Below are positions 1-64,000 of a DNA stretch of 64,000 nucleotides, in pieces. A program made the position numbers and the translations under genes. The stretch comes from Candidatus Multivorans sp. (GTDB taxonomy: Bacteria > Acidobacteriota > Thermoanaerobaculia > Multivoradales > Multivoraceae): the NCBI GenBank assembly GCA_965224025.1, contig OZ245033.1, positions 2,016,001-2,080,000 on the forward strand. The letters run 5' to 3'. How positions within the stretch are numbered: the stretch's first letter is position 1; each line of letters starts with the position of its first letter. Below the pieces are notes generated by a model, which made no database searches, was not told where the DNA came from, and was given only the letters and a program-made list of their open reading frames with translations.

Positions 1-102
1 GACCTTCCATCCGTGCGCCCGCGGACAGGCGCACCGACTGGCTGGTGGCGCGACACGCGCCACCGGGGTTCGACGAACGCCTGTTCGAGCGTAGTCAGCC
101 GA

Positions 103-1473
103 TCAGTCGTCGTCGCCCCACCAGCGGCGCAGGCGTTCAGCGATCGCGGCCTCGGAGCCCTGGTCCGACGGTTCGTAGTAGCGGCGACCGGAGAGGCCGG
201 GCGGAAGGTACTCTTGCTCCTCGAAGTTCCCTTCGTAGTCGTGGCCGTACTTGTAGTCCGCGCCGTACCCCATGCCGCGCATCAGACCGGTGACGGCGTT
301 GCGCAGGTGCAGCGGCACGGGTTCGTGCGGGGCGTTCCGCACGTCCTCCATGGCGCGGCCCAGGGCCACGTAGGCAGCGTTGCTCTTCGGAGACGTCGCC
401 AGGTAGACGGTCGCTTCGGCCAGGGGAATGCGGCCTTCGGGCAGCCCGATGAAGTGGACCGCCTGCTGAGCGGCGACGGCGACCGGTAGTGCCCCCGGGT
501 TCGCAAGCCCGATGTCCTCGGCGGCCAGGATCACCAGGCGTCGGGCGATGAAGAGTGGATCCTCACCGGCCTCCAGCATCCGGGCCAGCCAGTACAGGGC
601 GCCGTCCGGCGACGAGCCGCGCACCGACTTGATGAAGGCCGAGATCGTGTCGTAGTGGCTGTCGCCGGCCTTGTCGTACTGGGGCGTTCGCCGCTGAAGG
701 GCGTCCGAGATGGCCTCCATGCCGATGCGCCGCACGCCGTCCTCGCCCGGTTCGGCCGCCACGACCGCCATCTCCAGGGCGTTCAAAGAAACACGGGCGT
801 CGCCGTTCGCGATGTTCACGAGATGCGCCACCGCATCCTCTTCCAGTTCCGGCGCCAGCAGCGCGAGTCCCCGTTTCTCGTCCTCCAGGGCTCGCCGGAC
901 GATCCCGGTCATCGCCTCGGCCTCCAGGGCATGCAGAGTGAACACGCGACAACGGGACAGAAGCGGCGCGTTGACCTCGAAGGACGGGTTTTCCGTCGTC
1001 GCCCCGATGAACGTGATCGTGCCGTCCTCGACGTGGGGCAGGATCACGTCCTGCTGCGCTTTGTTGAAGCGGTGGATCTCGTCCACGAACAGGATCGTCG
1101 GACGCCGGTAGAGCGACCGGAGTTCCCGCGCGCCGCTGACGGCGCGGCGCAGGTCCGCCACGCCGGCCGACACCGCGCTCACCGGCTCGAAGTGTGCGCT
1201 CGTTACGGTGGCAATCAGCCGCGCCAGGGTCGTCTTGCCAGAGCCGGGCGGCCCCCAGAACAGGAGCGACGGAACGCGGTCCGCCTCGATCGCCCGCCGC
1301 AGCACCTTGTCCTCGGCCAGGATGTGCTGCTGGCCCACGAACTCGTCGAACGAGGCCGGGCGCATCCGCTCGGCGAGTGGCGCGGTGGCCTTGGTCTGAG
1401 ATTCTCCGGCGTCTTCGAAGAGCCGGCCGCTCCTGGGCTTGCCGGTCAACTGTCGGCGACTCGTCCGCGCCAC
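103..1473 (-). CDS. rarA: Replication-associated recombination protein A (RarA/MgsA AAA+ ATPase)
   Basis: PLAERMRP, Walker A GPPGSGKTT, Walker B DEIHRFNKAQQD, GATTENPSF, and C-terminal MgsA_C motifs HYDTISAFIKSVRGS and SPKSNA. Confidence 0.95.
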   Translation of the reverse strand: MARTSRRQLTGKPRSGRLFEDAGESQTKATAPLAERMRPASFDEFVGQQHILAEDKVLRRAIEADRVPSLLFWGPPGSGKTTLARLIATVTSAHFEPVSAVSAGVADLRRAVSGARELRSLYRRPTILFVDEIHRFNKAQQDVILPHVEDGTITFIGATTENPSFEVNAPLLSRCRVFTLHALEAEAMTGIVRRALEDEKRGLALLAPELEEDAVAHLVNIANGDARVSLNALEMAVVAAEPGEDGVRRIGMEAISDALQRRTPQYDKAGDSHYDTISAFIKSVRGSSPDGALYWLARMLEAGEDPLFIARRLVILAAEDIGLANPGALPVAVAAQQAVHFIGLPEGRIPLAEATVYLATSPKSNAAYVALGRAMEDVRNAPHEPVPLHLRNAVTGLMRGMGYGADYKYGHDYEGNFEEQEYLPPGLSGRRYYEPSDQGSEAAIAERLRRWWGDDD

Positions 1474-1513
1474 CCAGCTTCGCTCTCGCGTGCCCCGCGC
1501 ACCGGGCTACAAG

Positions 1514-1606
1514 TCAGAGCCACTGCCGACGGTGGAGATCGAGGTTCCCAAGTTCATTTTCGATCTCGGCTGCTAGCCGGCGTGCGAACGCCTCGTCCAG
1601 CTTCAC
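1514..1606 (-). pseudogene. Truncated HEPN/HepT-like toxin N-terminus (30 aa)
   Basis: GTG overlaps the MNT stop (GTGA); translation MKLDEAFARRLAAEIENELGNLDLHRRQWL* resembles the first helix of MNT-associated HepT-like proteins, then stops. Confidence 0.45.
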
Positions 1607-1938
1607 GGATCGACGCCTTCCTCCAGGATGACCTGGCGCATGGCGTCCGTGGCCGACTCGATCGGGATGATGTCAAGAGCGAAGTCGGTCAACTCCGCCG
1701 TGCCCGCGGACACAGCGAAGAAACAATCCGGCCGAAGACCGGCTACGGCGACATCGATATCGGAGCGCGAGGTGAAGCGGCGGCTCGGAACGAACGCGGA
1801 GCCGCCGCCCACAACGCGGCTGGCGCCATGTTGTCCGAGGAACTCGGCGATCCGCCGCGCATCGTCCAGCGCTCGGGCCCTGCGCTCCGGCGGGAGCCGC
1901 GTTCGGCGGACATGGTCCAGGAAAAGACTACGGTCCAT
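1603..1938 (-). CDS. Minimal nucleotidyltransferase (MNT) antitoxin-like protein
   Basis: 111 aa from ATG 1938; GS...SDIDVAV motif and later D (ALDII) typical of MNT domains. Confidence 0.75.
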   Translation of the reverse strand: MDRSLFLDHVRRTRLPPERRARALDDARRIAEFLGQHGASRVVGGGSAFVPSRRFTSRSDIDVAVAGLRPDCFFAVSAGTAELTDFALDIIPIESATDAMRQVILEEGVDP

Positions 1939-1979
1939 CGACGCCAAGTATACGGAGGACCGGTCCGGCGGAGGGCCAG

Positions 1980-2231
1980 CGAGCCTCCGCCTTGCGGATC
2001 GCCTGCCCGGCGCCGACTTCGGCGCCATCGAGCCGGCGCGGAAGTCAGGCCGTGTAGTCGGTCCTCGCGGACTGCTACCCGTCGCCGTGCTTCAGCGCCG
2101 CCACGGACAACTACTGCCGGTTCCTCGCCCCGGATCGCCACGAGGTCGCAACCGTTGACCTCTCCCTTGACCTCATAGCCCTGTGCCTTGAGGAACGCCT
2201 TGACCGGCGTGTAGAGGGTCTGTTCGCGCAT
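1980..2231 (-). pseudogene. DUF2161-like (PD-(D/E)XK-type) remnant with internal deletion
   Basis: MREQTLYTPVKAFLKAQGYEVKGEVNGCDLVAIRGEEP start and RRRAGDPQGGGS segment resemble the family; the middle is missing. Confidence 0.55.
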
Positions 2232-2289
2232 GCTGGCTAGCAATGTGCCATGAGCGGCTCGCGCATGAGTGCTGGACGCCGAGTATACG

Positions 2290-2520
2290 ATCGGGTTCAG
2301 CACCGTCGACGAAGGAGTTCGAACCCGGGTCGCGGCACCTGCGGAACGCGACCACGGGATTGATGCGCAGCACGGGTCGCAGGTCGTAGGTCATGCGGGA
2401 GGGTCCGTAGCGGCGAGGCTGGAGTCCACACAGACCGGCGCCCGCGCGCCGCAGGTCGCGGTTGCGGAAGCCTTGGGGCAGGAGGCTGAAGTCCGGTCGA
2501 CGCACTCCAGCGTCAACTCC
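2290..2520 (-). pseudogene. Fused remnants: transposase-like fragment (GFRNRDLR...MTYDLR) joined to PIN-toxin-like fragment (RCRDP)
   Basis: Motifs within ORF 2173..2679; no intact gene. Confidence 0.35.
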
Positions 2521-2791
2521 GTATGGCGCGAGAGAACTTCGGCTGCGGATCGTGCCACTTTCGTGGCCGGACTCCGATCGATGGGTTCCGCACCGGCCAG
2601 CATACGGCCACCTTCGCCTCTGAGCGACAGTGAACGCGGCCAACCGCCGCAGAGGGGACAGCGAACGGAGTCCGATCAAACCCCGAACGAACCCGACAAA
2701 CCATGCTCGTCGGTCTGAGGCGAAGCCTCGTTGGCCCTGGATGCGGGAATGGGTTGGATTTCACGCCACGGCCGCGGACAACCGCTGGGCG

Positions 2792-4561
2792 CTAGGGCAG
2801 CGCGAACACGAACAGGTTGTTGCCCGAGCTGGGGCGCAACTCCGGCGTGAGCCCGGCCGAGAGGGCCGCCGACGTGCTACCCGTGCTGGCGACGACGTAC
2901 TGGCGCCCGTCGACTCCGAAGCTGATGGGGAAGCCGGTGACCGGTGAGCCGAGGTTTATCTCCCAGATGCTCTCGCCGGTCTCCTGGTCCAGGGCGCGGA
3001 ACCGGCCGTTGCCGTCGCCGACGAAGACCAGGCCGCCGGCGGTGACGAACAGTGACATCAGCCCCGCGCGCTGCTCGTAGGTCCACAGGGACTTGCCGGT
3101 TTCGGCAGACACGGCGTGGATGGCGCCGCTCAGGTCGGTGCCTTGCGCAATCTGGTGCTCGGCATCCAGGGCGTAGATCGCAAGCCGGCCGGCGCGCGTC
3201 GCCGTCATCAGGGCGCACGAGTTGCGCATCGGCACGTACATCGCGTTCGTCAGCGGGCTGTAGGCGCCGGCCTGCCAGTCCTTGCCGCCGATGTAGGTGG
3301 GGCAGACGTAGGCCTCCTGCCCCAGCTCGCGGAACACGACTTCCGTGTTCTCGGTGACCTTGCCGTCGCCGTCGATCGTGCTGATGACGTTCTGCCTGAT
3401 CGTCGGCCTCGCCCACAGGAACTCGCCGGTTTCGCGGTCGAGGGCGTACACCACGCCCGTCTTGCCGGGAACCCCGGTGATCACCTTGCGCACCTCGCCC
3501 GGCTCCACGCGGGGATTGATCCAGTCGACCGCGTCGGCGTCGGGCGCCACCGCCGTATCGACGAGTAGCCGCTCGAAGGGGTGGTCGAGGTCCCAGTGGT
3601 CGTTGAGGTGCTGGTAGTGCCACGCGATCTCGCCGGTGTTCGCGTCGAGCGCGAGGGTGGAGTTGTGGTACAGGTGCCTGAGATCCCTGCCGCCGAGCAG
3701 GAACTTCGGCGCCGGCGACGTCACCGAGGTGCCGATGTAGATGAGCTCCAGGCCCGGGTCGTAGCTCGGCACCATCCAGGCGCCGACGTGGGTACGATCC
3801 TCGAACGGGATGTCGCCCCAGGTTTCGTTGCCCGGCTCTCCCGGCGCCGGAATCGTGCGGCGCCGCCAGAGTTCGGCCCCGGTCTTCGCGTCGTGGGCGA
3901 CGATGACGCAGGCGTCGGGGCCGCCGCGGGGCAGGCAACTGCGGCCCGAGATCACCTTGCCGTCGGCGATGATCGGGCCGGAGCTCTGCATCGCCGGCTG
4001 GGTCTTATAGTCGAGGATCATCGTCTCCCAGACCAACTCGCCCGTCGCCGCGTCGAGCGCGAAGACGAACTCGTCGACGCTGGTGTCGATGATCAGGTCG
4101 CCGTAGATCGCGATGTTCCGGTTGTTGGCCGCCAGCGAGCCGACCTGCTGGAGGATGTTGTCCGGGTGCTGGCGCCGGTACTCCCAGATGAGGACCCCTT
4201 CCGTGGCGTCGATGGCCTGGATGACGTCGATGGGGTTCGGCATGTACATCACGCCGTCGTAGACGAGCGGCGTCCCCTGCTGGCGGCCGTCGCTCATGCC
4301 GCGGGACCAGACCAACCGCAGGTCGCCTACGTTCTCGGGCGTGATCTGGTCGAGCGGGCTGTAGCCCCAGCCGTCGAGCGTTCGGCGCCACATCAACCAG
4401 TCGTCGTCGCTCGGGTCCTGGAGCATGGCGTCCGTGACCGGCACGAAGTCGCTTCGTTCAGGCGAGCTTGCCGTCTGTGCCTCGGCGACCGGGGTCCAGA
4501 GGACCACCGTCAGGAGGACGGCGAGAAGTGCCGCCTGGAGCAAGAAACCGCGCTGAGTCAC
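2792..4561 (-). CDS. PQQ-dependent dehydrogenase / PQQ-binding beta-propeller protein, secreted
   Basis: Signal peptide from GTG 4561; DWLMWRRT..GWGYSPLDQI, QGTPLVYDG, repeated A(L)DAxTGxxxW propeller motifs, DHWDLD, C-terminal GRQYVV. Confidence 0.9.
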   Translation of the reverse strand: MTQRGFLLQAALLAVLLTVVLWTPVAEAQTASSPERSDFVPVTDAMLQDPSDDDWLMWRRTLDGWGYSPLDQITPENVGDLRLVWSRGMSDGRQQGTPLVYDGVMYMPNPIDVIQAIDATEGVLIWEYRRQHPDNILQQVGSLAANNRNIAIYGDLIIDTSVDEFVFALDAATGELVWETMILDYKTQPAMQSSGPIIADGKVISGRSCLPRGGPDACVIVAHDAKTGAELWRRRTIPAPGEPGNETWGDIPFEDRTHVGAWMVPSYDPGLELIYIGTSVTSPAPKFLLGGRDLRHLYHNSTLALDANTGEIAWHYQHLNDHWDLDHPFERLLVDTAVAPDADAVDWINPRVEPGEVRKVITGVPGKTGVVYALDRETGEFLWARPTIRQNVISTIDGDGKVTENTEVVFRELGQEAYVCPTYIGGKDWQAGAYSPLTNAMYVPMRNSCALMTATRAGRLAIYALDAEHQIAQGTDLSGAIHAVSAETGKSLWTYEQRAGLMSLFVTAGGLVFVGDGNGRFRALDQETGESIWEINLGSPVTGFPISFGVDGRQYVVASTGSTSAALSAGLTPELRPSSGNNLFVFALP

Positions 4562-4721
4562 AGGAAGGTGTGACTCTAGCTGAGTTGTAGCTCGGAGGAT
4601 GGTCGCCGCTTTGCGGCGGGTCTTTTCCCAGAAGCCGGCCAGAGGGCCGGCGCACCTGTACCTTTCCGGGATGCATTCTGGCGTGTCGTTGAGAGAGGTG
4701 GAATGGACCAGTAGCCGTCGT

Positions 4722-4817
4722 GGCTGCGGTAGCTGTGGGAAACCGGCTTGCCGGTTTTCCAAGGTCCGGCGGGAAACGGTCTGCCGTTTTCCGCCGGACC
4801 GGCAGCTTCCGCAGCCG
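4722..4817. repeat. Multi-hairpin structured segment in IS left end (also 9511-9606)
   Basis: Outer GGCTGCGG...CCGCAGCC stem enclosing GGAAACCGGC/GCCGGTTTTCC and GGTCCGGCGG...CCGCCGGACC hairpins. Confidence 0.7.
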
Positions 4818-4865
4818 AGACCGCCGGTCGGTTGCGTCTCCGGCCTGCCGGAGTCACTGAAGGAA

Positions 4866-5022
4866 AGTCGGCAAGCAGCCAGGAGCGACCACCGGCGCAC
4901 TGTGCTTCGAGCACCTGGCTGGGACCCGTGCCCTGGCTGCTTTGCCGCGTTGGACGCCCAGTGGAGAGTCAGTGCCTTAGAGCACCAGTACAGGTACGGG
5001 CAGGCAACGCGGCATGCCGACC
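4866..5022 (+). ncRNA. Putative IS110 bridge RNA core (target-binding and donor-binding loops), copy 1
   Basis: Closing helix GTCGGCA/TGCCGAC; stem GCAGCCAGG/CCTGGCTGC encloses CCGGCGCAC and CTGGG (target halves); stem GCCGCGTTG/CAACGCGGC encloses GTGGAGAGTC and GTACAGG (donor halves). Confidence 0.85.
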
Positions 5023-5056
5023 AGGCAACACTACCGCAAGGGAGAAGGAGGACGAG

Positions 5057-6312
5057 ATGATCAGGACGTGGTTCGCCGGCGTGGACTGGGGGTCCGAAAC
5101 CCACCACGTGTGTGTTTGCTGGGTCGGGACGGCAAGGTGAGGGGGGAGCGGGCGTTCGACCACAGCGGCAAGGGACTTGCCGCCATGGCCGACTGGCTCC
5201 TTGGACATGCACGACCGACGCCTCCGGGCGAGATCGGCGTCGCCATCGAGGTGCCGCACGGACCGGTCGTCGAGTGCCTCCTGGAGCGAGGCTTCGCCGT
5301 CCATTCGATCAACCCCAAGCAGCTCGACCGCTTCAGGGACCGCTTCTCCGTCGCCGGCGCCAAGGATGACCGCCGCGATGCACGGGCGCTCGCCGCCGCG
5401 CTTCGCACCGACCCCGAGTGCCTGAACCGCGTGCAACCATCCGATGCCGCCATCGTCATGCTGCGCGAGGTGTCCCGCGCCCGCAAGCAGTTGGTCAACC
5501 AGAAGAACCGCCTGGAGAACCAGGTCCGCGACCAGATCTGGCGCTACTACCCGCAGTTTCTCGCCGTGGTCAAGAACGAGGTGTCGGCGCCCTTCGCGCT
5601 GGCCTTGTGGCGACTGGCGCCGACCCCCGGCAAGGCTCGACGGCTGCGCGAGACCACGCTCGCCAAGCTGCTCAAGGAACACCGCATCCGGCGCCTGACT
5701 GCCGCCCAACTGCGCGATCAACTGCGGGCCGAGCCGATCGCCGTTTCCCCGGACACCGTTAAGGCCGCCGTCGAACACATAGGACTCCTCCGGCCGGTGC
5801 TCGACACCGTCTGCCGCCAACTCGCCGACGCCGACAAGCGGCTGGAGCGGATGACCCGCGCACTCGAGGCCCCGGCCCAACGGGAAAACGACGACGACTC
5901 CCCTAAGCCGAGCGACGCCGCCATCCTCAGGTCGCTGCCCGGACTCGGCAAGGTCGGCCTCGCCACCCTGCTCTCCGAGGCCGATCAAAGCCTGGGCCGC
6001 AGAGACTACGAGGCACTGCGTTGCCTCTGCGGAGTGGCGCCGGTGACCGTCAAGTCCGGCAAGAAGCTCATCGTCATGCGACGACTCGCCGCCAACGAGC
6101 ACCTCAGCGACGCCGTCTATCACTGGGGACGAGTCGCCATCCAGCACGACCCGATCAGCCGCGCCAAGTACGACGCCATGAAAGCCGAAGGCAAGACACA
6201 CGGACGAGCCATCAGACAACTCGTCGATCGACTCCTCGGCGTCGCCTGCGCCATGCTCCGAGACCGCACTCTCTTCGACCCCAACAAGAGAAGCCATGCC
6301 CAGGTCGCATGA
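5057..6312 (+). pseudogene. IS110 transposase/recombinase, frameshifted
   Basis: GVDWG, IEVPHG, KDDRRDA (DEDD) and APVTVKSGK (catalytic Ser) motifs; a 2-nt TT insertion near 5114-5116 relative to copy 2 shifts the frame after about 20 codons. Confidence 0.9.
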
Positions 6313-6347
6313 CCTGCCTGACCCGCAGCAACCTCCCCAAAACACAC

Positions 6348-6353
6348 TTGCTA
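6348..6353 (+). promoter_or_regulatory. -35 box (TTGCTA) of circle-junction promoter; partner -10 TACCTT at 4659-4664
   Basis: Joining right end, CC and left end gives TTGCTA-17 nt-TACCTT; same in copy 2 (11135-11140 and 9448-9453). Confidence 0.7.
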
Positions 6354-6413
6354 AAGGGTGGAGAGTCCCAGTTTTCCAGAAGGGCGGCGCAGCCGGCTCC
6401 TGGGGGCCAACTT

Positions 6414-7550
6414 CTAGCGGGACGAGGAGAGCCGGACTTCCAGGTTCTCTTCGCCGTCGCTTCGCACCACGGTCACCGTGACGACGTCGCCGACGCGGAA
6501 GTCCTCGACGATCGTGTGGACGTCGTTCACCGAGGCGACCTGACGACCTTCGATCGCGGTGATCAGGTCGCCCAGGACGATGCCGCGGCGTGTCCGCCGG
6601 CTTTCGCGCATGCCGGCTCGTTCGGCGCCGGAGCCCGGCACCACCCTGGTGACCAGCGCGCCCTTGACGCCGCGCGCGCGGAGCAGGGAGTCGTCCAGCT
6701 CGACGCCGATCAGCGGTCGCTCGACTTCGCCGTGCGCGATCAGTTCCGGGACGACCCAGTTCACGGTGTCCACCGGGATCGCGAATCCGATACCGCCCCA
6801 GGCGCCGCTGGAAGAGACGATCTGGGTGTTCACGCCGATCAGCCGGCCGCTCGAGTCGAGCAGGGGGCCGCCGGAGTTGCCCGGGTTGATCGCGGCATCG
6901 GTCTGAATCACGCCGCGGATCAGGCGGTTGGTGAGCGAAGACACCTCACGATCCAGGGCGCTGATCACACCTGTGGTCAGGGTGTGGTCGAGACCGAAGG
7001 GGTCGCCGATGGCGAGCACGGACTGGCCCACCTGAAGGTCGCGCGAAGTGCCGACCGCGATGGGCCGCAGCTTGTCTGCCGGCGCCTCGATCTTCAGCAC
7101 GGCAAGATCCACATGCGGGTCGCCGCCGATCACCTGGGCCGGCCAGGTGCTCTGATCGCTCAGGGTGACGAGCGTTTCGTGGGCGCGGAACACGACGTGG
7201 AAGTTCGTGACCACGTGACCCTTCGCGTCCCAGATGAAGCCGGTGCCGGTGCCCTCCGGAACGCGGTCGATGCGGCGGGCGAAGACGTTGCGGCGGTTCG
7301 GCACGGTAGTGATGTTCACCACCGAGGGCGAGGCCTTCCGGAACAGCTCGACCGTGGTGCGTTCCTCCGGCAGGAGCCCGCCGGCCGGCGCCACCTGGCG
7401 CGGCTCGACGCGGCTGTCGGCCTCCAGGACGCTGCCCTGCCACCTCGAGCCGAAGACGAAAGCGAGAAGGGCGAGGACGACGAGGCCGGAGGCAGCGGCA
7501 AAACGCGGCCGGGGCCGTCCTTCCGGTCCAGATGGAGTTCCGTGGGGCAT
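6414..7550 (-). CDS. HtrA/DegQ-like trypsin serine protease with one PDZ domain
   Basis: GTGTGFIW, VTNFHV, DLAVL, IQTDAAINPGNSGGPL; N-terminal transmembrane segment; C-terminal PDZ. Confidence 0.93.
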   Translation of the reverse strand: MPHGTPSGPEGRPRPRFAAASGLVVLALLAFVFGSRWQGSVLEADSRVEPRQVAPAGGLLPEERTTVELFRKASPSVVNITTVPNRRNVFARRIDRVPEGTGTGFIWDAKGHVVTNFHVVFRAHETLVTLSDQSTWPAQVIGGDPHVDLAVLKIEAPADKLRPIAVGTSRDLQVGQSVLAIGDPFGLDHTLTTGVISALDREVSSLTNRLIRGVIQTDAAINPGNSGGPLLDSSGRLIGVNTQIVSSSGAWGGIGFAIPVDTVNWVVPELIAHGEVERPLIGVELDDSLLRARGVKGALVTRVVPGSGAERAGMRESRRTRRGIVLGDLITAIEGRQVASVNDVHTIVEDFRVGDVVTVTVVRSDGEENLEVRLSSSR

Positions 7551-7614
7551 GGACTAAAGCTAACAGGAGTTGGTTCCCGGTTTCTTCCCTTCGGCGCCGC
7601 TACCATTCGCGCCC

Positions 7615-9315
7615 GTGACCGCCATCGAACTCCTGAACGCAGATCCCCTGCTAGCTGCCGCTCTGGACCGGCGCCGCCGCCAGTGGCGCGAGGCGGACGC
7701 TACAGTTCGCCTGTGGTCCGGCGACGGTTCGCTCTGGACGGATTCCGGCGAGGCGGAGTGGCTGGGTTGGCTCGACGTCGAGCGGCTCGGCCGCGTGTCG
7801 GTCTCGAAGCCTGACGGCGACCGCGTCGAGATGGCGGCTGCCGACCTTGCGGAGCATCTCGCCGGCCGACCCTTTGAACGCTGCCTGCTGCTCGGCATGG
7901 GCGGCTCGGCGCTCGGCGCGGACCTGCTCTGGCGGGCGCTGCCGCGCCGGGTCGATGCCGAGTACATCGTCCTCGACACGACGGATCCGCGGGAGATCGC
8001 GTCGGCTCTGGATGGTGTCGCGCCCGCGTCGTTGAAGGTCATCGCGGCGTCCAAGTCGGGCGGCACGATCGAAACGAGGCTGGCGTTCGAGCTGCTGCTC
8101 GACCGGCTGGGGCCGGCGGCTTCGTCGGCGGCGTTGGCGATCACGGATCCGGGCTCCGCGCTCGAAGAACGCGCCCGGGCCGCCGGTGCCGGGGTCGTCT
8201 TCGGCCACCCGGACATCGGCGGGCGGTTCTCCGTGCTGTCGGCGTTCGGCCTGGCGCCGGCGGCGGTAGCGGGCATCGACGTGGAGCCGCTTCTTGGGAG
8301 CGCGCGGGCGATGGCCGCGGCGTGCCGGCGCGGCGGAACGGATTCAGAGACGAACCCCGGGGTCGAGCTGGGGTTGCTGCTCGCGGCGGCGCACGACTGC
8401 GGCCGCGACAAGCTCTATCTTCATGCCCCGGCCAAGTGCGCGGCGATGGCCGCGTGGGTCGAGCAACTGATCGCCGAGTCCCTCGGAAAGGGCGACGTAC
8501 TGCTGTTGCCTGTCGCTGCGGCCGGCGTGCCGGCGGAGCCGAACCCGGACCGGCTCGACGTCGTGCTCGGAAACGTGAGTGGCAACGGTGCGCAGGCCTC
8601 GGCGCCGGTGCCTGACGGTCCGGTCGTCCGGATCGGCGCGGACCTTCCGGTCGACCTCGGCGGCGAGTTCTTCCGCTGGCAGTTCGCCACGGCCGTGGCC
8701 GGAGCACTGCTGGGCCTCAACCCCTTCGACCAGCCGGACGTGGAGTCGTCCAAGGTCGTCACCCGGCGCTACGTCGAGCGGATGAAGGCCGGCGATGCGC
8801 CGGCGCCCGGTGGCGTGGTCCGGCTGAGCGAGGTCAGCGAGCTAGGGCTCGCCCAGCTCCTGGGCACGCACCTCGGGACGTTCCCGGAGAGCGGCTACGC
8901 CGTCATCTCGGCCTATCTTGATCGCAGCGACCGCAACCGGGAGCTGCTCCAGACTCTGCGCCGGCGCGTCGCCGACGTCACAGGCGGCGCGTCCGTGCTC
9001 GGTTTCAGTCCGAGCTTCCTGCACTCGACGGGACAGGCGCACAAGGGCGGCCCCAACCGCGGTCTGTTCCTGCAGATCACCGCCGATCCGCCGGCTGCGG
9101 ACATCTCGGTTCCAGGCGTTGGCCTGACCTTCGGCCAGGTCCAGCTCGCCCAGGCCTGGGGCGACTACGAAGTGCTCGTCGAGCGGAAGCGTCGGGTGCT
9201 CGCCGTCCATCTCGACGGCGAGGTGGAGGAAGGGGTGCGGCGGTTGGTGACTGGGTGCGCCGGCGTCCCCGCCGGCTCGCCGCCGAAGGCGGCCAAGGAA
9301 ACGCGCCGGCCGTAA
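7615..9315 (+). CDS. Glucose-6-phosphate isomerase-like protein (PGI domain of Tal-PGI type)
   Basis: WLGWLD, LGMGGSALG, ASKSGGTIET, AITDPGS, IGGRFSVLS, EQLIAESLGK, NPFDQPDVE, HSTGQAHKGGP. Confidence 0.85.
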   Translation: MTAIELLNADPLLAAALDRRRRQWREADATVRLWSGDGSLWTDSGEAEWLGWLDVERLGRVSVSKPDGDRVEMAAADLAEHLAGRPFERCLLLGMGGSALGADLLWRALPRRVDAEYIVLDTTDPREIASALDGVAPASLKVIAASKSGGTIETRLAFELLLDRLGPAASSAALAITDPGSALEERARAAGAGVVFGHPDIGGRFSVLSAFGLAPAAVAGIDVEPLLGSARAMAAACRRGGTDSETNPGVELGLLLAAAHDCGRDKLYLHAPAKCAAMAAWVEQLIAESLGKGDVLLLPVAAAGVPAEPNPDRLDVVLGNVSGNGAQASAPVPDGPVVRIGADLPVDLGGEFFRWQFATAVAGALLGLNPFDQPDVESSKVVTRRYVERMKAGDAPAPGGVVRLSEVSELGLAQLLGTHLGTFPESGYAVISAYLDRSDRNRELLQTLRRRVADVTGGASVLGFSPSFLHSTGQAHKGGPNRGLFLQITADPPAADISVPGVGLTFGQVQLAQAWGDYEVLVERKRRVLAVHLDGEVEEGVRRLVTGCAGVPAGSPPKAAKETRRP

Positions 9316-9402
9316 GGCCGGCACTGCGAGCGGTCAGAGTGGAGCGAGGCTGGCGCCTCGCCGTTTCTTCTCAGAAGCCGGCGGGGACGCCGGCGCACCC
9401 AG
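9251..9402. repeat. REPIN-like unit: inverted pair of GCCGGCGGGGACGCCGGCGCACCCAG (9251-9276 minus, 9377-9402 plus)
   Basis: Exact inverted copies; internal hairpins shared with 31348-31470. Confidence 0.85.
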
Positions 9403-9654
9403 TGCGAGGCGCCGTGCCGAGAACCGGCGGGGACGCCGGCGCACCTGTACCTTTCTCGGGTGGATTCTGGTGGGTCGTTGAGAGAGGTGGAATCGACCAG
9501 TAGCCGTCGCGGCTGCGGTAGCTGTGGGAAACCGGCTTGCCGGTTTTCCAAGGTCCGGCGGGAAACGGTCTGCCGTTTTCCGCGGGACCGGCAGCTTCCG
9601 CAGCCGAGACCGCCGGTCGGTTGCGTCTCCGGCCTGCCGGAGTCACTGAAGGAA

Positions 9655-9811
9655 GGTCGGCAAGCAGCCAGGAGCGACCACCGGCGCACTGTGCTTCGAG
9701 CACCTGGCTGGGACCCGTGCCCTGGCTGCTTCGCCGCGTTGGACGCCCAGTGGAGAGTCAGTGCCTTAGAGCACCAGTACAGGTACGGGCAGGCAACGCG
9801 GCATGCCGACC
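9655..9811 (+). ncRNA. Putative IS110 bridge RNA core, copy 2
   Basis: Same stems and identical guide segments as 4866-5022. Confidence 0.85.
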
Positions 9812-9845
9812 AGGCAACACTACCGCAAGGGAGAAGGAGGACGAG

Positions 9846-11099
9846 ATGACCAGGACGTGGTTCGTCGGCGTGGACTGGGGGTCCGAGACCCACCACGTGT
9901 GTGTGCTGGATCGGGACGGCAAGGTGAGGGGGGAGCGGGCGTTCGACCACAGCGGCAAGGGACTTGCCGCCATGGCCGACTGGCTCCTTGGACATACCCG
10001 ACCGACGTCTCCGGACGAGATCGGCGTCGCCATCGAGGTGCCGCACGGACCGGTGGTCGAGACTCTCCTGGAGCGGGGCTTCGCCGTGCATTCGATCAAC
10101 CCCAAGCAGCTCGACCGCTTCAGGGACCGCTTCTCCGTCGCCGGCGCCAAGGATGACCGCCGCGATGCACGGGCGCTCGCCGCCGCGCTTCGCACCGACC
10201 CCGAGTGCCTGAACCGCGTGCAACCATCCGATGCAGCCATCGTGATGCTGCGCGAGGTGTCCCGCGGCCGCAAGCAGTTGGTCGGCCAGAAGAACCGCCT
10301 GGAGAACCAAGTCCGCGACCAGATCTGGCGCTACTACCCGCAGTTTCTCGCCGTGGTCAAGAACGAGGTGTCGGCGCCCTTCGCGCTGGCCTTGTGGCGA
10401 CTGGCGCCGACCCCCGGCAAGGCTCGACGGCTGCGCGAAGCCACGCTCGCCAAACTGCTCAAGGAACACCGCATCCGGCGCCTGACTGCCGCCCAACTGC
10501 GCGATCAACTGCGGGCCGAGCCGATCGCCGTTTCCCCGGACACCGTTAAGGCCGCCGTCGAACACATAGGACTCCTCCGGCCGGTGCTCGACACCGTCTG
10601 CCGCCAACTCGCCGACGCCGACAAGCGGCTGGAGCGGATGACCCGCGCACTCGAGGCCCCGGCCCAACGGGAAAACGACGACGACTCCCCTAAGCCGAGC
10701 GACGCCGCCATCCTCAGGTCGCTGCCCGGACTCGGCAAGGTCGGCCTCGCCACCCTGCTCTCCGAGGCCGATCAAAGCCTGGGCCGCAGAGACCACGAGG
10801 CACTGCGTTGCCTCTGCGGAGTGGCGCCGGTGACCGTCAAGTCCGGCAAGAAGCTCATCGTCATGCGACGACTCGCCGCCAACGAACACCTCAGCGACGC
10901 CGTCTATCACTGGGGACGAGTCGCCATCCAGCACGACCCGATCAGCCGCGCCAAGTACGACGCCATGAAAGCCCAGGGAAAGACGCACGGACGCGCCATC
11001 AGACAACTCGTCGACCGACTCCTCGGCGTCGCCTGCGCCATGCTCCGAGACCGAACTCTCTTCGACCCCAACAAGCGATGCCATGCCCAGGTCGCATGA
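9846..11099 (+). CDS. IS110 family transposase/bridge recombinase (intact, 417 aa)
   Basis: AAGGAGG RBS; DEDD RuvC-like motifs, coiled-coil linker, C-terminal Tnp domain with VAPVTVKSGK. Confidence 0.95.
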   Translation: MTRTWFVGVDWGSETHHVCVLDRDGKVRGERAFDHSGKGLAAMADWLLGHTRPTSPDEIGVAIEVPHGPVVETLLERGFAVHSINPKQLDRFRDRFSVAGAKDDRRDARALAAALRTDPECLNRVQPSDAAIVMLREVSRGRKQLVGQKNRLENQVRDQIWRYYPQFLAVVKNEVSAPFALALWRLAPTPGKARRLREATLAKLLKEHRIRRLTAAQLRDQLRAEPIAVSPDTVKAAVEHIGLLRPVLDTVCRQLADADKRLERMTRALEAPAQRENDDDSPKPSDAAILRSLPGLGKVGLATLLSEADQSLGRRDHEALRCLCGVAPVTVKSGKKLIVMRRLAANEHLSDAVYHWGRVAIQHDPISRAKYDAMKAQGKTHGRAIRQLVDRLLGVACAMLRDRTLFDPNKRCHAQVA

Positions 11100-11162
11100 C
11101 CTCCCTGACCCGCAGCAGCCTCCCCAAAACACACTTGCTAAAGGGTGGAGAGTCCCGGTGGG

Positions 11163-11426
11163 CTAGCGCCGGCCCCGCCGCCCGCTCGCCGGCTTGCCCA
11201 TCAGCTCGTCGAGCCCGACGTTGAACTCCGCGACGATCCGTATCAGCACGTCCAGGCTGACCCGGAGTTCGTCCCGCTCGATCCGTGACAGGTCGGACGG
11301 CGGAATGCCGACGCGCTCCGCCAGCGCGGGCTGCGTCAGCTTGTTCTTGCGCCGCAGCCGCCGGATCCGATGACCCATGAGCTGGACCTGTTGTGCGGGT
11401 GCTTCCTTGTTCATCGCCTGCGCCAT
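11163..11426 (-). CDS. XRE-family HTH transcriptional regulator
   Basis: GHRIRRLRRKNKLTQPALAERVGI..SDLSRIER; start uncertain. Confidence 0.8.
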   Translation of the reverse strand: MAQAMNKEAPAQQVQLMGHRIRRLRRKNKLTQPALAERVGIPPSDLSRIERDELRVSLDVLIRIVAEFNVGLDELMGKPASGRRGRR

Positions 11427-11583
11427 TCGAGAGTCCGGCAATTCTAGGAGCTTGCGCCGCAGAACGCTACGGGTGAGTTCGCGGCGCAAGCTCCTGGAAG
11501 CGGACGGGATGGGCCGAAACACCGAGCCTGCGAGGGGTTTCGGGGCGGTAGCGGTGCAGGCGGTTCAGGATGTCGACCTGAGA

Positions 11584-12315
11584 TCAGATCGACGTCTTGA
11601 GATTCTCATTGGCGGCGATTTGCGCGCCCCTTGCCTTGTAGCGTTCCCGGCGCTCCTTGCTGAAGCTGTCGACTTCGTCCTTCGGCACGCCGTAGGCGAC
11701 TCCCCGATCCACGCCCGGGCGCGCGCGAACGCGTTTGAGCCAGTCCACGACGGAGGGCTGGGTCGTGATGTCGACCTTGGCCCACTTGTACGCCCGGATC
11801 CACGGGAACGCCGCGATGTCGGCAACCGTGAACGTGTCCCCACAGATGTAGGGGTGCTTCTCGAACCGGCGGCCGAGAATCGCCACCAGCCGAAGCGACT
11901 CCTTGCCGAATCGTTCCAGCGGGTGGGCCTTCTCCTCATCGGGCACGTTGATGTAGCGCGTGTAGCTCAGTTTGTTGCCGAACGCCGGGCCGAGATTTGC
12001 GGCTTGCCAGTAGAGCCAGGGAAGCACGTCCCAGCGTCGCTCGTCGGTCGGGTAGAGCGGGGTCGGGAACTTCTCCCCCAGGTACTGCAGGATGGCGCAG
12101 CTCTCCATGACGGCGCGACCGTCGTCCACCAGGGCCGGCATCTTCTGGTTGGGGTTGATCGCGGTGAATTCGGGGGTGAACTGGTCGCCGGCCGAGAGAT
12201 CGACCATGTGGATGCGCGTCTCGGGCAGTTCGACCCCCGCCTCGCGCAGCTCCTCGAGCATGATCGAGATCTTCCACCCGTTGGGCGTCGCGCTGAAGTA
12301 GACGTCAAGAGCCAT
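11584..12315 (-). CDS. Glutathione S-transferase, YfcG/YghU-like (Nu class)
   Basis: TPNGWKISIMLEE, INPNQKMPALVD, ESCAILQYL, TVADIAAFPW. Confidence 0.9.
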   Translation of the reverse strand: MALDVYFSATPNGWKISIMLEELREAGVELPETRIHMVDLSAGDQFTPEFTAINPNQKMPALVDDGRAVMESCAILQYLGEKFPTPLYPTDERRWDVLPWLYWQAANLGPAFGNKLSYTRYINVPDEEKAHPLERFGKESLRLVAILGRRFEKHPYICGDTFTVADIAAFPWIRAYKWAKVDITTQPSVVDWLKRVRARPGVDRGVAYGVPKDEVDSFSKERRERYKARGAQIAANENLKTSI

Positions 12316-12997
12316 CTGGCGCCGCCTCCGCGAGACCGGCGAGGACGGCGTCGATGCCTTCGCCCCTCAGGCCCTGCTTCATTGCCGAGAACGCATTCGC
12401 GTCGAGTTCGGCCAACTGGGCGGCGCGCTCGAGAGCGGCATCGCGCAGCCCGCCGGCCGGCGCGACGGCGTCGACGAAACCGGCATCGCGCGCACCCCCG
12501 GCGTCGTACATCTTCGCGGTCAGGGCGGCCTGCGTCAGAGCGCGTTTGGAGAGCCGCTCCCTGGCCAGCAGCCAGGCGAACGGCGGCAGCGTTCTGCCGA
12601 TCGCGACCTCGTTCAGCCCGAACCGGAAGGCGCCGTCCGCCGCGAGACGATGGTCGCCGGTGAGCACACAGAGCGCGCCGAGCGCGATGGCGTGTCCGCT
12701 GGCCGCGACCACCAGGGGCTGGGGCAATCCGTACAGGCGCATCATCAGACGGGCTCCGGCGACTCCCATGGCGCGGGCCTCCTCCGGGCCTCCATCGCGA
12801 AACACGTTGAGGTCGAACCCGCCGGAAAACACGCCGGGCCGGCCGGTCAGCACGACGGCCCGGGCTTCGTCCGCGGCACGGTCGAGCATGGCGTTGACCG
12901 CGGCGATCATCGGCGGTCCGAAGACGTTGGCCTTGCAGTCGTCCATGGTGACCAGGGCCACGTCGCCAACCTGTTCGTAGGTGGTCCGTTCCGTCAT
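12305..12997 (-). CDS. Crotonase/enoyl-CoA hydratase family protein
   Basis: FSGGFDL, GHAIALGA, GLNEVAIG; start MTERTTYEQ at 12997. Confidence 0.88.
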   Translation of the reverse strand: MTERTTYEQVGDVALVTMDDCKANVFGPPMIAAVNAMLDRAADEARAVVLTGRPGVFSGGFDLNVFRDGGPEEARAMGVAGARLMMRLYGLPQPLVVAASGHAIALGALCVLTGDHRLAADGAFRFGLNEVAIGRTLPPFAWLLARERLSKRALTQAALTAKMYDAGGARDAGFVDAVAPAGGLRDAALERAAQLAELDANAFSAMKQGLRGEGIDAVLAGLAEAAPDGS

Positions 12998-13047
12998 GAA
13001 TGAGCTCCTTTGGCACCGTCTCTCGCGGCCTCGTTCGTCATCGCTCG

Positions 13048-14211
13048 TTAGTTTGTCACCTTGATCTCGCGGATTTTCTTGAGCGGGACCGCGGTGATCT
13101 TCTCCTTCAGCGGATACTCGAGGTCGCCCGGGTAGACCACCCAGAGATGTTGGAGACCGAGGTCCTCGATGACCGTGTGCATCGACCTGGTCGTCCTGGG
13201 TGCGTCCGCGCACTTGAACTCGAATCCCCAGCGCCTGCCGCCGCGAAGTAGCATGAGGTCCAGTTCGGCGCCTCGGTGGGTGCCCCAGAAGTACGCCTGG
13301 CGCGCACCGAACGCGATCAACGTCTGTTCCAGGGCGAAACCCTCCCAGCTTGGGCCGTAGGCGGGGTGGCGGACGAGGTCGACCATGGACTCCAGCCCCA
13401 GCAGATAGTGGAGGATGCCGGAGTCGCGGATGTAGACCTTGGGCGCCTTGACGACGCGCTTGCCGACGTTCTCGAACCACGGTGGCAGCACCCGGATCAT
13501 GAACGTCCCGGCGAGCAGGTCGCGGTAGTGGTTCACCGACTTGGCGCCGACTCCCATCGAGCGGCTGAGCGCCGATGCGTTCCAGGTCTGCGAGTGGACA
13601 TGCGCCAGCATGGTCCAGAACCGGCCGAGCGCCTCCGGCGACACCCTCGACCCGAGTCCCGGCACGTCGCGCTCCAGGAACGTGCGGGCAAAGGACTCTA
13701 TCCAGAGAGTGCAGGCCGCATCCGACTCGGCCAAGTAGGCCAGGGGGAACCCGCCGCGCACCCACAGGCGGTCCTGGTTCCCGGTTCCCACTTCGTCGAG
13801 CGAGAAGCCGCTCACGTCGACGAACGAGATGCGCCCCGCCAGGGTCTCGGAGACTCCCCGGATCAGGTCCCAGGAGGCGCTGCCCAGGAGCAGGAAGACG
13901 GCCTTCCGCTCAGGGTCGTCGCAGATCGGACGGAGGATCTCGAACAGCTCCGGTACGCGTTGCACCTCGTCGATCACGACCAGCCCCTCGCCGCCTCGAA
14001 GCAGCCGCTCCGGAGTCGTGCGGAACGCCTCGCGAACCGCTGGCACCTCCAGGTCGTAGACCGTGGCGGGCCCTTCCCACGCCGCCACGATCTGCTGGGC
14101 GAGCGTCGTCTTCCCGACCTGCCGGGCGCCCAGGAGAGCGGTGACCGGTGACTGGGAGAGTCGCCAGAGAGTTGCGTCGAGCAGGCGCTGTCGGGCGGTA
14201 GATTGTCGCAT
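13048..14211 (-). CDS. AAA_14 ATPase with DUF4143 C-terminal domain
   Basis: GARQVGKTT, IDEVQR, LLGSAS, ETLAGR, RGGFP, KAPKVYIRDSG, ELDL...FEFK. Confidence 0.9.
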   Translation of the reverse strand: MRQSTARQRLLDATLWRLSQSPVTALLGARQVGKTTLAQQIVAAWEGPATVYDLEVPAVREAFRTTPERLLRGGEGLVVIDEVQRVPELFEILRPICDDPERKAVFLLLGSASWDLIRGVSETLAGRISFVDVSGFSLDEVGTGNQDRLWVRGGFPLAYLAESDAACTLWIESFARTFLERDVPGLGSRVSPEALGRFWTMLAHVHSQTWNASALSRSMGVGAKSVNHYRDLLAGTFMIRVLPPWFENVGKRVVKAPKVYIRDSGILHYLLGLESMVDLVRHPAYGPSWEGFALEQTLIAFGARQAYFWGTHRGAELDLMLLRGGRRWGFEFKCADAPRTTRSMHTVIEDLGLQHLWVVYPGDLEYPLKEKITAVPLKKIREIKVTN

Positions 14212-14242
14212 ATTCACCCTCAGAGGTGAGATTTACGACAAT
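14202..14242. promoter_or_regulatory. 41-bp imperfect palindrome ATTGTCG-N27-CGACAAT overlapping the ATPase start
   Basis: Second copy with the same length and arms at 14596-14636. Confidence 0.55.
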
Positions 14243-14270
14243 AAACGGGTTTGGCGAGCTTGTCCAGCCC

Positions 14271-14489
14271 CTAGACAGGTGCCTCGGCTTCGTGGCCCGC
14301 TAGCGCGCCTTGGGGAAACGTCTCCACGACGAGGAGCAGTTCGTCAGCCGTCAGGCGGCGCGTGCCGCTCTCGATGGCCGAGACGGTCTGGCGGTCCTTG
14401 AAGCCGAAGACGCGGGCAAGGTCTTCCTGCGTGAGGTCGTGCTGCTCGCGCAGCGCCTTGATGCGGGTGCCGATCGGTGATGTGGGCAT
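14271..14489 (-). pseudogene. XRE HTH protein, probably the truncated N-terminus of an XRE-ImmA/IrrE fusion
   Basis: IGTRIKALREQHDLTQEDLARVFGFKDRQTVSAIESG followed by an unrelated short tail. Confidence 0.6.
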
Positions 14490-14595
14490 GGTGTCGGCCG
14501 CTCCTTGCCGAGTCGAAGTTGAGCGGCGCCAGGGTATCTCTTGCGGAATGGGATATGCAAGAAAAGACTGCGATCAGAGGTCGCGACGACCGACC

Positions 14596-14636
14596 ATTGT
14601 CGTAAATCCGCCCACAGACGGGAGATTTACGACAAT
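14596..14636. promoter_or_regulatory. 41-bp palindrome ATTGTCGTAAATC...GATTTACGACAAT
   Basis: 13-bp perfect arms; related to 14202-14242. Confidence 0.55.
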
Positions 14637-14719
14637 TCCAGCCGCTCACGGTTGTCCGGCGACGCCCCGGGAGTGCCCTCAGGGGTTGCCGGAGAAACCT
14701 GGAGCGACAGGCAGGGAGC

Positions 14720-15916
14720 TCACATCGTCCGGGCGACGATCCACGTTCCCGCGACGAACGTAGCCAGCACGCTGCCCAGGTTGCACAGGACGACGACGAG
14801 GAGGATGCGAGTGAGGCGGTTGTTCCAGAAGCCGCGGACGGAACTCAGGCTGTCGGCGAGGTTCTCCAGGTCGGCAACCAGGGGCTTGCGGAGCAGAGCC
14901 TGGACGAGTCCCGCGACCCAGCCGGCCGCCATCAGGGGATTCAGGCTGGTCAGGGGCGCGGCGGCGAAGGCGGACAGGATCGTCACCGGGTGGGCGAGGG
15001 CGATGGCGGCGCCGAGGGCGGCCAGACCGCCGTTGAGCCCGACCCAGATGTAGACCGATTCGACGGTGCGCTCCCGGTCGCCCCAAACGAGGCCGTAGGC
15101 GAACAGCGCGACGATCAGGATCGGCACGAGCCACGCGACGACACGCGGCCACACTGGCGGGTCGGGCACCAATTCGAGTTCCTCCAGGTCGCATTCGGAG
15201 TCGGCGAGGCCGGCGATGCCGGGCAGGTGCCCGGCACCGACCACGGCCACCGTGCGCGGGCCAGCCGACTGGCGCAGCTTCTCGGCCATGTAGGCGTCCC
15301 GCTCGTCGATCAGGGTTTCCTTGACGCTCGGCAGTGCCTCGGCGAGGGCGGACATCAGGTCGGTCAGGTTGCCGCTGTCGCGGAGCTGCTCGATGTCCTC
15401 TTCCTTCAGGTCGTCGCCGACGAAGGCGCTGCCGGCCAACTGGGTCATCACCTTCGTTCGCTGCCAGAAGCCGAGCGAGTACCAGGTGCGCTTCAGCGAG
15501 ATCTGGATGTCGCGGTCGATCAGTTCGAGGCGGGCGCCGCGCTCGCGGGCCCGGGCGATCGCCTCGCGCATCTCGGCGCCGGGCTCGATGCCGAAACGCT
15601 GGGCGATTCGCCGCTGGAAGGAGTGCATCAGGAACGAACTGAGCAGCAGCGCCGCCTTGCCCTCGCGCAGTACCTGGAAGATGTCCAGCTTGCGCCAGGA
15701 ATCCTGGTTCTCCAGGTTCTGGTAGCGGGCCTCGCAGAGCTCGACGCACACCGTGTCGGGTTCGAGCGCCTCGATCGCTTCCTTCGTGTCCCGAACGCTC
15801 TGGGGTGAGACGTGCGCGGTGCCGACCAGGAAGACTTCCCGGTCGTCGAGTTCGAGTCGTTGCACGGAGGCGGGCAGATCGGAGGGCGCCGGTTGGCTGG
15901 CGGCTTCGGTCGTCAT
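14720..15916 (-). CDS. TraB/GumN (pheromone-shutdown TraB-like) protein
   Basis: LVGTAHVS, VCVELC..R, PGAEM, DRDIQISLKR, LIDERD, VVGAGH, C-terminal transmembrane helices. Confidence 0.92.
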   Translation of the reverse strand: MTTEAASQPAPSDLPASVQRLELDDREVFLVGTAHVSPQSVRDTKEAIEALEPDTVCVELCEARYQNLENQDSWRKLDIFQVLREGKAALLLSSFLMHSFQRRIAQRFGIEPGAEMREAIARARERGARLELIDRDIQISLKRTWYSLGFWQRTKVMTQLAGSAFVGDDLKEEDIEQLRDSGNLTDLMSALAEALPSVKETLIDERDAYMAEKLRQSAGPRTVAVVGAGHLPGIAGLADSECDLEELELVPDPPVWPRVVAWLVPILIVALFAYGLVWGDRERTVESVYIWVGLNGGLAALGAAIALAHPVTILSAFAAAPLTSLNPLMAAGWVAGLVQALLRKPLVADLENLADSLSSVRGFWNNRLTRILLVVVLCNLGSVLATFVAGTWIVARTM

Positions 15917-16029
15917 GGCAGCGCGGAGCGTAGCCCAGGTGCGCCGGCACCGTGGCGTCCGCGCGCCCGAAGACGGCCACGCGGGTCAGCTAGCATGTCA
16001 AGTTGGTCTCTTGAAGAGGGAGGTTCAAG

Positions 16030-16383
16030 ATGCAGTTGACGACGATTCGCCTCGCCACGGTGCTGGTAGCGGCGGTCATCCTGGCTGCGTGCGCCGCGCC
16101 AGACGCTGACGCCCCCGCGGAGGATGCCGGCGCCGGTCCGCCAGAAACCGGAGTCGGCACACCCAACATCGTGCTCATCCTCGCCGACGATCTCGGCTAC
16201 GCCGATATCGGCATCTACGGCAGCGAGGTGATCTCGACCCCGAACATCGACGCGCTGGCGGCGAGCGGCGTTCTCTTCAAGGCGGGTTACGTCAGCCATC
16301 CGGTATGCAGCCCGTCGCGGGCGGGGCTGATTACGGGGCGGTGGACGCTGAGCGCGGCCCTGCCGACGCTCCAGGTGCTGTGA
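16030..16383 (+). pseudogene. Truncated lipoprotein sulfatase (N-terminus only)
   Basis: Lipobox [28 protein letters not shown], then unrelated tail and stop. Confidence 0.8.
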
Positions 16384-18158
16384 TGCGCCGCCGCCTCGAA
16401 CAGGTGCTGGCCGCCGGCCCCCGGTCGCCCATCTTCCGCTGGGAGACCTGGCGGACGTTGTGGCCCCTTCGCCGCCGGGTTCAGGCGGCGCTGCTGGCCG
16501 TGCTCGTGGTGGCGGCGTTCTCGTCGTGGCGGGTTCAGCGGCAGGTCGGACAGGCGCGGCTGGAGCTTCGTCTGGCGGAAGCGGCGACTGCCGGCGAGGA
16601 GTTCGAAGAGCTTGCCGATTGGGCCCCCGGCCTGCTCAGCCTGGCGGCCCGCCACGCGGCCGGAGAGGGCCGCTGGCGCGAGGTGGCGGCGTTGTACGAG
16701 GACCACGCCGAACACCTGCCGCCGGCGCTGCTGGCGGCGGCCGAGGTGGAACTCGGGCTGAACCGTGCCGGGGACCAGGCCGCCGCGGCCAGTTCGGACG
16801 AGGAAGCGGCGACAGAATCGCTCCCGGATGAACCGCCGCCGGCGTCTGCGTTCGAACGGCGCCTGCAGCGAGCGCAGGAAGTTGACGCCTCGGGGGTGCA
16901 GCAACTGCTCTTCGACCGGCGGGGCCGGCCGCTGGGATCGATCGGCGACGACCGTTCGCTGACGCTGGTGGAGGATCTGCCGGCCGGCCTGGTGCCGGTC
17001 GAGTTGGCGACCCACCTGTTGCCACCCGCCCTTCAGCCTCCGGGTCTTGCCGCCGCCGGACCGGGGGCGATGAGCGGCGCCGCCGCGGCGCGAGCGTTGC
17101 GCCTGACGATCGACCGGGCCTGGAGCGAGGTAGCCGACAAGGCGCTGGGCCGGGAGGAGGGAGCGATCGCGATCGTGGAGATCCCCTCGGGCGCGGTCCT
17201 GGCGGCGGTGAGCAATCGCAGTCGAAGCCGCCGGTGGCGGTCGAACGGCGACAGCGTCCTCGATCCGCGCGAGCCGGCCTCGATCGCCAAGCTGATCACG
17301 ACGACGGCGGCAATGCGGGCCGGTCTCGACCCCGACCAGGAGATCGCCGACATGACCTGCCGCGGCTCGGTGCTGATGGACGGTCAGCGGCTGTACTGCG
17401 CCGCGATCAACGGCCGGCTCGGAGGGCTCGCCGATGCGATGGCCAGTAGCTGCAACGTCGCCTTCGCCAAGCTGGCGATCGACGTGGGCGACCGGGCGCT
17501 GGTCGAAGAGTACGAACGCTTCGGCTTCGTGATCGGCGGCAGAAACGGCGAGCCGGTGCCGAGAAACGCCGTCGGCGTGGTGCATGAGTACCGTCACCCG
17601 GGCAAGCAGCTCGGCGATCTCTCGATCGGCCTCGAGGAGGCTTCGATCACGCCGTTGGGGGCCGCCTTGTTTGCCGCCACCCTCTCGGACGGCCGCCGCC
17701 GCGAGCCGAGCTTCGTTCTGCAGGCGGACGGACTCATGGGCATCTCGCCGCGGACACCGGCCGGCGACGGTCCGCGCCGGGGCGTCGAGGTTCTCGACCC
17801 GTCCTGGCTGCCGGTGCTGCACGAGTCGATGCGAGCCGTCGTTTCGCCCGGCGGGACGGCGAACCGGGTGGCGCCGAAGCGTCTCCGGGTAGCGATGAAG
17901 ACGGGCACGGCGCGCGATCCGGACAAGCCGTTCCACGTGAACTACGCCGGCTTCTTCCCCTCCGACGAGAGGCAGCCGCCCCGGTACGCCTTCGCGGTAC
18001 GGGTCACCGGCCAGCCAACGTCGGCACGGGTTCGCCGCGCCGCGTACGCCGTCACGTTCCGTCTGCTGCGGGCGCTCGACAGGCTGGTCGGCGAGGAGAT
18101 CGAGGCGGCGTCCCGGGTTCCGCAACGGCACGCGGGAGCGACCGGAGCGAGCAAGTGA
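16383..18158 (+). CDS. Penicillin-binding transpeptidase-domain protein
   Basis: SxxK (PASIAK), SxN (SCN), KTGT motifs; N-terminal transmembrane segment. Confidence 0.85.
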   Translation: MRRRLEQVLAAGPRSPIFRWETWRTLWPLRRRVQAALLAVLVVAAFSSWRVQRQVGQARLELRLAEAATAGEEFEELADWAPGLLSLAARHAAGEGRWREVAALYEDHAEHLPPALLAAAEVELGLNRAGDQAAAASSDEEAATESLPDEPPPASAFERRLQRAQEVDASGVQQLLFDRRGRPLGSIGDDRSLTLVEDLPAGLVPVELATHLLPPALQPPGLAAAGPGAMSGAAAARALRLTIDRAWSEVADKALGREEGAIAIVEIPSGAVLAAVSNRSRSRRWRSNGDSVLDPREPASIAKLITTTAAMRAGLDPDQEIADMTCRGSVLMDGQRLYCAAINGRLGGLADAMASSCNVAFAKLAIDVGDRALVEEYERFGFVIGGRNGEPVPRNAVGVVHEYRHPGKQLGDLSIGLEEASITPLGAALFAATLSDGRRREPSFVLQADGLMGISPRTPAGDGPRRGVEVLDPSWLPVLHESMRAVVSPGGTANRVAPKRLRVAMKTGTARDPDKPFHVNYAGFFPSDERQPPRYAFAVRVTGQPTSARVRRAAYAVTFRLLRALDRLVGEEIEAASRVPQRHAGATGASK

Positions 18159-21100
18159 CAACAAGCGCGGGCGGCGGGAAGCCGCCCGTTCGCCGGCGCT
18201 ACCGGCCGGCGATCGGCCCCAGGCTGAAGCCTCTGCTGTGGGTGGTCTTCGGACTGTTCGCTCTGCTGGCGGTGAACTCGTTCTACCTCTCCGGCGTCCG
18301 CGTCGCGGAGGCGGCGACCGGCGAGACGTACCAGAACTGGTTCTACATCTCGATGTTCCTGCTCCATCTGGCGGTGGGTGGTCTGTTCGTGGCGCCGGTG
18401 ATCTGGTTCGGCTTGGCGCACATGCGCAACGCGCGAAATCGCCCCAACCGGCGCGCGGTCAAGGTCGGTTACGCCCTGTTCGGGACCGCGCTCGTGCTGC
18501 TCTTCAGCGGCATCGTGCTGACGCGGATCGAAGGTGTGATCACGGTGAACGATCCGGCGGTCCGCGGCGTCGCCTACTGGCTGCACGTCCTGGCGCCCCT
18601 GGTGGCTGCCTGGCTGTTCGTGCTGCACCGGCTTGCGGGCAAGCGCATCAACTGGCGGATCGGCGCGCGCGTGGCGGCCGCCGCCGTGGTCCTGGTCGGC
18701 GTGGCGCTGGTGCTGCAGTTCCAGGATCCGCGGGCGTGGAACGTGGAAGGACCGGAGTCGGGCGAGCAGTACTTCTTCCCGGCCCTGGCGCGCACCGCGA
18801 GCGGCGGTTTCATCCCCGAGCGGGCATTGATGAACGACGCTTACTGCGTCGACTGTCACGCCGACATCCACGGCCGATGGACCTACAGCGCTCACCGCTT
18901 CAGCTCCTTCAACAACCCCGCCTACAGCTTCTCCGTCCAGGAGACCCGCGAGAAGGCGTACGAGCGCTCGGGCGACGTGCAGGCGTCGCGCTTCTGCGCC
19001 GGCTGCCACGACCCGGTCGTGTTCTTCTCGGGCGCCTTCGACGACCCGGAGTTCGACGTCGACCAGCCGGCGGCCCACGCCGGAATCACCTGCACGTCCT
19101 GCCATGCGATCACCCATGTCAACAGTCCGCGCGGCAACGCCGACTACACGATCGAGGAGCCGCAGCACTATCCGTTCGCCTTCGCGGATTCGGCTTTCCT
19201 CAAGTTCGTCAACCACCAACTGGTCAAGGCGAAGCCCGAACTGCACAAGCGAACCTTCCTCAAGCCCCTGCACACGACCGCGGAGTTCTGCGGCACCTGC
19301 CACAAGGTCCACTTGCCGGAGGAGTTGAACCACTACAAGTTTCTGCGCGGGCAGAACCACTACGACTCGCACCTTCTCTCCGGCGTGTCCGGGCACGGGG
19401 TGGCGAGCTTCTACTATCCGCCCGAGGCCAAGCCGAACTGCAACGGCTGCCACATGGACCTGCTGCCGTCGGACGACTTCGGTTCCCGCCGGTACCCGGC
19501 GAGCGACCAGCCTGGTGTCACCCAGGTCCACGACCACCTGTTCCCGTCCGCCAACACCGGGATTCCCCACCTGCTCGACTTCCCGGACTGGGTGATCGAG
19601 GCGCACCGCGCGTTCAACGAGGGCGTCGTTGACATCGACATCTTCGGCGTCAAGCCGGGCGGCGCGATCGAGGGCGAGTTGATCGCGCCGGTGCGCCCCG
19701 AGATACCGGCGCTCGCGGCGGGCGAGGAGTACCTGCTGGAGGTCGTCGTGCGGACCCTCGGTCTGGGCCACCACCTGACTCAGGGCACGGCCGACTCCAA
19801 CCAGCTCTGGCTCGACATCGCGGTGCGCGACGACAGCGGCCGGCTGGTGGGCCGGAGCGGCGGACTGGGCGAAGGCAACCGGGTAGACCCGTGGTCGCAC
19901 TTCATCAACGTCTACATGCTCGACCGCGACGGCGCGCGCATCGATCGCCGCAACGCAGAGGACATCTTCGTGCCGCTCTACGATCACCAGATTCCGCCGG
20001 GGGCGGGCGACGTGACCCACTACCGGATGGAAGTTCCGCGCGCCGGCGCCACCACGAGCCTGACGGTCGAGGCGGTGCTCCGCTACCGCAAGTTCGACAC
20101 GAAGTACCTGCGCTACATCTACGGCGAGGAGACGGTCAACGAACTGCCGATCTTGGACCTGGCCCGGGACGCGGTGACCTTCCCGGTCGGCCCTGGGAAC
20201 CCGGGCGTCTCGCCCGCATTCGGTCCTGGGAACGCGGGCGTCTCGCCCGCATCCGGCCCTGGGAACGCGGGCGTCCCGCCCGCATCCGGTCCTGGGAGCG
20301 CGGGCGTCTCGCCCGCATCCGGTCCGGTCGTCCGTGCACCCGCCAAGCAGTTGTGGCAACGCTGGAACGACTACGGCATCGGCCTCCTGCGCAAGGGCGG
20401 CACCGGTCGCGGCGAGCTCCGGCAGGCGATCGAGGCCTTCACTCGCGTGGAGGAGTTGGGCCGTCCGGACGGGCCGCTCAACCTCGCCCGGGTGTACCTG
20501 GCGCAGGGCACGGTCACGGATGATGCGATCGCCGCGCTCGAACGGGCCGCCACCTTCGAGCCGCCGGCCCCGGCCTGGTCGGTGGCCTGGTTCAGCGGAC
20601 TGGTCAACTTCCAGAACGGCGCCGTGGACGAGGCGATCGCGAACTTCCGCTCGATCCTCGAGGCTGACAGCGAAGAGATGCGGCGACGCGGCTTCGACTT
20701 CAGCCGCGACGTGCGGCTTCAGAACCAGCTCGGTCTGGCCCTGTTCGAGCGGGCCAAGCGGGAGCGTGGGCCGGCCCGTGCGGAGGCGCGGACGGGACGG
20801 CTCAATGAGGCGAGGGAGTCGTTCGAGCGCGGACTGGCGATCGACCCGGAGAACGTGACCGCGCACTACAACCTGGGTCTGATTTACTCTCAACTCGGCG
20901 ACCGCGAGGCGGCCGACCGGCATCAGGCACTCCACGCGAAGTACAAGCCGGACGACAACGCCCGCGACCGGGCGATCGCCATCGCACGCCTCGCCGACCC
21001 GGCCGCCGATCATGCCGCGGAGGCGATCGTGATCTACGACCTGCATAGGCCCGAGCGCTTCGAAGGCGACCGGCCGGGGGTCACCGGAGCCGGCGGTTGA
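18155..21100 (+). CDS. Membrane-anchored pentaheme c-type cytochrome with C-terminal TPRs
   Basis: About 5 N-terminal transmembrane helices; CVDCH, CAGCH, CTSCH, CGTCH, CNGCH; TPR motifs (WNDYGIGL, AHYNLGLIY). Confidence 0.88.
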   Translation: MTTSAGGGKPPVRRRYRPAIGPRLKPLLWVVFGLFALLAVNSFYLSGVRVAEAATGETYQNWFYISMFLLHLAVGGLFVAPVIWFGLAHMRNARNRPNRRAVKVGYALFGTALVLLFSGIVLTRIEGVITVNDPAVRGVAYWLHVLAPLVAAWLFVLHRLAGKRINWRIGARVAAAAVVLVGVALVLQFQDPRAWNVEGPESGEQYFFPALARTASGGFIPERALMNDAYCVDCHADIHGRWTYSAHRFSSFNNPAYSFSVQETREKAYERSGDVQASRFCAGCHDPVVFFSGAFDDPEFDVDQPAAHAGITCTSCHAITHVNSPRGNADYTIEEPQHYPFAFADSAFLKFVNHQLVKAKPELHKRTFLKPLHTTAEFCGTCHKVHLPEELNHYKFLRGQNHYDSHLLSGVSGHGVASFYYPPEAKPNCNGCHMDLLPSDDFGSRRYPASDQPGVTQVHDHLFPSANTGIPHLLDFPDWVIEAHRAFNEGVVDIDIFGVKPGGAIEGELIAPVRPEIPALAAGEEYLLEVVVRTLGLGHHLTQGTADSNQLWLDIAVRDDSGRLVGRSGGLGEGNRVDPWSHFINVYMLDRDGARIDRRNAEDIFVPLYDHQIPPGAGDVTHYRMEVPRAGATTSLTVEAVLRYRKFDTKYLRYIYGEETVNELPILDLARDAVTFPVGPGNPGVSPAFGPGNAGVSPASGPGNAGVPPASGPGSAGVSPASGPVVRAPAKQLWQRWNDYGIGLLRKGGTGRGELRQAIEAFTRVEELGRPDGPLNLARVYLAQGTVTDDAIAALERAATFEPPAPAWSVAWFSGLVNFQNGAVDEAIANFRSILEADSEEMRRRGFDFSRDVRLQNQLGLALFERAKRERGPARAEARTGRLNEARESFERGLAIDPENVTAHYNLGLIYSQLGDREAADRHQALHAKYKPDDNARDRAIAIARLADPAADHAAEAIVIYDLHRPERFEGDRPGVTGAGG
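20188..20325. repeat. Four tandem 33-bp REP-like units in frame within CDS
   Basis: Unit CGGYCCTGGGAACGCGGGCGTCTCGCCCGCATC at 20188, 20221, 20254, 20287; encodes GPGNAGVSPAS-like repeats. Confidence 0.9.
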
Positions 21101-22962
21101 GTCCCGACCGGCCGGGAGACGAGCTCGTAGCCGAAGACGACGCCGTCATCGGCCGGACGTTCGTCGCCTCGATCAAGGTCCTGATGGCACTGGCCGCTGC
21201 GGCGTTGATCGTCGTTACGCTTCGCTACGTGTTCAGGGCGGCGCCCGAGGAGGCGCGGGAGATCCCGGTCGCGGCGCCGCGGCCGGTGGCTGCGGCGCCT
21301 GAGGTTCCGGTCATCCCCTTCACGGACATCACCGAGGAGGCCGGCATCGACTTCGTCCATGTCAACGGCGCCGAGGGCGAGGCCCTGCTGCCGGAGACGA
21401 TGGGTTCGGGCGCGGCCTTCTTCGACTTCGACCGGGACGGCGACCAGGACCTGCTGCTCGTCAACTCGACCGAGTGGAACGCGGCGCCGGAGACCGGTCC
21501 GACGATGGCGCTGTACGAGAACGACGGCGCCGGGCGGTTTGCCGACCGGACCGCCGCACTCGGCCTGGCGGCGAGCTTCTACGGCACCGGCGTCGCGGTC
21601 GGCGACATGGACAATGACGGCTGGGTCGATCTGTTCATCTCCGCGGTGGGGCCGAACCGCCTGTTTCGGAACGTGGAAGGCGCCCGCTTCGAGGACGTGA
21701 CCGCGGCGGCGGGCGTCGCCGGCGACGCCACCGAGTGGAGCAGCAGCAGCGCCTTCTTCGACGCCGACGGGGACGGCGACCTCGATCTGCTGGTGGGCAA
21801 CTACGTCCGCTGGTCGCGCGAGATCGACATCGAGGTCGGCTACCAGTTGACTGGCGTTGGGCGCGCCTATGGACCGCCGCTGAACTACGGCGGAACGACC
21901 ATGGACCTCTATCGGAATGACGGTTCGGGAGTGTTCACCGACATATCCGAGCAGGCCGGAATGCACATCCTGAACCCGGCCACGGACACGCCGGTGGCGA
22001 AGACGCTGGGGCTGGCGCCGGTGGATGTCGAGGGCGACGGCGACATCGACGTGCTGGTGGCCAACGACACGGTGCGCAACTTCCTGCTCGTGAACGACGG
22101 CGGCGGCGTGTTCACCGAGCAGGGGGGAACCTACGGCCTCGCCTACAGCCGCGAGGGAGCGGCCACCGGCGCGATGGGCGCCGACGCCGCCGACTTCCGC
22201 AACGACGGCGAGCTCGGCTTCGCGATCGCGAACTTCGCCAACGAGATGACCTCGCTCTACGTCTCTCAGGGCGATCCGACGCTGTGGAGCGACGAGGCGA
22301 TCACCGCCGGAATCGGCGCGCCCAGCCGCCGCGTGCTCAGCTTCGGGCTCTTCTTCTTCGACTACGACCTGGACGGACGGCTCGACCTGCTCCAGGTCAA
22401 CGGCCACCTCGAGGACGACATCGAGGTTGTGGAACCCAGCCAGCGCTACCGGCAGGCGCCGCAGTTGTTCTGGAACGCCGGGCCGGACGCGGCGTCGACC
22501 TTCGTACCGGTCACGCCGGCGCCCGGCGACGGACTCACCCGTGAGCTGGTGGGCCGAGGCTCCACCTACGCCGACATCGACGGCGACGGCGACCTGGACG
22601 TGCTGCTGCTCCAGACCGGCGACCGGCCGGTGCTGCTGCGCAACGACCAGGAAACCGGGCACCGCTGGCTGCGCTTCCTGCTGCGCGGCGATGGAGCGCA
22701 GGTGAACCGCGGCGCCGTCGGCGCCTGGGTCGAGATCGAGCAGCGAACCGCGGCTGGTCCCGTCGTCCAGCGGCGCCGGGTCATGCCGACTCGCAGCTAC
22801 CAGAGCCAGGTCGAGCCGGTGGTCACGATCGGCTTTGGCGATGTGGCGTCGGTCGAAGACCTTGTACGTGTGGAGGTGGTCTGGCCTGACGGCGCCCGGC
22901 AGTCGGTCGAGGTCGCCGGGCTCGACCGGGAGATCGAGGTGGTGTACAGGGCACCGAACTGA
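21097..22962 (+). CDS. CRTAC1-family protein (FG-GAP repeats + ASPIC/UnbV domain)
   Basis: LPETMGSGAAFFDFDRDGDQDL, multiple DxDxDGxxDL repeats, GAVGAWV...SYQSQ. Confidence 0.9.
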   Translation: MSPDRPGDELVAEDDAVIGRTFVASIKVLMALAAAALIVVTLRYVFRAAPEEAREIPVAAPRPVAAAPEVPVIPFTDITEEAGIDFVHVNGAEGEALLPETMGSGAAFFDFDRDGDQDLLLVNSTEWNAAPETGPTMALYENDGAGRFADRTAALGLAASFYGTGVAVGDMDNDGWVDLFISAVGPNRLFRNVEGARFEDVTAAAGVAGDATEWSSSSAFFDADGDGDLDLLVGNYVRWSREIDIEVGYQLTGVGRAYGPPLNYGGTTMDLYRNDGSGVFTDISEQAGMHILNPATDTPVAKTLGLAPVDVEGDGDIDVLVANDTVRNFLLVNDGGGVFTEQGGTYGLAYSREGAATGAMGADAADFRNDGELGFAIANFANEMTSLYVSQGDPTLWSDEAITAGIGAPSRRVLSFGLFFFDYDLDGRLDLLQVNGHLEDDIEVVEPSQRYRQAPQLFWNAGPDAASTFVPVTPAPGDGLTRELVGRGSTYADIDGDGDLDVLLLQTGDRPVLLRNDQETGHRWLRFLLRGDGAQVNRGAVGAWVEIEQRTAAGPVVQRRRVMPTRSYQSQVEPVVTIGFGDVASVEDLVRVEVVWPDGARQSVEVAGLDREIEVVYRAPN

Positions 22963-23043
22963 CGGAACGCCCACATGAACTCCCGGCCTGCTAGCCTGTT
23001 GGCCAAGGTTCCTGATTGGCACGGTATCTCCTGGAGGACTTCC

Positions 23044-23973
23044 ATGTGCGATAGACGCCCCTTCATTGCGTTCGGCTGTCTGGTCTTTCTGTTCGTGTCC
23101 ACCCTGCCGGCGCTCGGCCAGGAAGAGGTCGAGGTCCTGACGAACGAGGATGTCGTTCGACTGACCCAGAGCGGACTTCCGGCGTCGGTCATCGTCGCCA
23201 AGATCAGGAGTTCCCAGACAGACTTCGACACGTCGGTCGACGCCCTGGTTGCGCTTTCTCAGGCACAGGTGGATGCGGAAGTGCTGGAGTCGATGACGAA
23301 CGCCGGCGCTGAGGCGGCGTCCACCGGTGGCGATGCGGCGGAGGCGGGTACTCTCGACATCGTGACCGGGACACGTGCATCGCAGGTCGCCAATGTCGCC
23401 TCGAACTTCGAGGGAACGCCCTGCAAGAGCCCTGGCATCTTTCTCTCGGAAGAGGGTTCACTGGTTGACCTGGAACTGACTCAGCCGACCTCGACCAGGA
23501 CCGGCAGCGGAGTTCTCTCGAGCTTGACCTACGGCATCAAGTCGACCAAGGCGAAGGCGATGATCCGCGGCGCCCGTTCACAGGTCCGCACGAGCCAGAG
23601 GCAGCCGACCTTCTACTTCTGCTTCGAGGAGGCGCAAGCCGGCCTGTCCTACCAGACGACCGGCGCCGTGAACCCCTCCGAGTTCGTACTGATCGCCTTC
23701 GACGTCCTGAAGAAGAAGGACCAGCGCTCTTTCGTCACGGGCAAGCTGAATCTCTGGACCGGAGCTTCAGGGGGCTCGCCGCCGAAGCAGTTGCGGCAGG
23801 TTGAATACAAGAAGGTCGTTCCAGGTGTGTACGAAGTGACCTCGCAGCGGCTGGAGTCGGACGAGTACGCCTTCTACTACGGTGGTCAGGCAACAGCGCT
23901 CATCGGCTTCTTCGGTCCGGCCCTCGGCGGCGCCTCGGCTTCGGGGAAGGTCTTCGCCTTCGGCGTCGACTGA
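23044..23973 (+). CDS. Secreted hypothetical protein
   Basis: GGAGGA RBS, signal peptide, LTNEDVVRL..SGL...IVAKI motif, coding-like codon usage. Confidence 0.75.
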   Translation: MCDRRPFIAFGCLVFLFVSTLPALGQEEVEVLTNEDVVRLTQSGLPASVIVAKIRSSQTDFDTSVDALVALSQAQVDAEVLESMTNAGAEAASTGGDAAEAGTLDIVTGTRASQVANVASNFEGTPCKSPGIFLSEEGSLVDLELTQPTSTRTGSGVLSSLTYGIKSTKAKAMIRGARSQVRTSQRQPTFYFCFEEAQAGLSYQTTGAVNPSEFVLIAFDVLKKKDQRSFVTGKLNLWTGASGGSPPKQLRQVEYKKVVPGVYEVTSQRLESDEYAFYYGGQATALIGFFGPALGGASASGKVFAFGVD

Positions 23974-24046
23974 AGCCGCCTTGACGACACGCCGGTCAAC
24001 ACCTTGACGACGAACCGCCCTTCGCGGCGGAGGGCGATGGGCAGAA

Positions 24047-25444
24047 GTGGGCCGCGATGAAGCGGCGTCCGCTCGGTGTGGCGGTGGCGGTGTCGCGGGT
24101 CTTGCGGTCGCGGCGCTGCCATCGGCGGCGCAGACGATCGCCCTGACCGACGTCAGCATCATCGACGGCACGGTCGGTCCCGTCCAGGAGGACATGACGA
24201 TCGCGATCGCGGGCGAGCGGATCGCGTCGATTGCGGAGGGTCCGTACCGGGCCACTGACGGCGGCGACGCGGCCGACGTCCACGATCTCGACGGCGCCTG
24301 GGTGCTGCCCGGGTTCTGGAACATGCACACCCATCTGAGCGTGATGTTCCCGCACAACCACGCCCTGGACGACGAACGGACGCCATCCAAGGTCATCCGC
24401 GCGGGACTGAACGCTATAGACGGGCTGCGCCACGGCTTCACCAGCGTGCGCTCGGTGGGCGAGGAGAACTACATCGACGTCGCCTGGCAGCGGGCGTTCG
24501 ACCAGGGGTTCTTCCTCGGTCCGCGGGTCTTCGCCAGCGGCGAGCCGGTGAGTCCGACCGCCGGGCATCGGGGTTCGGTCGCGGAAGGCGCCGACGGCGT
24601 GGCCGCGATCCGCAAGGAGGTGCGGTCGCGGGTTCAGAACGGCGCCCGTGCGATCAAGCTGTTCAGCGTCGAGATGCTGCCGGACGAGCTGGAGGCGGCG
24701 GTCCAGACGGCGCGCAGTCTCGGTGTTCACGTCACTTCGCATGTCCGCGAACCGGGGGCGCGGGCCGCGGTGGAGGCCGGGGTGGACTGTCTCGAGCATG
24801 GCTACGGGCTGACCGACGAGACGATCGAGCTGATGGCCGAGAAGGGGACGTTCTACGACCCGACGATCATCTGCAACCTGAGCGCCGAGTACATTGCCGA
24901 GCGCGAGGCGCGGTTGGCGGAACTCGGATACGCGGAGGACGAGGAGATCGTGCGGTTGCGGACGATGGTCGCTTTTGCTGACGAACGGTCGCCGGAGTTC
25001 GCACGCGAACAGCGGCGCATCCTGGCGAAAGCGGCCGAGGCGGGCGTGAAGCTGCTGATCGGTTCGGACTCGATGCCGATCGGCGAGATGGGGTTCCTGG
25101 AGATGGAGCAGTTCGTCATCTCCGGGGTCAGCGAGATGGACACGATCCTCGCGGCGACCCGCAACGCGGCCGAGGTGCAGGGCCTGCTCGACGTTCTCGG
25201 CACGGTCGAGGAGGGGAAGCTGGCCGACCTAGTCGTCCTGGGGGACAGTCCGCTCGAGAACATCTCGAACATCCGCAAGACCGTGATGGTGCTCAAGGGC
25301 GGCGTCGTGGTCGACCTGGACGGGCAGCTCGGAACGGCGACCTACTGGGACTACTACGGCCCGATGGAGCTGCCCGAGGGTTTCCTCGCGGAGTCCGAGG
25401 AAGCGGCAGGCTTTCAGCGCGGGGCGACGGCAGACGATCAGTAG
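24047..25444 (+). CDS. Metal-dependent amidohydrolase (secreted; possible frameshift in signal peptide)
   Basis: LPGFWNMHTH, IK, SH, LEHG, GSD, ATRNAA, GKLADLVV. Confidence 0.88.
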   Translation: MGRDEAASARCGGGGVAGLAVAALPSAAQTIALTDVSIIDGTVGPVQEDMTIAIAGERIASIAEGPYRATDGGDAADVHDLDGAWVLPGFWNMHTHLSVMFPHNHALDDERTPSKVIRAGLNAIDGLRHGFTSVRSVGEENYIDVAWQRAFDQGFFLGPRVFASGEPVSPTAGHRGSVAEGADGVAAIRKEVRSRVQNGARAIKLFSVEMLPDELEAAVQTARSLGVHVTSHVREPGARAAVEAGVDCLEHGYGLTDETIELMAEKGTFYDPTIICNLSAEYIAEREARLAELGYAEDEEIVRLRTMVAFADERSPEFAREQRRILAKAAEAGVKLLIGSDSMPIGEMGFLEMEQFVISGVSEMDTILAATRNAAEVQGLLDVLGTVEEGKLADLVVLGDSPLENISNIRKTVMVLKGGVVVDLDGQLGTATYWDYYGPMELPEGFLAESEEAAGFQRGATADDQ

Positions 25445-25475
25445 CAGTCAACGCGACATCGAAGGAGGACGGCGA

Positions 25476-26939
25476 ATGAAGCGGAACACGAAGAGACACC
25501 GCGGAGCCTTCCCCGGGAACCCGGGTGGCGCGATCCGCGCCACCCGCGAACCATCCCGTGCGCGCGTTCTCGGGCGCACGGGATGGCACCCGGGCATCCT
25601 GCCCGCATCCGGCGGCAGGCCGGTCCGTGTCCAGCCGAGGTATCGCTTCCTCTTCTTCTCCGCAGTGGTGCTGCTCGTTTCGGCTGCTCCGGCCTTTGCT
25701 CAGACAACCGTCCTCACCAACGCCACGGTCATCGACGCCACCGGCGCGCCGCCGATCGAGGACGCCGCGGTGGTCATCGAGGGCAGCCGGATCACGGCGA
25801 TCCACACGCCGTCGTCCTCGGCGCCGGATCCTGGCGATGACGCTCGGGTCATCGACCTGGGCGGCGCCTACGTCCTGCCAGGCCTGTGGAACAACCACTC
25901 GCATCTCGGCGACCTGCACCCCGATCCGAAGGGGCTGCTGCCGGACGAACCGCTGTTGCGCGCCATGATCCGCGCCGGCCGAAACGCGATGGACGCACTC
26001 AAGGGCGGTTTCACCACGCTGCGGATCACCGGCGAACGGGACTTCATGGACGTGGCCTGGAAGCAGGCGTTCGATTCCGGCGTGTTCGTCGGACCGCGGA
26101 TCGTTGCCGGCGGCCCGCCGCTTTCGACCGATGGGGACACGGACTGGCTCGTCAGGACCGGCAAGGGACTGGAGGGCATCCGCGCGGTGGTCGCCGACAA
26201 CATCGCAAACGGCGCGCAGCTCATCAAGTTCCTCGGCAGCCGGATGCCGCCCGAGCAGTTGATCGCCGGTATCGAGGAGGCCCACCGGCACGGCATCCCG
26301 GTCACCGTCCACGCAGGCGACGAGACGACCCGGATCGCGGTCATGGCCGGCGCCGAGAGCATCGAGCACGGCAACGATCTCTCCGACGACACGATCCGGA
26401 TGATGGCCGAGGCGGGGACGTTCCTCGACCCGACGATCCAGTGCAACCTGAGCACCGAGTTCATCGCCGAGCGGGAACGGCTGATCGCGGAAGCGGGCTA
26501 CATCGATCCGCCCGAGGTCGTCGAAGGCCGGGTGCGGGTTTCCCACGCCGACGAGCGGAGCCACGAGCGGGCGGAGCTGGCCCGCGACGTGATCAACAAG
26601 GCGTATGCCGCGGGCGTGCGGCTGACCACCGGCAGCGACTCGAATCCGATCTCGGAGATCGGCATCCTGGAGATCGAGCAGCTCGCGTTCCACGGCATCC
26701 CGGAGATGGGCGCCATCCAGGCCGCGACCCGCAACAGCGCGGAGATGATGGGAATGCTCGACGACCTGGGCACGGTGGAGGCCGGCAAGCTCGCCGACCT
26801 GATCGTGCTCGAGAAGAACCCGCTCGAGCACATCTCGCACATGCGCAGCCTGTCCATGGTGATCAAGGACGGCAAGATCGTGAATCGCTCGAGAGACGAG
26901 GGGCAGGCGAGTTTCTGGGAGCTCTATCTGCAGGACTGA
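25476..26939 (+). CDS. Metal-dependent amidohydrolase, paralog of upstream gene
   Basis: AAGGAGG RBS; LPGLWNNHSH, IEHG, GSDS, GKLADLIV. Confidence 0.88.
   Translation: MKRNTKRHRGAFPGNPGGAIRATREPSRARVLGRTGWHPGILPASGGRPVRVQPRYRFLFFSAVVLLVSAAPAFAQTTVLTNATVIDATGAPPIEDAAVVIEGSRITAIHTPSSSAPDPGDDARVIDLGGAYVLPGLWNNHSHLGDLHPDPKGLLPDEPLLRAMIRAGRNAMDALKGGFTTLRITGERDFMDVAWKQAFDSGVFVGPRIVAGGPPLSTDGDTDWLVRTGKGLEGIRAVVADNIANGAQLIKFLGSRMPPEQLIAGIEEAHRHGIPVTVHAGDETTRIAVMAGAESIEHGNDLSDDTIRMMAEAGTFLDPTIQCNLSTEFIAERERLIAEAGYIDPPEVVEGRVRVSHADERSHERAELARDVINKAYAAGVRLTTGSDSNPISEIGILEIEQLAFHGIPEMGAIQAATRNSAEMMGMLDDLGTVEAGKLADLIVLEKNPLEHISHMRSLSMVIKDGKIVNRSRDEGQASFWELYLQD
25512..25612. repeat. ~100-bp composite palindromic repeat (copy at 29011-29111)
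   Basis: GGGAAC-[GTGGCGCG..CGCGCCAC]-[CCGTGCGC..GCGCACGG]-CGGGCATCCTGCCCGCATCCGG. Confidence 0.8.
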
Positions 26940-26966
26940 TCGGAAGACACCAAGGAGGAGAGTCTC

Positions 26967-28355
26967 ATGAGGCAATTCAAGACGTTGCGAGGAGCTTGCG
27001 CGGCGGAAACTGGGTGCGCCGGCGCCCCCGCCGGCATCCGGTGCGAAGCGTCGGCCTTCTGTAGTTCTGCCGCCGTAGCGCTAGCGGTTGCCGCCGGCTG
27101 CTTACTTCTGATCGCCTGCGGGTCCACCGAACTCGTCACTCTGCCGGAGATCGACACCTCCGGTTCGCCGGACGGCATCGTCGACCTTCCCGCCGACGCG
27201 CCCGAGGTGTTCCACAAGTACTTCGACCGGTACGCCTGGTTCCCGACGCCGGACGGCAGGCGGATCCACTTCCTCGTCTCGAGCGGCTGGACCCGCGACC
27301 AGATCAAGCACGGCCTCAACGTGATGGAGCATCTGCTGGCGGACCACCCGGGCTCGGTCTACGGCGACGACAAGTCCGGGATCGCCGTGGCGATGGCGGA
27401 CCGCAAGGCGACGATGGTGTTCTTCGACACGGAGGACGACCTGCGCCAGGCGATGAGCGAGGGACTGGCCGACGCGACGGATCTCAGCATGCAGGACCTG
27501 CGCGCGAACGAATGTCCGGCCCCGGGCGACGCGGACTACATGGGTCATGTGACCAGGGACGCCGCCTACGAGGAGATCTGGCACCTGATCCACGACTACG
27601 GGATCAAGCCGACCCTCACTTCGATGATCGCCGAGATGAGGACGGCGAACGACGAAGCGGCGACCAAGAGCTGGTACGCGTGGCCCCGTGACGTGCCGGA
27701 CGACCATCCGAACGAGTACATGGGCGCCCTGATCGACAACTACTACGACCTCTGGACGGTGCCGCCGACCGTGTACGAGGGGCGCGACATCGCGCCCGAC
27801 GAGATTCCCGAGGGATACTCCCACTTCGGGCAGTACTTCGCGGGCAGTCGCGCGGCCATGCCGGAGAAGGACCCGCTCGGCTACGCGTTGGTCACGAACT
27901 TCGTCGGGCCGTATCTGACCTACACGCCGGAACTGCCGCTGGACTTCAGCGGCACGTTCTCGATGACGTTCGCCCCGGAGGTGCGGTACACGATGAAGAC
28001 CCAGCATCTGCGGAACGTCGCGCTCACCGGCGACGGCGACGCGGACCTGCGCGGCAACGCTCACGACAATGTGCTCACCGGCAACGGCGGCGCCAACCGG
28101 CTCGAGGGCGGCGGCGGCAACGACATGCTTGACGGCGGCGACGGCGACGACACGGCGGTCTTCTCGGCCCCGGCGGCCGAGTACGAAGTCGCCGCCGGTG
28201 AGGACGGAGTGACGGTGACCGACTCGCAGCCGGACCGCGACGGGACGGACACGCTGCGAGCGGTTGAGTTCCTGCAGTTCAGCGATGCCCTCGTGGACCA
28301 GGTGGGCGGTCGGGTCTGGGAGCGCGGCGTGCAACTGGACCAGCCGGAACAGTAG
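26967..28355 (+). CDS. Lipoprotein with EEIWH zincin-like domain and RTX/hemolysin-type Ca-binding repeats
   Basis: LIAC lipobox; AAYEEIWHLIH; GNGGANRLEGGGGNDMLDGGDGDD; DGTDTLRAVEFLQFSD. Confidence 0.75.
   Translation: MRQFKTLRGACAAETGCAGAPAGIRCEASAFCSSAAVALAVAAGCLLLIACGSTELVTLPEIDTSGSPDGIVDLPADAPEVFHKYFDRYAWFPTPDGRRIHFLVSSGWTRDQIKHGLNVMEHLLADHPGSVYGDDKSGIAVAMADRKATMVFFDTEDDLRQAMSEGLADATDLSMQDLRANECPAPGDADYMGHVTRDAAYEEIWHLIHDYGIKPTLTSMIAEMRTANDEAATKSWYAWPRDVPDDHPNEYMGALIDNYYDLWTVPPTVYEGRDIAPDEIPEGYSHFGQYFAGSRAAMPEKDPLGYALVTNFVGPYLTYTPELPLDFSGTFSMTFAPEVRYTMKTQHLRNVALTGDGDADLRGNAHDNVLTGNGGANRLEGGGGNDMLDGGDGDDTAVFSAPAAEYEVAAGEDGVTVTDSQPDRDGTDTLRAVEFLQFSDALVDQVGGRVWERGVQLDQPEQ
27010..27035 (-). 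repeat. REP-like unit (GCCGGCGGGGGCGCCGGCGCACCCAG)
   Basis: Matches the IS target family; lies in the 5' coding region. Confidence 0.8.
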
Positions 28356-28386
28356 GTGCCGGGGAGGTGTTGGATACCGTTGCGGT

Positions 28387-28986
28387 ATGCAGGAACGAAA
28401 CGGACGACTCGCGCAGCAGATGCGCTTTCTGGTCGAAGCCGACCGGCTCAAGCAGGTACTGCGGCGCACCTCGATCGTCGGCAACGAGCGCCGAGAGAAC
28501 TCGGCGGAGCACTCGTGGCATGTGACGTTGATGGCGCTGGTGCTGTCCGAGCACGCGGCCGCTTCGGGACTCGATCAGCTCAAGGTGCTGAAGATGCTGA
28601 TCGTCCACGATCTGGTCGAAATCGACGCGGGCGACACGTTCGTCTACGACAAGGTGGGCCTCGAGGACCAGGAGGAGCGCGAAGAGCGGGCGGCGGAGCG
28701 GATCTTCGGGCTGCTGCCGGCCGAGAGCGGGGCCGAACTGCGCGCCGTCTGGGACGAGTTCGAGGCACGCCGGAGTCCCGAGGCGAAGTTCGCGAGGGCG
28801 CTGGACCGCCTGCAGCCGATGGTGCTCAACTACATCAACGGCGGCGGGCCGTGGCAGGAGCACGGCATCCGGGCCGACCAGGTACGGGAGATCAACGGCT
28901 GCATCGAGGACGGCGCGCCCGAACTGTGGCGCTACGCCGAGGAACTGATCGAAGACGCCGTCAAGCGCGAACTGCTTGCACCGTAG
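28387..28986 (+). CDS. HD-domain phosphohydrolase (HD_3/HDDC2-like)
   Basis: LKQVLRR, ENSAEHSWH, VHDLVEIDAGD, DRLQP. Confidence 0.9.
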   Translation: MQERNGRLAQQMRFLVEADRLKQVLRRTSIVGNERRENSAEHSWHVTLMALVLSEHAAASGLDQLKVLKMLIVHDLVEIDAGDTFVYDKVGLEDQEEREERAAERIFGLLPAESGAELRAVWDEFEARRSPEAKFARALDRLQPMVLNYINGGGPWQEHGIRADQVREINGCIEDGAPELWRYAEELIEDAVKRELLAP

Positions 28987-29010
28987 GAGCGTGCGCCGCA
29001 GAACGGTCTG

Positions 29011-29111
29011 GCCTGGGAACCCGTGTGGCGCGACCCGCGCCACACGCGAACCACTCCGTGCGCCCGTCATCGGGCGCACGGATGGCACGCGGGCATCCTG
29101 CCCGCATCCGG
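29011..29111. repeat. ~100-bp composite palindromic repeat (copy at 25512-25612)
   Basis: Same hairpin series; intergenic here. Confidence 0.8.
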
Positions 29112-29190
29112 CGCGAAGCGGCGGCCTCTGGGAGTTCTACCGCCCACGCTGCCAAGTCCGTCGGACGAAGAACTGCCGGGAGGACGAACC

Positions 29191-31332
29191 ATGAACGCTC
29201 GTTGTCTGCCGTTGAGTTGTCTGATCGTCGCCGCCTGCGCCGTTGCGCCCGAGGAAGATCCGGCGGGCGGCGAGATCGCCTGGGTCAAGAAGGTGATGGT
29301 CCACGGCGTGCCGATCTACGCCACGAACACGACGGGCGACGACAAGCTCCTGCACGCCGCGGGCGTCCTGGCCCAGTTCCTCGACAACGACGAGGACGGC
29401 GAAATCGACAACCCGAAGATGCACCAGGCGATGCTGGACACCGCCGGCACGATCGTCATGACCGGCACGCAGGACGAGGCGCACGAGATGGACTGGGCCA
29501 ACGCGCCTCGGGGCCAGGGTCTCTACGACGAAGAGACCGAAATCGACGCTCGGGCGCGCGGCGTGTTCGACATCGCGCTTGAAGAGATCTGGCACATGGT
29601 TTCGGACAACGGCTACGGCGTGGCCTACCCCGACGTGTTCGGGACGGAGCCGGGCACGGCACTCACCGACGCGATGGACATAGCCCGCGGCGGACGCTTC
29701 GATGGCCCGCCCGACGAGTACCCCGAGGGCGCCTGGTACACCTACGACGACGAGACCTGCGACTACGGCTGCATGGCGTCGGAGTACATCTACTGGGTGT
29801 ACACGTCGTTCATCGGTGCCCAGGACCTGCCGGGACGGCTCGACCAGATCGGCCACGAGTGGCCGCTCAACACGCCCGAGAAGCTGCAGGAGGGAGAGCC
29901 GGTCCTGTACGAGATCCTGAGCAACCCCGAATACAGGATCCCGATGGTCATTCCGGACGGCACGTACGACAGCGCGCCTTTGGAGATCGAGCCATACACC
30001 TTCCGCTCCCCCTACGAAGCGGCGAACCGGAAGGTCCGTCGCGACAAGTTCGATCTCGTTCTCCCGGAGATCATGAGGGAGCGCGGCGTGGACATGTGGA
30101 TCCACGTGATGCGGGAGTCGATCCCCGACTCGTTCGGGATCGACGAACTGGGCAGCGCCTCGGGCGTCTTCGTGTTCACGGACCGGGGCGATCGGATCGA
30201 GCGGGCCGTTCTCGGACGGCGCTGGGGCGCCACCCAACGCGGCTGGGGTGAGACGGACTACCGGTACGTCGAGCAGAGCGGCGCCTACGACATCGTGGCC
30301 CCGGCGGTCCGCGTCCAGGAGCCGGTCGGCGGCCCGTTGACGGAGTACGACTACCGCTTCGAGGGGCTCAGGGACTTCGTCGCCGAGCGCGACCCGGACG
30401 TCATCGCGGTCAACTTCAAGCACAAGCTGGGCCCGTGGCCGACCTACCGGGGCGAGATCGACGGCCTCTCGCACACCGACTACCTGTTGCTTTCCGAGGA
30501 ACTCGGCGAGACGTACGCGAGCCGGCTGACCTCGTCCGAGTGGCTGATGTTGGACTACACCAACCATCAGGTGCCGAGCGAGGTGGAACTGCTCAAGCGC
30601 ATGCGACGCGACGAGATCTGGCTGTTCGAGAACGCGTTGGACGCGATCGAGCCGGGTGCAACCAGGATCGACGAGACCGAACTGACGATCATGCGACGCA
30701 TGCGAACCGGTCAGTCGCAGCGCGGCCGCAGCGACGGCTGGGAGGATGCCGTCGTCCAGGGCGGCGACATCGTGACGAACCCGAGTATCGGCATGTATGC
30801 CTACGTGCTACGCGACGGCGAAACGGAGCCGCCGCCGGAGATCCAGGAGCTCTGGGCCGAGTACCTGCGGGTCGACGCGATCCTGGCGGAGACGATCAAG
30901 GCGGGCCTCACACCGCGCGAGATCATCCGCGACTACACACAGAAGTTCGAGGAAGCCGGGATCGTCGTGCGAGACAACCAGCTCCACATGGTGTCAGCCA
31001 AGAACGACTTCCCGGCCTACGCCGCCGGCTTCGATGCCACGAAGACCCACATCTCGATCGACTCCCACGGACAGACGAAGGGCACCCGGCCCCGGTCGGT
31101 CGAGACCTACTTCGGCCCCCGGATCGGCTCCCTGGGCCCGGACTGGTCGAGAGACATCCCGCTCGCTCCCTACCACCACTTCGTCATCGAGTACTTCTTC
31201 TACATGCCTTCGCCGGCACCCGAGGGAGAGGACCAGTACTTGCTCTGGTGGGACCATGAAGAGGCGCTCGCCACCGAGGACGGCATCGAGTACCTGTCGC
31301 CGCCCCAGACGGAACTGATCCTGGTCCGGTAG
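29191..31332 (+). CDS. Lipoprotein: EEIWH zincin-like domain fused to an Xaa-Pro aminopeptidase (M24)-like domain
   Basis: GGAGGA RBS, VAAC lipobox, ALEEIWHMV; KFDLVLPEIMRERGVDMWI...RE and AYVLRDGETEPP typical of this M24-like group. Confidence 0.7.
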   Translation: MNARCLPLSCLIVAACAVAPEEDPAGGEIAWVKKVMVHGVPIYATNTTGDDKLLHAAGVLAQFLDNDEDGEIDNPKMHQAMLDTAGTIVMTGTQDEAHEMDWANAPRGQGLYDEETEIDARARGVFDIALEEIWHMVSDNGYGVAYPDVFGTEPGTALTDAMDIARGGRFDGPPDEYPEGAWYTYDDETCDYGCMASEYIYWVYTSFIGAQDLPGRLDQIGHEWPLNTPEKLQEGEPVLYEILSNPEYRIPMVIPDGTYDSAPLEIEPYTFRSPYEAANRKVRRDKFDLVLPEIMRERGVDMWIHVMRESIPDSFGIDELGSASGVFVFTDRGDRIERAVLGRRWGATQRGWGETDYRYVEQSGAYDIVAPAVRVQEPVGGPLTEYDYRFEGLRDFVAERDPDVIAVNFKHKLGPWPTYRGEIDGLSHTDYLLLSEELGETYASRLTSSEWLMLDYTNHQVPSEVELLKRMRRDEIWLFENALDAIEPGATRIDETELTIMRRMRTGQSQRGRSDGWEDAVVQGGDIVTNPSIGMYAYVLRDGETEPPPEIQELWAEYLRVDAILAETIKAGLTPREIIRDYTQKFEEAGIVVRDNQLHMVSAKNDFPAYAAGFDATKTHISIDSHGQTKGTRPRSVETYFGPRIGSLGPDWSRDIPLAPYHHFVIEYFFYMPSPAPEGEDQYLLWWDHEEALATEDGIEYLSPPQTELILVR

Positions 31333-31347
31333 CCACTGGGAGGCCCA

Positions 31348-31486
31348 CTGGATGCGCCGGCGTCCTCGCCGGCTGCCGCCGCAGGCGGCCAGGAACACGC
31401 GCCGGCCGACGGCCGGCACCTTCGCTTCGCGGCGGCGCCCGGATGCCGGCGAGGACGCCGGCGCACCCAGTTTGTGGCGCACCCAG
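31348..31486. repeat. REPIN-like unit between convergent genes (REPs 31348-31373 minus, 31445-31470 plus, extra GGCGCACCCAG)
   Basis: Shares REPs and internal hairpins with 9251-9402. Confidence 0.85.
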
Positions 31487-31491
31487 TCTTT

Positions 31492-32970
31492 TCAGACCAG
31501 CAGCTTCTCCAGCCGCGCGACCACGTCCGGCTTGGCGGCCGCGATGTTCTCGTCCTCCCACGGGTCCGCCTCGACGTCGTACAGCTCCTTCTCTTCCCGG
31601 AAGCCGTCCACCAGCTTGTAGCGATGGTCCTGGACGACCCGCAACCGGCCGGTCGCCGCGTTCCCCGAGTTGAGCGCCGAGCGGATGTGCTCGCGGTGCT
31701 CGCCCTTACCGGAGTCGAGAAGCGGCCGCAGCGACCGGCTCTGCATCTCCTCGGGAACGGCGGTCTCGGCGAAGGCGATGCTGGTTGCCGCCAGGTCCAT
31801 GTTGGTGACAAGGGCGTCGCTGCGCGTGCCGGCGGCGATGCCGGGGCCAGCCATGACCATGGGGACTCTCCAGGAAGCCTCGTGGGGAAGCCCCTTGCCC
31901 CAGTAGTCGTGGTCGCCGAGCATCTCGCCGTGGTCGCTGGTGTAGATGACGATCGTGTCGTCGAGCTCGCCGCGCTCTTCGAGCCGCGCCTCGTAGAGCC
32001 CGATCCAGCGGTCGATGTTCTCGATCATCGCCGCGTAGTTCTGGCGGATGCGGAGGTGGTGCTCAGGCGTGAACGGGGATGGCGGCGCGAGCATTTGTCC
32101 AACGCGGGCGATGCCGTGGTAGTTGTGCGGTTGCGGGAAGTCCTCGATCACCCGGTCCGGCCCCCGGTACTCCCGCTCCATGCGCTCCGTGATGTCCATC
32201 GGCGGGTGCGGCCCGTTGAAGTTCACGATCAGGAACCAGGGGTTACCGTCCGGGACGCCGTCGAGGAGTTCCATCCCGGTACGGGCCGTGTAGTTGTCCT
32301 TGTAGGCATGGTCGCCGATCGGCGTCGGGTCCGTCATGCCCCACCAGTTGACGTGCCGGGGCAGCCGCCGCTTGCTGATGTCCGCGTTGTGGATGTCCTT
32401 GAGCGGCGGGTCGAGCGAGTCGAGCCAGAACCCGTAGGGCTCCGTGTCTCCACCGTTCTTGCCGCCGGTGATCAGCATGTCGGAGAAGCCCCACTCCTCC
32501 ATGTGCAGCTTGCCGTCGGGCCGCCGGCCGGCGGGACCCTTGTGCAGGTCGATCTTCCCGCAGGCCATCGTGTGGTAGCCGCTGTCGTGCAGGTGCTTGT
32601 AGAAGGTCGGCCGAAGCGCCGCGTTGTACTCGTCGCGGTTCCGCGCCACGGTGCAGTTCTCGTACTCCATGCCGGACGCCAGACAGGACCGGGAGGGCCC
32701 GCACACCGGCGATGACACGATCGCCCGGGTGAAGTCGGCGCCACGTGCCGCCAGGGCGTCGAGGTGCGGGGTGGGAACCGGAATGTCCGGGTTGCGCCCC
32801 ACCCAATCGAACCGGTGCTGATCCGAGATGAGTAGCAGGATGTTCGGCCGCCTGATCGCGCGCGGCCCCGGAGTCTGCGCGTCGCCGCAGCCGGTGAGGG
32901 CGGCCGCGGTTGCCGCGGCGCCTCCAGCCAGAACCTCGCGGCGGGAGAGAAGGGGTTTGCAACTGTTCAT
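31492..32970 (-). CDS. Tat-exported sulfatase (choline-sulfatase-like)
   Basis: SRREVL Tat motif, PNILLLISDQH, CGPSR, GKIDLH, GPHPP, SDHGEMLGDH. Confidence 0.9.
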   Translation of the reverse strand: MNSCKPLLSRREVLAGGAAATAAALTGCGDAQTPGPRAIRRPNILLLISDQHRFDWVGRNPDIPVPTPHLDALAARGADFTRAIVSSPVCGPSRSCLASGMEYENCTVARNRDEYNAALRPTFYKHLHDSGYHTMACGKIDLHKGPAGRRPDGKLHMEEWGFSDMLITGGKNGGDTEPYGFWLDSLDPPLKDIHNADISKRRLPRHVNWWGMTDPTPIGDHAYKDNYTARTGMELLDGVPDGNPWFLIVNFNGPHPPMDITERMEREYRGPDRVIEDFPQPHNYHGIARVGQMLAPPSPFTPEHHLRIRQNYAAMIENIDRWIGLYEARLEERGELDDTIVIYTSDHGEMLGDHDYWGKGLPHEASWRVPMVMAGPGIAAGTRSDALVTNMDLAATSIAFAETAVPEEMQSRSLRPLLDSGKGEHREHIRSALNSGNAATGRLRVVQDHRYKLVDGFREEKELYDVEADPWEDENIAAAKPDVVARLEKLLV

Positions 32971-33087
32971 GCCGACTCCTTGCCTTGGCAGCTACGGTCT
33001 GTCTATTCTTGTTGGAACTTCTTACAACGTTAGCAGACGGTAGTCGTGTCTCGTTGGAGTGCGACGCCGGCGCGGGAGGTAAGCGGC

Positions 33088-34557
33088 ATGAGCGACAAGA
33101 GCACCCGGCGCGACTTCCTGCGCCAGTCGACCCTGGTCGCCGGCAGCAGTCTGGCGGGGTTCGCCGCCTGTGCCGATCCGAACTCCCCGACGCCGGCCGA
33201 CGCCGCCGGACGCCGGCCGAACTTCCTGTTCTTCTTTCCCGATCAGCACCGGTACGACTGGATCGGTCTCGACGACTACGCAGTGCCGCTGTCGACGCCG
33301 AACATGGAGCGTCTCGCGCGGACCGGAGTGAACTTCACGTCCGCGGTGTGCGCGGCGCCGACTTGCGCTCCCTCGCGGTCGTGCCTCGCCTCAGGCATGG
33401 AATACGACCGCTGCGGCGTGCCCGACAACCAGTACGACTATCCGGTCGATCGGGCGACCTACTACGGTCTGCTCCGCGACAGCGGCTACCACACGATGGC
33501 CTGCGGCAAGCTCGATCTGTCGAAGGGGAGCAGCGACTGGGGGCTCGACGGAACGAACCGCGCGGACGCCTGGGGTTTCTCCGCGATGATCAACAACGCC
33601 GGCAAGGGCGCCGGCATGTCCTACCTGCGGGCGCCGGTCGGTCCCAGCGACCCGTACTACGCCTTCCTGGACGCCCTCGATCCGCCGCAGGGGCGGATCT
33701 GCGCCGAGGACATGGCTCGGCGCAACGCCAGCAGGCCGGACGGTTGGTGGGGAGATGCCAGCCCTTCACCGCTTGGTCCGGAGGCGTACTGCGACAACTG
33801 GCTCGCTCGGAACGGCCTCGACCTGCTCGAACAGGCGCCCGCGGACAAGCCGTGGCACCTGGTGGTGAACTTCGTGGGTCCACACCCGCCGATGGACATT
33901 ACGCGGGAGATGGAGCGCAAGGTGCGCGGTCCCGAGCGCGTCCTCGACGGACTCGGGCTGCCGCACCACTACACGGGCTCGTTTAGGGCCGAGCAGCACC
34001 TGGGCTCGCGGCAGAACTACGCCGCGATGATCGAGAACGTCGACATGTGGCTGGGCCGATACATCGATTGGCTGGAGGAGAAGGGGCAGCTCGAGAACAC
34101 GATCATCGTCTACTCCTCCGATCACGGCGAGATGCTCGGCGAGCATGGCCGCTGGGGCAAGGGGGTGCCGTACCGGGCATCCGTGGGCGTGCCGCTGCTC
34201 CTGGCGGGACCCGGAGTCCGGCAAGGCTTCCAGACCGGCGCGCCGGTCTCGATCATGGACCTCGCGGCGACCTTCCTCGACTACGGCGGCGTAGACGTCC
34301 CGGCGGAGATGGATAGCCGCTCGCTCCGGCCGTTGCTCGAAGGCGTGACCGACAACCACCGCGAGGTCGTGCTCTCCGGCCTGCGGGATTTCCGCATGGC
34401 TTGGGACGGCCGCTACAAGCTGGTCCGCGACTACGGCGACGAAGAGTGGCGGCTGTGGGACCTTCTGGCCGACCCCGAGGAGTCGCGGAACCTGGCTTCA
34501 TGGCAGCCGGACCAGGTACGGCGGCTGAGGGAGTGGTTGCCGCGGCGGCGGGCCTGA
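33088..34557 (+). CDS. Tat-exported sulfatase, divergent paralog
   Basis: TRRDFL, PDQHR, CAPSRSCLASG, SDHGEMLGEH. Confidence 0.9.
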   Translation: MSDKSTRRDFLRQSTLVAGSSLAGFAACADPNSPTPADAAGRRPNFLFFFPDQHRYDWIGLDDYAVPLSTPNMERLARTGVNFTSAVCAAPTCAPSRSCLASGMEYDRCGVPDNQYDYPVDRATYYGLLRDSGYHTMACGKLDLSKGSSDWGLDGTNRADAWGFSAMINNAGKGAGMSYLRAPVGPSDPYYAFLDALDPPQGRICAEDMARRNASRPDGWWGDASPSPLGPEAYCDNWLARNGLDLLEQAPADKPWHLVVNFVGPHPPMDITREMERKVRGPERVLDGLGLPHHYTGSFRAEQHLGSRQNYAAMIENVDMWLGRYIDWLEEKGQLENTIIVYSSDHGEMLGEHGRWGKGVPYRASVGVPLLLAGPGVRQGFQTGAPVSIMDLAATFLDYGGVDVPAEMDSRSLRPLLEGVTDNHREVVLSGLRDFRMAWDGRYKLVRDYGDEEWRLWDLLADPEESRNLASWQPDQVRRLREWLPRRRA

Positions 34558-34737
34558 GTGTCCGAGACCTCGCTTCGATCCTGGCGGCCGATGCGATTGA
34601 CCGAACGCCGTCGACACGGCGGGCTGCTCCCTGGGGGAAGCGGTGGCTCAAGCCGAGGCGAGGGTCCGCGAGGCGCTTGGTCGGTGAGTTGAGTCGCGCA
34701 GGAACTGCGTGAAGTTCCCGGTTGCGCCTTACGCTTC

Positions 34738-34768
34738 CCGATGCGGGCAGGATGCCCGCGTTCCCAGG
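34738..34768. repeat. REP-like unit GCGGGCAGGATGCCCGCGTTCCCAGG
   Basis: Reverse-complement relative of the 33-bp unit at 20188. Confidence 0.75.
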
Positions 34769-34773
34769 AGCGG

Positions 34774-35820
<1,047 letters not shown>

Positions 35821-35821
35821 T

Positions 35822-36943
35822 TCAGGAGACTCCCTCACTCTTCGACGATTTATGGGTGTTCGTAGCGCGCCTGCATCTCAATTCCGCCAAGGCTCGCCAA
35901 ATGTCCTTTGCGACCTCCTCGACCTCACGAGCCACACGCGGTACGTTTCCCAGTTCGATGTCCAGCGCGGTCTTGAATGGCAGCAGCAGATCGCAGGAGG
36001 AAGACCTCTCGATCAGCTCCAGCACGTGAGCGACACCCAGGTCGAGCGATGCGGTCATCAAGGCACTGAGAACCTCCTGTGGAAAGCGATCGAGGGTCGG
36101 AAGAACGTCGAGGGCTGTAGCGAGATCTTTGCTTGAAGCGGCAGGATCGGCCGATGCGCTCGCTTGGACACGAATCAAGAGAGCCCGACAGCGGATCTCC
36201 GGCGGCTGATCTCGACGGTCGCCGAGAACGTAACTAGCCGCCTTTGACGCCATTCCGTAGTTGTGGCTATCCAGTTCGAGTTGGGCTTGGGCCAGCTGTA
36301 CGTGAGCTTTCAACGTCTTGGCTGGTCCGGGGACATCTGTGCCTTTCAGGAGATTGTCGTAGACTCGTCTAGCAGCATCAGGTCTGCCGAGCGCCGTGAG
36401 GATAGTTCCCTTCAACAGGAAGGCCTTCGGTATGCCCTCATCCACTTCCGTCAGGTCACGGCCCCGGAGCCGCTTCTCGAGGGAGTCGAACTCCGCAAGG
36501 GAATCTTCCAGTCTTGAGGTGTTCGCGAAGAGCATGGCTCGCCAACTTATGGCCCTCATGACCAAGCCTTCCATCTCGGCGTCGGCCTCGCTTCCGAAGC
36601 GGCCAACGAGTGCGTTGCACTCCCTCAGCGCTTCCTCTATACGGTCCCGCGGTGGTGGAAGTCGAGCCCGTTCATCCGTCCATTCCGAGATGTCGATCGC
36701 GGCGAGCCGGCTCTTGTAGTCCTCGAGTTCCTGCCGCTGCGCTTCCATCGCCTCGGCGGTGTAGTCGGGCACGCCGTCGACGATCTCAGGCTCCTGGAAG
36801 ACGCGGAACTCCTCGAAGAGCTGGAGCAGGTCGGCGTGGGTGCCGGGCGCGGCCTCTTCGGCGGGTGGCGGCGCCGGGGCGCAGGCGATCGCCAGCGCGA
36901 GCAGGGCGATCAGTGGAGCAAGGCCGGACTTGAAGTGTCGCAT
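35822..36943 (-). other. Chimeric ORF: DUF885-like lipoprotein N-terminus fused to a lower-GC TPR-like C-terminal fragment
   Basis: Lipobox AIAC and GVPDYT..AM motif to ~36675, then abrupt change in base/codon composition and helical-repeat sequence. Confidence 0.6.
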
Positions 36944-36959
36944 CGCAAGGCTCCTTCCA

Positions 36960-38546
36960 TCATTCGGGAATGTTGACCAGGGTGTAGTAGGCCTCCGAGT
37001 GGAGTAGGGCCTGGCCGTCGCCGCCGCGGACGCCGTTGAGGTGCAGTTCGTGGACGTAGCCGGCGCGGAGCGGCTCGACCGTCAGGCGGACGCTCATGGC
37101 GTCGTCGGCCACCCGCGCGGATCGGATGGCGACGCGCCGCTTGTCGTCCTCCGGTCCTCCGTAGCTCGAGCTGAGCCGGTAGGTGTAGCTCTGCATGCGG
37201 TAGGAGGCGGGGTTTCCCGCGCTCTCCGGATCCACCGCCTTGGTGAACGTCAGCTCGAAGCCGTCGGACTGAGCCCGCATCTCGTGGACCTCGAACGGCA
37301 CCGCCCCGGTCCAGACGATCCGCTGCAGACCGTGAGGCTCGGGCCCGACGCCGCCCCAGCCGCGGTCCGACATGCCGGCGAAGAGCGAACCGTCGTCGGC
37401 GAAGGCCAGACGGATCACGCCGCTATCGAGGCCGCGCCGGAAGTTGAAGGCGGCGCCCTGCCAGTGGCCGTCGACCTTCTCCAGGAAGACCCGCATGACC
37501 ATCGCGTGGTGCTGGTCGCCGACGAAGAGCTGGCCTTCGAAGGGCCCGAACTTGCCGCCCGTCGTGTCCCAGCGCAGACCGGACGGGGACTGCCCCATCT
37601 TCACGTAGGGGAACCAGACGGAGGGCATGCGGTAGTTCGGGATCAGTGCGTGCAGGTCCTTCATGTAGGTCCCGCCTTCGGGCTGGCCTTCCGGCGGCGG
37701 TTCGACCTGCGATTCGGGCCGGTGGCTGGACGCCATGCCGTGCGGATGGCCATGGAAGTCCCCGACCTCGATCAGGGAGAGCTTCGAGGCGTTGTTCCAC
37801 TCGCCCTGGTTGTCGGTGTAGAAGACCTCGCCCCAGGGGCTGACCTCGACGCCGGCGGGCGAGCGGAGGCCGGCGGCCACGAACTCGGTGTCGCCGGTCG
37901 CGGGATCGATGCGGGCCGCCCAGCCGCGCCAGGGAGCGAAGCCGTAGGGCTGGTCGCCGAAGGGAATGTTCAGGGTCACCCAGAGCTTGCCGTCCGGCGT
38001 CAGGCGGGGGCCGAAGACGTACTCGTGGTAGTCGCCGCTGGTCTCCCAGGCGTCCGTCACGGTTTCGAAGACGTCGGCGCGGTCGTCGCCGTCGGTGTCC
38101 CTGATCCGGGTCAGTTCCCCGCGCTGGGCGGTGTAGATCCAGCCATCGAGCTCAAGCAGGCCGAGCGGCTGCCCGAGGCCGAACGCGTACTGCTTGAAGA
38201 CCGGCGCCGGCGGATCGCTGAAGGCGTTCTCGACGATGAAGATCTCGCCCCGCCGGGTTCCGGCCATGATCCGGCCGTCCGAGAGCTGCAGCAGTCCGCC
38301 GACCTCCATCGACATCCCCTCCTGGAGGGGCATCGTGAGCAGCCGGTAGTAGAGCTCCTCCGCGGCAGCCTGCGCGCCGATGGCGTCCCGCTGGCGGGCG
38401 AGGAGCTCCTTCTGCGTCTCTTCCTGAAGGCCGTCGTCCAGGGGCTCCTGGGTGAGAAGGGGCAGGGGAAAGGAAACCAGCAGGGCGACCAGCACCGTGG
38501 CGGCGGCACGGCCGGGTTGCATCGTGTTTGCGCTCAGGAGGGCCAT
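36960..38546 (-). CDS. Secreted beta-propeller protein (sorbosone/glucose dehydrogenase-like, DUF7133-type)
   Basis: DTDGDDRAD, DYHEYVFGP, AGLRSPAG, YTDNQGEW, FGPFEGQLFVGD. Confidence 0.78.
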   Translation of the reverse strand: MALLSANTMQPGRAAATVLVALLVSFPLPLLTQEPLDDGLQEETQKELLARQRDAIGAQAAAEELYYRLLTMPLQEGMSMEVGGLLQLSDGRIMAGTRRGEIFIVENAFSDPPAPVFKQYAFGLGQPLGLLELDGWIYTAQRGELTRIRDTDGDDRADVFETVTDAWETSGDYHEYVFGPRLTPDGKLWVTLNIPFGDQPYGFAPWRGWAARIDPATGDTEFVAAGLRSPAGVEVSPWGEVFYTDNQGEWNNASKLSLIEVGDFHGHPHGMASSHRPESQVEPPPEGQPEGGTYMKDLHALIPNYRMPSVWFPYVKMGQSPSGLRWDTTGGKFGPFEGQLFVGDQHHAMVMRVFLEKVDGHWQGAAFNFRRGLDSGVIRLAFADDGSLFAGMSDRGWGGVGPEPHGLQRIVWTGAVPFEVHEMRAQSDGFELTFTKAVDPESAGNPASYRMQSYTYRLSSSYGGPEDDKRRVAIRSARVADDAMSVRLTVEPLRAGYVHELHLNGVRGGDGQALLHSEAYYTLVNIPE

Positions 38547-38551
38547 GAGGA

Positions 38552-41476
38552 TCACCAGGACAGAGTCACGTCGAGCTGGAGCGTTTCGCCTGGTGCGAGG
38601 TCGATCCGCTGCAGGAGCTGGCGGACGCCCTGGGACTCCCGGACGAACGGCGCAAGTTCCGCTTCGGAGGCAATCGATACGTCGAGCTGGCCATCGACGC
38701 TCCATGAGCGCTCCGATGTCGAGGCGATCTCCTCGCCCTCGGCCAGCAGCAGATAGAGCGGACGGGGGTCCGGGCCGGCGGCAAGGCGGAAGCGGCGGAT
38801 CAGGTCCGTGCCGCCACCGCTGCGCAGCGGCGCCGGCGCCTCCTCGATCAGGAGGTCATGCAGGCGGTAGCGCAGCACCGGTTTGCCCTCGTCGTCGAGC
38901 CGGTAGCCGAGGAAGCGGCCGCCCACGTTCCGGTCGTTCCGCCCGGCGATGGGCCACGGGCTATCGATGTCGCTCAGGCTTGCTATGGCCGGGCCCGGTG
39001 GAAGATCCAGCACGTCCGTGCCGTAAGGGCCGAAGAACTGGCCCGCGCGGCCCTGCCAGGTGCCCCTGGCATTGAAGAAACCGCCGCGCCAGACCTTCGC
39101 CAGGCGGATGTTGTTCGCATCGAAGGCGACGTGGACGTTCTCCGGGTAGCCGATGGCAATCGACCGTGGGCCGACATCGATCATGAAGGTCCGGAACACG
39201 ATCGGCCGCTGGTCCGGGACCAGGACCATTTCGGAGCCGATGTTCGCGCCCTCGGGCGCGGGCATGGAAGTGCCGAGCGAGAGGGCGCTCCAGATCGCAT
39301 CGATCTGGCCATCCATCGAACCGCCTCCGAGATGCTGGAAGTTGACGACACCTTCGGGCCAGAACGAGGGCATGCGGGTTCCCGGGCGGATTGCGGCCGG
39401 ATCCCGCAGGAACCGCGCGACCCATCCGGGCCGCAACCGGTCGTAGACCGTGGCCAGGTCGATCGTCGAGACGCCCAGGGCGGGATGGACGTGTACGTTG
39501 TGGCACGTGATGCAGCTCATGCTGGCCTCGCCCAGCAGTTCGATCCCGTCGGAGGCCGCTTCGGTCGAGAACGCCGGCTGGAGCAGGTCGCCGGCGGTGG
39601 CGTCGACGGTCGTCAGGGCATCGGCGAGCTGTTTGATCGTTGCCCCGGCGAAGCTCGGCATCCTCACTTCCATGAAGTCGCGGCGAACGTGCAGTTCGTC
39701 GCTGCCCAGGATCGAGCGCAGCGCTTCCGGCTTCAGCTTGCCGCCGGCGCCGTCGAGAGGAGGCGGTAGCCGCCCCTCGTCGCCGAGGTCCTGGCCGCCG
39801 ACGACGGCGAAGTGGCTCGCGCGCACAGGAGCCGGGCCGCCCACCGCCACCGTACCGGCCTCTCGGCGATGGCAGCCATAGCAGTTGTAGCTCGCCATCG
39901 CGTGGACGATCCGGTCGGCCGGTGTCCGGGACGTAGCGAGATCTGGAAGAGCCTGGAGAGCCGCTCGAATCGCGCGCTTCTGCCGATCGGCGAGCCGGTA
40001 CCGCGGCGAGTAGACGCCGGTGTGCATGGCGGCGCCGCCTTCGACCGCCGCCGGATCGAGGTCGGTGAGCGCCGGTGGGGTCGTGACGTCCCGCCGGTCG
40101 GGTTGGATTCCCGCGTAGCCGTGGCATGAGGCACAGCCGTGGCGGACGAAGAGGCGGGCGCCCCAGCCGGCCTCCTCCGCTTCCACGGAGACCAGGGCGC
40201 CGCCGCCCGGCCGCAGCCGTACGTTCTCGTAGGTTGTGTAGTCCTCAAGCGCCGCGCCCTCGGGTAGGGCATCGCCGGCGAGGCCCACCGCAAGAAACGG
40301 TTCCTGCGTGTCGCCGCGAATGAAGTACGTCACCGTGACCGGATGGTCCCCGACCTCGAGTTGGAGTTCGGCGTCCGTTTCGCGAGCGCTGCCACCTGGC
40401 TTGGTGGCGACCAATTCGCCGTCGACCGCCAGCGAGGAGCCGGAGCGGCGGTCCGAGGCCAGGCTGAACGTGTAGCGCCCGGTCTCGGGCACGCTCATCA
40501 GGCCCGTGAATCGAAAGGCATGGTTGCCGTAGTTCATCTCGACCGGCAGGCGTAGTGACAGCCGGCCGATCCGGCCCTCGGCGGCCGGTTCGAGCGTGTC
40601 GAGGTCAAGAGGCGGTCGGTTGAAGAAGCCCGCGACGTCCTCGTCCTGCATCGGGTCGAGGTAGTACTCGAACTCGAAGCCGCCGCGACGCTCGACGACC
40701 AGCGGCTCCTGGTCCCTGAGCAGGTAGATCGCGAGATCCTCCGCCTCTCCTGGTGTCAGGTAGAGGGACGGCATGCGTCCGCTCGGCCGCACGGACCGGG
40801 GATCGAGGAGGAAGCGCGTCAGTGCCGCGACCGAGGTCTTCGCCGCCAGGTCGGGTAAGGGGACGGAGGGGATCGCCGGTTCGGCGCCGGATGCCTCGGG
40901 CGCGTGGCAGGCGACGCAGCCGATCGAGTGGAACAGCCCGCGTCCCCGATCCACGGTGGCCCGGAACCGGAACACCGGGAACTCCGCGGACACGTCGGCC
41001 GATCCCTGAGCCGAAACGGCCGGTTCCTCCTTCTCGAAGAACAGGTGGCGGGCAAGCAACCGTGCCGTCCGGTCGCGATCCGCGGCCTCGAGGGAGTGAA
41101 GAACCTCCGGCATTGCCGTGCCCGGCTTCTCGGTTGCCGGCGAGGCGAGATAGGCGGTGAGCCACTCAACAGTGACCCGCTCCTTGAGCGCCGCGAGGTC
41201 GGGCGCAGCGCGCGCGAGTAGCCGTCCGGACAGCTCCGGGGCCGATTCATGGCAGGACAGGCAGTTCAGCTCACCGAGCAGGACTTCGCCGAGCGCCGCG
41301 TCGCCGGCGGCCCCGGCCAGTCGAAGGTGCTCGTAGCCCGGTACGACCGGCGTCGCTACCGCCTGCGCCGCGGGCTGAGCCTGAGCCGCCACGCCCCACG
41401 CTACGGTTGCGGCTGTGCAGACGAGCCAGCCGGACCACTTCGGGTACGTCGCGCGGCGGCCGATCACAATGGCCAC
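38552..41476 (-). CDS. Multiheme c-type cytochrome with PA14 domain
   Basis: CLSCH, CVACH, CASCH, CYGCH, CITCH; PA14-like FTGLMSVPETGRYTFSLASD. Confidence 0.85.
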   Translation of the reverse strand: MAIVIGRRATYPKWSGWLVCTAATVAWGVAAQAQPAAQAVATPVVPGYEHLRLAGAAGDAALGEVLLGELNCLSCHESAPELSGRLLARAAPDLAALKERVTVEWLTAYLASPATEKPGTAMPEVLHSLEAADRDRTARLLARHLFFEKEEPAVSAQGSADVSAEFPVFRFRATVDRGRGLFHSIGCVACHAPEASGAEPAIPSVPLPDLAAKTSVAALTRFLLDPRSVRPSGRMPSLYLTPGEAEDLAIYLLRDQEPLVVERRGGFEFEYYLDPMQDEDVAGFFNRPPLDLDTLEPAAEGRIGRLSLRLPVEMNYGNHAFRFTGLMSVPETGRYTFSLASDRRSGSSLAVDGELVATKPGGSARETDAELQLEVGDHPVTVTYFIRGDTQEPFLAVGLAGDALPEGAALEDYTTYENVRLRPGGGALVSVEAEEAGWGARLFVRHGCASCHGYAGIQPDRRDVTTPPALTDLDPAAVEGGAAMHTGVYSPRYRLADRQKRAIRAALQALPDLATSRTPADRIVHAMASYNCYGCHRREAGTVAVGGPAPVRASHFAVVGGQDLGDEGRLPPPLDGAGGKLKPEALRSILGSDELHVRRDFMEVRMPSFAGATIKQLADALTTVDATAGDLLQPAFSTEAASDGIELLGEASMSCITCHNVHVHPALGVSTIDLATVYDRLRPGWVARFLRDPAAIRPGTRMPSFWPEGVVNFQHLGGGSMDGQIDAIWSALSLGTSMPAPEGANIGSEMVLVPDQRPIVFRTFMIDVGPRSIAIGYPENVHVAFDANNIRLAKVWRGGFFNARGTWQGRAGQFFGPYGTDVLDLPPGPAIASLSDIDSPWPIAGRNDRNVGGRFLGYRLDDEGKPVLRYRLHDLLIEEAPAPLRSGGGTDLIRRFRLAAGPDPRPLYLLLAEGEEIASTSERSWSVDGQLDVSIASEAELAPFVRESQGVRQLLQRIDLAPGETLQLDVTLSW

Positions 41477-42429
41477 TCAAGGTGTTCGGGGGTGACAACG
41501 GACGGCTCGTTCGGTCCGGGGAAGACAGCAGGCACGCCGATCGTCACTTCGCCGGTAGCGACGCACTCCGTACCCCGTGCAAGCACGGTCTGGAAACCGA
41601 CGCAGTGCAGGGAGGCGCCGGCGGGCTCGGACTCGTCGTTGTAGTGCCCCATCGGGATATGGAACACACGGCCTCGGCCGTAGGTGACGAGCATCAGCAT
41701 CGGCTCGGATTCACCCGTGACCAGGGAGTTGGCGTGCGCCAGGACCTCGACGTTTGCGGCCGGACCGCGGAGCGAGGCGTAGAGCTCGTCCGCCGCGTGC
41801 ATCCACTCGGTCGGCAGGCCGGCCAGAATGGGGTGGTCGGGCTGGTCGTGGATGACTTGGAACTCCCGGATGCGACCGTGCCGCCCGCTCGGCCCCTCGT
41901 CGGGTGAGGTCGCGGCCCAGGCGCCGTCGATCTTGCGCAGGATGGATCCCGAAACGCCGGCGCGGCGTCCGCCCCAACCGCCGACCGCGATCATCTCGTT
42001 GTACCCGACCCAGTCCGCGGCGTGATTGTCGGCGGCGTGGACGGAGACGAAGCCGCCGCCCTCACGAACGAACGCCTCGAAGTCGGCCCGCGCGTCGGCC
42101 GACCAGTACGGCTCGCAACCCCCGTCTTCCCGCTCGCAGTCGCTGTTGAAGTTGCTGACCACGACCGCGTAGTCGGAGAAGGCCGGTCGCCAGGCCTCCC
42201 ACTCCTCTCGCGTCGCACGCCGGTTGGGCGAGGTGCTGACTTCAACGGCGAAGCGGCCCGTTCGCTCGATCGTCGCCTTGACGGCGGCGGTGGTCCTCGC
42301 CCAGCCGTGGTTGTTCACGCCGTCGATGATCAGTACCGGGATTCTCGCGCTGATTCCGGCTGATTCCGGCTGCGGCGCCGTGCAGGCCCAGGCCAGACCG
42401 AGGATCGCGATGGAGCGAGAAAGGAACAT
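41464..42429 (-). CDS. ThuA-like domain lipoprotein
   Basis: VLIIDGVNNHGW, GGGFVSVHAADN, DELYASLRGP, YGRGRVFH..MGH. Confidence 0.85.
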   Translation of the reverse strand: MFLSRSIAILGLAWACTAPQPESAGISARIPVLIIDGVNNHGWARTTAAVKATIERTGRFAVEVSTSPNRRATREEWEAWRPAFSDYAVVVSNFNSDCEREDGGCEPYWSADARADFEAFVREGGGFVSVHAADNHAADWVGYNEMIAVGGWGGRRAGVSGSILRKIDGAWAATSPDEGPSGRHGRIREFQVIHDQPDHPILAGLPTEWMHAADELYASLRGPAANVEVLAHANSLVTGESEPMLMLVTYGRGRVFHIPMGHYNDESEPAGASLHCVGFQTVLARGTECVATGEVTIGVPAVFPGPNEPSVVTPEHLEWPL

Positions 42430-42486
42430 TCGACCGACGAGGGATCACCATACAGGAGCAGATGCCGCGGCAACTAGGATCGGACA

Positions 42487-44286
42487 GTGAATGCTGCGAA
42501 GACAGGCTTGGGTGCTCTTGTCCTCGCGATGCCCCTCGCCTGCTCGTCCGACCTGGGCGACACTTCCGCGCCGCCGGCAGGTATCCCTCACCCGGAACTG
42601 GCGGACCTGGAACCGCCTCTCGCCCGGGAGATCGAGGCCCGGCGTGCCGGCCTGGACGCCTTGCTCGCGAACGAGGATGCCAGCGCCGCCGACCGGGCCC
42701 AGGCCTTAGGCAACCTGGGCCGGCTGTACCAGGCCCACCGCCTGCTGGAACCGGCGCTCGCGTGCTACCGGGAAGCGCACGCGCTCGATCCCGAGTCATT
42801 CGCCTGGGCCTACTACCTCGGCGTTCTCGCGGCCGGCGCCGGTGACATCGAGACCGCGCGGCCGGCGTTCCGCCACGCCCTCGACCTTCGAGCCGACGAC
42901 GCGCCGACCCTGGTCAGGCTCGCCGACCTCGAGCTCGAACAGGCTCAGGTCGACGAAGCGGAGCTCCTCTATGTGCGGGCAGCGGTGGAGGAGGACTCGG
43001 CCGCCGTTGCCTATGGGATGGGCCGGGTCGCCGAAGAGCGGGGCGCATACGCGGAAGCCATCGGACAGTTCGAGCGGGCATTGACCCTCCAGCCGGGAGC
43101 TTCCGTCGTCCACTACCACCTCGGCCAGGCCTACCGCGAGTTGGGCGAGTTCGACCGGGCCGAAGAAGCGCTGGCGCGGAGCGGCCCGAACCGTGTCGCC
43201 ATGGCCGATCCGCTGATGCACGAGTTGACGACGCTCGCCATCGGCGCCTTGCCCCACCTTGCCCGAGGCCATGCCGCCGCCCGCGAAGGTCGACTGGCCG
43301 ACGCGGAATCCGCCTACCGCCAGGCGGTGGCGGCCGACGCAACGAACGTGCGCGCGCACGAGAGCCTGACGACGCTGCTGGTCCGCCGCGGCGATCCGGA
43401 GGGGGCAATCGAGCACTTCGGCGTCGCCGTCCGGCTGGAGCCGGAGAATGCCCGTGCCCACTCGGACCTCGGCGTGCTCCTGGCTGAACTGGGGCGCAAC
43501 GACCGCGCACTGGAGCACCTCGGCCGGGCGGTCGAACTCGAACCGGGGCTGGTGGAGGCGGTGCTGGCCCTCGGCAACGTCCAGACCCGAACGGGCCGCC
43601 TCGCGGACGCCGAGACGGCCTTTCGCCAGGTGCTGGAGAGCGACCCCGGGAACGGCGAGGCCCGGCTCGGACTCGGTGCGGTACTGGCGCAGACCGGCAA
43701 CTACGAACGGGCCGTCGTGGAATTGAGAGAGGCGTTGCGCCTCGCACCCGAAGCCGAGCATGCGCCCCGCGTTCATTTCGGCCTCGCCGAGGCCCTGGTT
43801 CGCACCGGCCGGCTCGAGGAGGCCCTGCCGCACTACACCCGGGTGCGCGAACTCGCACCGGGAGAGAGCCTCGCCTGGCTGCGCGAGGCGACGGTGTTGA
43901 TGGGGCTGGGGCGTTTCGCGGAGGCCAAGGCGGTGCTCGAAGCGCGGCTGCGCGTCGACTCGACGGACGAGCGGGCCGCTCACTCGCTGGCGAGACTGCT
44001 CGCCGGCGCGCCGGATGCGTCACTCCGGGACGGCCCGCGGGCCCTGTCCATCGCGGGTGCGCTACTTCAAGCGGCCGAGTCGGCGCCGAACGCCGAGACC
44101 GCCGCGATGGGTCTGGCCGAAGTCGGCCGCTTCGACGAGGCGATCAGCATCCAGCGCACTCTCGTCGAGGAGGCACGCCGGCAAGGTCGGGCGGGCGATG
44201 AGCGGCGGCTCGCTCGGAACCTGGAGCGCTATGAAGGCGGCGAGGCGTGCTGCGCCCGGGCCGCGGACGCGTTTCCGCCGTATTGA
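42487..44286 (+). CDS. Tetratricopeptide-repeat lipoprotein
   Basis: LAC lipobox; many TPRs; C-terminal LARLLA...RDGPRAL motif. Confidence 0.88.
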   Translation: MNAAKTGLGALVLAMPLACSSDLGDTSAPPAGIPHPELADLEPPLAREIEARRAGLDALLANEDASAADRAQALGNLGRLYQAHRLLEPALACYREAHALDPESFAWAYYLGVLAAGAGDIETARPAFRHALDLRADDAPTLVRLADLELEQAQVDEAELLYVRAAVEEDSAAVAYGMGRVAEERGAYAEAIGQFERALTLQPGASVVHYHLGQAYRELGEFDRAEEALARSGPNRVAMADPLMHELTTLAIGALPHLARGHAAAREGRLADAESAYRQAVAADATNVRAHESLTTLLVRRGDPEGAIEHFGVAVRLEPENARAHSDLGVLLAELGRNDRALEHLGRAVELEPGLVEAVLALGNVQTRTGRLADAETAFRQVLESDPGNGEARLGLGAVLAQTGNYERAVVELREALRLAPEAEHAPRVHFGLAEALVRTGRLEEALPHYTRVRELAPGESLAWLREATVLMGLGRFAEAKAVLEARLRVDSTDERAAHSLARLLAGAPDASLRDGPRALSIAGALLQAAESAPNAETAAMGLAEVGRFDEAISIQRTLVEEARRQGRAGDERRLARNLERYEGGEACCARAADAFPPY

Positions 44287-44301
44287 GAGCGCCTCTCGGG
44301 C

Positions 44302-46131
44302 TTACCGCTGCGGGCCGACCGCTTCTCCGTCGCCCTGAACCAACTCCTGGTACTCCCCGACTCGCACGCCCGTCCACTGCTCGACCGTGCCATCCGGCCA
44401 ACGGACCTCGACGTGGCTGACGGCGGCGTTCGCGCCATCGCCCAAGCCGGCCAGCACCCGCGGATCGCGGGCTGACGCGTAGCTGCCGTCGGTGTGGACG
44501 TGGCGCCAGATCGGCGCTGCGCCCTGCCGGTGGATCAGGACCTGGGCGCCCAGGGCGTCGCGGTTGTGGGACACGAGTCTCAAGCCCAGCCAGGGCTTGT
44601 CCTGACCGACCTGGTTCAGGAGCAGACGGGTCGGTGCGTTGCTGTTGACGACGACGACGTCCAGGTCGCCGTCGTTGTCGACGTCGCCGAAGGCGGCGGC
44701 GCGGCTGACTTCGGACTCGTCGAAGACCGCGCCAGCCTCGGCCGTGACTTCCGCGAAGCTGCCGTCGCCGAGGTTGTGGAAGAGCTGGTCCGTCTGCCGC
44801 AGCGGGTAGGGGTCGCCTTCCCGGATCAACGCGTCCATGCCGATCACGGCGCCGTTGACGACGAGCACGTCGAGCCAGGAGTCGTTGTCGTAGTCGATCC
44901 AGCCGATGCCGAAGGCGGTGAACGGCAGGCTCGGCGGCCCGAGTTGGGTCGACGCCGATTGGTCCCGGAACAGTCCTGTGCCGCCGTTGACGTAGAGGGT
45001 GTTCGTCTCCTGTTCCAGGTGGCTGACGACGATGTCGGGATAGCCGTCGCCGTCGAAGTCCCCGGCGTCGACGCCCATGCCGGCCTCGGGCTGGCCTTCG
45101 CGGTTGACGGCGACTCCGGCCAGGAGGGCGTTGTCGGCGAAAGTCCCGTCGCCCCGGTTGATCCACAGCCGGTTCCACATCAGGTCGTTCGCTACGTAGA
45201 GGTCGATCCAGCGGTCGCCGTTGAAGTCGGCGGCAACGGCGCCGAGCCCCGAGCCGGTCTCGGCGCCGATTCCCGAGGCAGTCGACACGTCCTCGAAGGT
45301 GCCGTCGCCCCTGTTCCGGAACAGGCTGTCGGCTGCCGGCCGGTAGGCGCCGGGGGCGCAGTACGTCAGTACGCCGCTCGGGAGCGGGCACGGCTTGTGG
45401 TCCGCCAGCGAGTAGTCGACGTAGTTGCCGACGTAGAGGTCCAGCCAGCCGTCGCGGTCGAAGTCGAAGAACGTGGCGGCGACGGACCAGCGGGGATCGT
45501 CGGCGCCCGAGGCGGCCGTGACGTCGTCGAACGTGCCGTCGCCGCGGTTTCGCAGTAACTGGTTGGCGCCGAAGTTCGTGACGTAGAGGTCCGTCCAATC
45601 GTCGTTGTCGAAGTCGCCCGTGGTGACGCCCATGCCGTAGCCGGCGGCTTCGATGCGGCTGGCGCCGGTGACGTCGGTGAAACGGAGGTTGGCGCTGGCG
45701 GCGCCGGGTTCCAGGTCGTTGCGGTAGAGGCGGTCGGTGAGCGGCGTGCCGGGAGGCGGCGGAAACAAGGCGTCCTCGAGCGTGAGGTTGGGGCCGATCA
45801 TCCGGCCCTGGAGGAGGTAGACGTCCAGGTCGCCGTCGTTGTCGAAGTCGAACAGGGCCGCGCCGCCGCCCATGATCTCGTTGAAGTAGTGCTCGCCGGA
45901 CATACCGTTGAAGTAGACGAAGTCGAGGTTCGCGGCGGGGGCGGCGTCGATGAAGATGGACGGTGGAGCGGCGATGTTGGGGTCGGGGGCTGGACTGCAG
46001 GAGGCGAGGAAGAACGTGAGGGCGAGGGCGATGTACTGGCTCGCCGCTTCGCGGCATCGCGCTTGATGCGGACCAGAGGGTCCGCGCACCCAGAGAACGG
46101 ACGTCGGCTTGGCGGGGTTCTCTACATCCAT
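44302..46131 (-). CDS. CRTAC1-family protein (FG-GAP + ASPIC/UnbV)
   Basis: EIMGGGAALFDFDNDGDLD, repeated DxDxDG motifs, GSYASARDPR; start uncertain. Confidence 0.9.
   Translation of the reverse strand: MDVENPAKPTSVLWVRGPSGPHQARCREAASQYIALALTFFLASCSPAPDPNIAAPPSIFIDAAPAANLDFVYFNGMSGEHYFNEIMGGGAALFDFDNDGDLDVYLLQGRMIGPNLTLEDALFPPPPGTPLTDRLYRNDLEPGAASANLRFTDVTGASRIEAAGYGMGVTTGDFDNDDWTDLYVTNFGANQLLRNRGDGTFDDVTAASGADDPRWSVAATFFDFDRDGWLDLYVGNYVDYSLADHKPCPLPSGVLTYCAPGAYRPAADSLFRNRGDGTFEDVSTASGIGAETGSGLGAVAADFNGDRWIDLYVANDLMWNRLWINRGDGTFADNALLAGVAVNREGQPEAGMGVDAGDFDGDGYPDIVVSHLEQETNTLYVNGGTGLFRDQSASTQLGPPSLPFTAFGIGWIDYDNDSWLDVLVVNGAVIGMDALIREGDPYPLRQTDQLFHNLGDGSFAEVTAEAGAVFDESEVSRAAAFGDVDNDGDLDVVVVNSNAPTRLLLNQVGQDKPWLGLRLVSHNRDALGAQVLIHRQGAAPIWRHVHTDGSYASARDPRVLAGLGDGANAAVSHVEVRWPDGTVEQWTGVRVGEYQELVQGDGEAVGPQR
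46038..46107 (+). repeat. REP-family variant (GCGGACCAGAGGGTCCGCGCACCCAG) with flanks; copy at 61083-61151
   Basis: Near-identical ~70-bp copies. Confidence 0.85.
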
Positions 46132-46159
46132 GCGCTGGGGTGCCGGGCGGCGGGGAAGC

Positions 46160-48559
46160 TCAACCGCTGCGTTCCAGGGCTCGGGCCGAGGCGAGTTCGC
46201 GCTGCGCGTCCTGCGGCCGGCCGAGGCGGGTGTAGATGTCGGCGAGCAGGTAGTGGCCCATGGGGGCCATGTCGGAGCCGGGATCGAGTTCCAGGCCGGT
46301 GCGGGCCAGCTCCATGGCGCGGTCCAGTTGTTCGTTGCGGTCGATCAGGGACTTGGCCAGGAAGAAGCGGCCGACGGCGAACTCGGGGTTGATCTCGATC
46401 GATTGCTCCAGAGCCGCGGTCGCCCCGTAGCGGTCGCCGAGGCTGTCCAGCAGGCGCCCGAGGTTGAACTGCACCCGGTAGCTGAGGGGATGGTAGTCGA
46501 GTTCGCGACGATAGAAGTCGGCGGCTGCACGCGGGTCGCCGCGCTCTTCGGCGAGCAGGGCCAGGTTGAAATGGGCGAGCCGCACATCGGGCTGGACAGC
46601 CAGCGCCTCCTCGAAGAGCCGTTGCGCGTTCACCGGGTCGGACCGGAGGAGCGCCACGGCGCCTTGACTGACCACCGCGGCGCCCATCTCCGGCGACAGG
46701 GTGGCCGCCTCCCTGAGGTGTCCCTCGGCGCCCTCCAGGTCGCCGTGGTCCACGAGCATGCGCGCGAGTTCGTAGTGGATGATCGCGTTGCGTGGATCGA
46801 GGCGCAGGAACTCCCGGTAGCCGAGGATCGCCTCCTCCTGCGCGCCGGCCCGCCGGTAGGCGTTGGCGAGATTGATCACGGCGTGGGCGTAGTCGGGCTT
46901 CAGTTCGATGGCTCTCCGGTAGCTCTCGACCGCGGCGGCGGTGTCGTCGCCGCGCATCTGCTCGTCGCCGAGCCGGACCCACGCGTCGATCACCGACGGG
47001 TCCTCGATGAGCACCCGCTCGAGGGCTTCCAGGGCCGCCGGCTGGTTCCCCTTGAGCGACGCCTCGCGGGCGGTGCGCATCAGGTTGAAGAGGTGGATCT
47101 TGTCCTTCGGGTCGCCGAGCGTGGAACGGTCGACCGGCTCCGCTGAGCCGCCGCCGGCGAAGCTGGCGAGATAGCCGAGTGCAGCGAGCCGCGCGCGCGT
47201 GTCCGGGTCGATCTCGTCGACCTGCGCGGGCAAAGCCCGGTCCGTCCACCTCGATTCGAGCGCCTGGAGCATCGAGGCCATGCGATCGGCCTCGTCGGGG
47301 CGAGCGGCGTGGAGGTTGTTCACTTCACCCGGGTCCGCGGCCAGGTCGTACAACTCGGGACGCGGCGCCGCGACGTACTTCATGTTCTCGACCCGCAGCG
47401 AGGCAAGATCGCTCCAGCCGTAGTGGTAGCGCGGGTAGACGGCCTCGGCGTAGGCAGGCAGGCGCGGCCCCGTAGAACCCGTCAGGAGCCGAACGATGCT
47501 GGCCCCCTGGAAGGAAGCGTCCCGGTCTTCCTGGCCCGCTTCCACGGCGAGCAGATCGAAGACGGTAGGGGAGACGTCCACCGCGCGGACGACCTCCGCC
47601 ACCCGGTGTCCCCTCATCGTGTCGTAGGGCGCGCGGACGATGAACGGGACGCGGGTTGCCCCCTCGTAGATGAAGAAGCCATGGCCTGACTCGCCGTGCT
47701 CGCCCAGGCTCTCGCCGTGGTCTCCCATCACCATGACGACCGTGTCCCGGGCCCGGCCGTTGCCGTCCAGCCAGGCCAGGAGGCGCCCGACCTGGGAGTC
47801 GACATAGGCGATCTCGCCGACGTAGGGACGGTTCCGGTAGCGCTCCGCGAAGGGTTCCGGCGGCTCGTAGGGCGAGTGCGGATCGTAGTAGTGGACCCAG
47901 GAAAAGAAGCGCGCCTCCGGCGCTTCGTCGAGCCAGGCGAGCGCGGCGTCCGTGACCTCTCTGGACGGCCGCTCGATCTCGTTCAGGGCCAGCCTGACCG
48001 TGTCGCCGAGTTCAAAGTCGTCGAAGTAGTGGTCGAAGCCCTGGGCGATCCCCCACTTTGCGTCGAGCACGAACGCCCCCACGAAGCCGCCCGTGCGGAG
48101 ACCTTCGTCGCGCAGGATCTCGGCCAGCACGACATGCTCGTCGCCCAGGTAGAAGCCGCCGTTGTCCCGCACTCCATGCGCCGGCGGGAACTCCCCGGTG
48201 AAGATCGACGAATGCGCCGGCAGGGTCAGCGGCGCCACCGCCTGTGCCTGCTCGAACAGCACCCCCTCGGCCGCCAACCGGTCGAGGTGCGGCGTCTCGA
48301 TGTCGGCGAACCCGTAAGCCCCGATCCGGTCGGCCCGGGTCGTGTCCAGCGTGATGAGCAGCACGCTCAGGTCAGCAGGCTCCACCCCCTCCGGAAGCCG
48401 ACCCAGCACATGTCCCGACGGCGCCGTGACCTCCCCGCCTGGAAGGAGCCGGATCGCCACACCGACCAGCACAACCACGGCAACCGCCAGAGCCACCGCA
48501 AGCCCGATCCACCGCCCCGCGCGCTTCACATCATCCCGGCGAGTTGGTCCGCTGCCCAT
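46160..48559 (-). CDS. Sulfatase-like hydrolase with C-terminal TPRs
   Basis: LITLDTTRAD, PLTLPAHSSIFTG (Thr nucleophile type), HYYDPH, DHGESLGEH; TPR tail. Confidence 0.9.
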   Translation of the reverse strand: MGSGPTRRDDVKRAGRWIGLAVALAVAVVVLVGVAIRLLPGGEVTAPSGHVLGRLPEGVEPADLSVLLITLDTTRADRIGAYGFADIETPHLDRLAAEGVLFEQAQAVAPLTLPAHSSIFTGEFPPAHGVRDNGGFYLGDEHVVLAEILRDEGLRTGGFVGAFVLDAKWGIAQGFDHYFDDFELGDTVRLALNEIERPSREVTDAALAWLDEAPEARFFSWVHYYDPHSPYEPPEPFAERYRNRPYVGEIAYVDSQVGRLLAWLDGNGRARDTVVMVMGDHGESLGEHGESGHGFFIYEGATRVPFIVRAPYDTMRGHRVAEVVRAVDVSPTVFDLLAVEAGQEDRDASFQGASIVRLLTGSTGPRLPAYAEAVYPRYHYGWSDLASLRVENMKYVAAPRPELYDLAADPGEVNNLHAARPDEADRMASMLQALESRWTDRALPAQVDEIDPDTRARLAALGYLASFAGGGSAEPVDRSTLGDPKDKIHLFNLMRTAREASLKGNQPAALEALERVLIEDPSVIDAWVRLGDEQMRGDDTAAAVESYRRAIELKPDYAHAVINLANAYRRAGAQEEAILGYREFLRLDPRNAIIHYELARMLVDHGDLEGAEGHLREAATLSPEMGAAVVSQGAVALLRSDPVNAQRLFEEALAVQPDVRLAHFNLALLAEERGDPRAAADFYRRELDYHPLSYRVQFNLGRLLDSLGDRYGATAALEQSIEINPEFAVGRFFLAKSLIDRNEQLDRAMELARTGLELDPGSDMAPMGHYLLADIYTRLGRPQDAQRELASARALERSG

Positions 48560-48695
48560 GGCAAGAAAAGGAGGCTAGCAGCGGTCTCTTGTCTTCTTCT
48601 CACAAGCCGTCCCCGCCTTCGCTACACGTTCTGGATCCCGAAGACGAAGCCGGGCCCGTACGGCGGGCAGCAGTCGCCGCTTCGCCGCCCGACGA

Positions 48696-48880
48696 CGTCC
48701 AGCCTGCCAGGGGCGGAGGAGGGGGTCCCAGCGAGGCTGTCGGCAAGCGACGCCCTGCGACACTTCATCGTCCGACGACCAACCGGAGCGCAGCCGACCG
48801 CAGCGAGCACTCACCCTTCATCCATCCGATAAGTGCGAGCGGCCGCTGAGACCCCCTCCTCCGCCCCTGGCAGGCGGGTG
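48696..48880. repeat. ~180-bp structured dispersed repeat with long terminal inverted arms (copy at 61225-61416)
   Basis: GCCTGCCAGGGGCGGAGGAGGGGGTCCCAGCG pairs with CGCTGAGACCCCCTCCTCCGCCCCTGGCAGGC; conserved interior. Confidence 0.85.
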
Positions 48881-48917
48881 CAGCCTCCGCCGCTCCGCCG
48901 CTCCGCCGCTCCGTCGC

Positions 48918-51704
48918 CTAGAAGCTGAACCGCGCCCCCAGCCGCCAGACGCGGCCGCGGACCAGCCGCCTCGGTGCGCCGAAGGGCCTGCTGCTGTCCA
49001 GGGACTGTTCGGCTTCGATCACGGTGTCCGCGTTGCCGACGTTGAAGACATCGATGCCGACGCCGAGCAAGCGTCCGTCGCCGATCGTGAAGTCCTTCTC
49101 GATCCGAAGATCGAGGCTGATGCCGTCATCGACACGGAATGAGCCCGCGGGGTAGCCGTAGATCTCCGATTCTTGATCCACGTCTTCCACCCGGACAATC
49201 TGGTTGTAGGTGTTGCCCGAGAAGAAGCGGAAGTACCCGCCGACGACGATCCCGCCCGGGAGTTGGGCGTTGCCCAGGACCTTGATCAGGTGCGTCGGAT
49301 CGATCGTCAGATTGCCGTAGGCGTTGATCTGTGCATTCGGGTCGCTGAAGAAAGTCGAACCGCCGAGCGAGGAACCTCTCGCTTCCTGGAACTCGGACAG
49401 GGTGTTGTTGTCGCTGCCTCTTGCCTCGCCGTAGGTCCACGACGCCTGCAGTTGCCAGTTGTTGCGCCACCGTCTGGAGAGGCTGGCCGTGATCCCTGCG
49501 TATTTTCGGATCTTCTTGAAGCAGGTGGGTTCCTGGTACGCCTGCCCGTAGTCCTGACAGTAGTTGACGTTCGTGAAGTAGTACCGGTTCTCGCCCTCGT
49601 TCGTCTGGTCAAGAACGTTGTAGGTCCGTCCGCTGTTCGGATCCGTGTACCGGGTGGGTTCGAACTCGCCGGTTAGGTTCACGCCGTCCAGGAAGTCGTG
49701 GTTCGTCCGGTAGGTCGCCGTGATGTCGAGCGAGACGGTACGCGAGAGGACCTTTTCCCAGCCGACGTCCCAGGCGTACATGTAGGGCACGCCGAGGCTG
49801 TCGTCGATCGCCCACTGGCCGAGACCTCGCGCTTCGGTGAAGTCGTGCTCCCAGACTTTGTCGTCGGCGTTCCAGAGGTAGCCCGTCCGGTCGCTCTCGG
49901 GGGCCAGCCGGCTGTAGAAAAGCGAGATGACCTGGTGGTAGTAGCGCCCCCAGTGCGCCTTCAGCACGGAGTCGTTGTCGTCGCCCAGGTTGATGTTCAG
50001 TCCGATGCGCGGCGCGATGGCGAGGTCGGGCGTGAACACGGTGCCCTGGTCGAAGCGGACGCCGTTGATGTCCGACTCGACGGAGCCGCGCCAGTAGTTG
50101 GCTCGCACGCCGAGGTTCAGCCGGACCCGGTCGTTGATCCCCCAGGAGTCCTGTACAAAGCCGACGATCTTGTCCGTGTCGGCGAACGTGTTGTAGCCGG
50201 TGCTCTCGAGCAGGTAGTCAGGCTCGCCGGCGATGTCGCGGTAGTACTTGCCGCCCGAGAACCCGTTGAGCGTGTTGACCAGCGTGTTCTGCAATTCGAC
50301 GCCGAACTTGAAGTCGTGTTCGCCGCGGATGAAGTCATCCGTGAAGTGGCTCACCGAGCCGATGAGCTGATAACGCTCCCGGTTTGCATTGAAGGGCCCC
50401 CACCAGTTCTCGGAAAGGCGGTCTTCGTATTCATCGTAGCGGGCCGGTACGTCGCCGTTGTCGGGCAGCTCGGTCTGACGCTGGTGATAGCCGCCGAACT
50501 TCAGATCGAGCAGCGTGTCCTGGGACAGCATGTCCGTGTAGTTGAAGTTGAACAGGTACTGGGTCCCGGTGTTGCTGAAGGTCGCGCCGGGGGCGACCAG
50601 GTCGCCCTCGTCCGCGCCTTGGTAGAGCGCGTCGTGGCTGCTGTACTCGAGCATGCCGCTGAAGATCTTCTCCTGCGTCGGCGTCCAGTTGATCTTGCCG
50701 ACCAAGCGGGGCGCCTCGGAGGACGGGTCGTTGACATGGTCGCCGCTGGCCGTCGAGTCCTCCTGGAGGTACTTGGCCGAGACGAAGAACCACGCGTTGT
50801 CCCGTTGCATCGGCCCGCCGATGTCGAAGTGGACTTCCGTGTCGGAGCGGTCGCTGCCGCTGCGCTGCAGATCGGGGTCGTTCGTGTTCTGGGACTGCCA
50901 GTCATTGTCGGCAAGTTGCAGGTCGACCATGCCGTTCAGGTCGTTCGAGCCCTGCTTCGTCGTCACGTTGACGATCACGCCGCTATAGCCGCCGTATTCG
51001 GCCGATGCGCCGGCGCCGAGGACGGTGACGTCCTCGACCGAGAAGAAGCCGAGACTGACCTCGCTCTCGCCCGCTTCCGGGCTGTTGATGATGACTCCGT
51101 CGACCGAGAACTGGACCCCCTGATCGGACGAGCCGAAGGCCGAAGGGCGCCCGCCCGCCGTGTTCTCTGAGTGGACGCCAGGCGCCAGCTGGACGATGCT
51201 GCGGATGCTGCGGTCGCTCGGCACATCCATCAGGATCTCGTTGTTGAGTTCCGTCGTCTGCAGCGTCGAACTGCGCACGTCGATGAGCGGCGAGCCCTCG
51301 ACGATGATCACGTCCTCGATGCTCCCCAACTCCATCGCGAGGTCGACGCTGAGGGTCTTGCCGACCGTGAGCTCGATGTCCCCCTGCTGAGCGGTCGAGA
51401 AGCCCTCGATCGCGGCCTCGACCGTGTAGGTGGACGGCAGGAGGGCGACGAAGCGGTAGCGGCCGTTCCCGTCCGTCATCGTCTCGCTCGTCGCGCCGAG
51501 TTCCGCCGACGTGAGCGTCACGTCGACGCCCGGCATCCGGTCGCCGTTCGGGTCCGTGATCGTGCCGGTGACCGAGCCGCGCTCGATCGACTGGCCCCAT
51601 GCGGCAGCACCGCTGAAGAGGAGTAAAAGCCCCAAGCCGGTGATGAGAATGCCTCTTGCCGTCCGGGCAGGGGCGCGAGAACCCATGGTTCCGCAGTGCT
51701 TCAT
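48918..51704 (-). CDS. TonB-dependent receptor (Oar-like, N-terminal carboxypeptidase-regulatory-like domain)
   Basis: AAGGAGG RBS; GSVTGTITD...PGVDVTL, plug SAEYGGYSGVIVNVTTKQG, C-terminal LGARFSF. Confidence 0.9.
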   Translation of the reverse strand: MKHCGTMGSRAPARTARGILITGLGLLLLFSGAAAWGQSIERGSVTGTITDPNGDRMPGVDVTLTSAELGATSETMTDGNGRYRFVALLPSTYTVEAAIEGFSTAQQGDIELTVGKTLSVDLAMELGSIEDVIIVEGSPLIDVRSSTLQTTELNNEILMDVPSDRSIRSIVQLAPGVHSENTAGGRPSAFGSSDQGVQFSVDGVIINSPEAGESEVSLGFFSVEDVTVLGAGASAEYGGYSGVIVNVTTKQGSNDLNGMVDLQLADNDWQSQNTNDPDLQRSGSDRSDTEVHFDIGGPMQRDNAWFFVSAKYLQEDSTASGDHVNDPSSEAPRLVGKINWTPTQEKIFSGMLEYSSHDALYQGADEGDLVAPGATFSNTGTQYLFNFNYTDMLSQDTLLDLKFGGYHQRQTELPDNGDVPARYDEYEDRLSENWWGPFNANRERYQLIGSVSHFTDDFIRGEHDFKFGVELQNTLVNTLNGFSGGKYYRDIAGEPDYLLESTGYNTFADTDKIVGFVQDSWGINDRVRLNLGVRANYWRGSVESDINGVRFDQGTVFTPDLAIAPRIGLNINLGDDNDSVLKAHWGRYYHQVISLFYSRLAPESDRTGYLWNADDKVWEHDFTEARGLGQWAIDDSLGVPYMYAWDVGWEKVLSRTVSLDITATYRTNHDFLDGVNLTGEFEPTRYTDPNSGRTYNVLDQTNEGENRYYFTNVNYCQDYGQAYQEPTCFKKIRKYAGITASLSRRWRNNWQLQASWTYGEARGSDNNTLSEFQEARGSSLGGSTFFSDPNAQINAYGNLTIDPTHLIKVLGNAQLPGGIVVGGYFRFFSGNTYNQIVRVEDVDQESEIYGYPAGSFRVDDGISLDLRIEKDFTIGDGRLLGVGIDVFNVGNADTVIEAEQSLDSSRPFGAPRRLVRGRVWRLGARFSF

Positions 51705-51881
51705 ATCCGCCGTCCTCCTTCTTGGACTTCCGACTCTCCTTGGCGTGCTATCTCGCAGGTCGGCTTGACCTTCGCCGACCGGATTTCCCACCACAGATTG
51801 GCTCTCAAACTTCCAACGAAGTTAGCGCCGGGGTCGGCGGGGTGTCAAATGGGTTCAGATCGTTGAACCTGGTCGGCGGCT

Positions 51882-52874
51882 CTACTGCCGGGCGACCTCC
51901 TCGATCGCTTCCAGACCGCCTACTCGGCCGGCGTTGTCGAGGTACACCTGCCGCACCTCGTCCTCGAACAGGCTGCGCTCGACTTCGTTGAACTGCAGGC
52001 CCAGTTTCTGTAGCTCTTCGAGCGCCGCCGCGGTCATCGACGTCATCGCCTCCCGCTGGACCCGGGTCGAGGCATTTCCGGCTTCCACGACCGCCTCCTG
52101 GACCTCCGGCGGCAGCTCGTCGTAGAGCTTGCGGCTGAAGATCAGCGCCACGGCAAGGTAGAGGTGCCGTGTGTAGGACACGTACTTCGTGACCTCGTAG
52201 AAACGCTCTCCGTAGAGATCGACGTGGTCCGTCTCCGCGCCGTCGACGACTCCCTGTTCCAGCGCCGAGTAGAGCTCGCCGAACGACATCGGCGTCGCCT
52301 GCGCGCCGAGGGCGTTGAAGGTGTCGACCAGGATCGGGGTCGGGATGACCCGGATCTTCAGGCCCTCCAAGTCGCCTGGCGTGACCACAGGCCGCTCCGC
52401 GTTCCAGGCGTTGCGCCGGCCGGCGAACCAGTAGCCGAGGACGACGACGTCCAGTTCCTCCTCGATCCGGTCCGCGACGCGCTCCCCGATCGGACCGTCG
52501 AGCACCCGGTAGAAGTGATCGAGGTCCCGAAAGATGAACGGGAAGTTGAAGATCTCGGCCTCCGGCACGAAGGCCGAAATGCCGCCGCCGGCGCTGGCGG
52601 CCGAAGCGGCGAGCGCACCCAGCTTCACCATCAGGGTGGCCTCCTCCTCGGTGCCGAGCTGCTCGTTCTCGAAGATCTGCACCTGCACCGCGCCGTCGGT
52701 GCGGTCTTCCAGGACGCGCCGAAACTCCTCGAAGCCGGCCTGGAACGGGTGTCCGACGGGCCCGTTGTGGGCGACCTTGAGCACGGTGACGCCGTCGCCG
52801 CCGCGGCAGCCGCTGCCGAGCATGGCCAAAACGCAGGCGGCGAGGAGCGCCGCGATGCGGCGCGGATCACTCAT
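51882..52874 (-). CDS. dctP: TRAP transporter substrate-binding protein
   Basis: GLKIRV, ATPMSFGELYSALEQGVVDGAE, FYEVTKY. Confidence 0.92.
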   Translation of the reverse strand: MSDPRRIAALLAACVLAMLGSGCRGGDGVTVLKVAHNGPVGHPFQAGFEEFRRVLEDRTDGAVQVQIFENEQLGTEEEATLMVKLGALAASAASAGGGISAFVPEAEIFNFPFIFRDLDHFYRVLDGPIGERVADRIEEELDVVVLGYWFAGRRNAWNAERPVVTPGDLEGLKIRVIPTPILVDTFNALGAQATPMSFGELYSALEQGVVDGAETDHVDLYGERFYEVTKYVSYTRHLYLAVALIFSRKLYDELPPEVQEAVVEAGNASTRVQREAMTSMTAAALEELQKLGLQFNEVERSLFEDEVRQVYLDNAGRVGGLEAIEEVARQ

Positions 52875-54147
52875 AGCCGAGCGCGTGCGGCAGCCACAGC
52901 GTGACGCCGGGCACGAAGGTGATCACCATCAGCATCACGAGAAGCAGCGCGAGGAAGGGCAGCAACTTGGGCGTGACCTTCTCGATCGGCGTCTTCGAGA
53001 TGCCGCAAGCCACATGCAGGCAGATGCCGACCGGCGGCGAGATCATCCCGATGCCGACGTTGGCCGCGACGAGGATGCCGAAGTGGATCGGGTCCATGCC
53101 CAGGGCGAGCGCCGCCGGCAGCAGGATCGGCATCAGGATGATGATCGGCGGCAGGGCGTCCATGACCATGCCGAGCACGAGAAAGATCAGGTGGACGAAG
53201 AGGATGAAGACGATCCAGTTCGGTGCGTGGGTCGAAATCGCTTCGGCCAGCAGATGCGGCAGCCGCTCGAACGTGAGAACGAAGGAGAACATGGACGCCG
53301 TCCAGAGCACGAACAGGACGATGCCGGAGAGCGAGACGGTCTGGAGCAGGACCTTCGGGATGTCCTCGAGCTTCAGCTCCCGGTAGACGAAGAACGACAC
53401 CAGGGCGCCGTAGACGACGGCGACCGCCGACGCTTCGGTGGGAGTGAAGACGCCGCCGTAGATGCCGCCGAGGATGATGACGATCATGAACAGCGGCAGG
53501 ATGCCGTTGCGGATCACGCGCAGCCGCTGCGGCCAGGACGCCTTCGCTTCGAGCGGCAGGTTGAGGTCCAGGGCCTTGATGTAGGTCAGGCCCATCAGCG
53601 CCAGGCCGAGCACGATCGCCGGCGTGATGCCGGCCGCGAACAGAGCGCCGATCGACATCCCCGAGACGACGCCGATGATGATCAGGTCGATCGCCGGCGG
53701 CACCAGGGTAGAGACGCCGCCGGCCGAGGCGAACACCGCGGTCGCGAAAGCCGGAGGATACTGCCGCTGCCGCATGGCCGGCAGGGCGACGGACCCGATG
53801 GCGGCGGTGTTCGCGCTCGGCGAACCGGAGATGCCGGAGAACAGCATCGTCGACAGGATGACCACCAGGCCGAGGCCGCCCGGAAGGCGGCCCACGAACT
53901 GCAGCGCCAGGTCGACGATCCGGCGCGCCATGCCGCCGTGCGAGATGAGCGATCCGGCGAGGACGAACAACGGCACCGCGAGGAGCGGAAAGGAATCCAG
54001 GCCGGCAAGGAACTTCTGCGGCATCACGATCAGGAATTCGGGCGAGCTGTAGAGCAGGCCGACCATGGCCGCCAGCGCCAGCGCGATGGCCACCGGCACG
54101 CCGAGCAGCAGCGCCGCCGCCAGGGTCAGGATGACCAGGAGTCCCAT
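52867..54147 (-). CDS. dctM: TRAP transporter large permease
   Basis: FPLLAVPLFVLAG, SGISGS, GVFTPTEAS, DPIHFG, SPPVG. Confidence 0.92.
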   Translation of the reverse strand: MGLLVILTLAAALLLGVPVAIALALAAMVGLLYSSPEFLIVMPQKFLAGLDSFPLLAVPLFVLAGSLISHGGMARRIVDLALQFVGRLPGGLGLVVILSTMLFSGISGSPSANTAAIGSVALPAMRQRQYPPAFATAVFASAGGVSTLVPPAIDLIIIGVVSGMSIGALFAAGITPAIVLGLALMGLTYIKALDLNLPLEAKASWPQRLRVIRNGILPLFMIVIILGGIYGGVFTPTEASAVAVVYGALVSFFVYRELKLEDIPKVLLQTVSLSGIVLFVLWTASMFSFVLTFERLPHLLAEAISTHAPNWIVFILFVHLIFLVLGMVMDALPPIIILMPILLPAALALGMDPIHFGILVAANVGIGMISPPVGICLHVACGISKTPIEKVTPKLLPFLALLLVMLMVITFVPGVTLWLPHALGYE

Positions 54148-54160
54148 CGTCCCCAGCCGC

Positions 54161-54646
54161 CTATTCCTCGGCCTGACCCCGCAACTCGCGGCGCCAGTTC
54201 ACGAGCACGTAGTAGAGAGTCAGCGTGCTGCCCACGAAAGCGGAGGAGTACGGGACCGCCATCGACATCCTGGTCGCCGGCGCCAGCATGTCGTGGACCT
54301 CGATGGTGAAACGCAGCGACTGGTAGGCGAAGACGGCAAGGAAGGCTGCCGAGCTGAGCGCGACCACGGAGCCGATCCGGCGCTGCACCCCGGGCGGCGT
54401 CCGGTCGACGACGAACCGCAGCGCGAAGTGGGCGCCCGTCTTCATCGCATAGGCGGTGGAGAGGGCGGCCAGCCACATGAGAAGGAACCGCGCCAGCTCC
54501 TCCGACCAGGACAGGGAGGCCTCCAGCACGTACCGGAAGACGACCTGGGAAAAGGTCACCGCGACCAAGGCGACCAGGATCGTGCACACCGCCGCCTCGA
54601 GCGGATGGCGGACGAGGCTCCGGAGGATGGCGGCGGTGCGCTTCAA
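54161..54646 (-). CDS. dctQ: TRAP transporter small permease
   Basis: QVVFRYV..SLSWSEELAR; TTG start overlapping the SDR stop. Confidence 0.88.
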   Translation of the reverse strand: MKRTAAILRSLVRHPLEAAVCTILVALVAVTFSQVVFRYVLEASLSWSEELARFLLMWLAALSTAYAMKTGAHFALRFVVDRTPPGVQRRIGSVVALSSAAFLAVFAYQSLRFTIEVHDMLAPATRMSMAVPYSSAFVGSTLTLYYVLVNWRRELRGQAEE

Positions 54647-55405
54647 TGCATGTACTGTCCGCCGTTGGCGTAGAACGTGGCGCCGGTGGTGAACTCGGCG
54701 CCGATCATGCAGTCGACCATCCGTGTGATGTCCTCGAACTCCCCCAACCGGCCCATCGGCAGAGTGGCGAGTTCCTTCGCCAGGCCCTCCTCGGTCTCCA
54801 GGTCGTAGCGGTCGATCACCTCCCGCGTCCTGACCGATCCGGGAACCAGGCAGTTGACCCGGATTCTCGGGGAAAGTTCCTGCGCCAGACACTTGGTCAG
54901 CGCGATTACCCCGCCCTTGGCGCTACAGAAGTTGGCTCCGTTCTTGCGCCCGATCTGGCCGCAGGCGGCGCCCAGGTTGACGATCGCCCCGGGCCGGTCC
55001 GGGTTGTGGAAGACGTACTCCTGGCAGCAGACGAAATGGCCGCGCAGGTGCGCGGAGACGACCGAGTCCCACATGTCGTCGGTCATCTCGACGAAGGGGG
55101 CGTCGCGATTGATGCCGGCGAAGTTGATCAGGATGTCGACCCTTCCGAACCGGTCGATCACGGCGTCGAACATGGCCCGCACCTGCTCCCGGTTGGCGAC
55201 GTCGGCCTGGCACTTCACTAGCCGGTCGGCGTCGTCGACCTTGGCCGCGATGCGGTCGAAGGTCGCCTCCGCTTCGGGCTCGATCAAGTAGTTCATCGCG
55301 ATAGTTCATCGCGACACGGTAGCCCTGGAGGGCGAAGTGCTCCGACACCTCGGCTCCGAGACCGCTCGACGCGCCCGTGACCACCATCACTCTGTCTTCG
55401 CTCAT
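54643..55405 (-). pseudogene. SDR oxidoreductase interrupted by a 13-bp tandem duplication
   Basis: VTGASSGLG lies in one frame and NFAG...NFCSAK...VNCLVPG in another; TAGTTCATCGCGA duplicated at 55289-55314; removal gives a 249-aa ORF. Confidence 0.85.
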
Positions 55406-55424
55406 CAACTCTCCTCCTGACAAA

Positions 55425-56495
55425 TCACTCCTCGTGCCCGCCCCAGATGTCGCCGACCGTGAAGCCGTTGGGAAACGGATCCTCCGGGTCGACGACGTAC
55501 TGGGCGAAGCCGGTAATCCATGCCGTCCCCGCCAGCGTCGGGACGGCGGCCGCGTAGTCGCCGACCCGCGTCTCGCGCACCATCCGGCCGGTGAACGTGG
55601 TGCCGAGGACGCCCTCGTGGACGAACTCCTGGCCGAGCGGCAGCTCGCCTTTTGCCCACATGGCGCCCATCTTGGCGCAGGTGCCGGTGCCGCAGGGGGA
55701 GCGGTCGAGGGCGCCGGTCCAGGTCAGCGGCTTGTCCCAGTCGAGTTTCCCGGTCGAGACGATCACCGTGTTGCGCCGGTGCGAGCCGGGCACGAGCGGG
55801 GGTGCCGAGAGCTGGCCGATCGTGACGCCGCGGATCTCCGGGTTCAGAGGATGCACCGGTGGCGGAAGCTGCTCCTGGCAGGCTGCCTTGATCATCTCGC
55901 CGACGCGGGCGGCTTCGGCGGCTTCTTCCGGCGCCAGGGTGAGGCCGACCTGGTCGGCGTCGGCGATGACGTAGAACATGCCGCCGTAGGTGACGTCAGC
56001 GGTGACCTTGCCGAGTTCGGGCACATCGAGGACGGCGTCCAGGTGGACGGCGAAGGCCGGCACGTTCTCGAACTCGACCCGCTTCACCTTAGCCCGCTCG
56101 ACGTCGGCGCGCACCCGGATCAGGCCGGCGGGCGACTCCAGGGTGAGTTCGGTGACGGGCTCCGTGTGCGGCACCATCCCGGTCTCGATCAGCACGGTGA
56201 CGACCGCGATCGTGTTCGTGCCCGACATGCCGGGGTACTCGGTTTGCTCCATGATCACGTACCCGGCCACCGCGTCGGGATGGGTGGGCGGCAGGATCAG
56301 GTTGCAGTTCGCGGCCGGGTAGCCGCGGGGCTCGCGCAGCATCCGCAGCCTGAGCTCGTCCGCTTCGGTCTCGAGGTAGCGCATCTTCTCGAACATCGTC
56401 GCCCCGGGGACGTCGAGGACGCCGCCGACGATCACCCGGCCGGGCTCGCCGCCGACGTGGGTGTCGACGGCGTGGATTACCTGGGAGACATGCAT
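55425..56495 (-). CDS. Proline racemase superfamily protein (Ser/Cys active-site variant)
   Basis: DTHVGGEPGR, LREPRG, PGMSGTN, YGG.FY, DRSPCGTGT. Confidence 0.9.
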   Translation of the reverse strand: MHVSQVIHAVDTHVGGEPGRVIVGGVLDVPGATMFEKMRYLETEADELRLRMLREPRGYPAANCNLILPPTHPDAVAGYVIMEQTEYPGMSGTNTIAVVTVLIETGMVPHTEPVTELTLESPAGLIRVRADVERAKVKRVEFENVPAFAVHLDAVLDVPELGKVTADVTYGGMFYVIADADQVGLTLAPEEAAEAARVGEMIKAACQEQLPPPVHPLNPEIRGVTIGQLSAPPLVPGSHRRNTVIVSTGKLDWDKPLTWTGALDRSPCGTGTCAKMGAMWAKGELPLGQEFVHEGVLGTTFTGRMVRETRVGDYAAAVPTLAGTAWITGFAQYVVDPEDPFPNGFTVGDIWGGHEE

Positions 56496-56558
56496 GCGGA
56501 TTCAGCCTGCGGCAGCGCGAAACCATCTAAGGTGAAGTGCGTTGGAGACGCGCATTCT

Positions 56559-57614
56559 TCAGGAACTCCCGGCCGCTCGCAGCACGGTCATCTTCATCCA
56601 GCCCGCCGTATTGTGGAAGTCGGCGACTACGCTCCCGGGCGGCACCAACGCGTCACAGGCGGCCCGCTGCTCACGGGAGAGGGTCATGTCGAGCACCGGC
56701 AGAAGGTCCTCCAGGTGCCTGAGCGTGCGCGGCCCGATCAGCGGCGCGGTGATGCCGGGCTGATCCTTGGTCCAGAGGATCGCGAACTGGGCTGGAGTGA
56801 GGCCGGAGTCGGCCGCGATTCGGGCGAACTTGCGGCCGACGTCGATACCGGCTCGCGTAACGCGGTCGGCGTAGAAGCCGCCGCGCAGCGCGGCGCGCGA
56901 GCCCTCGGGATAGTCGGAGTCGCTGAGATAGCGGCCTGCGAGCACGCCCATCGCCATCGGCGCCCAGGTGATGACGCCGAGGCCGAGCCGCTGGCACATG
57001 GGAATCAGCTCGTTCTCGATCCGGCGGTCCAGCAGGTTGTAGGGCGGCTGCTCACTGGCGAAGCGGGCGTAGCCCTTCAGCTTGCTCGTCATCACGGCCT
57101 CGGCGACCATCCAGGCCGGGTGAGTCGAGCAGCCGATGTAACGGATCTTGCCGGCCCGGACCAGGTCGTCCAGTGCCCTCAGGGTCTCGTCGAACGGCAG
57201 CTCGGGCGAAGGGCGGTGCAGTTGATAGAGGTCGATGTAGTCGGTCCGCAGCCTCCGGAGCGAGCCTTCGCAGGCGCGGATCAGGTTGAGCCGCGAGTGA
57301 CCGTACTCGTTGGGGCCGATGCTGCCGGTGTAGTCCACAACGGTTTTGCCGATGACCCTGCGCCCGTGGTCGACTTTGGTTGCGATCAGCAGCTCGTGGC
57401 GCCGGCCGTTTGCCTTGAGTGCCCGGCCGATGATCCGCTCGCCCTCGCCCTCGGCGTAGACCTCGCCGGTGTCGATCAGGTTGATACCGGCGTCCATCGC
57501 CGTCTCCAGCATGCGAACGCACTCCGGCGCCGGCGTCGGATCGGCGAAGTTGTCGCTGCCAAAGCAGAGCGGCGCGACCTTGACGCCGGTGCGTCCCAGG
57601 ATGCGGTACTCCAT
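56559..57614 (-). CDS. Aldo/keto reductase (paralog of 34774-35820)
   Basis: YRILGRTGVKV, DTGEVY, ATK, DLYQLH, EQPPYNLLDRRIENE. Confidence 0.92.
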   Translation of the reverse strand: MEYRILGRTGVKVAPLCFGSDNFADPTPAPECVRMLETAMDAGINLIDTGEVYAEGEGERIIGRALKANGRRHELLIATKVDHGRRVIGKTVVDYTGSIGPNEYGHSRLNLIRACEGSLRRLRTDYIDLYQLHRPSPELPFDETLRALDDLVRAGKIRYIGCSTHPAWMVAEAVMTSKLKGYARFASEQPPYNLLDRRIENELIPMCQRLGLGVITWAPMAMGVLAGRYLSDSDYPEGSRAALRGGFYADRVTRAGIDVGRKFARIAADSGLTPAQFAILWTKDQPGITAPLIGPRTLRHLEDLLPVLDMTLSREQRAACDALVPPGSVVADFHNTAGWMKMTVLRAAGSS

Positions 57615-57643
57615 GCTGTTCCTTGTCCCCGATCTCGCTGGCG

Positions 57644-59260
57644 CTACTTGTGCCAGCGCCGTCCGTTGTTCAGGCCGTCCGCGCGCGGGAACGGCCCGTC
57701 GCGCATCGCGGCATGGTAGGCGAAGCTGGCCAGGATCACCGACGCCTGCTGCAGGTCCTCCGCGATCAAGCGATCGTAGACGTCCATGTTCGTGTGGAAC
57801 GTCGCGTTGAAGAACTCTAGGTCGTCCTGGATGAACTGGAAGCCCTGCAGATCCGCTTCGAGGAAGGCCATGTGGTCGGTGCAGCAGGTGTTGCCGGGCA
57901 CGATCCAGGACATTCCGACGTCGTGGAACGGTTCCATCCAGGCTTCGAAGATCGGTCGCGCCCTGTCGTTCCCCTGCAGGTAGATGCCTCGGAAGCGGCC
58001 GTACCAGTCGACATTGAAGTACACGGACAGGTTCGCGTGCGCCGCCGGCTTCTCCGGCGATGCCGGGTCGCCGAAGTGCTCGCGCACGTAGCCGCGCGAA
58101 CCCAACAGCCCGCTCTCCTCCGCGCCCCAGAGCGCCGCTCGAATCGAGCGTCGGGGCTTGAGGTCGAGGGCTCGCAGGAGCCGCATCGCCTCGATCACGA
58201 TCGCGCTGCCGGCCGCGTTGTCGGTGGCGCCGGTGCCGCCCGGCTCGGCGTCGAGGTGACCGCCGATCATGACCACTTCGTGAGCCAGGTCGCCGCCGGC
58301 GAGGTCCGCGATCACGTTGTAGTCGACGGGATCGTCGGCGCTCAGGATGTTGCGAACCTCGACCTCCATCGCGACCGGCGTTCCGTTGGCGATGAGGCGC
58401 ATCATCCGGTTGTAGTGCTCGGCCGCAACGACGACCCTGGGCATCGGGATCGGTTCGTCGAGGGGCAGCGGGCCGTCCCCGGAGACGTGGACGATCCCCT
58501 TGTCCATCGGGCCTACGTTGGCGGAACCGATCTCGACGAGGACAGCGACGCCTTGCTGTTCCAGGAACGTCTCGATGGCGTGGCGCGTCAGTTCGGGTTC
58601 AGTCTCGTCGTCGTCGTCCGCCGACTGGGAGGGGTTGTTCCGTGGGTCGATCTCGAGGCGGGCCATGCCGCTGAGCTCCTCGTCCGAGAGCCGGACCGCC
58701 TGCGGCGAGAAGTTGGGAACCAGCTCCCGCCCGGGCGAGATGAGCAGGATCGACGTCTCGACCCGTTCTCCCAGAGCGTTCAGGTCGTCCCGCGTCCGGA
58801 TGGCCGTGAGATCGACCGCGGCGACCGGCCCGGCGACGCTGCCGTTGGTGCCCCGGGTGCCGGGCTGGGCGTAGCCGATGACCGGCTGGTACTGCGGCGC
58901 GGTGATGTGGACGGACGTGTAGCGGTTCTCCCAAGCATAGCCGAACTCGCCCCAGGGTTCGAGCGCCGCTTCGAGGCCGAAGCCCTCCAGGGTCTCCCGG
59001 GCCCAGCGGGAGGCGCCGTCGTAGGAAGGCGAGTTCGCATACCTGGGTCCGTAGAGGTCCGTCAGGACGTGGGCGAACTCCATGACCCGGGAGCGGTGGA
59101 AACCCTCGTCGCGGAGGCTGGCGAGGACGTCCGCATCGACCGTCTCCGCCGGGGCGGTGGAACCGGCGGCACCTTCCTCGCCGGCCGGGCCGCCGCACGC
59201 GACCACCATCAGGGCGAGCGCGACGAATGCCGGAATCCGGCTGACACCGCGTGCGATCAC
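57644..59260 (-). CDS. M28 family metallopeptidase lipoprotein
   Basis: LTDLYGPR, GGHLD, GATDNAAG, AEESGLLGS, TDH, HTNMD. Confidence 0.9.
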   Translation of the reverse strand: MIARGVSRIPAFVALALMVVACGGPAGEEGAAGSTAPAETVDADVLASLRDEGFHRSRVMEFAHVLTDLYGPRYANSPSYDGASRWARETLEGFGLEAALEPWGEFGYAWENRYTSVHITAPQYQPVIGYAQPGTRGTNGSVAGPVAAVDLTAIRTRDDLNALGERVETSILLISPGRELVPNFSPQAVRLSDEELSGMARLEIDPRNNPSQSADDDDETEPELTRHAIETFLEQQGVAVLVEIGSANVGPMDKGIVHVSGDGPLPLDEPIPMPRVVVAAEHYNRMMRLIANGTPVAMEVEVRNILSADDPVDYNVIADLAGGDLAHEVVMIGGHLDAEPGGTGATDNAAGSAIVIEAMRLLRALDLKPRRSIRAALWGAEESGLLGSRGYVREHFGDPASPEKPAAHANLSVYFNVDWYGRFRGIYLQGNDRARPIFEAWMEPFHDVGMSWIVPGNTCCTDHMAFLEADLQGFQFIQDDLEFFNATFHTNMDVYDRLIAEDLQQASVILASFAYHAAMRDGPFPRADGLNNGRRWHK

Positions 59261-59330
59261 AGGGTTTTCGTTGCACCTCCGCGGTTGCTGAACCGTCCGG
59301 CACTATACAGCCGCCGACTACACTGCCGCC

Positions 59331-60782
59331 GTGTCGGCGATCGGCGTAGCCGTCCTCGTGTTCATCGCCGTGACCCTGGTCGTCGGCGTCCGGACCTACG
59401 CCAGGATCCGCGGCCGGGCGACGAACTACTACGTCGCCGGTAACGCGATGCCGGTCGGCGTCGTCGGCATCACGCTGTGCGCCCAGGCGTTCGACGCGAA
59501 CGGCTCGGTGGGCAACGCGTCGCTGGTCCACTCGAACGGCTTCTGGGCCGGCGCGGTCATCCCGATCGGCCTGGCGCTCTGCCTGGTCATCGCCGGCACC
59601 TGGTTCGCGGAACCGCTGCACCGGATGCGGCTGATGACGTTGGCCGACTTCTACCGGCGGCGGTACAGCGTCAGGACCGAGACGCTCGCCGCGGGCCTGA
59701 TGCTCGTGAGCAACATCGTGCTGGTCGCGGGCAACCTGGCGGGGCTCGGCCTCCTGCTGCGGGTCGTGTTCGGACTGCCCTACCTGCCCATGCTGGTCGC
59801 CATCGCCGCATGCATCCTCGCCTACGCGGTCTCGGGCGGCCTCCACGCGACGATCGCCACCAGCGTCCTCCAGGTGTCGATCTTCATCGTCAGCATCGTC
59901 GTCGCGGTGGCCTGGCTGGCCGGCGCGCACGGCTGGGGCGTTCTCCTCGCCGCGGCGCCCGAGGGCAGCATGAGTCTGGACGGCCTGCTGTCGCGCGAGC
60001 ACGGAGCCCTCGTCAACTGGGCGGCCCTCGGGTCGCTGGCGCTCGGCGACATCGTGGCGATCGACTTCATTCAGCGGATGATCTCCGCCGATTCGGGTCG
60101 CTCGGCGAAGCGCGGTTGCTATCTCGCCGCGGGGCTGACTCTCGTGGTCGGACTCGCCGTGTCCCTGATCGGGCTGGCCGCCTTCCATTTCGACCGGGAA
60201 CCTGGCTCCTCGCTGCTGATCGATCTGGCTCTCAACGATCTGCCGTTGTTGGTCGGCGGTGCGATCCTGCTCGGGATCATCGCCGCCAGCATGTCGACCG
60301 CTAGCGGCGTCGTGCTCGACCTCGCGAACGTGATCACCCGCAACCTGGTTCAGCGGCACAGCCGGTCGACCTGGGACGACGAGCGGATGCTGCGTTTCTC
60401 CCGCTGGATCGCCCTGCCGACGATGGCGGGCGCCGTCGCCTTCGCCTACGTCCGGCCCGAACCCGGCATCCTGCTCATCCTCGCCTTCGACATCGTCCTC
60501 GCCGGTTGCTTCGTGCCCCTCCTACTCGGCCTGTTCTGGCGCAGGGCGAACACGCCGGGAGCGCTTGCCGGCGTGATCGCCGGCAGCCTCGCGCGCCTCG
60601 TGCTTCACTTCGCGGTTGCGGATGCCTACCGCGGTCTCGACACCTTGCTGGCGCCGGTGTTCAGCCTGGTCGCGATGGTCGTCGTGTCGTTGCTGACGCA
60701 AGCCCGTCATCGGCCCCGGCACGACGAGTTGAAGCGGGTTCCTTCCGAGCGTGATCTGGTGGCAGGGTTGGACGGTGGCTAG
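59331..60782 (+). CDS. Sodium:solute symporter (SLC5 family)
   Basis: NYYVAG, TLADFYRRRY, YAVSGGL, QR..SA, AASMST; many transmembrane helices. Confidence 0.9.
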   Translation: MSAIGVAVLVFIAVTLVVGVRTYARIRGRATNYYVAGNAMPVGVVGITLCAQAFDANGSVGNASLVHSNGFWAGAVIPIGLALCLVIAGTWFAEPLHRMRLMTLADFYRRRYSVRTETLAAGLMLVSNIVLVAGNLAGLGLLLRVVFGLPYLPMLVAIAACILAYAVSGGLHATIATSVLQVSIFIVSIVVAVAWLAGAHGWGVLLAAAPEGSMSLDGLLSREHGALVNWAALGSLALGDIVAIDFIQRMISADSGRSAKRGCYLAAGLTLVVGLAVSLIGLAAFHFDREPGSSLLIDLALNDLPLLVGGAILLGIIAASMSTASGVVLDLANVITRNLVQRHSRSTWDDERMLRFSRWIALPTMAGAVAFAYVRPEPGILLILAFDIVLAGCFVPLLLGLFWRRANTPGALAGVIAGSLARLVLHFAVADAYRGLDTLLAPVFSLVAMVVVSLLTQARHRPRHDELKRVPSERDLVAGLDGG

Positions 60783-61059
60783 CAGCAACGTCGACGGTCA
60801 GGTTAGAGATCTCACTCGCCTGCTCCGGCGTGAACTCGAAGCCGAGGGCCTGGAGGTCAAGGAGGCCATGGAGAACGGCGAACATGTGCTCGTCGTCGGC
60901 GAAATGCTGCTGTTCCCCAGGCGGCTGCTTGAAGGCCAGGTGGCCGAAGTCGGTGACCCCACCGCCGTCGACCTCGACTGGCTCGCCTCCGCCAACCGCA
61001 CCTACTTCCGCAACCTGCGCCGGTTCCATCCGAGTCTGGTGGTGCGATCGGACCCCTGA
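60775..61059 (+). CDS. Small hypothetical protein
   Basis: GTG overlapping the symporter 3' end; coding-like codon usage. Confidence 0.6.
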   Translation: MASSNVDGQVRDLTRLLRRELEAEGLEVKEAMENGEHVLVVGEMLLFPRRLLEGQVAEVGDPTAVDLDWLASANRTYFRNLRRFHPSLVVRSDP

Positions 61060-61082
61060 CGCTCTGTTCCCTGACCGACTCG

Positions 61083-61151
61083 GGCTCGCCGCTTCGCGGC
61101 ATCGCCCGGATGCGGACCAGAGGGTCCGCGCACCCAGAGAACGGGCGTCGG
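61083..61151 (+). repeat. REP-family variant, copy of 46038-46107
   Basis: GCGGACCAGAGGGTCCGCGCACCCAG at 61112-61137. Confidence 0.85.
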
Positions 61152-61224
61152 TGTGGCACAGTTCTCTACTGCACACGAAGGCACCCACTGCCAGCGAGTG
61201 CAGCCCGGAAGGCTCGTGCAGCGC

Positions 61225-61416
61225 CGTCCAGCCTGCCCAGGGATCGGAGGGGAGGGTCCCAGCGAGGCTGTCGGCAAGCGACGGCCGACGAACTCCCATC
61301 AACCGACGACCAACCGGAGCGCAGCCGACCGCAACGAGCGCCGTCCCTCCATCTTTCCCCGAAGCGCGAGTGGCCGCTGGGACCCTCCCCTCCGATCCCG
61401 ACCGGGCAGGCGGGTG
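61225..61416. repeat. ~190-bp structured dispersed repeat, copy of 48696-48880
   Basis: GGGATCGGAGGGGAGGGTCCCAGCG pairs with CGCTGGGACCCTCCCCTCCGATCCC; interior GAGGCTGTCGGCAAGCGACG and CCGACGACCAACCGGAGCGCAGCCGACCGCA shared. Confidence 0.85.
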
Positions 61417-61469
61417 ACGCCGCCTTCGCCGCCACGCCGGCGCGGCCGGCGGCGTACACTTGGCGGCCG

Positions 61470-62519
61470 ATGGGGAACGCCTTGGCCCTGGGCCGTCGAT
61501 CGATCCTGCTTGCGCTCGCGGCGGCCGCGGCCGTGGCGGGCTGCGGCGGTGACGGGCGGACGCCGCTGGTCGTCTACTCGCCGCATGGCCGGGATCTGCT
61601 GACGGTCGTCGAGCAGGCGTACGAAGAGGCTCGCCCCGATGTCGATGTCCGCTGGCTCGACATGGGGTCGCAGGAGGTCTACGACCGAATTCGCTCCGAG
61701 CGGGCGAATCCGCAGGCGGACGTGTGGTTCGGGGGACCGGCGACGATCCTGGCGCGGGGCGCCGCCGAGGGCCTGCTGGCGCCGTCCGAGCCTTCGTGGG
61801 CCGACGCTCTCGAGGCCGCCGACCGGCACCCGGAGGGTCTCTACTTCACGCTCTACGAGACGCCGACGATCATCGTCTACAACCGCGACGCGATCAATGC
61901 CGAGGAGGCGCCGGCGGACTGGGACGACCTGCTCGACGAGCGCTGGCACGACGAGATCGTGATCCGCGACCCGCTCGCCAGCGGCACGATGCGGACGATC
62001 TTCGGCAAGATCCTGGCTGATTCGGTGGGCGAGACGGGCAGCACGGAGGCCGGTTTCGACTGGTTGCGCCGGCTGGACGCGCAGACCCGGGAGTACGTGC
62101 ACAGCCCGGCGGTGCTGCACGAGAAGCTGACGCGGCAGGAGGGCGTGCTCACGCTCTGGGAGATGACGGACACGCTGTCCCTGATCGACCGCGGCGCCCC
62201 CGTCGCCTACCGGTTCCCGGAGAGCGGCACGGCCGTGATCCAGGACTCCGTGGGCGTCGTCGCGGGCTCGGAGCACCCGGACGAGGCGGCGGCCTTCGTC
62301 GACTGGCTGGGCTCGCCCGAGGCGCTGGCTTTGGCGGTGCGGGAGGCGTTCCGCCTGCCGGCGCGGGCCGACCTGGACGCGGAGCAGCTCGCGCCCTGGG
62401 TCGCGGACGTGCAGTCGCGGCTGCGCCGGGCCGCGGTCGACTGGCGGATGATCGAGGAGAACGGCAGCGAGTGGATGGCGCAGTGGGACCGGGCCGTTCG
62501 CGGCCAGGGCGGAGGATGA
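61470..62519 (+). CDS. ABC transporter substrate-binding lipoprotein (Fe3+/thiamine/AfuA-like)
   Basis: VAGC lipobox, VVYSPH, E..NPQADVWFGG, P.DWDDLL, PLASGT. Confidence 0.88.
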   Translation: MGNALALGRRSILLALAAAAAVAGCGGDGRTPLVVYSPHGRDLLTVVEQAYEEARPDVDVRWLDMGSQEVYDRIRSERANPQADVWFGGPATILARGAAEGLLAPSEPSWADALEAADRHPEGLYFTLYETPTIIVYNRDAINAEEAPADWDDLLDERWHDEIVIRDPLASGTMRTIFGKILADSVGETGSTEAGFDWLRRLDAQTREYVHSPAVLHEKLTRQEGVLTLWEMTDTLSLIDRGAPVAYRFPESGTAVIQDSVGVVAGSEHPDEAAAFVDWLGSPEALALAVREAFRLPARADLDAEQLAPWVADVQSRLRRAAVDWRMIEENGSEWMAQWDRAVRGQGGG

Positions 62520-63667
62520 GCCCGGCGTCGGGCGTCTCCGTTCGGTTCGACGACGTCTACAAGTCGTTCGACGACACGGTTGTGCTCGCCGGTGTCTCGC
62601 TCGATGTCGAACCCGGTGAGATCTTCGCCCTGCTCGGTCCGAGCGGCAGCGGCAAGACGACCATGCTGCGGCTGCTGGCGGGCTTCGAGCAACTCGATCG
62701 CGGCCGCCTGCTGATCGCGGACGAGCCGGTCGAACACCTGCCGCCCGCCCGCCGCGGCGTGGGCATGCTGTTCCAGAGCTACGCGCTCTTCCCGCACCTG
62801 AGCGTGGCGGAGAACGTGGCCTTCGGGCTCAAGGTCCGCGGCGGCGGGCAGGGCGAGGTCCAGGCGCGCGTGGCCGAGATGCTCGAGCTCGTACGCCTCG
62901 GCGGCTTCGAGTCGAGGCGGATCGCCGAGCTCTCGGGCGGCCAGCAGCAGCGGGTCGCCCTGGCCCGGGCGCTGGCGCCGCGGCCGCGAGTGCTGCTGCT
63001 GGATGAGCCGCTCTCGAACCTCGATCCGGCCCTGCGCGAGGAGACCCGCGCCGACCTGCGTGGTACCGTGAAGCAGACCGGCATCACGACGGTGCTGGTC
63101 ACCCACGAGCAGGAAGAGGCGTTTGAACTCGGCGAGCGGATCGGGCTGCTGAACGGCGGTCTGTTGGAGCAGGTCGCGTCGCCCGCCGCGCTGTACCAGG
63201 ATCCGGCTTCGCGCTTCGTGGCGACGTTCGTTGGCCGCTGCTCCGTGCTGCCGGGGGTGGTCGAAGCGCGGGGCGACGATGGCGTGCTCGAGGTTCGGAT
63301 CGAGTCGCCGGGGGCGCCGGAGGTCTGGCGTTGCCAGGGCGGCGGCGGGATCGAGGCCGGCGACCGGGTCGATGTGTGCGTCCGCCCGGAGGCCCTGGAG
63401 ATCGAGTCGCTTGAGCTGGCGCCTGGCGCGGGAACCGGCTTGAGGGGCAAGATCGAGGTTGAGCGCTACACCGGCAGCAGCAGCTTCTACACCGTTCGGT
63501 TGACCGCTCCGTCCGGTGGGTCCGGGGCCGCGGCGGATTCCGTCACCGTCGAGGTCGCGATGCCCGGCACTGCCGCCGGTCTGCGCGGGGCCTGCGTCGT
63601 GCGACCGGCTGCGCAGGAGCCGCCGCCGCGCGTCTTCGCGGCCGGGTCGACCGGGGCCGAGCCATGA
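62516..63667 (+). CDS. ABC transporter ATP-binding protein (FbpC/PotA-like)
   Basis: GPSGSGKTT, FQSYALFPH, LSGGQQQRVALARAL, LLDEPLSNLD, TOBE-like tail. Confidence 0.93.
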   Translation: MSPASGVSVRFDDVYKSFDDTVVLAGVSLDVEPGEIFALLGPSGSGKTTMLRLLAGFEQLDRGRLLIADEPVEHLPPARRGVGMLFQSYALFPHLSVAENVAFGLKVRGGGQGEVQARVAEMLELVRLGGFESRRIAELSGGQQQRVALARALAPRPRVLLLDEPLSNLDPALREETRADLRGTVKQTGITTVLVTHEQEEAFELGERIGLLNGGLLEQVASPAALYQDPASRFVATFVGRCSVLPGVVEARGDDGVLEVRIESPGAPEVWRCQGGGGIEAGDRVDVCVRPEALEIESLELAPGAGTGLRGKIEVERYTGSSSFYTVRLTAPSGGSGAAADSVTVEVAMPGTAAGLRGACVVRPAAQEPPPRVFAAGSTGAEP

Positions 63668-64000
63668 ACCCGGCCAGTCGCGGCCGCGGCTCGGCCCAGT
63701 TCCGGTCGCTGATGCCGTGGCTGGTGCTGGCGTTCCTGGTCTGGCTGGTCGGCTACCCGCTGCTGGTGGTGGCGGCAGAGGCGTTCGGCATCGGCGGTCC
63801 CGGAGCGGACGGCCCGACGACGGAGGCGTTCCGGTCGTTCTTCAGCCGCGCCGACGAGTGGAACGCGATGTGGCGGACGCTGTGGATCTCCGTGCTTTCG
63901 ACACTGGCCGCGGCCGCGGTCGGCGTGCCGCTCGGCTTCCTGTTCGAGCGCAACGAGATTCCGGGCCGGCGCCTGCTCGGCGCCCTGGTCGCGCTGCCGG
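63664..64000 (+). CDS. ABC transporter permease (FbpB-like), runs off the window
   Basis: ATGA overlap with upstream stop; WLVGYPL, GVPLGFLFER..IPGRR. Confidence 0.85.
   Translation, partial: MNPASRGRGSAQFRSLMPWLVLAFLVWLVGYPLLVVAAEAFGIGGPGADGPTTEAFRSFFSRADEWNAMWRTLWISVLSTLAAAAVGVPLGFLFERNEIPGRRLLGALVALP

Follow-up and report, generated by a model that had tools for sequence, protein, structure and literature searches.

An insertion sequence of the IS110 group, approximately 1,708 nt long, is very probably guided by a bridge RNA encoded in its left end to insert beside a REP-like hairpin in the genome of an acidobacterium. This reading is directly supported by the insertion sites, by the guide strings, by a two-loop fold that is conserved, and by guides that co-vary with the flanking DNA. 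The window, i.e. the whole stretch of 64,000 nt that was analyzed, contains two copies of the element, both intergenic and 97.2% identical to each other. Copy 1 (positions 4657..6366, + strand) spans 1,710 nt, from TGTACC to GGAGAGT, and its recombinase open reading frame, which starts at 5057, is broken by 2 extra nucleotides at about 5115-5116 and reaches a stop after 27 codons. Copy 2 (9446..11153, +) spans 1,708 nt and has an intact reading frame set between a left end of 400 nt (9446-9845) and a right end of 54 nt (11100-11153). On direct reading, neither end of the element (TGTACC... on the left, ...GGAGAGT on the right) is an inverted copy of the other. The recombinase gene (9846..11099, +) encodes a protein of 417 amino acids with the domains PF01548 (DEDD RuvC-like; 1.5e-32) and PF02371 (8e-13), both of which pass the curated cut-offs, and the protein scores 173.9 bits against the NCBIfam model NF033542, “IS110 family RNA-guided transposase” (cut-off 140). 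These three matches support the assignment to IS110 made in the first-pass annotation. Comparison with the IS621 transposase 8wt6 (2e-11) aligns the D, D..D and SG motifs of the two proteins (GVDWGSE/GIDTAKE, KDDRRDAR/KTDTVDAR and KSGKK/ESGSS, respectively), an agreement seen at the level of motifs.

Both copies in the window had been described as inserted at one position of a REP-like repeat family, and this was confirmed both for the pair and genome-wide, as 14/14 near-full copies share the same position at the hairpin and all face the same way with respect to the repeat. The left half-site of copy 1 (4634..4656, +) reads GCCGGCC-AGAG-GGCCGGC-GCA-CC and comprises the hairpin GCCGGCC/AGAG/GGCCGGC (4634-4651), the match to the left target guide (4647-4655) and the core CC (4655-4656); its right half-site (6367..6372, +) consists of the core CC and the right target CAGT. 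The left half-site of copy 2 (9424..9445, +) reads (A)CCGGCG-GGGA-CGCCGGC-GCA-CC, with the hairpin (A)CCGGCG/GGGA/CGCCGGC, a guide-matched part at 9436-9444 and the core CC at 9444-9445, and the core on its right (11154..11159, +) is followed by the right target CGGT. The rejoined strings quoted in the first-pass annotation were reproduced by deleting the element together with one CC. The target site can thus be written as ...CCGGCG[C/T]A-CC, then the element, then CC-C[A/G]G[T/C]. The core dinucleotide CC is present at both junctions in 14/14 copies and is the only core compatible at once with the two junctions and with the empty site. The left junction is identical in 4/4 copies of one sister genome and in 17/17 copies of another (21/21), and among 35 copies pooled from this genome and the two sister genomes the right flank is CCCAG in 33 and CCCGG in 2. 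No copy with unrelated flanks was found genome-wide.

Unoccupied sites carry the repeat uninterrupted. Six such family members had been proposed for the window, and all were found: four contain the perfect 14-mer target CCGGCGCACCCAGT (9251..9276, − strand; 9377..9402, +, located 34 nt upstream of the repeat of copy 2; 27010..27035, −; 31445..31470, +), and two are variants with the arm GGTCCGC, the tail CAGA and two mismatches to the left target guide (46068..46093, +; 61112..61137, +). Across the genome, the pattern CCGGCG[CT]ACCC[AG]G[CT] occurs as 51 unoccupied 14-mers, compared with the approximately 4 expected from base composition by our own arithmetic at a GC content of 0.676. Repeats at orthologous sites of congeners are present, absent or inverted. 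In the congener L086, the orthologous intergenic region holds a continuous repeat with GCACCCAGT, and the element is absent. For copy 2, a match to the element was absent in all 8 orthologous loci compared, 6 of which were read: in L125 and L126 the repeat is unoccupied and has the tail CAGT, L129 is without the repeat, and L122, L123 and L128 carry other sequence. These comparisons bear on the possibility that the mobile unit itself includes the hairpin and tail, or that the copies multiplied through segmental duplication or through recombination from repeat to repeat, in which case the shared flanks would not be a sign of site-specific insertion. A common sequence of about 20-25 nt does lie to the left of the element in most copies, but loops, 5' arms and all outer sequence vary between copies, the joined flanks form the exact continuous repeat that is found 51 times without the element, and congeners hold the repeat without the element at the orthologous site; we therefore regard either origin as highly improbable. 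Beyond approximately 25 nt, the flanks vary from copy to copy.

The repeats themselves are short, GC-rich hairpins with a conserved tail, which lie in intergenic clusters and occur in both orientations. About 125 hairpins of this arm type and about 65 sites with the tail were counted in the genome, and the earlier description of the repeat as abundant therefore holds only in relative terms. A search of the genome, whose completeness is rated at 100%, for a RAYT transposase (Y1, PF01797) gave no match, and control genomes were matched; since no RAYT gene was found, “REP-like” is the right wording for the family. Within the family, the stem's seventh pair is either C-G or G-C and thus co-varies, as might be expected if the recombinase protein read the hairpin structure as the main determinant of the site and the RNA match were secondary. 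By our reading of the sites, a perfect 7-bp hairpin adjoins 10/14 insertions and a hairpin with one imperfect outer pair adjoins 2 more, and the target stem-loop of ISPpu10 is reported, in the available part of that study, to add specificity (10.64898/2026.03.19.712850), a structural gate that recognition of this kind would resemble. Structure as the main determinant is nevertheless unlikely in our assessment. Two of the 14 insertions (C1:2681646 and C1:35974) carry the 14-mer without an adjoining canonical hairpin; the perfect hairpin is also missing at 21/51 unoccupied 14-mers, so the hairpin is not the sole carrier of the site; and relatives insert into guide-matching targets that are not palindromic. 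Recognition of the hairpin by protein and guidance by RNA can co-exist, and it is to the RNA guide, our preferred explanation, that the following evidence refers.

Left ends from 22 diverse elements align as two stem-loops with large internal loops in each. In this fold 98.8% of cells are paired and both sides have changed in 11/31 pairs (compensatory changes), a result equalled by 0/500 shuffles; slid controls paired at 28-43%. The scaffold and the donor guides are conserved, and the two target-guide segments are hypervariable. Searching the left end against Rfam returned no family match, the best score being 21 bits vs a gathering score of 71. In copy 1, the bridge RNA region (4867..5034, +) has its target guides at 4892-4900 (left) and 4918-4923 (right) and its donor guides at 4961-4970 (left) and 4988-4994 (right). 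In copy 2 (9656..9823, +), the target-binding loop contains the left guide CCGGCGCAC (9681-9689) and the right guide GCTGGG (9707-9712), and the donor-binding loop contains the left guide GTGGAGAGTC (9750-9759) and the right guide GTACAGG (9777-9783). Within the target loop, CCGGCG[C/U]AC equals the left target and runs from the fifth-last base of the 3' arm through GCA to the first core C, and GCUGGG is complementary to CC-CAG-C and spans CC-CAG-Y. Neither the hairpin loop nor the 5' arm is faced by any guide letters, and the guide strings give a direct sequence basis to the earlier suggestion that it is the conserved arm and the GCACCCAG tail, rather than the loop, that the guide reads. Within the donor loop, GUGGAGAGUC corresponds to the right end together with the first core C, and GUACAGG is complementary to CC plus TGTAC, with which the left end begins. 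Of the two core bases, the left target guide and the left donor guide each match only the first, their next letters being U and A, respectively.

Our argument for specificity is based on the cognate guide-flank table, in which 92/94 elements were parsed (all except L048 and L076) to give 24 distinct guide pairs. In relatives, letters of the target loop change together with the flanks over at least nine target types, with cognate matches of 8-10 nt on the left and 6-8 nt on the right. Matched targets include GGGGTCCC/CCTTTTC, GCGATCCC/CCATTTG, GTGGACGC/CCTCCCC, TTCGTCCC/CCCTCCC and AAGCGGATCC. The arm guide is CCGCGCAC in L021, where the repeat arm is GACCCGC, and UCCGCGCAC in L027 and L030, where the repeat arm is GGTCCGC; the arm guide may have been re-tuned to other arm variants in sister lineages. 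A relative with C in place of U in its right guide has CCCGGT flanks in 5/5 copies. Exceptions are the right flanks of L022 and L075, which mismatch their own guides, single left-flank mismatches in each of L024, L040 and L066, and the right flanks of L051 and L063, which start with the left end of another copy.

Two alleles of the left target guide, with C or U, occur in one genome and mirror two subtypes of the repeat. At this C/T position, the guide of a copy matches its own flank in 9/14 copies, which suggests guiding in trans, tolerance of mismatch or wobble, or later mutation of the guide. When pooled with two sister genomes, copies with the C allele lie in GCAC in 24 cases and in GTAC in 2, and copies with the U allele lie in GCAC in 5 cases and in GTAC in 4. 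The association of allele with flank has a one-sided hypergeometric probability of about 0.03, computed by hand over copies that are non-independent, and is only a hint. The CGG flank of copy 2, a form also seen in two relatives (L001 and L025), could plausibly be accommodated by a U-G wobble, with the flank G facing a guide U, or may have arisen by mutation after insertion. Guide letters capable of wobble (U and G) stand at those target positions that vary, namely the C/T position on the left and, within the tail, the A/G and C/T positions.

An additional structured module of 115 nt lies towards the 5' side of the left end (9498..9612, +), in which an outer stem encloses two GGGAAAC...GUUUUCC hairpins. 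A conserved G-U pair lies within its otherwise co-varying helices. The same module is found at the ends of IS21-family elements, and is thus common to unrelated IS110 and IS21 elements in this genus. A terminator scan of the left-end module of copy 2 called none. We put forward only tentatively that the guide is tuned to the whole polymorphic repeat family and, as a separate and similarly speculative proposal, that the 115-nt module is a new structured RNA serving as a portable regulatory or insulating part.

In the mechanism that we propose, the left end would encode the bridge RNA, one internal loop of which would read the target DNA, a 14-nt stretch composed of the 3' arm of the hairpin and the GCACCCAG tail, and the second loop of which would read the joined ends of the element itself. 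The 417-aa DEDD/serine recombinase would act at the core, and recombination at CC would place the element just 3' of the REP-like hairpin. By analogy with IS621, the RNA would be made and bound by the recombinase, and the element would pass through a circular intermediate with a promoter assembled at the circle junction. The right end contains a -35-like box, TTGCTA (11135..11140, +; read by eye), which relatives conserve as CTTG(A/C)NA, always equally far from the end. In the circle, 17 nt would separate this box from TACCTT of the left end, downstream of it, giving a putative junction promoter; a promoter scan of the linear copy 2 called none. Neither a circle junction nor a spanning contig was present in the assembled contigs of four sequencing runs, examined as Logan contigs, for which the best word shares were 0.57 and 0.54. 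Separately, contigs joining position 4561 to 6416 with 54 other letters between them (1 contig in X7, 2 contigs in X9) were considered as an empty allele of this strain and rejected as such; about 1 base in 10 differs from the window, and we assign them to a related organism that lacks the element and has another spacer.

The targeting of REP sequences by IS110 elements is already known from IS621 and ISPpu10, and as RNA-guided insertion of such elements in REP-type repeats is established, the finding is unsurprising and represents an ordinary example of a well-documented mechanism. The new points are modest: a core of CC, not CT; C/U guide alleles that mirror repeat subtypes; and the 115-nt module. 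In the main texts of the IS110 and bridge-RNA papers examined, the phrase “CC core” does not occur, which is not proof that such a core is unreported. The element provides a natural case in which the targeting rules of bridge RNAs can be read from genomes, with one recombinase clade and at least nine target types. The CC core used by this clade lies outside the CT preference described for IS621 and, if it holds true in assays, could widen the range of addressable sites. The co-existing C/U alleles, together with the U-G and G-T options, offer a natural example of coping with variable repeats.

Among known systems, the repeats resemble REP/BIME sequences in being short, GC-rich, intergenic hairpins whose tail is conserved, in their clustering and occurrence in either orientation, and in their variable presence, absence or inversion at orthologous sites of congeners; in contrast to RAYT-associated REP/BIME, no Y1 (RAYT-type) transposase was found in this genome, and hairpins of this arm type number only about 125. 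With ISPpu10 of Pseudomonas putida, according to the available part of that report, the element shares a REP-type target, a left target formed by the 3' arm of a GC-rich stem-loop, and site copies that are often intergenic (10.64898/2026.03.19.712850). A section heading of the same report states that the ISPpu10 recombinase acts in trans (10.64898/2026.03.19.712850), and trans action would fit the 5/14 copies whose guide allele differs from their flank. The two differ, again as far as the accessible text of that report goes, in that the core is CT there and CC here (10.64898/2026.03.19.712850), in that tests of a role for the stem-loop come from ISPpu10, and in that the hairpin is missing at 2/14 insertions here.

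The closest parallels are with IS621, for which the available sections of the literature describe a left guide equal to the top strand, a complementary right guide and a core contained in both (PMC11208160). Within the scope of those sections, the shared features are a recombinase with DEDD and Tnp domains and a long left end encoding a two-loop RNA (PMC11208160); left guides equal to the top strand and right guides complementary to it, for target and donor alike; a core dinucleotide at both junctions; a repeated extragenic palindrome as target; and a -35-like box in the right end. Unlike IS621, the protein is a distant one (E = 2e-11), the left end is 400 nt long and includes the additional module of 115 nt, the target repeat has no relation to the REP sequences of E. 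coli, and the host is an acidobacterium (Thermoanaerobaculia, Candidatus Multivorans). The cores also differ. For IS621 and its orthologues, the portion of the report available describes a second core T that hardly varies (PMC11208158), whereas the core here is CC, and CT cannot satisfy the two junctions together; the same holds for the GCGATCCC/CCATTTG class of targets in relatives (L038), in which the right target does not begin with T. The CT core is a feature of the IS621 subgroup, not of the IS110 family.

The window carries two plus-strand copies of an IS110-group element, copy 1 at 4657-6366 and copy 2 at 9446-11153, which are 97.2% identical, start with TGTACC and end with GGAGAGT. Each is directly preceded by ...CCGGCGCA-CC and followed by CC-CAGT (copy 1) or CC-CGGT (copy 2), with a hairpin 5' of the left junction (GCCGGCC/AGAG/GGCCGGC at copy 1; (A)CCGGCG/GGGA/CGCCGGC at copy 2). 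The first-pass annotation had placed both copies at the same position of a REP-like repeat, and the common ends, flanks and hairpins confirm this. Blastn of the 5.14-Mb genome with copy 2 as query recovered 12 full-length copies and 2 with an 80-92-nt left-end deletion, together with one copy in two halves near both ends of contig 1 (C1) as well as several fragments of the left end. Junctions and orientation to the repeat are the same in all 14 near-full copies, so that the observation holds genome-wide. Their left flanks are CCGGCGCACC (10 copies) or CCGGCGTACC (4), their right flanks CCCAGT (9), CCCAGC (4) or CCCGGT (1), and the sequence beyond these shared flanks is unrelated from copy to copy. 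As read from the 14-copy table, the hairpin at the insertion is a perfect 7-bp one in 10 copies and has one imperfect outer pair in 2, and the canonical hairpin is not adjacent in 2 (C1:2681646 and C1:35974).

Two minus-strand genes flank copy 1, an HtrA-type protease gene with its stop towards the element and a PQQ-dependent dehydrogenase gene with its start towards it. Across the interval 4560-4656 the element is about 100 nt upstream of the dehydrogenase gene start, and it may separate this gene from its own upstream region. Copy 2 sits among three clustered repeats in the interval on which a PGI-like gene and an HTH gene converge. The halves of the split copy (C1:13083-13636 and C1:5044239-5045399, both minus strand; break at about position 553) would be about 15 kb apart if contig 1 is circular. 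A solitary 208-nt left-end fragment at C1:4322367-4322573, 96.6% identical to element positions 159-366 and without the recombinase gene, should contain the target-binding loop, judged by its position range.

The sequence is GCGCA-CCC-AGT at the empty site, GCGCA-CC-TGTACC at the left junction and GAGT-CCC-AGT at the right junction. Because CC alone fits all three together, we take it as the core, which gives a left target ending in GCGCA, a right target CAGT and an element TGTACC...GGAGAGT. A CT core was rejected, as it would require mismatched cores always to be resolved in the same direction. The same argument applies to at least one class of relatives, represented by L038 (left flank GCGATCCC, right flank CCATTTG), in which the right target lacks an initial T, and in the relative L077 a right target starting with A is predicted from the guide alone.

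The left end, 400 nt long, is predicted to fold into a long 5' hairpin domain followed by two stem-loops with large internal loops (z = -7.7). Relatives were represented by 80 fetched loci, with encoded proteins at 56-93% amino-acid identity, from Candidatus Multivorans, other Thermoanaerobaculia, Vicinamibacterales, one Azospirillum and two other MAGs. An alignment of 22 distinct left-end 3' parts gave a consensus fold of 31 pairs in 5 helices, two weak in-loop pairs having been removed beforehand; pairing holds in 98.8% of cells, and both sides have changed in 11 pairs. None of 500 shuffles equalled these values, and slid controls reached 28-43% paired. The two hypervariable segments both belong to the first internal loop; the second varies very little. 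In the predicted target-binding first loop of copy 2, the left guide CCGGCGCAC (9681-9689) equals the left target top strand plus the first core C, and the right guide GCTGGG (9707-9712) is the reverse complement of CC-CAG-C. In the predicted donor-binding second loop, the left guide GTGGAGAGTC (9750-9759) equals the right-end terminus plus the first core C, and the right guide GTACAGG (9777-9783) is the reverse complement of CC + TGTAC.

We then compared guides and flanks in 94 elements, the 14 of this genome and the 80 fetched, of which 92 were parsed (L048 and L076 fell outside the parse) and contained 24 distinct guide pairs. Left-side matches between cognate guides and flanks run to 8-10 nt and right-side matches to 6-8 nt, across very different targets, among them GGGGTCCC / CCTTTTC(A), GCGATCCC / CCATTTG, GTGGACGC / CCTCCCC, AAGGAGCCC, TTCGTCCC / CCCTCCC, GTGATAGCCC and AAGCGGATCC. 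With matches counted for cognate pairs only, this co-variation series appears very clear. Exceptions are L022 and L075, whose right flanks mismatch their own guides, and L024, L040 and L066, with one left mismatch each; in L051 and L063 another copy's left end directly follows the element. Among the elements that target the repeat, the arm guide is re-tuned. L021, with guide CCGCGCAC, is inserted in a repeat with arm GACCCGC; the automatic parse was wrong for this element. L026-L030 carry guide UCCGCGCAC, with arm GGTCCGC at 2 of their 5 sites, and a right guide with C in place of U, with CCCGGT flanks in all 5.

The guide letters correspond to the terminal five bases of the 3' arm followed by GCA, the core and CAG-Y. 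None corresponds to the 5' arm or the loop, and two insertions have no hairpin; at the sequence level this supports the proposal that the guide reads arm and tail rather than loop. In ISPpu10 the hairpin is reported, in the available text of a preprint (10.64898/2026.03.19.712850), to add a structural check, and it might do so here too. One position of the left target guide differs among the 14 copies (C in 9, U in 5), and it is the position of the target polymorphism (GCAC or GTAC); only two further positions vary within the 185 nt compared. By base-pairing rules, a guide U can pair with A in GTAC targets or wobble with G in GCAC targets, and a guide C on a GTAC target leaves a C-A mismatch. 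A copy's own guide agrees with its own flank in 9 of 14 cases; the simplest reading of the others would be guiding in trans by the RNA of other copies, since the donor ends are common to all. On the right side, the guide U stands opposite A in 13 copies and opposite G in copy 2, and the 5' G opposite C in 4 and T in 10. The CGG of copy 2 could be a change after insertion, and the orthologous repeat in two congeners does read CAGT. The flank is also compatible with a predicted U-G wobble, since CGG flanks with U-guides recur in two other genomes (L001, L025) and 8 unoccupied CCCGG sites exist in this one.

All six unoccupied repeats listed for the window were found at the coordinates given for them. 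Four contain the continuous 14-mer CCGGCGCACCCAGT, and the variants at 46068 and 61112 have arm GGTCCGC and tail CAGA. Across the genome, the pattern CCGGCG[CT]ACCC[AG]G[CT] occurs 51 times as an unoccupied 14-mer, versus about 4 expected from base composition (arithmetic on genome GC content); CCGGCGCACCCAGT accounts for 38 of them, and in 30 the 14-mer is immediately preceded by a perfect hairpin of 6 bp or more. Hairpins with a GCCGGC arm amount to 250 strand-counts, or about 125 hairpins, with a tail side of G[CT]ACCCAG in 25, CCCGG in 2 and the element left end in 12. No Y1/RAYT gene was found in this genome. In congeners the gene pairs around copies 1 and 2 are adjacent without the element, and in the orthologous spacers (L083-L089, L122-L129) the repeat varies by species, being present in some and inverted, exchanged for an arm variant or missing in others. 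These differences show that the repeats turn over and that the family itself is mobile or short-lived.

A second repeat type, ...TCATCGGGCGCACGGATGGCA.., lacks the GCCGGC hairpin yet ends in the same 14-mer target (for example at C1:229498, 283514, 1605776, 1738947 and 2662216, and to the left of the C1:2681646 copy); it serves as insertion site once in this genome and twice in a sister genome (L013, L032). A separate multi-copy repeat of about 110 nt at 11441-11554 lies upstream of and overlaps the HTH ORF start; across the genus its 83-94% matches run to dozens, and many congeners lack it at the orthologous position.

The recombinase ORF of copy 2 (9846-11099, plus strand; 417 aa; PF01548 and PF02371) encodes a protein that passes NCBIfam NF033542, "IS110 family RNA-guided transposase", and matches the structure of the IS621 transposase (8wt6; E 2e-11), with pairing of the acidic and Ser-Gly motifs in the alignment. 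The 417-codon ORF is kept in 10 of the 14 copies; three have no stop within 420 codons, and in copy 1 two extra bases near 5115 lead to a stop after 27 codons. Tblastn with the copy 2 protein found no other IS110-type gene in the genome, the only matches below 90% identity being two of 21 residues each, which are N-terminal pieces of this family of elements, one from the start of copy 1 and one from the split copy.

The left end also holds a 115-nt structured module (4709-4823 in copy 1, 9498-9612 in copy 2), in which an outer stem encloses two GGGAAAC...GUUUUCC hairpins, each with a constant G-U pair while other pairs co-vary. It is present in this IS110 clade, absent from Vicinamibacterales relatives (left end about 232 nt), and matched elsewhere in the genome at C1:3672575-3672706, 2474161-2474292, 4048787-4048915 and 1301954-1302035. 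At about 86-89% identity over 80-140 nt, it lies next to the terminal repeats of an IS21-family element that carries an IstB-like ORF on the opposite strand. Of 151 genomes of the order, 18 contain the module, as do 10 of 19 congeners, and no Rfam family matches it.

Insertion of IS110 elements into REP-type repeats has long been known, and was reportedly described by Choi in 2003 and by Tobes and Pareja in 2006. Our results support the interpretation in the first-pass annotation. The element belongs to the known REP-inserting, RNA-guided IS110 kind and is of moderate interest for its CC core, its long left end with an extra module, its natural guide alleles and its co-variation series. The RNA mechanism is established for IS621, where, in the available text of PMC11208160, left guides pair with the bottom strand and right guides with the top strand, core included; the strand logic of the guides described here is the same. 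IS621 and its orthologues, as the available text of PMC11208158 describes them, have a CT core with an almost invariant second T, whereas the core of this element is CC.

What the first reader, a model, noticed from the sequence alone, without database searches (positions are those of the whole stretch)
4866..5022. Legible bridge RNA: a two-loop guide RNA encoding both target and donor specificity of an IS110 recombinase
Seen, loop 1: stem GCAGCCAGG (4875-4883) / CCTGGCTGC (4932-4940) encloses CCGGCGCAC (4892-4900), identical to the left flank of both insertions including the first core C. It then has a GTGC-TTCGA-GCAC hairpin and CTGGG (4919-4923), the reverse complement of core + right flank CCCAG. 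Seen, loop 2: stem GCCGCGTTG / CAACGCGGC encloses GTGGAGAGTC (4961-4970), identical to the element's right end + core. It then has a GTGC-CTTAGA-GCAC hairpin and GTACAGG (4988-4994), the reverse complement of core + left end CCTGTAC. GTCGGCA/TGCCGAC closes both loops into a three-way junction. All four guides are identical in copy 2 (9655-9811). Established: IS621-type IS110 bridge RNAs use this left/right target-guide and donor-guide layout. Inference: this is a programmable RNA-guided recombinase with a CC core (IS621 uses CT), target CCGGCGCAC-C-CAG and donor GTGGAGAGT-CC-TGTAC. Whether this ortholog is already catalogued cannot be determined here.
Basis: partly seen in the sequence, partly recalled or inferred. 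Interest (0 to 1): 0.95.

Follow-up and report, generated by a model that had tools for sequence, protein, structure and literature searches.

The report
Bridge RNA of an IS110 element
This is a real bridge RNA gene, the two-loop guide RNA that tells an IS110-type jumping gene where to insert, and it is a well-behaved new member of a system described in 2024, not a new kind of thing.

Summary
The 157-nt segment lies in the left end of a 1.7-kb IS110-group insertion sequence. The window holds two copies; the genome holds 12 full-length copies plus fragments.

The recombinase of copy 2 has the DEDD and Transposase_20 domains and aligns with the IS621 catalytic residues. The RNA folds as a three-way junction with two internal loops.

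Evidence that the loops are guides:
- A covariance model built on 12 same-genus sequences finds the RNA just upstream of the recombinase in 56 of 57 orthologous loci.
- Stems keep pairing through compensatory changes.
- Loop sequences change together with the DNA beside each element: 19 distinct target-guide pairs in 54 loci.
- The left donor guide tracks the right end in three states.
- A handshake position complements the last left-target base in 52 of 53 loci.
- The core is CC throughout the clade.

Expression and activity could not be tested.

This is a new member of a known kind, of moderate-to-low interest.

One unexplained extra is a conserved, about 190-nt structured leader ahead of the bridge RNA.

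The parts
9446..11153 (+). IS110-group element, copy 2. It has an intact recombinase and lies between two copies of the CC core (9444-9445 and 11154-11155).
   Evidence: Alignment of the two copies; junctions of all genomic copies.
4657..6366 (+). IS110-group element, copy 1. Its CC cores are at 4655-4656 and 6367-6368. The recombinase frame is broken by 2 extra bases near 5115-5116.
   Evidence: The two copies show 97% mean column identity over the aligned stretch.
4866..5022 (+). Bridge RNA gene, copy 1. The covariance model match spans 4865-5024.
   Evidence: One search gives 186.3 bits.
9655..9811 (+). Bridge RNA gene, copy 2. The covariance model match spans 9654-9813.
   Evidence: One search gives 185.5 bits.
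4892..4901 (+). Left target guide CCGGCGCAC plus U. It equals the left target CCGGCGCA plus the first core C. The U faces the second core position as a wobble.
   Evidence: Covariation is shown.
4919..4925 (+). Right target guide CTGGG, the complement of core CC plus CAG. It is followed by AC, a handshake position that complements the last donor bases GT.
   Evidence: In one search the base after GG is A and the last left-donor base is T in 41 of 41 loci that have a right end.
4961..4970 (+). Left donor guide GTGGAGAGTC. It equals the last 9 bases of the element plus the first core C.
   Evidence: Three covarying states are seen.
4988..4995 (+). Right donor guide GTACAGG, the complement of CC plus TGTAC. 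It is followed by U, a handshake position that complements the last left-target base A.
   Evidence: One search finds 52 of 53 loci complementary, in three states.
9846..11099 (+). Recombinase of 417 aa (P0001). AGGAGG lies 6-7 nt ahead of the ATG.
   Evidence: PF01548 at 1.5e-32 and PF02371 at 8e-13. NF033542 at 173.9 bits against a cut-off of 140. D10, E64, D104, D107 and S333 align with IS621 D11, E60, D102, D105 and S241.
9446..9654 (+). Structured leader between the element's left tip and the bridge RNA: a long helix capped by a three-way-junction module at 9498-9621. The copy 1 equivalent is 4657-4865.
   Evidence: -138.5 kcal/mol, z -9.56. In 14 orthologues 94.6% of cells pair and 13 of 57 pairs changed on both sides.
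11135..11140 (+). TTGCTA, a candidate -35 box in the right end. It meets TACCTT (9448-9453) at a 17-nt spacing only when the ends are joined in a circle.
   Evidence: 7 of 12 consensus matches. TTGNNA is conserved at this place in orthologues. No promoter-like site is found in the linear left end.
9390..9402 (+). Unoccupied target site CCGGCGCACCCAG in the neighbouring REP-like palindrome.
   Evidence: The genome holds 57 such sites, against 7 for the reversed-pattern control.

Best explanation
The segment is the gene for the bridge RNA of an IS110-group insertion sequence.

Inferred by analogy with IS621:
- The element excises as a circle.
- Joining its ends places a -35 box from the right end next to a -10 box in the left end.
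- Transcription from that promoter yields a leader followed by a roughly 160-nt RNA with two internal loops held by a closing stem.
- The recombinase tetramer cuts with the serine next to the DEDD site, exchanges top strands at the CC core, and resolves the junction.
- The bases just 3' of each loop's core-pairing GG then pair with the partner DNA (handshake).

Shown here:
- Loop 1 reads a REP-like target. Its 5' side equals CCGGCGCA plus C, and its 3' side complements CC plus CAG.
- Loop 2 reads the joined ends. Its 5' side equals GTGGAGAGT plus C, and its 3' side complements CC plus TGTAC.
- The anatomy, the catalytic residues, conservation of the structure, covariation of guide with target, of guide with donor and at the handshake position, and multi-copy insertion at one site type.

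Not shown: transcription, the circle, and recombination activity.
For: Anatomy and chance.

Protein:
- Both IS110 domains are present and the NCBIfam model NF033542 scores over its cut-off.
- D10, E64, D104, D107 and S333-G334 align with the IS621 catalytic residues.

Mobility:
- The genome holds 12 full-length copies at 97-100% identity, plus fragments.
- All 16 left junctions read CCGGCG[C/T]AC-C (12 with C, 4 with T). All 15 right junctions read CCC[A/G]G (13 with A, 2 with G).
- 57 empty sites remain.

RNA structure:
- In 12 same-genus sequences 98.7% of cells pair and 9 of 39 pairs changed on both sides. Slid controls pair at 26-42%.
- In 25 distinct sequences from other genomes 93.2% of cells pair and 25 of 39 pairs changed on both sides. 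This alignment was fitted to the model.
- G-U pairs occur only in the + sense, which points to an RNA on this strand.

The model finds the RNA upstream of the recombinase in 56 of 57 loci. In the window it finds only the two copies at E below 0.4.

Guide covariation:
- 19 guide pairs in 54 loci. The left guide averages 8.31 with cognate flanks and 4.33 with non-cognate flanks. The right guide averages 6.62 and 3.70.
- Wholly different targets each match their own loop 1, for example GGGGTC-CC-TTTTCA, GCGATC-CC-ATTTG and GTGATAGC-CC-TTGTC.

Donor: GTGGAGAGT, GTGGGAAGT and GTGGGGAGT in the guide each match their own right end.

Handshake: 52 of 53 loci are complementary (A:T 7, C:G 41, G:C 4) and one is a T:G wobble.

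Published layout: 5' side 8-9 nt to the bottom strand, 3' side 4-7 nt to the top strand (PMC11208160, passages). Handshake guides and catalytic residues: PMC11208158, passages.
Against: - No RNA evidence was obtained.
- The junction promoter matches only 7 of 12 consensus positions. About 190 nt of very stable structure lies between it and the bridge RNA, so the real start of the RNA is unknown.
- Copy 1's recombinase is frameshifted. That copy could move only with help in trans.
- The C/T polymorphism in the left target guide among this genome's copies does not track the C/T polymorphism of their flanks. T flanks occur in 2 of 5 T-guide copies and in 2 of 10 C-guide copies.
- Some loci miss on one side. 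L143 and L119 have right flanks that do not match the right target guide, and L108 has a left flank with a 4-nt match only.
- Related genomes are not independent samples, so the counts overstate the number of evolutionary events.
- The right ends were located with the donor-guide 9-mer itself. Only one search tests the donor guide without circularity.
Confidence: 0.9

Rival explanations
1. The matches are DNA-level features of the left end, such as internal copies of the ends and of the preferred target that serve as protein-binding sites. On this view no RNA is involved.
For: No RNA data could be obtained. Transposon ends often carry subterminal repeats.
Against: - Stems are kept by compensatory changes, with G-U pairs that work on one strand only.
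- Loop 1 changes with the flanking host DNA, which a site for binding the element's own ends would not do.
- The homologous IS621 segment acts as RNA in vitro (PMC11208160, passages).
Confidence: 0.03
2. The RNA gene is a real homologue, but the family is now a fossil in this genome: copies persist without moving.
For: Copy 1 is frameshifted. Several copies are truncated or carry internal deletions (L013-L017).
Against: - 13 frames read through all or nearly all of the protein (residues 1-409 or 1-417) without a stop, at 97-100% identity.
- Guides are identical in most copies.
- All copies sit in cognate sites, and 57 sites are still empty.
- High identity among copies suggests recent spread.
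Confidence: 0.06
3. The agreement between loops and flanks is chance in a GC-rich, repeat-rich genome.
For: The 5-nt right target guide alone is weak: it appears in 53,813 of 200,000 shuffles.
Against: All four strings together appear in 0 of 200,000 shuffles. Covariation across 19 guide pairs also argues against chance.
Confidence: 0.005

Closest known systems
IS621 of Escherichia coli, recombinase plus bridge RNA (Durrant et al. 2024, PMC11208160; Hiraizumi et al. 2024, PMC11208158; PDB 8wt6)
   Same: - A DEDD plus Tnp recombinase with the same catalytic residues.
- The RNA is encoded in the left end upstream of the gene.
- Two loops, each with a 5' guide equal to the top strand and a 3' guide complementary to it.
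- Target and donor share a 2-nt core.
- Handshake positions.
- A promoter split across the joined ends.
- REP-type targets.
   Different: - The protein is only distantly alike (phmmer E 2e-11, two short stretches).
- The core is CC, not CT.
- The base of the left target guide that faces the second core position is U, which gives a wobble.
- The donor arms are 9 and 5 nt.
- About 190 nt of structured leader precede the RNA.
- The host is an uncultured Acidobacteriota lineage, going by the titles of the nearest public records.
ISCro4 / IS622 (Perry et al. 2025 preprint, 10.1101/2025.05.14.653916; PDB 9t56)
   Same: Same system. It has the same loop names and the same handshake logic (passages).
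   Different: E 1.5e-09, and only over the C-terminal domain. It uses a CT core.
ISPpu10 of Pseudomonas putida (preprint 10.64898/2026.03.19.712850, abstract only)
   Same: The target sits next to a GC-rich stem-loop of a repeated intergenic element. Here the target's left arm is the 3' arm of the palindrome GCCGGC-N6-GCCGGC.
   Different: Whether the stem-loop adds specificity here was not tested.
IS1111-group elements with seekRNA (Siddiquee et al. 2024, PMC11187229, passages)
   Same: An RNA from the non-coding end guides a DEDD transposase. The joined ends create a promoter.
   Different: In that group the RNA lies downstream of the gene and the order of the guide regions is reversed. Here it lies upstream, so this element belongs to the IS110 group.
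Cargo-carrying IS110 elements (preprint 10.64898/2026.08.14.744561, abstract only)
   Same: An orthologue in a related genome is 3.8 kb long with the same ends (L067 297-4087).
   Different: The window's own copies are minimal, at 1.7 kb.

Membership tests
IS110-group bridge recombinase system (IS621 type) | Recombinase with an N-terminal DEDD RuvC-like domain and a C-terminal Tnp (Transposase_20) domain | tested here: met
   PF01548 at 113 bits and PF02371 at 49 bits. NF033542 at 173.9 bits against a cut-off of 140.
IS110-group bridge recombinase system (IS621 type) | Catalytic D, E, D, D and the Tnp serine | tested here: met
   D10, E64, D104, D107 and S333 align with IS621 D11, E60, D102, D105 and S241.
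IS110-group bridge recombinase system (IS621 type) | Structured non-coding RNA gene in the left end, upstream of the recombinase | tested here: met
   The position is 35 nt ahead of the ATG. The model finds it in 56 of 57 orthologous loci. Stems covary.
IS110-group bridge recombinase system (IS621 type) | Two internal loops: a 5' side of 8-9 nt equal to the top strand and a 3' side of 4-7 nt complementary to it, one loop for the target and one for the donor | tested here: met
   9 and 5 nt for the target, 10 and 7 nt for the donor. The published layout is in PMC11208160.
IS110-group bridge recombinase system (IS621 type) | Target guides covary with flanking DNA across orthologues | tested here: met
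   19 guide pairs in 54 loci. Cognate against non-cognate averages are 8.31 vs 4.33 and 6.62 vs 3.70.
IS110-group bridge recombinase system (IS621 type) | Donor guides match the element's own ends and covary with them | tested here: met
   The left donor guide shows three states, each matching its right end. The right donor guide hardly varies, so it says little.
IS110-group bridge recombinase system (IS621 type) | The same 2-nt core in target and donor, present on both sides of the inserted element | tested here: met
   CC ends 53 of 53 left flanks and begins 41 of 41 right flanks. The empty site in the window confirms a 2-nt overlap.
IS110-group bridge recombinase system (IS621 type) | Handshake guides next to the core-pairing bases | tested here: met
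   52 of 53 loci are complementary in three states, and 41 of 41 on the target-loop side.
IS110-group bridge recombinase system (IS621 type) | A promoter formed only when the ends are joined | tested here: inconclusive
   TTGCTA-17-TACCTT gives 7 of 12 consensus matches, and the -35 box is conserved in orthologues. No site is found in the linear left end. The start of the RNA is unknown.
IS110-group bridge recombinase system (IS621 type) | The RNA is made and is needed for recombination, and specificity follows the guides | not testable with these tools
   Needs RNA sequencing and a recombination assay.
IS1111 group (seekRNA downstream, long subterminal inverted repeats) | Guide RNA encoded in the right end, downstream of the gene | tested here: not met
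   The right end is only about 55 nt beyond the stop codon. The RNA is upstream.
Any Rfam 15 family | Match at or above the gathering score | tested here: not met
   The only hit in 4400-11400 at E up to 1 is Cgb105, at 18.7 bits against a gathering score of 163. It lies in the leader, not in the bridge RNA.

The most novel reading that the evidence does not exclude
In this Thermoanaerobaculia-type lineage the bridge RNA is made as part of a longer RNA. Its conserved, about 190-nt leader is a long helix capped by a three-way junction that is also found at the end of an unrelated IS21-type element.

The leader may be a new, portable regulatory RNA domain of insertion sequences. For example, it could shield the guide RNA and the transposase gene from read-through transcription, or it could set the 5' end of the guide RNA.
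Probability: 0.2. Interest if true: 0.55.

Novelty: new member of a known kind. Interest (0 to 1): 0.3.

Why it matters
It confirms that a reader can recognise a bridge RNA from raw sequence alone.

It adds a well-documented natural series to the family:
- A clade with a fixed CC core.
- At least 19 naturally reprogrammed target loops.
- Three donor-guide states.
- Clear handshake covariation.
- A host phylum, Acidobacteriota, for which my searches found no paper on this system.

Such a series could be useful to people who look for bridge recombinases with other core preferences. It does not change how the system is understood.

Tried and rejected
RNA evidence. The look-up of sequencing runs listed six holders and no RNA holder.

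Read laying. I laid four of those runs, all short assembled contigs, on 9300-11300. This showed no contig joining the right end to the left end and none spanning an empty site. Repeats break such contigs, so this says nothing either way. It did show the C-to-T variant at 9687 in contigs of three runs.

Rfam. No family matched the bridge RNA.

Guide polymorphism within the genome. I asked whether C or T in the guide tracks C or T in the flank. It does not: 2 of 5 against 2 of 10, too few to test.

Core register. I considered whether the core could be CT as in IS621. The window's junctions and its empty site allow only CC. In the GGGGTCCC-type orthologues the overlap is 3 nt (CCT), so the register there is ambiguous.

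Upstream open frame. The frame stays open upstream of the ATG, through the RNA gene (ORF 9537-11099). I rejected it as coding for three reasons:
- The length of the open frame differs among orthologues.
- The Pfam and IS621 alignments start at residues 5-7.
- A ribosome-binding site precedes ATG 9846.

Cluster look-up. The listing of cluster members gave no useful name.

Literature.
- Searching 'bridge RNA' with 'CC core' found 0 papers.
- Searching 'IS110' with 'Acidobacteriota' found 3 papers, none on this topic judging by title and abstract start.
- Supplementary tables were closed. I therefore could not check whether this orthologue or a CC core is in the Durrant et al. database.

Rows dropped.
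- One search left out L040 (weak 27.8-bit match, 34% protein identity) and L116 (loop 1 truncated, no left end found).
- One search left out those two and also L089, because my rule picked the wrong TGTAC for its left end. One search gives the right one for the same element.
- L144 had no model match.

Full report
WHAT IS THERE

The 157-nt stretches 4866-5022 and 9655-9811 differ at two bases, neither in a guide. As RNA the stretch folds into a three-way junction: a 6-7 bp closing stem and two arms. Each arm is a long stem, a large internal loop and a small terminal hairpin (-82.2 kcal/mol, z -3.99).

The two stretches lie in two copies of a 1.7-kb element (97% mean column identity).
- Copy 2 (9446-11153) encodes an intact 417-aa protein from ATG 9846.
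- Copy 1 (4657-6366) has two extra bases near 5115-5116. These break the frame after about 19 codons.

THE PROTEIN

P0001 has the DEDD_Tnp_IS110 and Transposase_20 domains. It passes the NCBIfam model called 'IS110 family RNA-guided transposase' (173.9 bits, cut-off 140).

Against solved structures it matches IS621 (E 2e-11) and ISCro4 (E 1.5e-09). In that alignment D10, E64, D104, D107 and S333-G334 stand opposite the IS621 residues D11, E60, D102, D105 and S241-G242. Hiraizumi et al. show these to be catalytic (PMC11208158, passages; positions).

THE ELEMENT IN ITS GENOME

The window's genome holds 12 full-length copies at 97-100% identity. It also holds two copies with an internal deletion in the left end, one right part, one left part and smaller pieces.
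- All 16 left junctions read CCGGCG[C/T]AC-C before TGTAC (12 with C, 4 with T).
- All 15 right junctions read CCC[A/G]G after GAGAGT (13 with A, 2 with G).
- The left target is the 3' arm of a palindrome, GCCGGC-N6-GCCGGC, followed by GCAC.

An unoccupied copy of the site, CCGGCGCACCCAG, lies 46 nt upstream of copy 2 (9390-9402). The window has 4 such sites (0.05 expected). The genome has 57, against 7 for the reversed pattern. Comparing the left junction, the right junction and the empty site gives an overlap of exactly two bases, CC.

IS THE RNA STRUCTURE REAL?

The protein has relatives in 11 of 61 related genomes searched, this genome included, at 93% down to 34% identity. Twelve upstream regions from that genus align well.
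- For the structure I defined, 98.7% of cells pair and 9 of 39 pairs changed on both sides. When the partners are slid, only 26-42% pair.
- RNAalifold on its own leaves the two loops unpaired, apart from three pairs inside loop 2 that I did not adopt.

A covariance model from these 12 sequences was run on 57 further loci from other public genomes. Going by the record titles, these are mostly Vicinamibacterales and Thermoanaerobaculia MAGs, one Azospirillum and one Gammaproteobacteria MAG.
- The model matched 56 of the 57 loci, always just upstream of the recombinase gene.
- In the window it finds only the two copies (186 and 185 bits). The next hit scores 13 bits.
- On the 25 distinct sequences of that second set, 93.2% of cells pair and 25 of 39 pairs changed on both sides. 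This alignment was fitted to the model, which favours the structure.
- G-U pairs occur in the + sense, so the structure belongs to the strand that also encodes the recombinase.

DO THE LOOPS GUIDE?

Same-genus set. Changes in loop 1 go with changes in the flank:

| Guide | Left flank |
|---|---|
| CCGGCGCAC | CCGGCGCAC |
| CCGCGCAC | CCCGCGCAC |
| GTCCGCGCAC | GGTCCGCGCAC |
| ATCGGCGCAC | GTCGGCGCAC |

Wider set. The targets are unrelated to the REP site, and each loop 1 matches its own flanks:

| Left guide | Right guide | Site |
|---|---|---|
| GGGGTCCC | GAAAAGG | GGGGTC-CC-TTTTCA |
| GCGATCCC | CAAATGG | GCGATC-CC-ATTTG |
| TTCGTCCC | GGGAGGG | TTCGTC-CC-CTCCC |
| GTGATAGCCC | GACAAGG | GTGATAGC-CC-TTGTC |
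| GTGGACGC | GGGGAGG | GTGGACG-CC-TCCCC |

Over 54 loci with 19 distinct guide pairs, I measured the longest string shared by guide and flank. L040 and L116 were left out.
- Left guide: mean 8.31 for cognate pairs (n = 54) and 4.33 for non-cognate pairs (n = 972).
- Right guide: mean 6.62 (n = 42) and 3.70 (n = 756).
- The high non-cognate values come from families that share a target.

Misses exist. L108 has a left match of 4. L119 and L143 have right matches of 3 and 2. For L089 my rule for finding the left end picked a wrong TGTAC.

DONOR SIDE

The left donor guide occurs as GTGGAGAGT, GTGGGAAGT or GTGGGGAGT. In the same-genus set each state equals the last nine bases of its own element, read from the sequence after the stop codon without using the guide. 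In one search the right ends were found with the guide 9-mer, so that call is not an independent test.

The right donor guide GTACAGG and the left tip TGTAC hardly vary. The one variant, GTACGGG in L038, gives a G-T wobble.

A 3-4 bp inverted repeat (AAAG ... CTTT) flanks the donor recognition bases. This is like the short subterminal repeat that Durrant et al. describe for the IS110 group.

CORE AND HANDSHAKE

CC ends 53 of 53 left flanks and begins 41 of 41 right flanks. L040, L116 and L089 were left out.

The base that follows the core-pairing GG of the right donor guide complements the last base of the left target in 52 of 53 loci: A with T in 7, C with G in 41, G with C in 4, and one T-G wobble. 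The matching base of loop 1 is A, opposite the last donor base T, in 41 of 41 loci. This is the handshake-guide relation of Hiraizumi et al..

HOW IT MOST LIKELY WORKS

By analogy with IS621 the element leaves as a circle. Members of the family are known to form such circles, and the abutted ends create a promoter (PMC11187229, passage).

Here TTGCTA in the right end (11135-11140) and TACCTT in the left tip (9448-9453) come to lie 17 nt apart only in the joined form. That gives 7 of 12 consensus matches. The -35 box is kept as TTGACA, TTGCAA, TTGCCA or TTGCTA in orthologues. The linear left end has no promoter-like site.

The RNA then pairs with both strands of the REP-type target and of the joined ends, and the recombinase exchanges strands at CC. 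All of this paragraph is inference. No RNA run holds the sequence, and the contigs laid could not show a circle.

COMPARISON AND NOVELTY

The layout is that of IS621 in every feature I could test. The differences are:
- a distant protein;
- a CC core;
- a U opposite the second core base in the left target guide;
- 9-nt and 5-nt donor arms;
- the host lineage.

The target beside a GC-rich stem-loop recalls ISPpu10 (abstract). A 3.8-kb orthologue with extra DNA between the gene and the right end fits the cargo-carrying elements of a 2026 preprint (abstract).

Thousands of orthologous RNAs were predicted in 2024. Supplements were closed, so I cannot say whether this one is among them. No paper held both 'bridge RNA' and 'CC core'. 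I file it as a new member of a known kind.

AN UNEXPLAINED EXTRA

In the Vicinamibacterales-type orthologues the RNA starts 38-39 nt from the left tip. In the window's lineage about 210 nt lie between them.

That stretch folds as one long helix capped by a three-way junction (-138.5 kcal/mol, z -9.56). In 14 orthologues:
- 94.6% of cells pair and 13 of 57 pairs changed on both sides;
- 7 of those 13 pairs are in the outer arms;
- invariant G-U pairs work only in the + sense;
- slid controls pair at 36-54%.

The cap (9498-9621) also occurs, at 85-88% identity, about 75 nt inside the end of an IS21-type element next to its IstB gene. There it points inward. One copy in a related genome lacks about 100 nt of the stretch.

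I have no tested explanation for this leader.

Noticed in passing
window 5057-6312 (copy 1), near 5115-5116: Two extra bases break the recombinase frame after about 19 codons. The longest frame then starts at ATG 5014, inside the bridge RNA's closing stem, and misses the first catalytic Asp. A gene caller would probably report that 432-aa frame.
   Followed up: partly
window 9446-9654 (copy 1: 4657-4865); cap module 9498-9621: There is a very stable, conserved structured leader between the element's left tip and the bridge RNA (z -9.56). It shows covarying arms and strand-specific G-U pairs. It is absent from the Vicinamibacterales-type orthologues.
   Followed up: partly
L018 1501-1623 (minus strand), L020 1501-1623, L019, L021: The same 125-nt three-way-junction module lies about 75 nt inside the end of a roughly 1.6-kb or longer repeat that encodes an IstB-like ATPase (PF01695, 2.6e-77). 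So two unrelated insertion-sequence families share it.
   Followed up: partly
window 9687 and the same position in other genomic copies (L002, L006, L010, L011, L014): The left target guide is CCGGCGTAC instead of CCGGCGCAC in 5 of 16 copies. The REP target shows the same C/T polymorphism, but guide and flank do not go together (2 of 5 against 2 of 10). The T variant also appears in contigs of three public runs.
   Followed up: yes
L067 297-4087 and L068 294-4084: These are 3.8-kb versions of an orthologous element, with about 2 kb of extra DNA between the recombinase gene and the right end. The two copies are on one 114-kb contig. The extra DNA was not annotated.
   Followed up: no
own genome, e.g. 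G000:C1:111845-112279 and 14 more places: A second, different IS110-family recombinase (PF01548, 92.5 bits) is present in about 15 copies. Its guide RNA was not looked for.
   Followed up: no
L119 and L131, right junctions: The right flank reads CC-TGTAC, like the element's own left tip, instead of matching the right target guide. This could be a tandem insertion or an insertion that used the donor-type half site.
   Followed up: no
L064 (related genome), left end: This copy lacks about 100 nt of the leader. The gap is bounded by short direct repeats (CCGCGGCCG-like).
   Followed up: partly
window 9251-9263 (-), 9390-9402 (+), 27010-27022 (-), 31458-31470 (+): Four unoccupied target sites lie in REP-like palindromes. 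Copy 2 sits in the second unit of a tandem pair of palindromes.
   Followed up: yes
(protein cluster of P0001): The 90%-identity cluster that holds the recombinase is listed together with 304-aa TauD/TfdA dioxygenases. This looks like an oddity of the look-up table, not biology.
   Followed up: no
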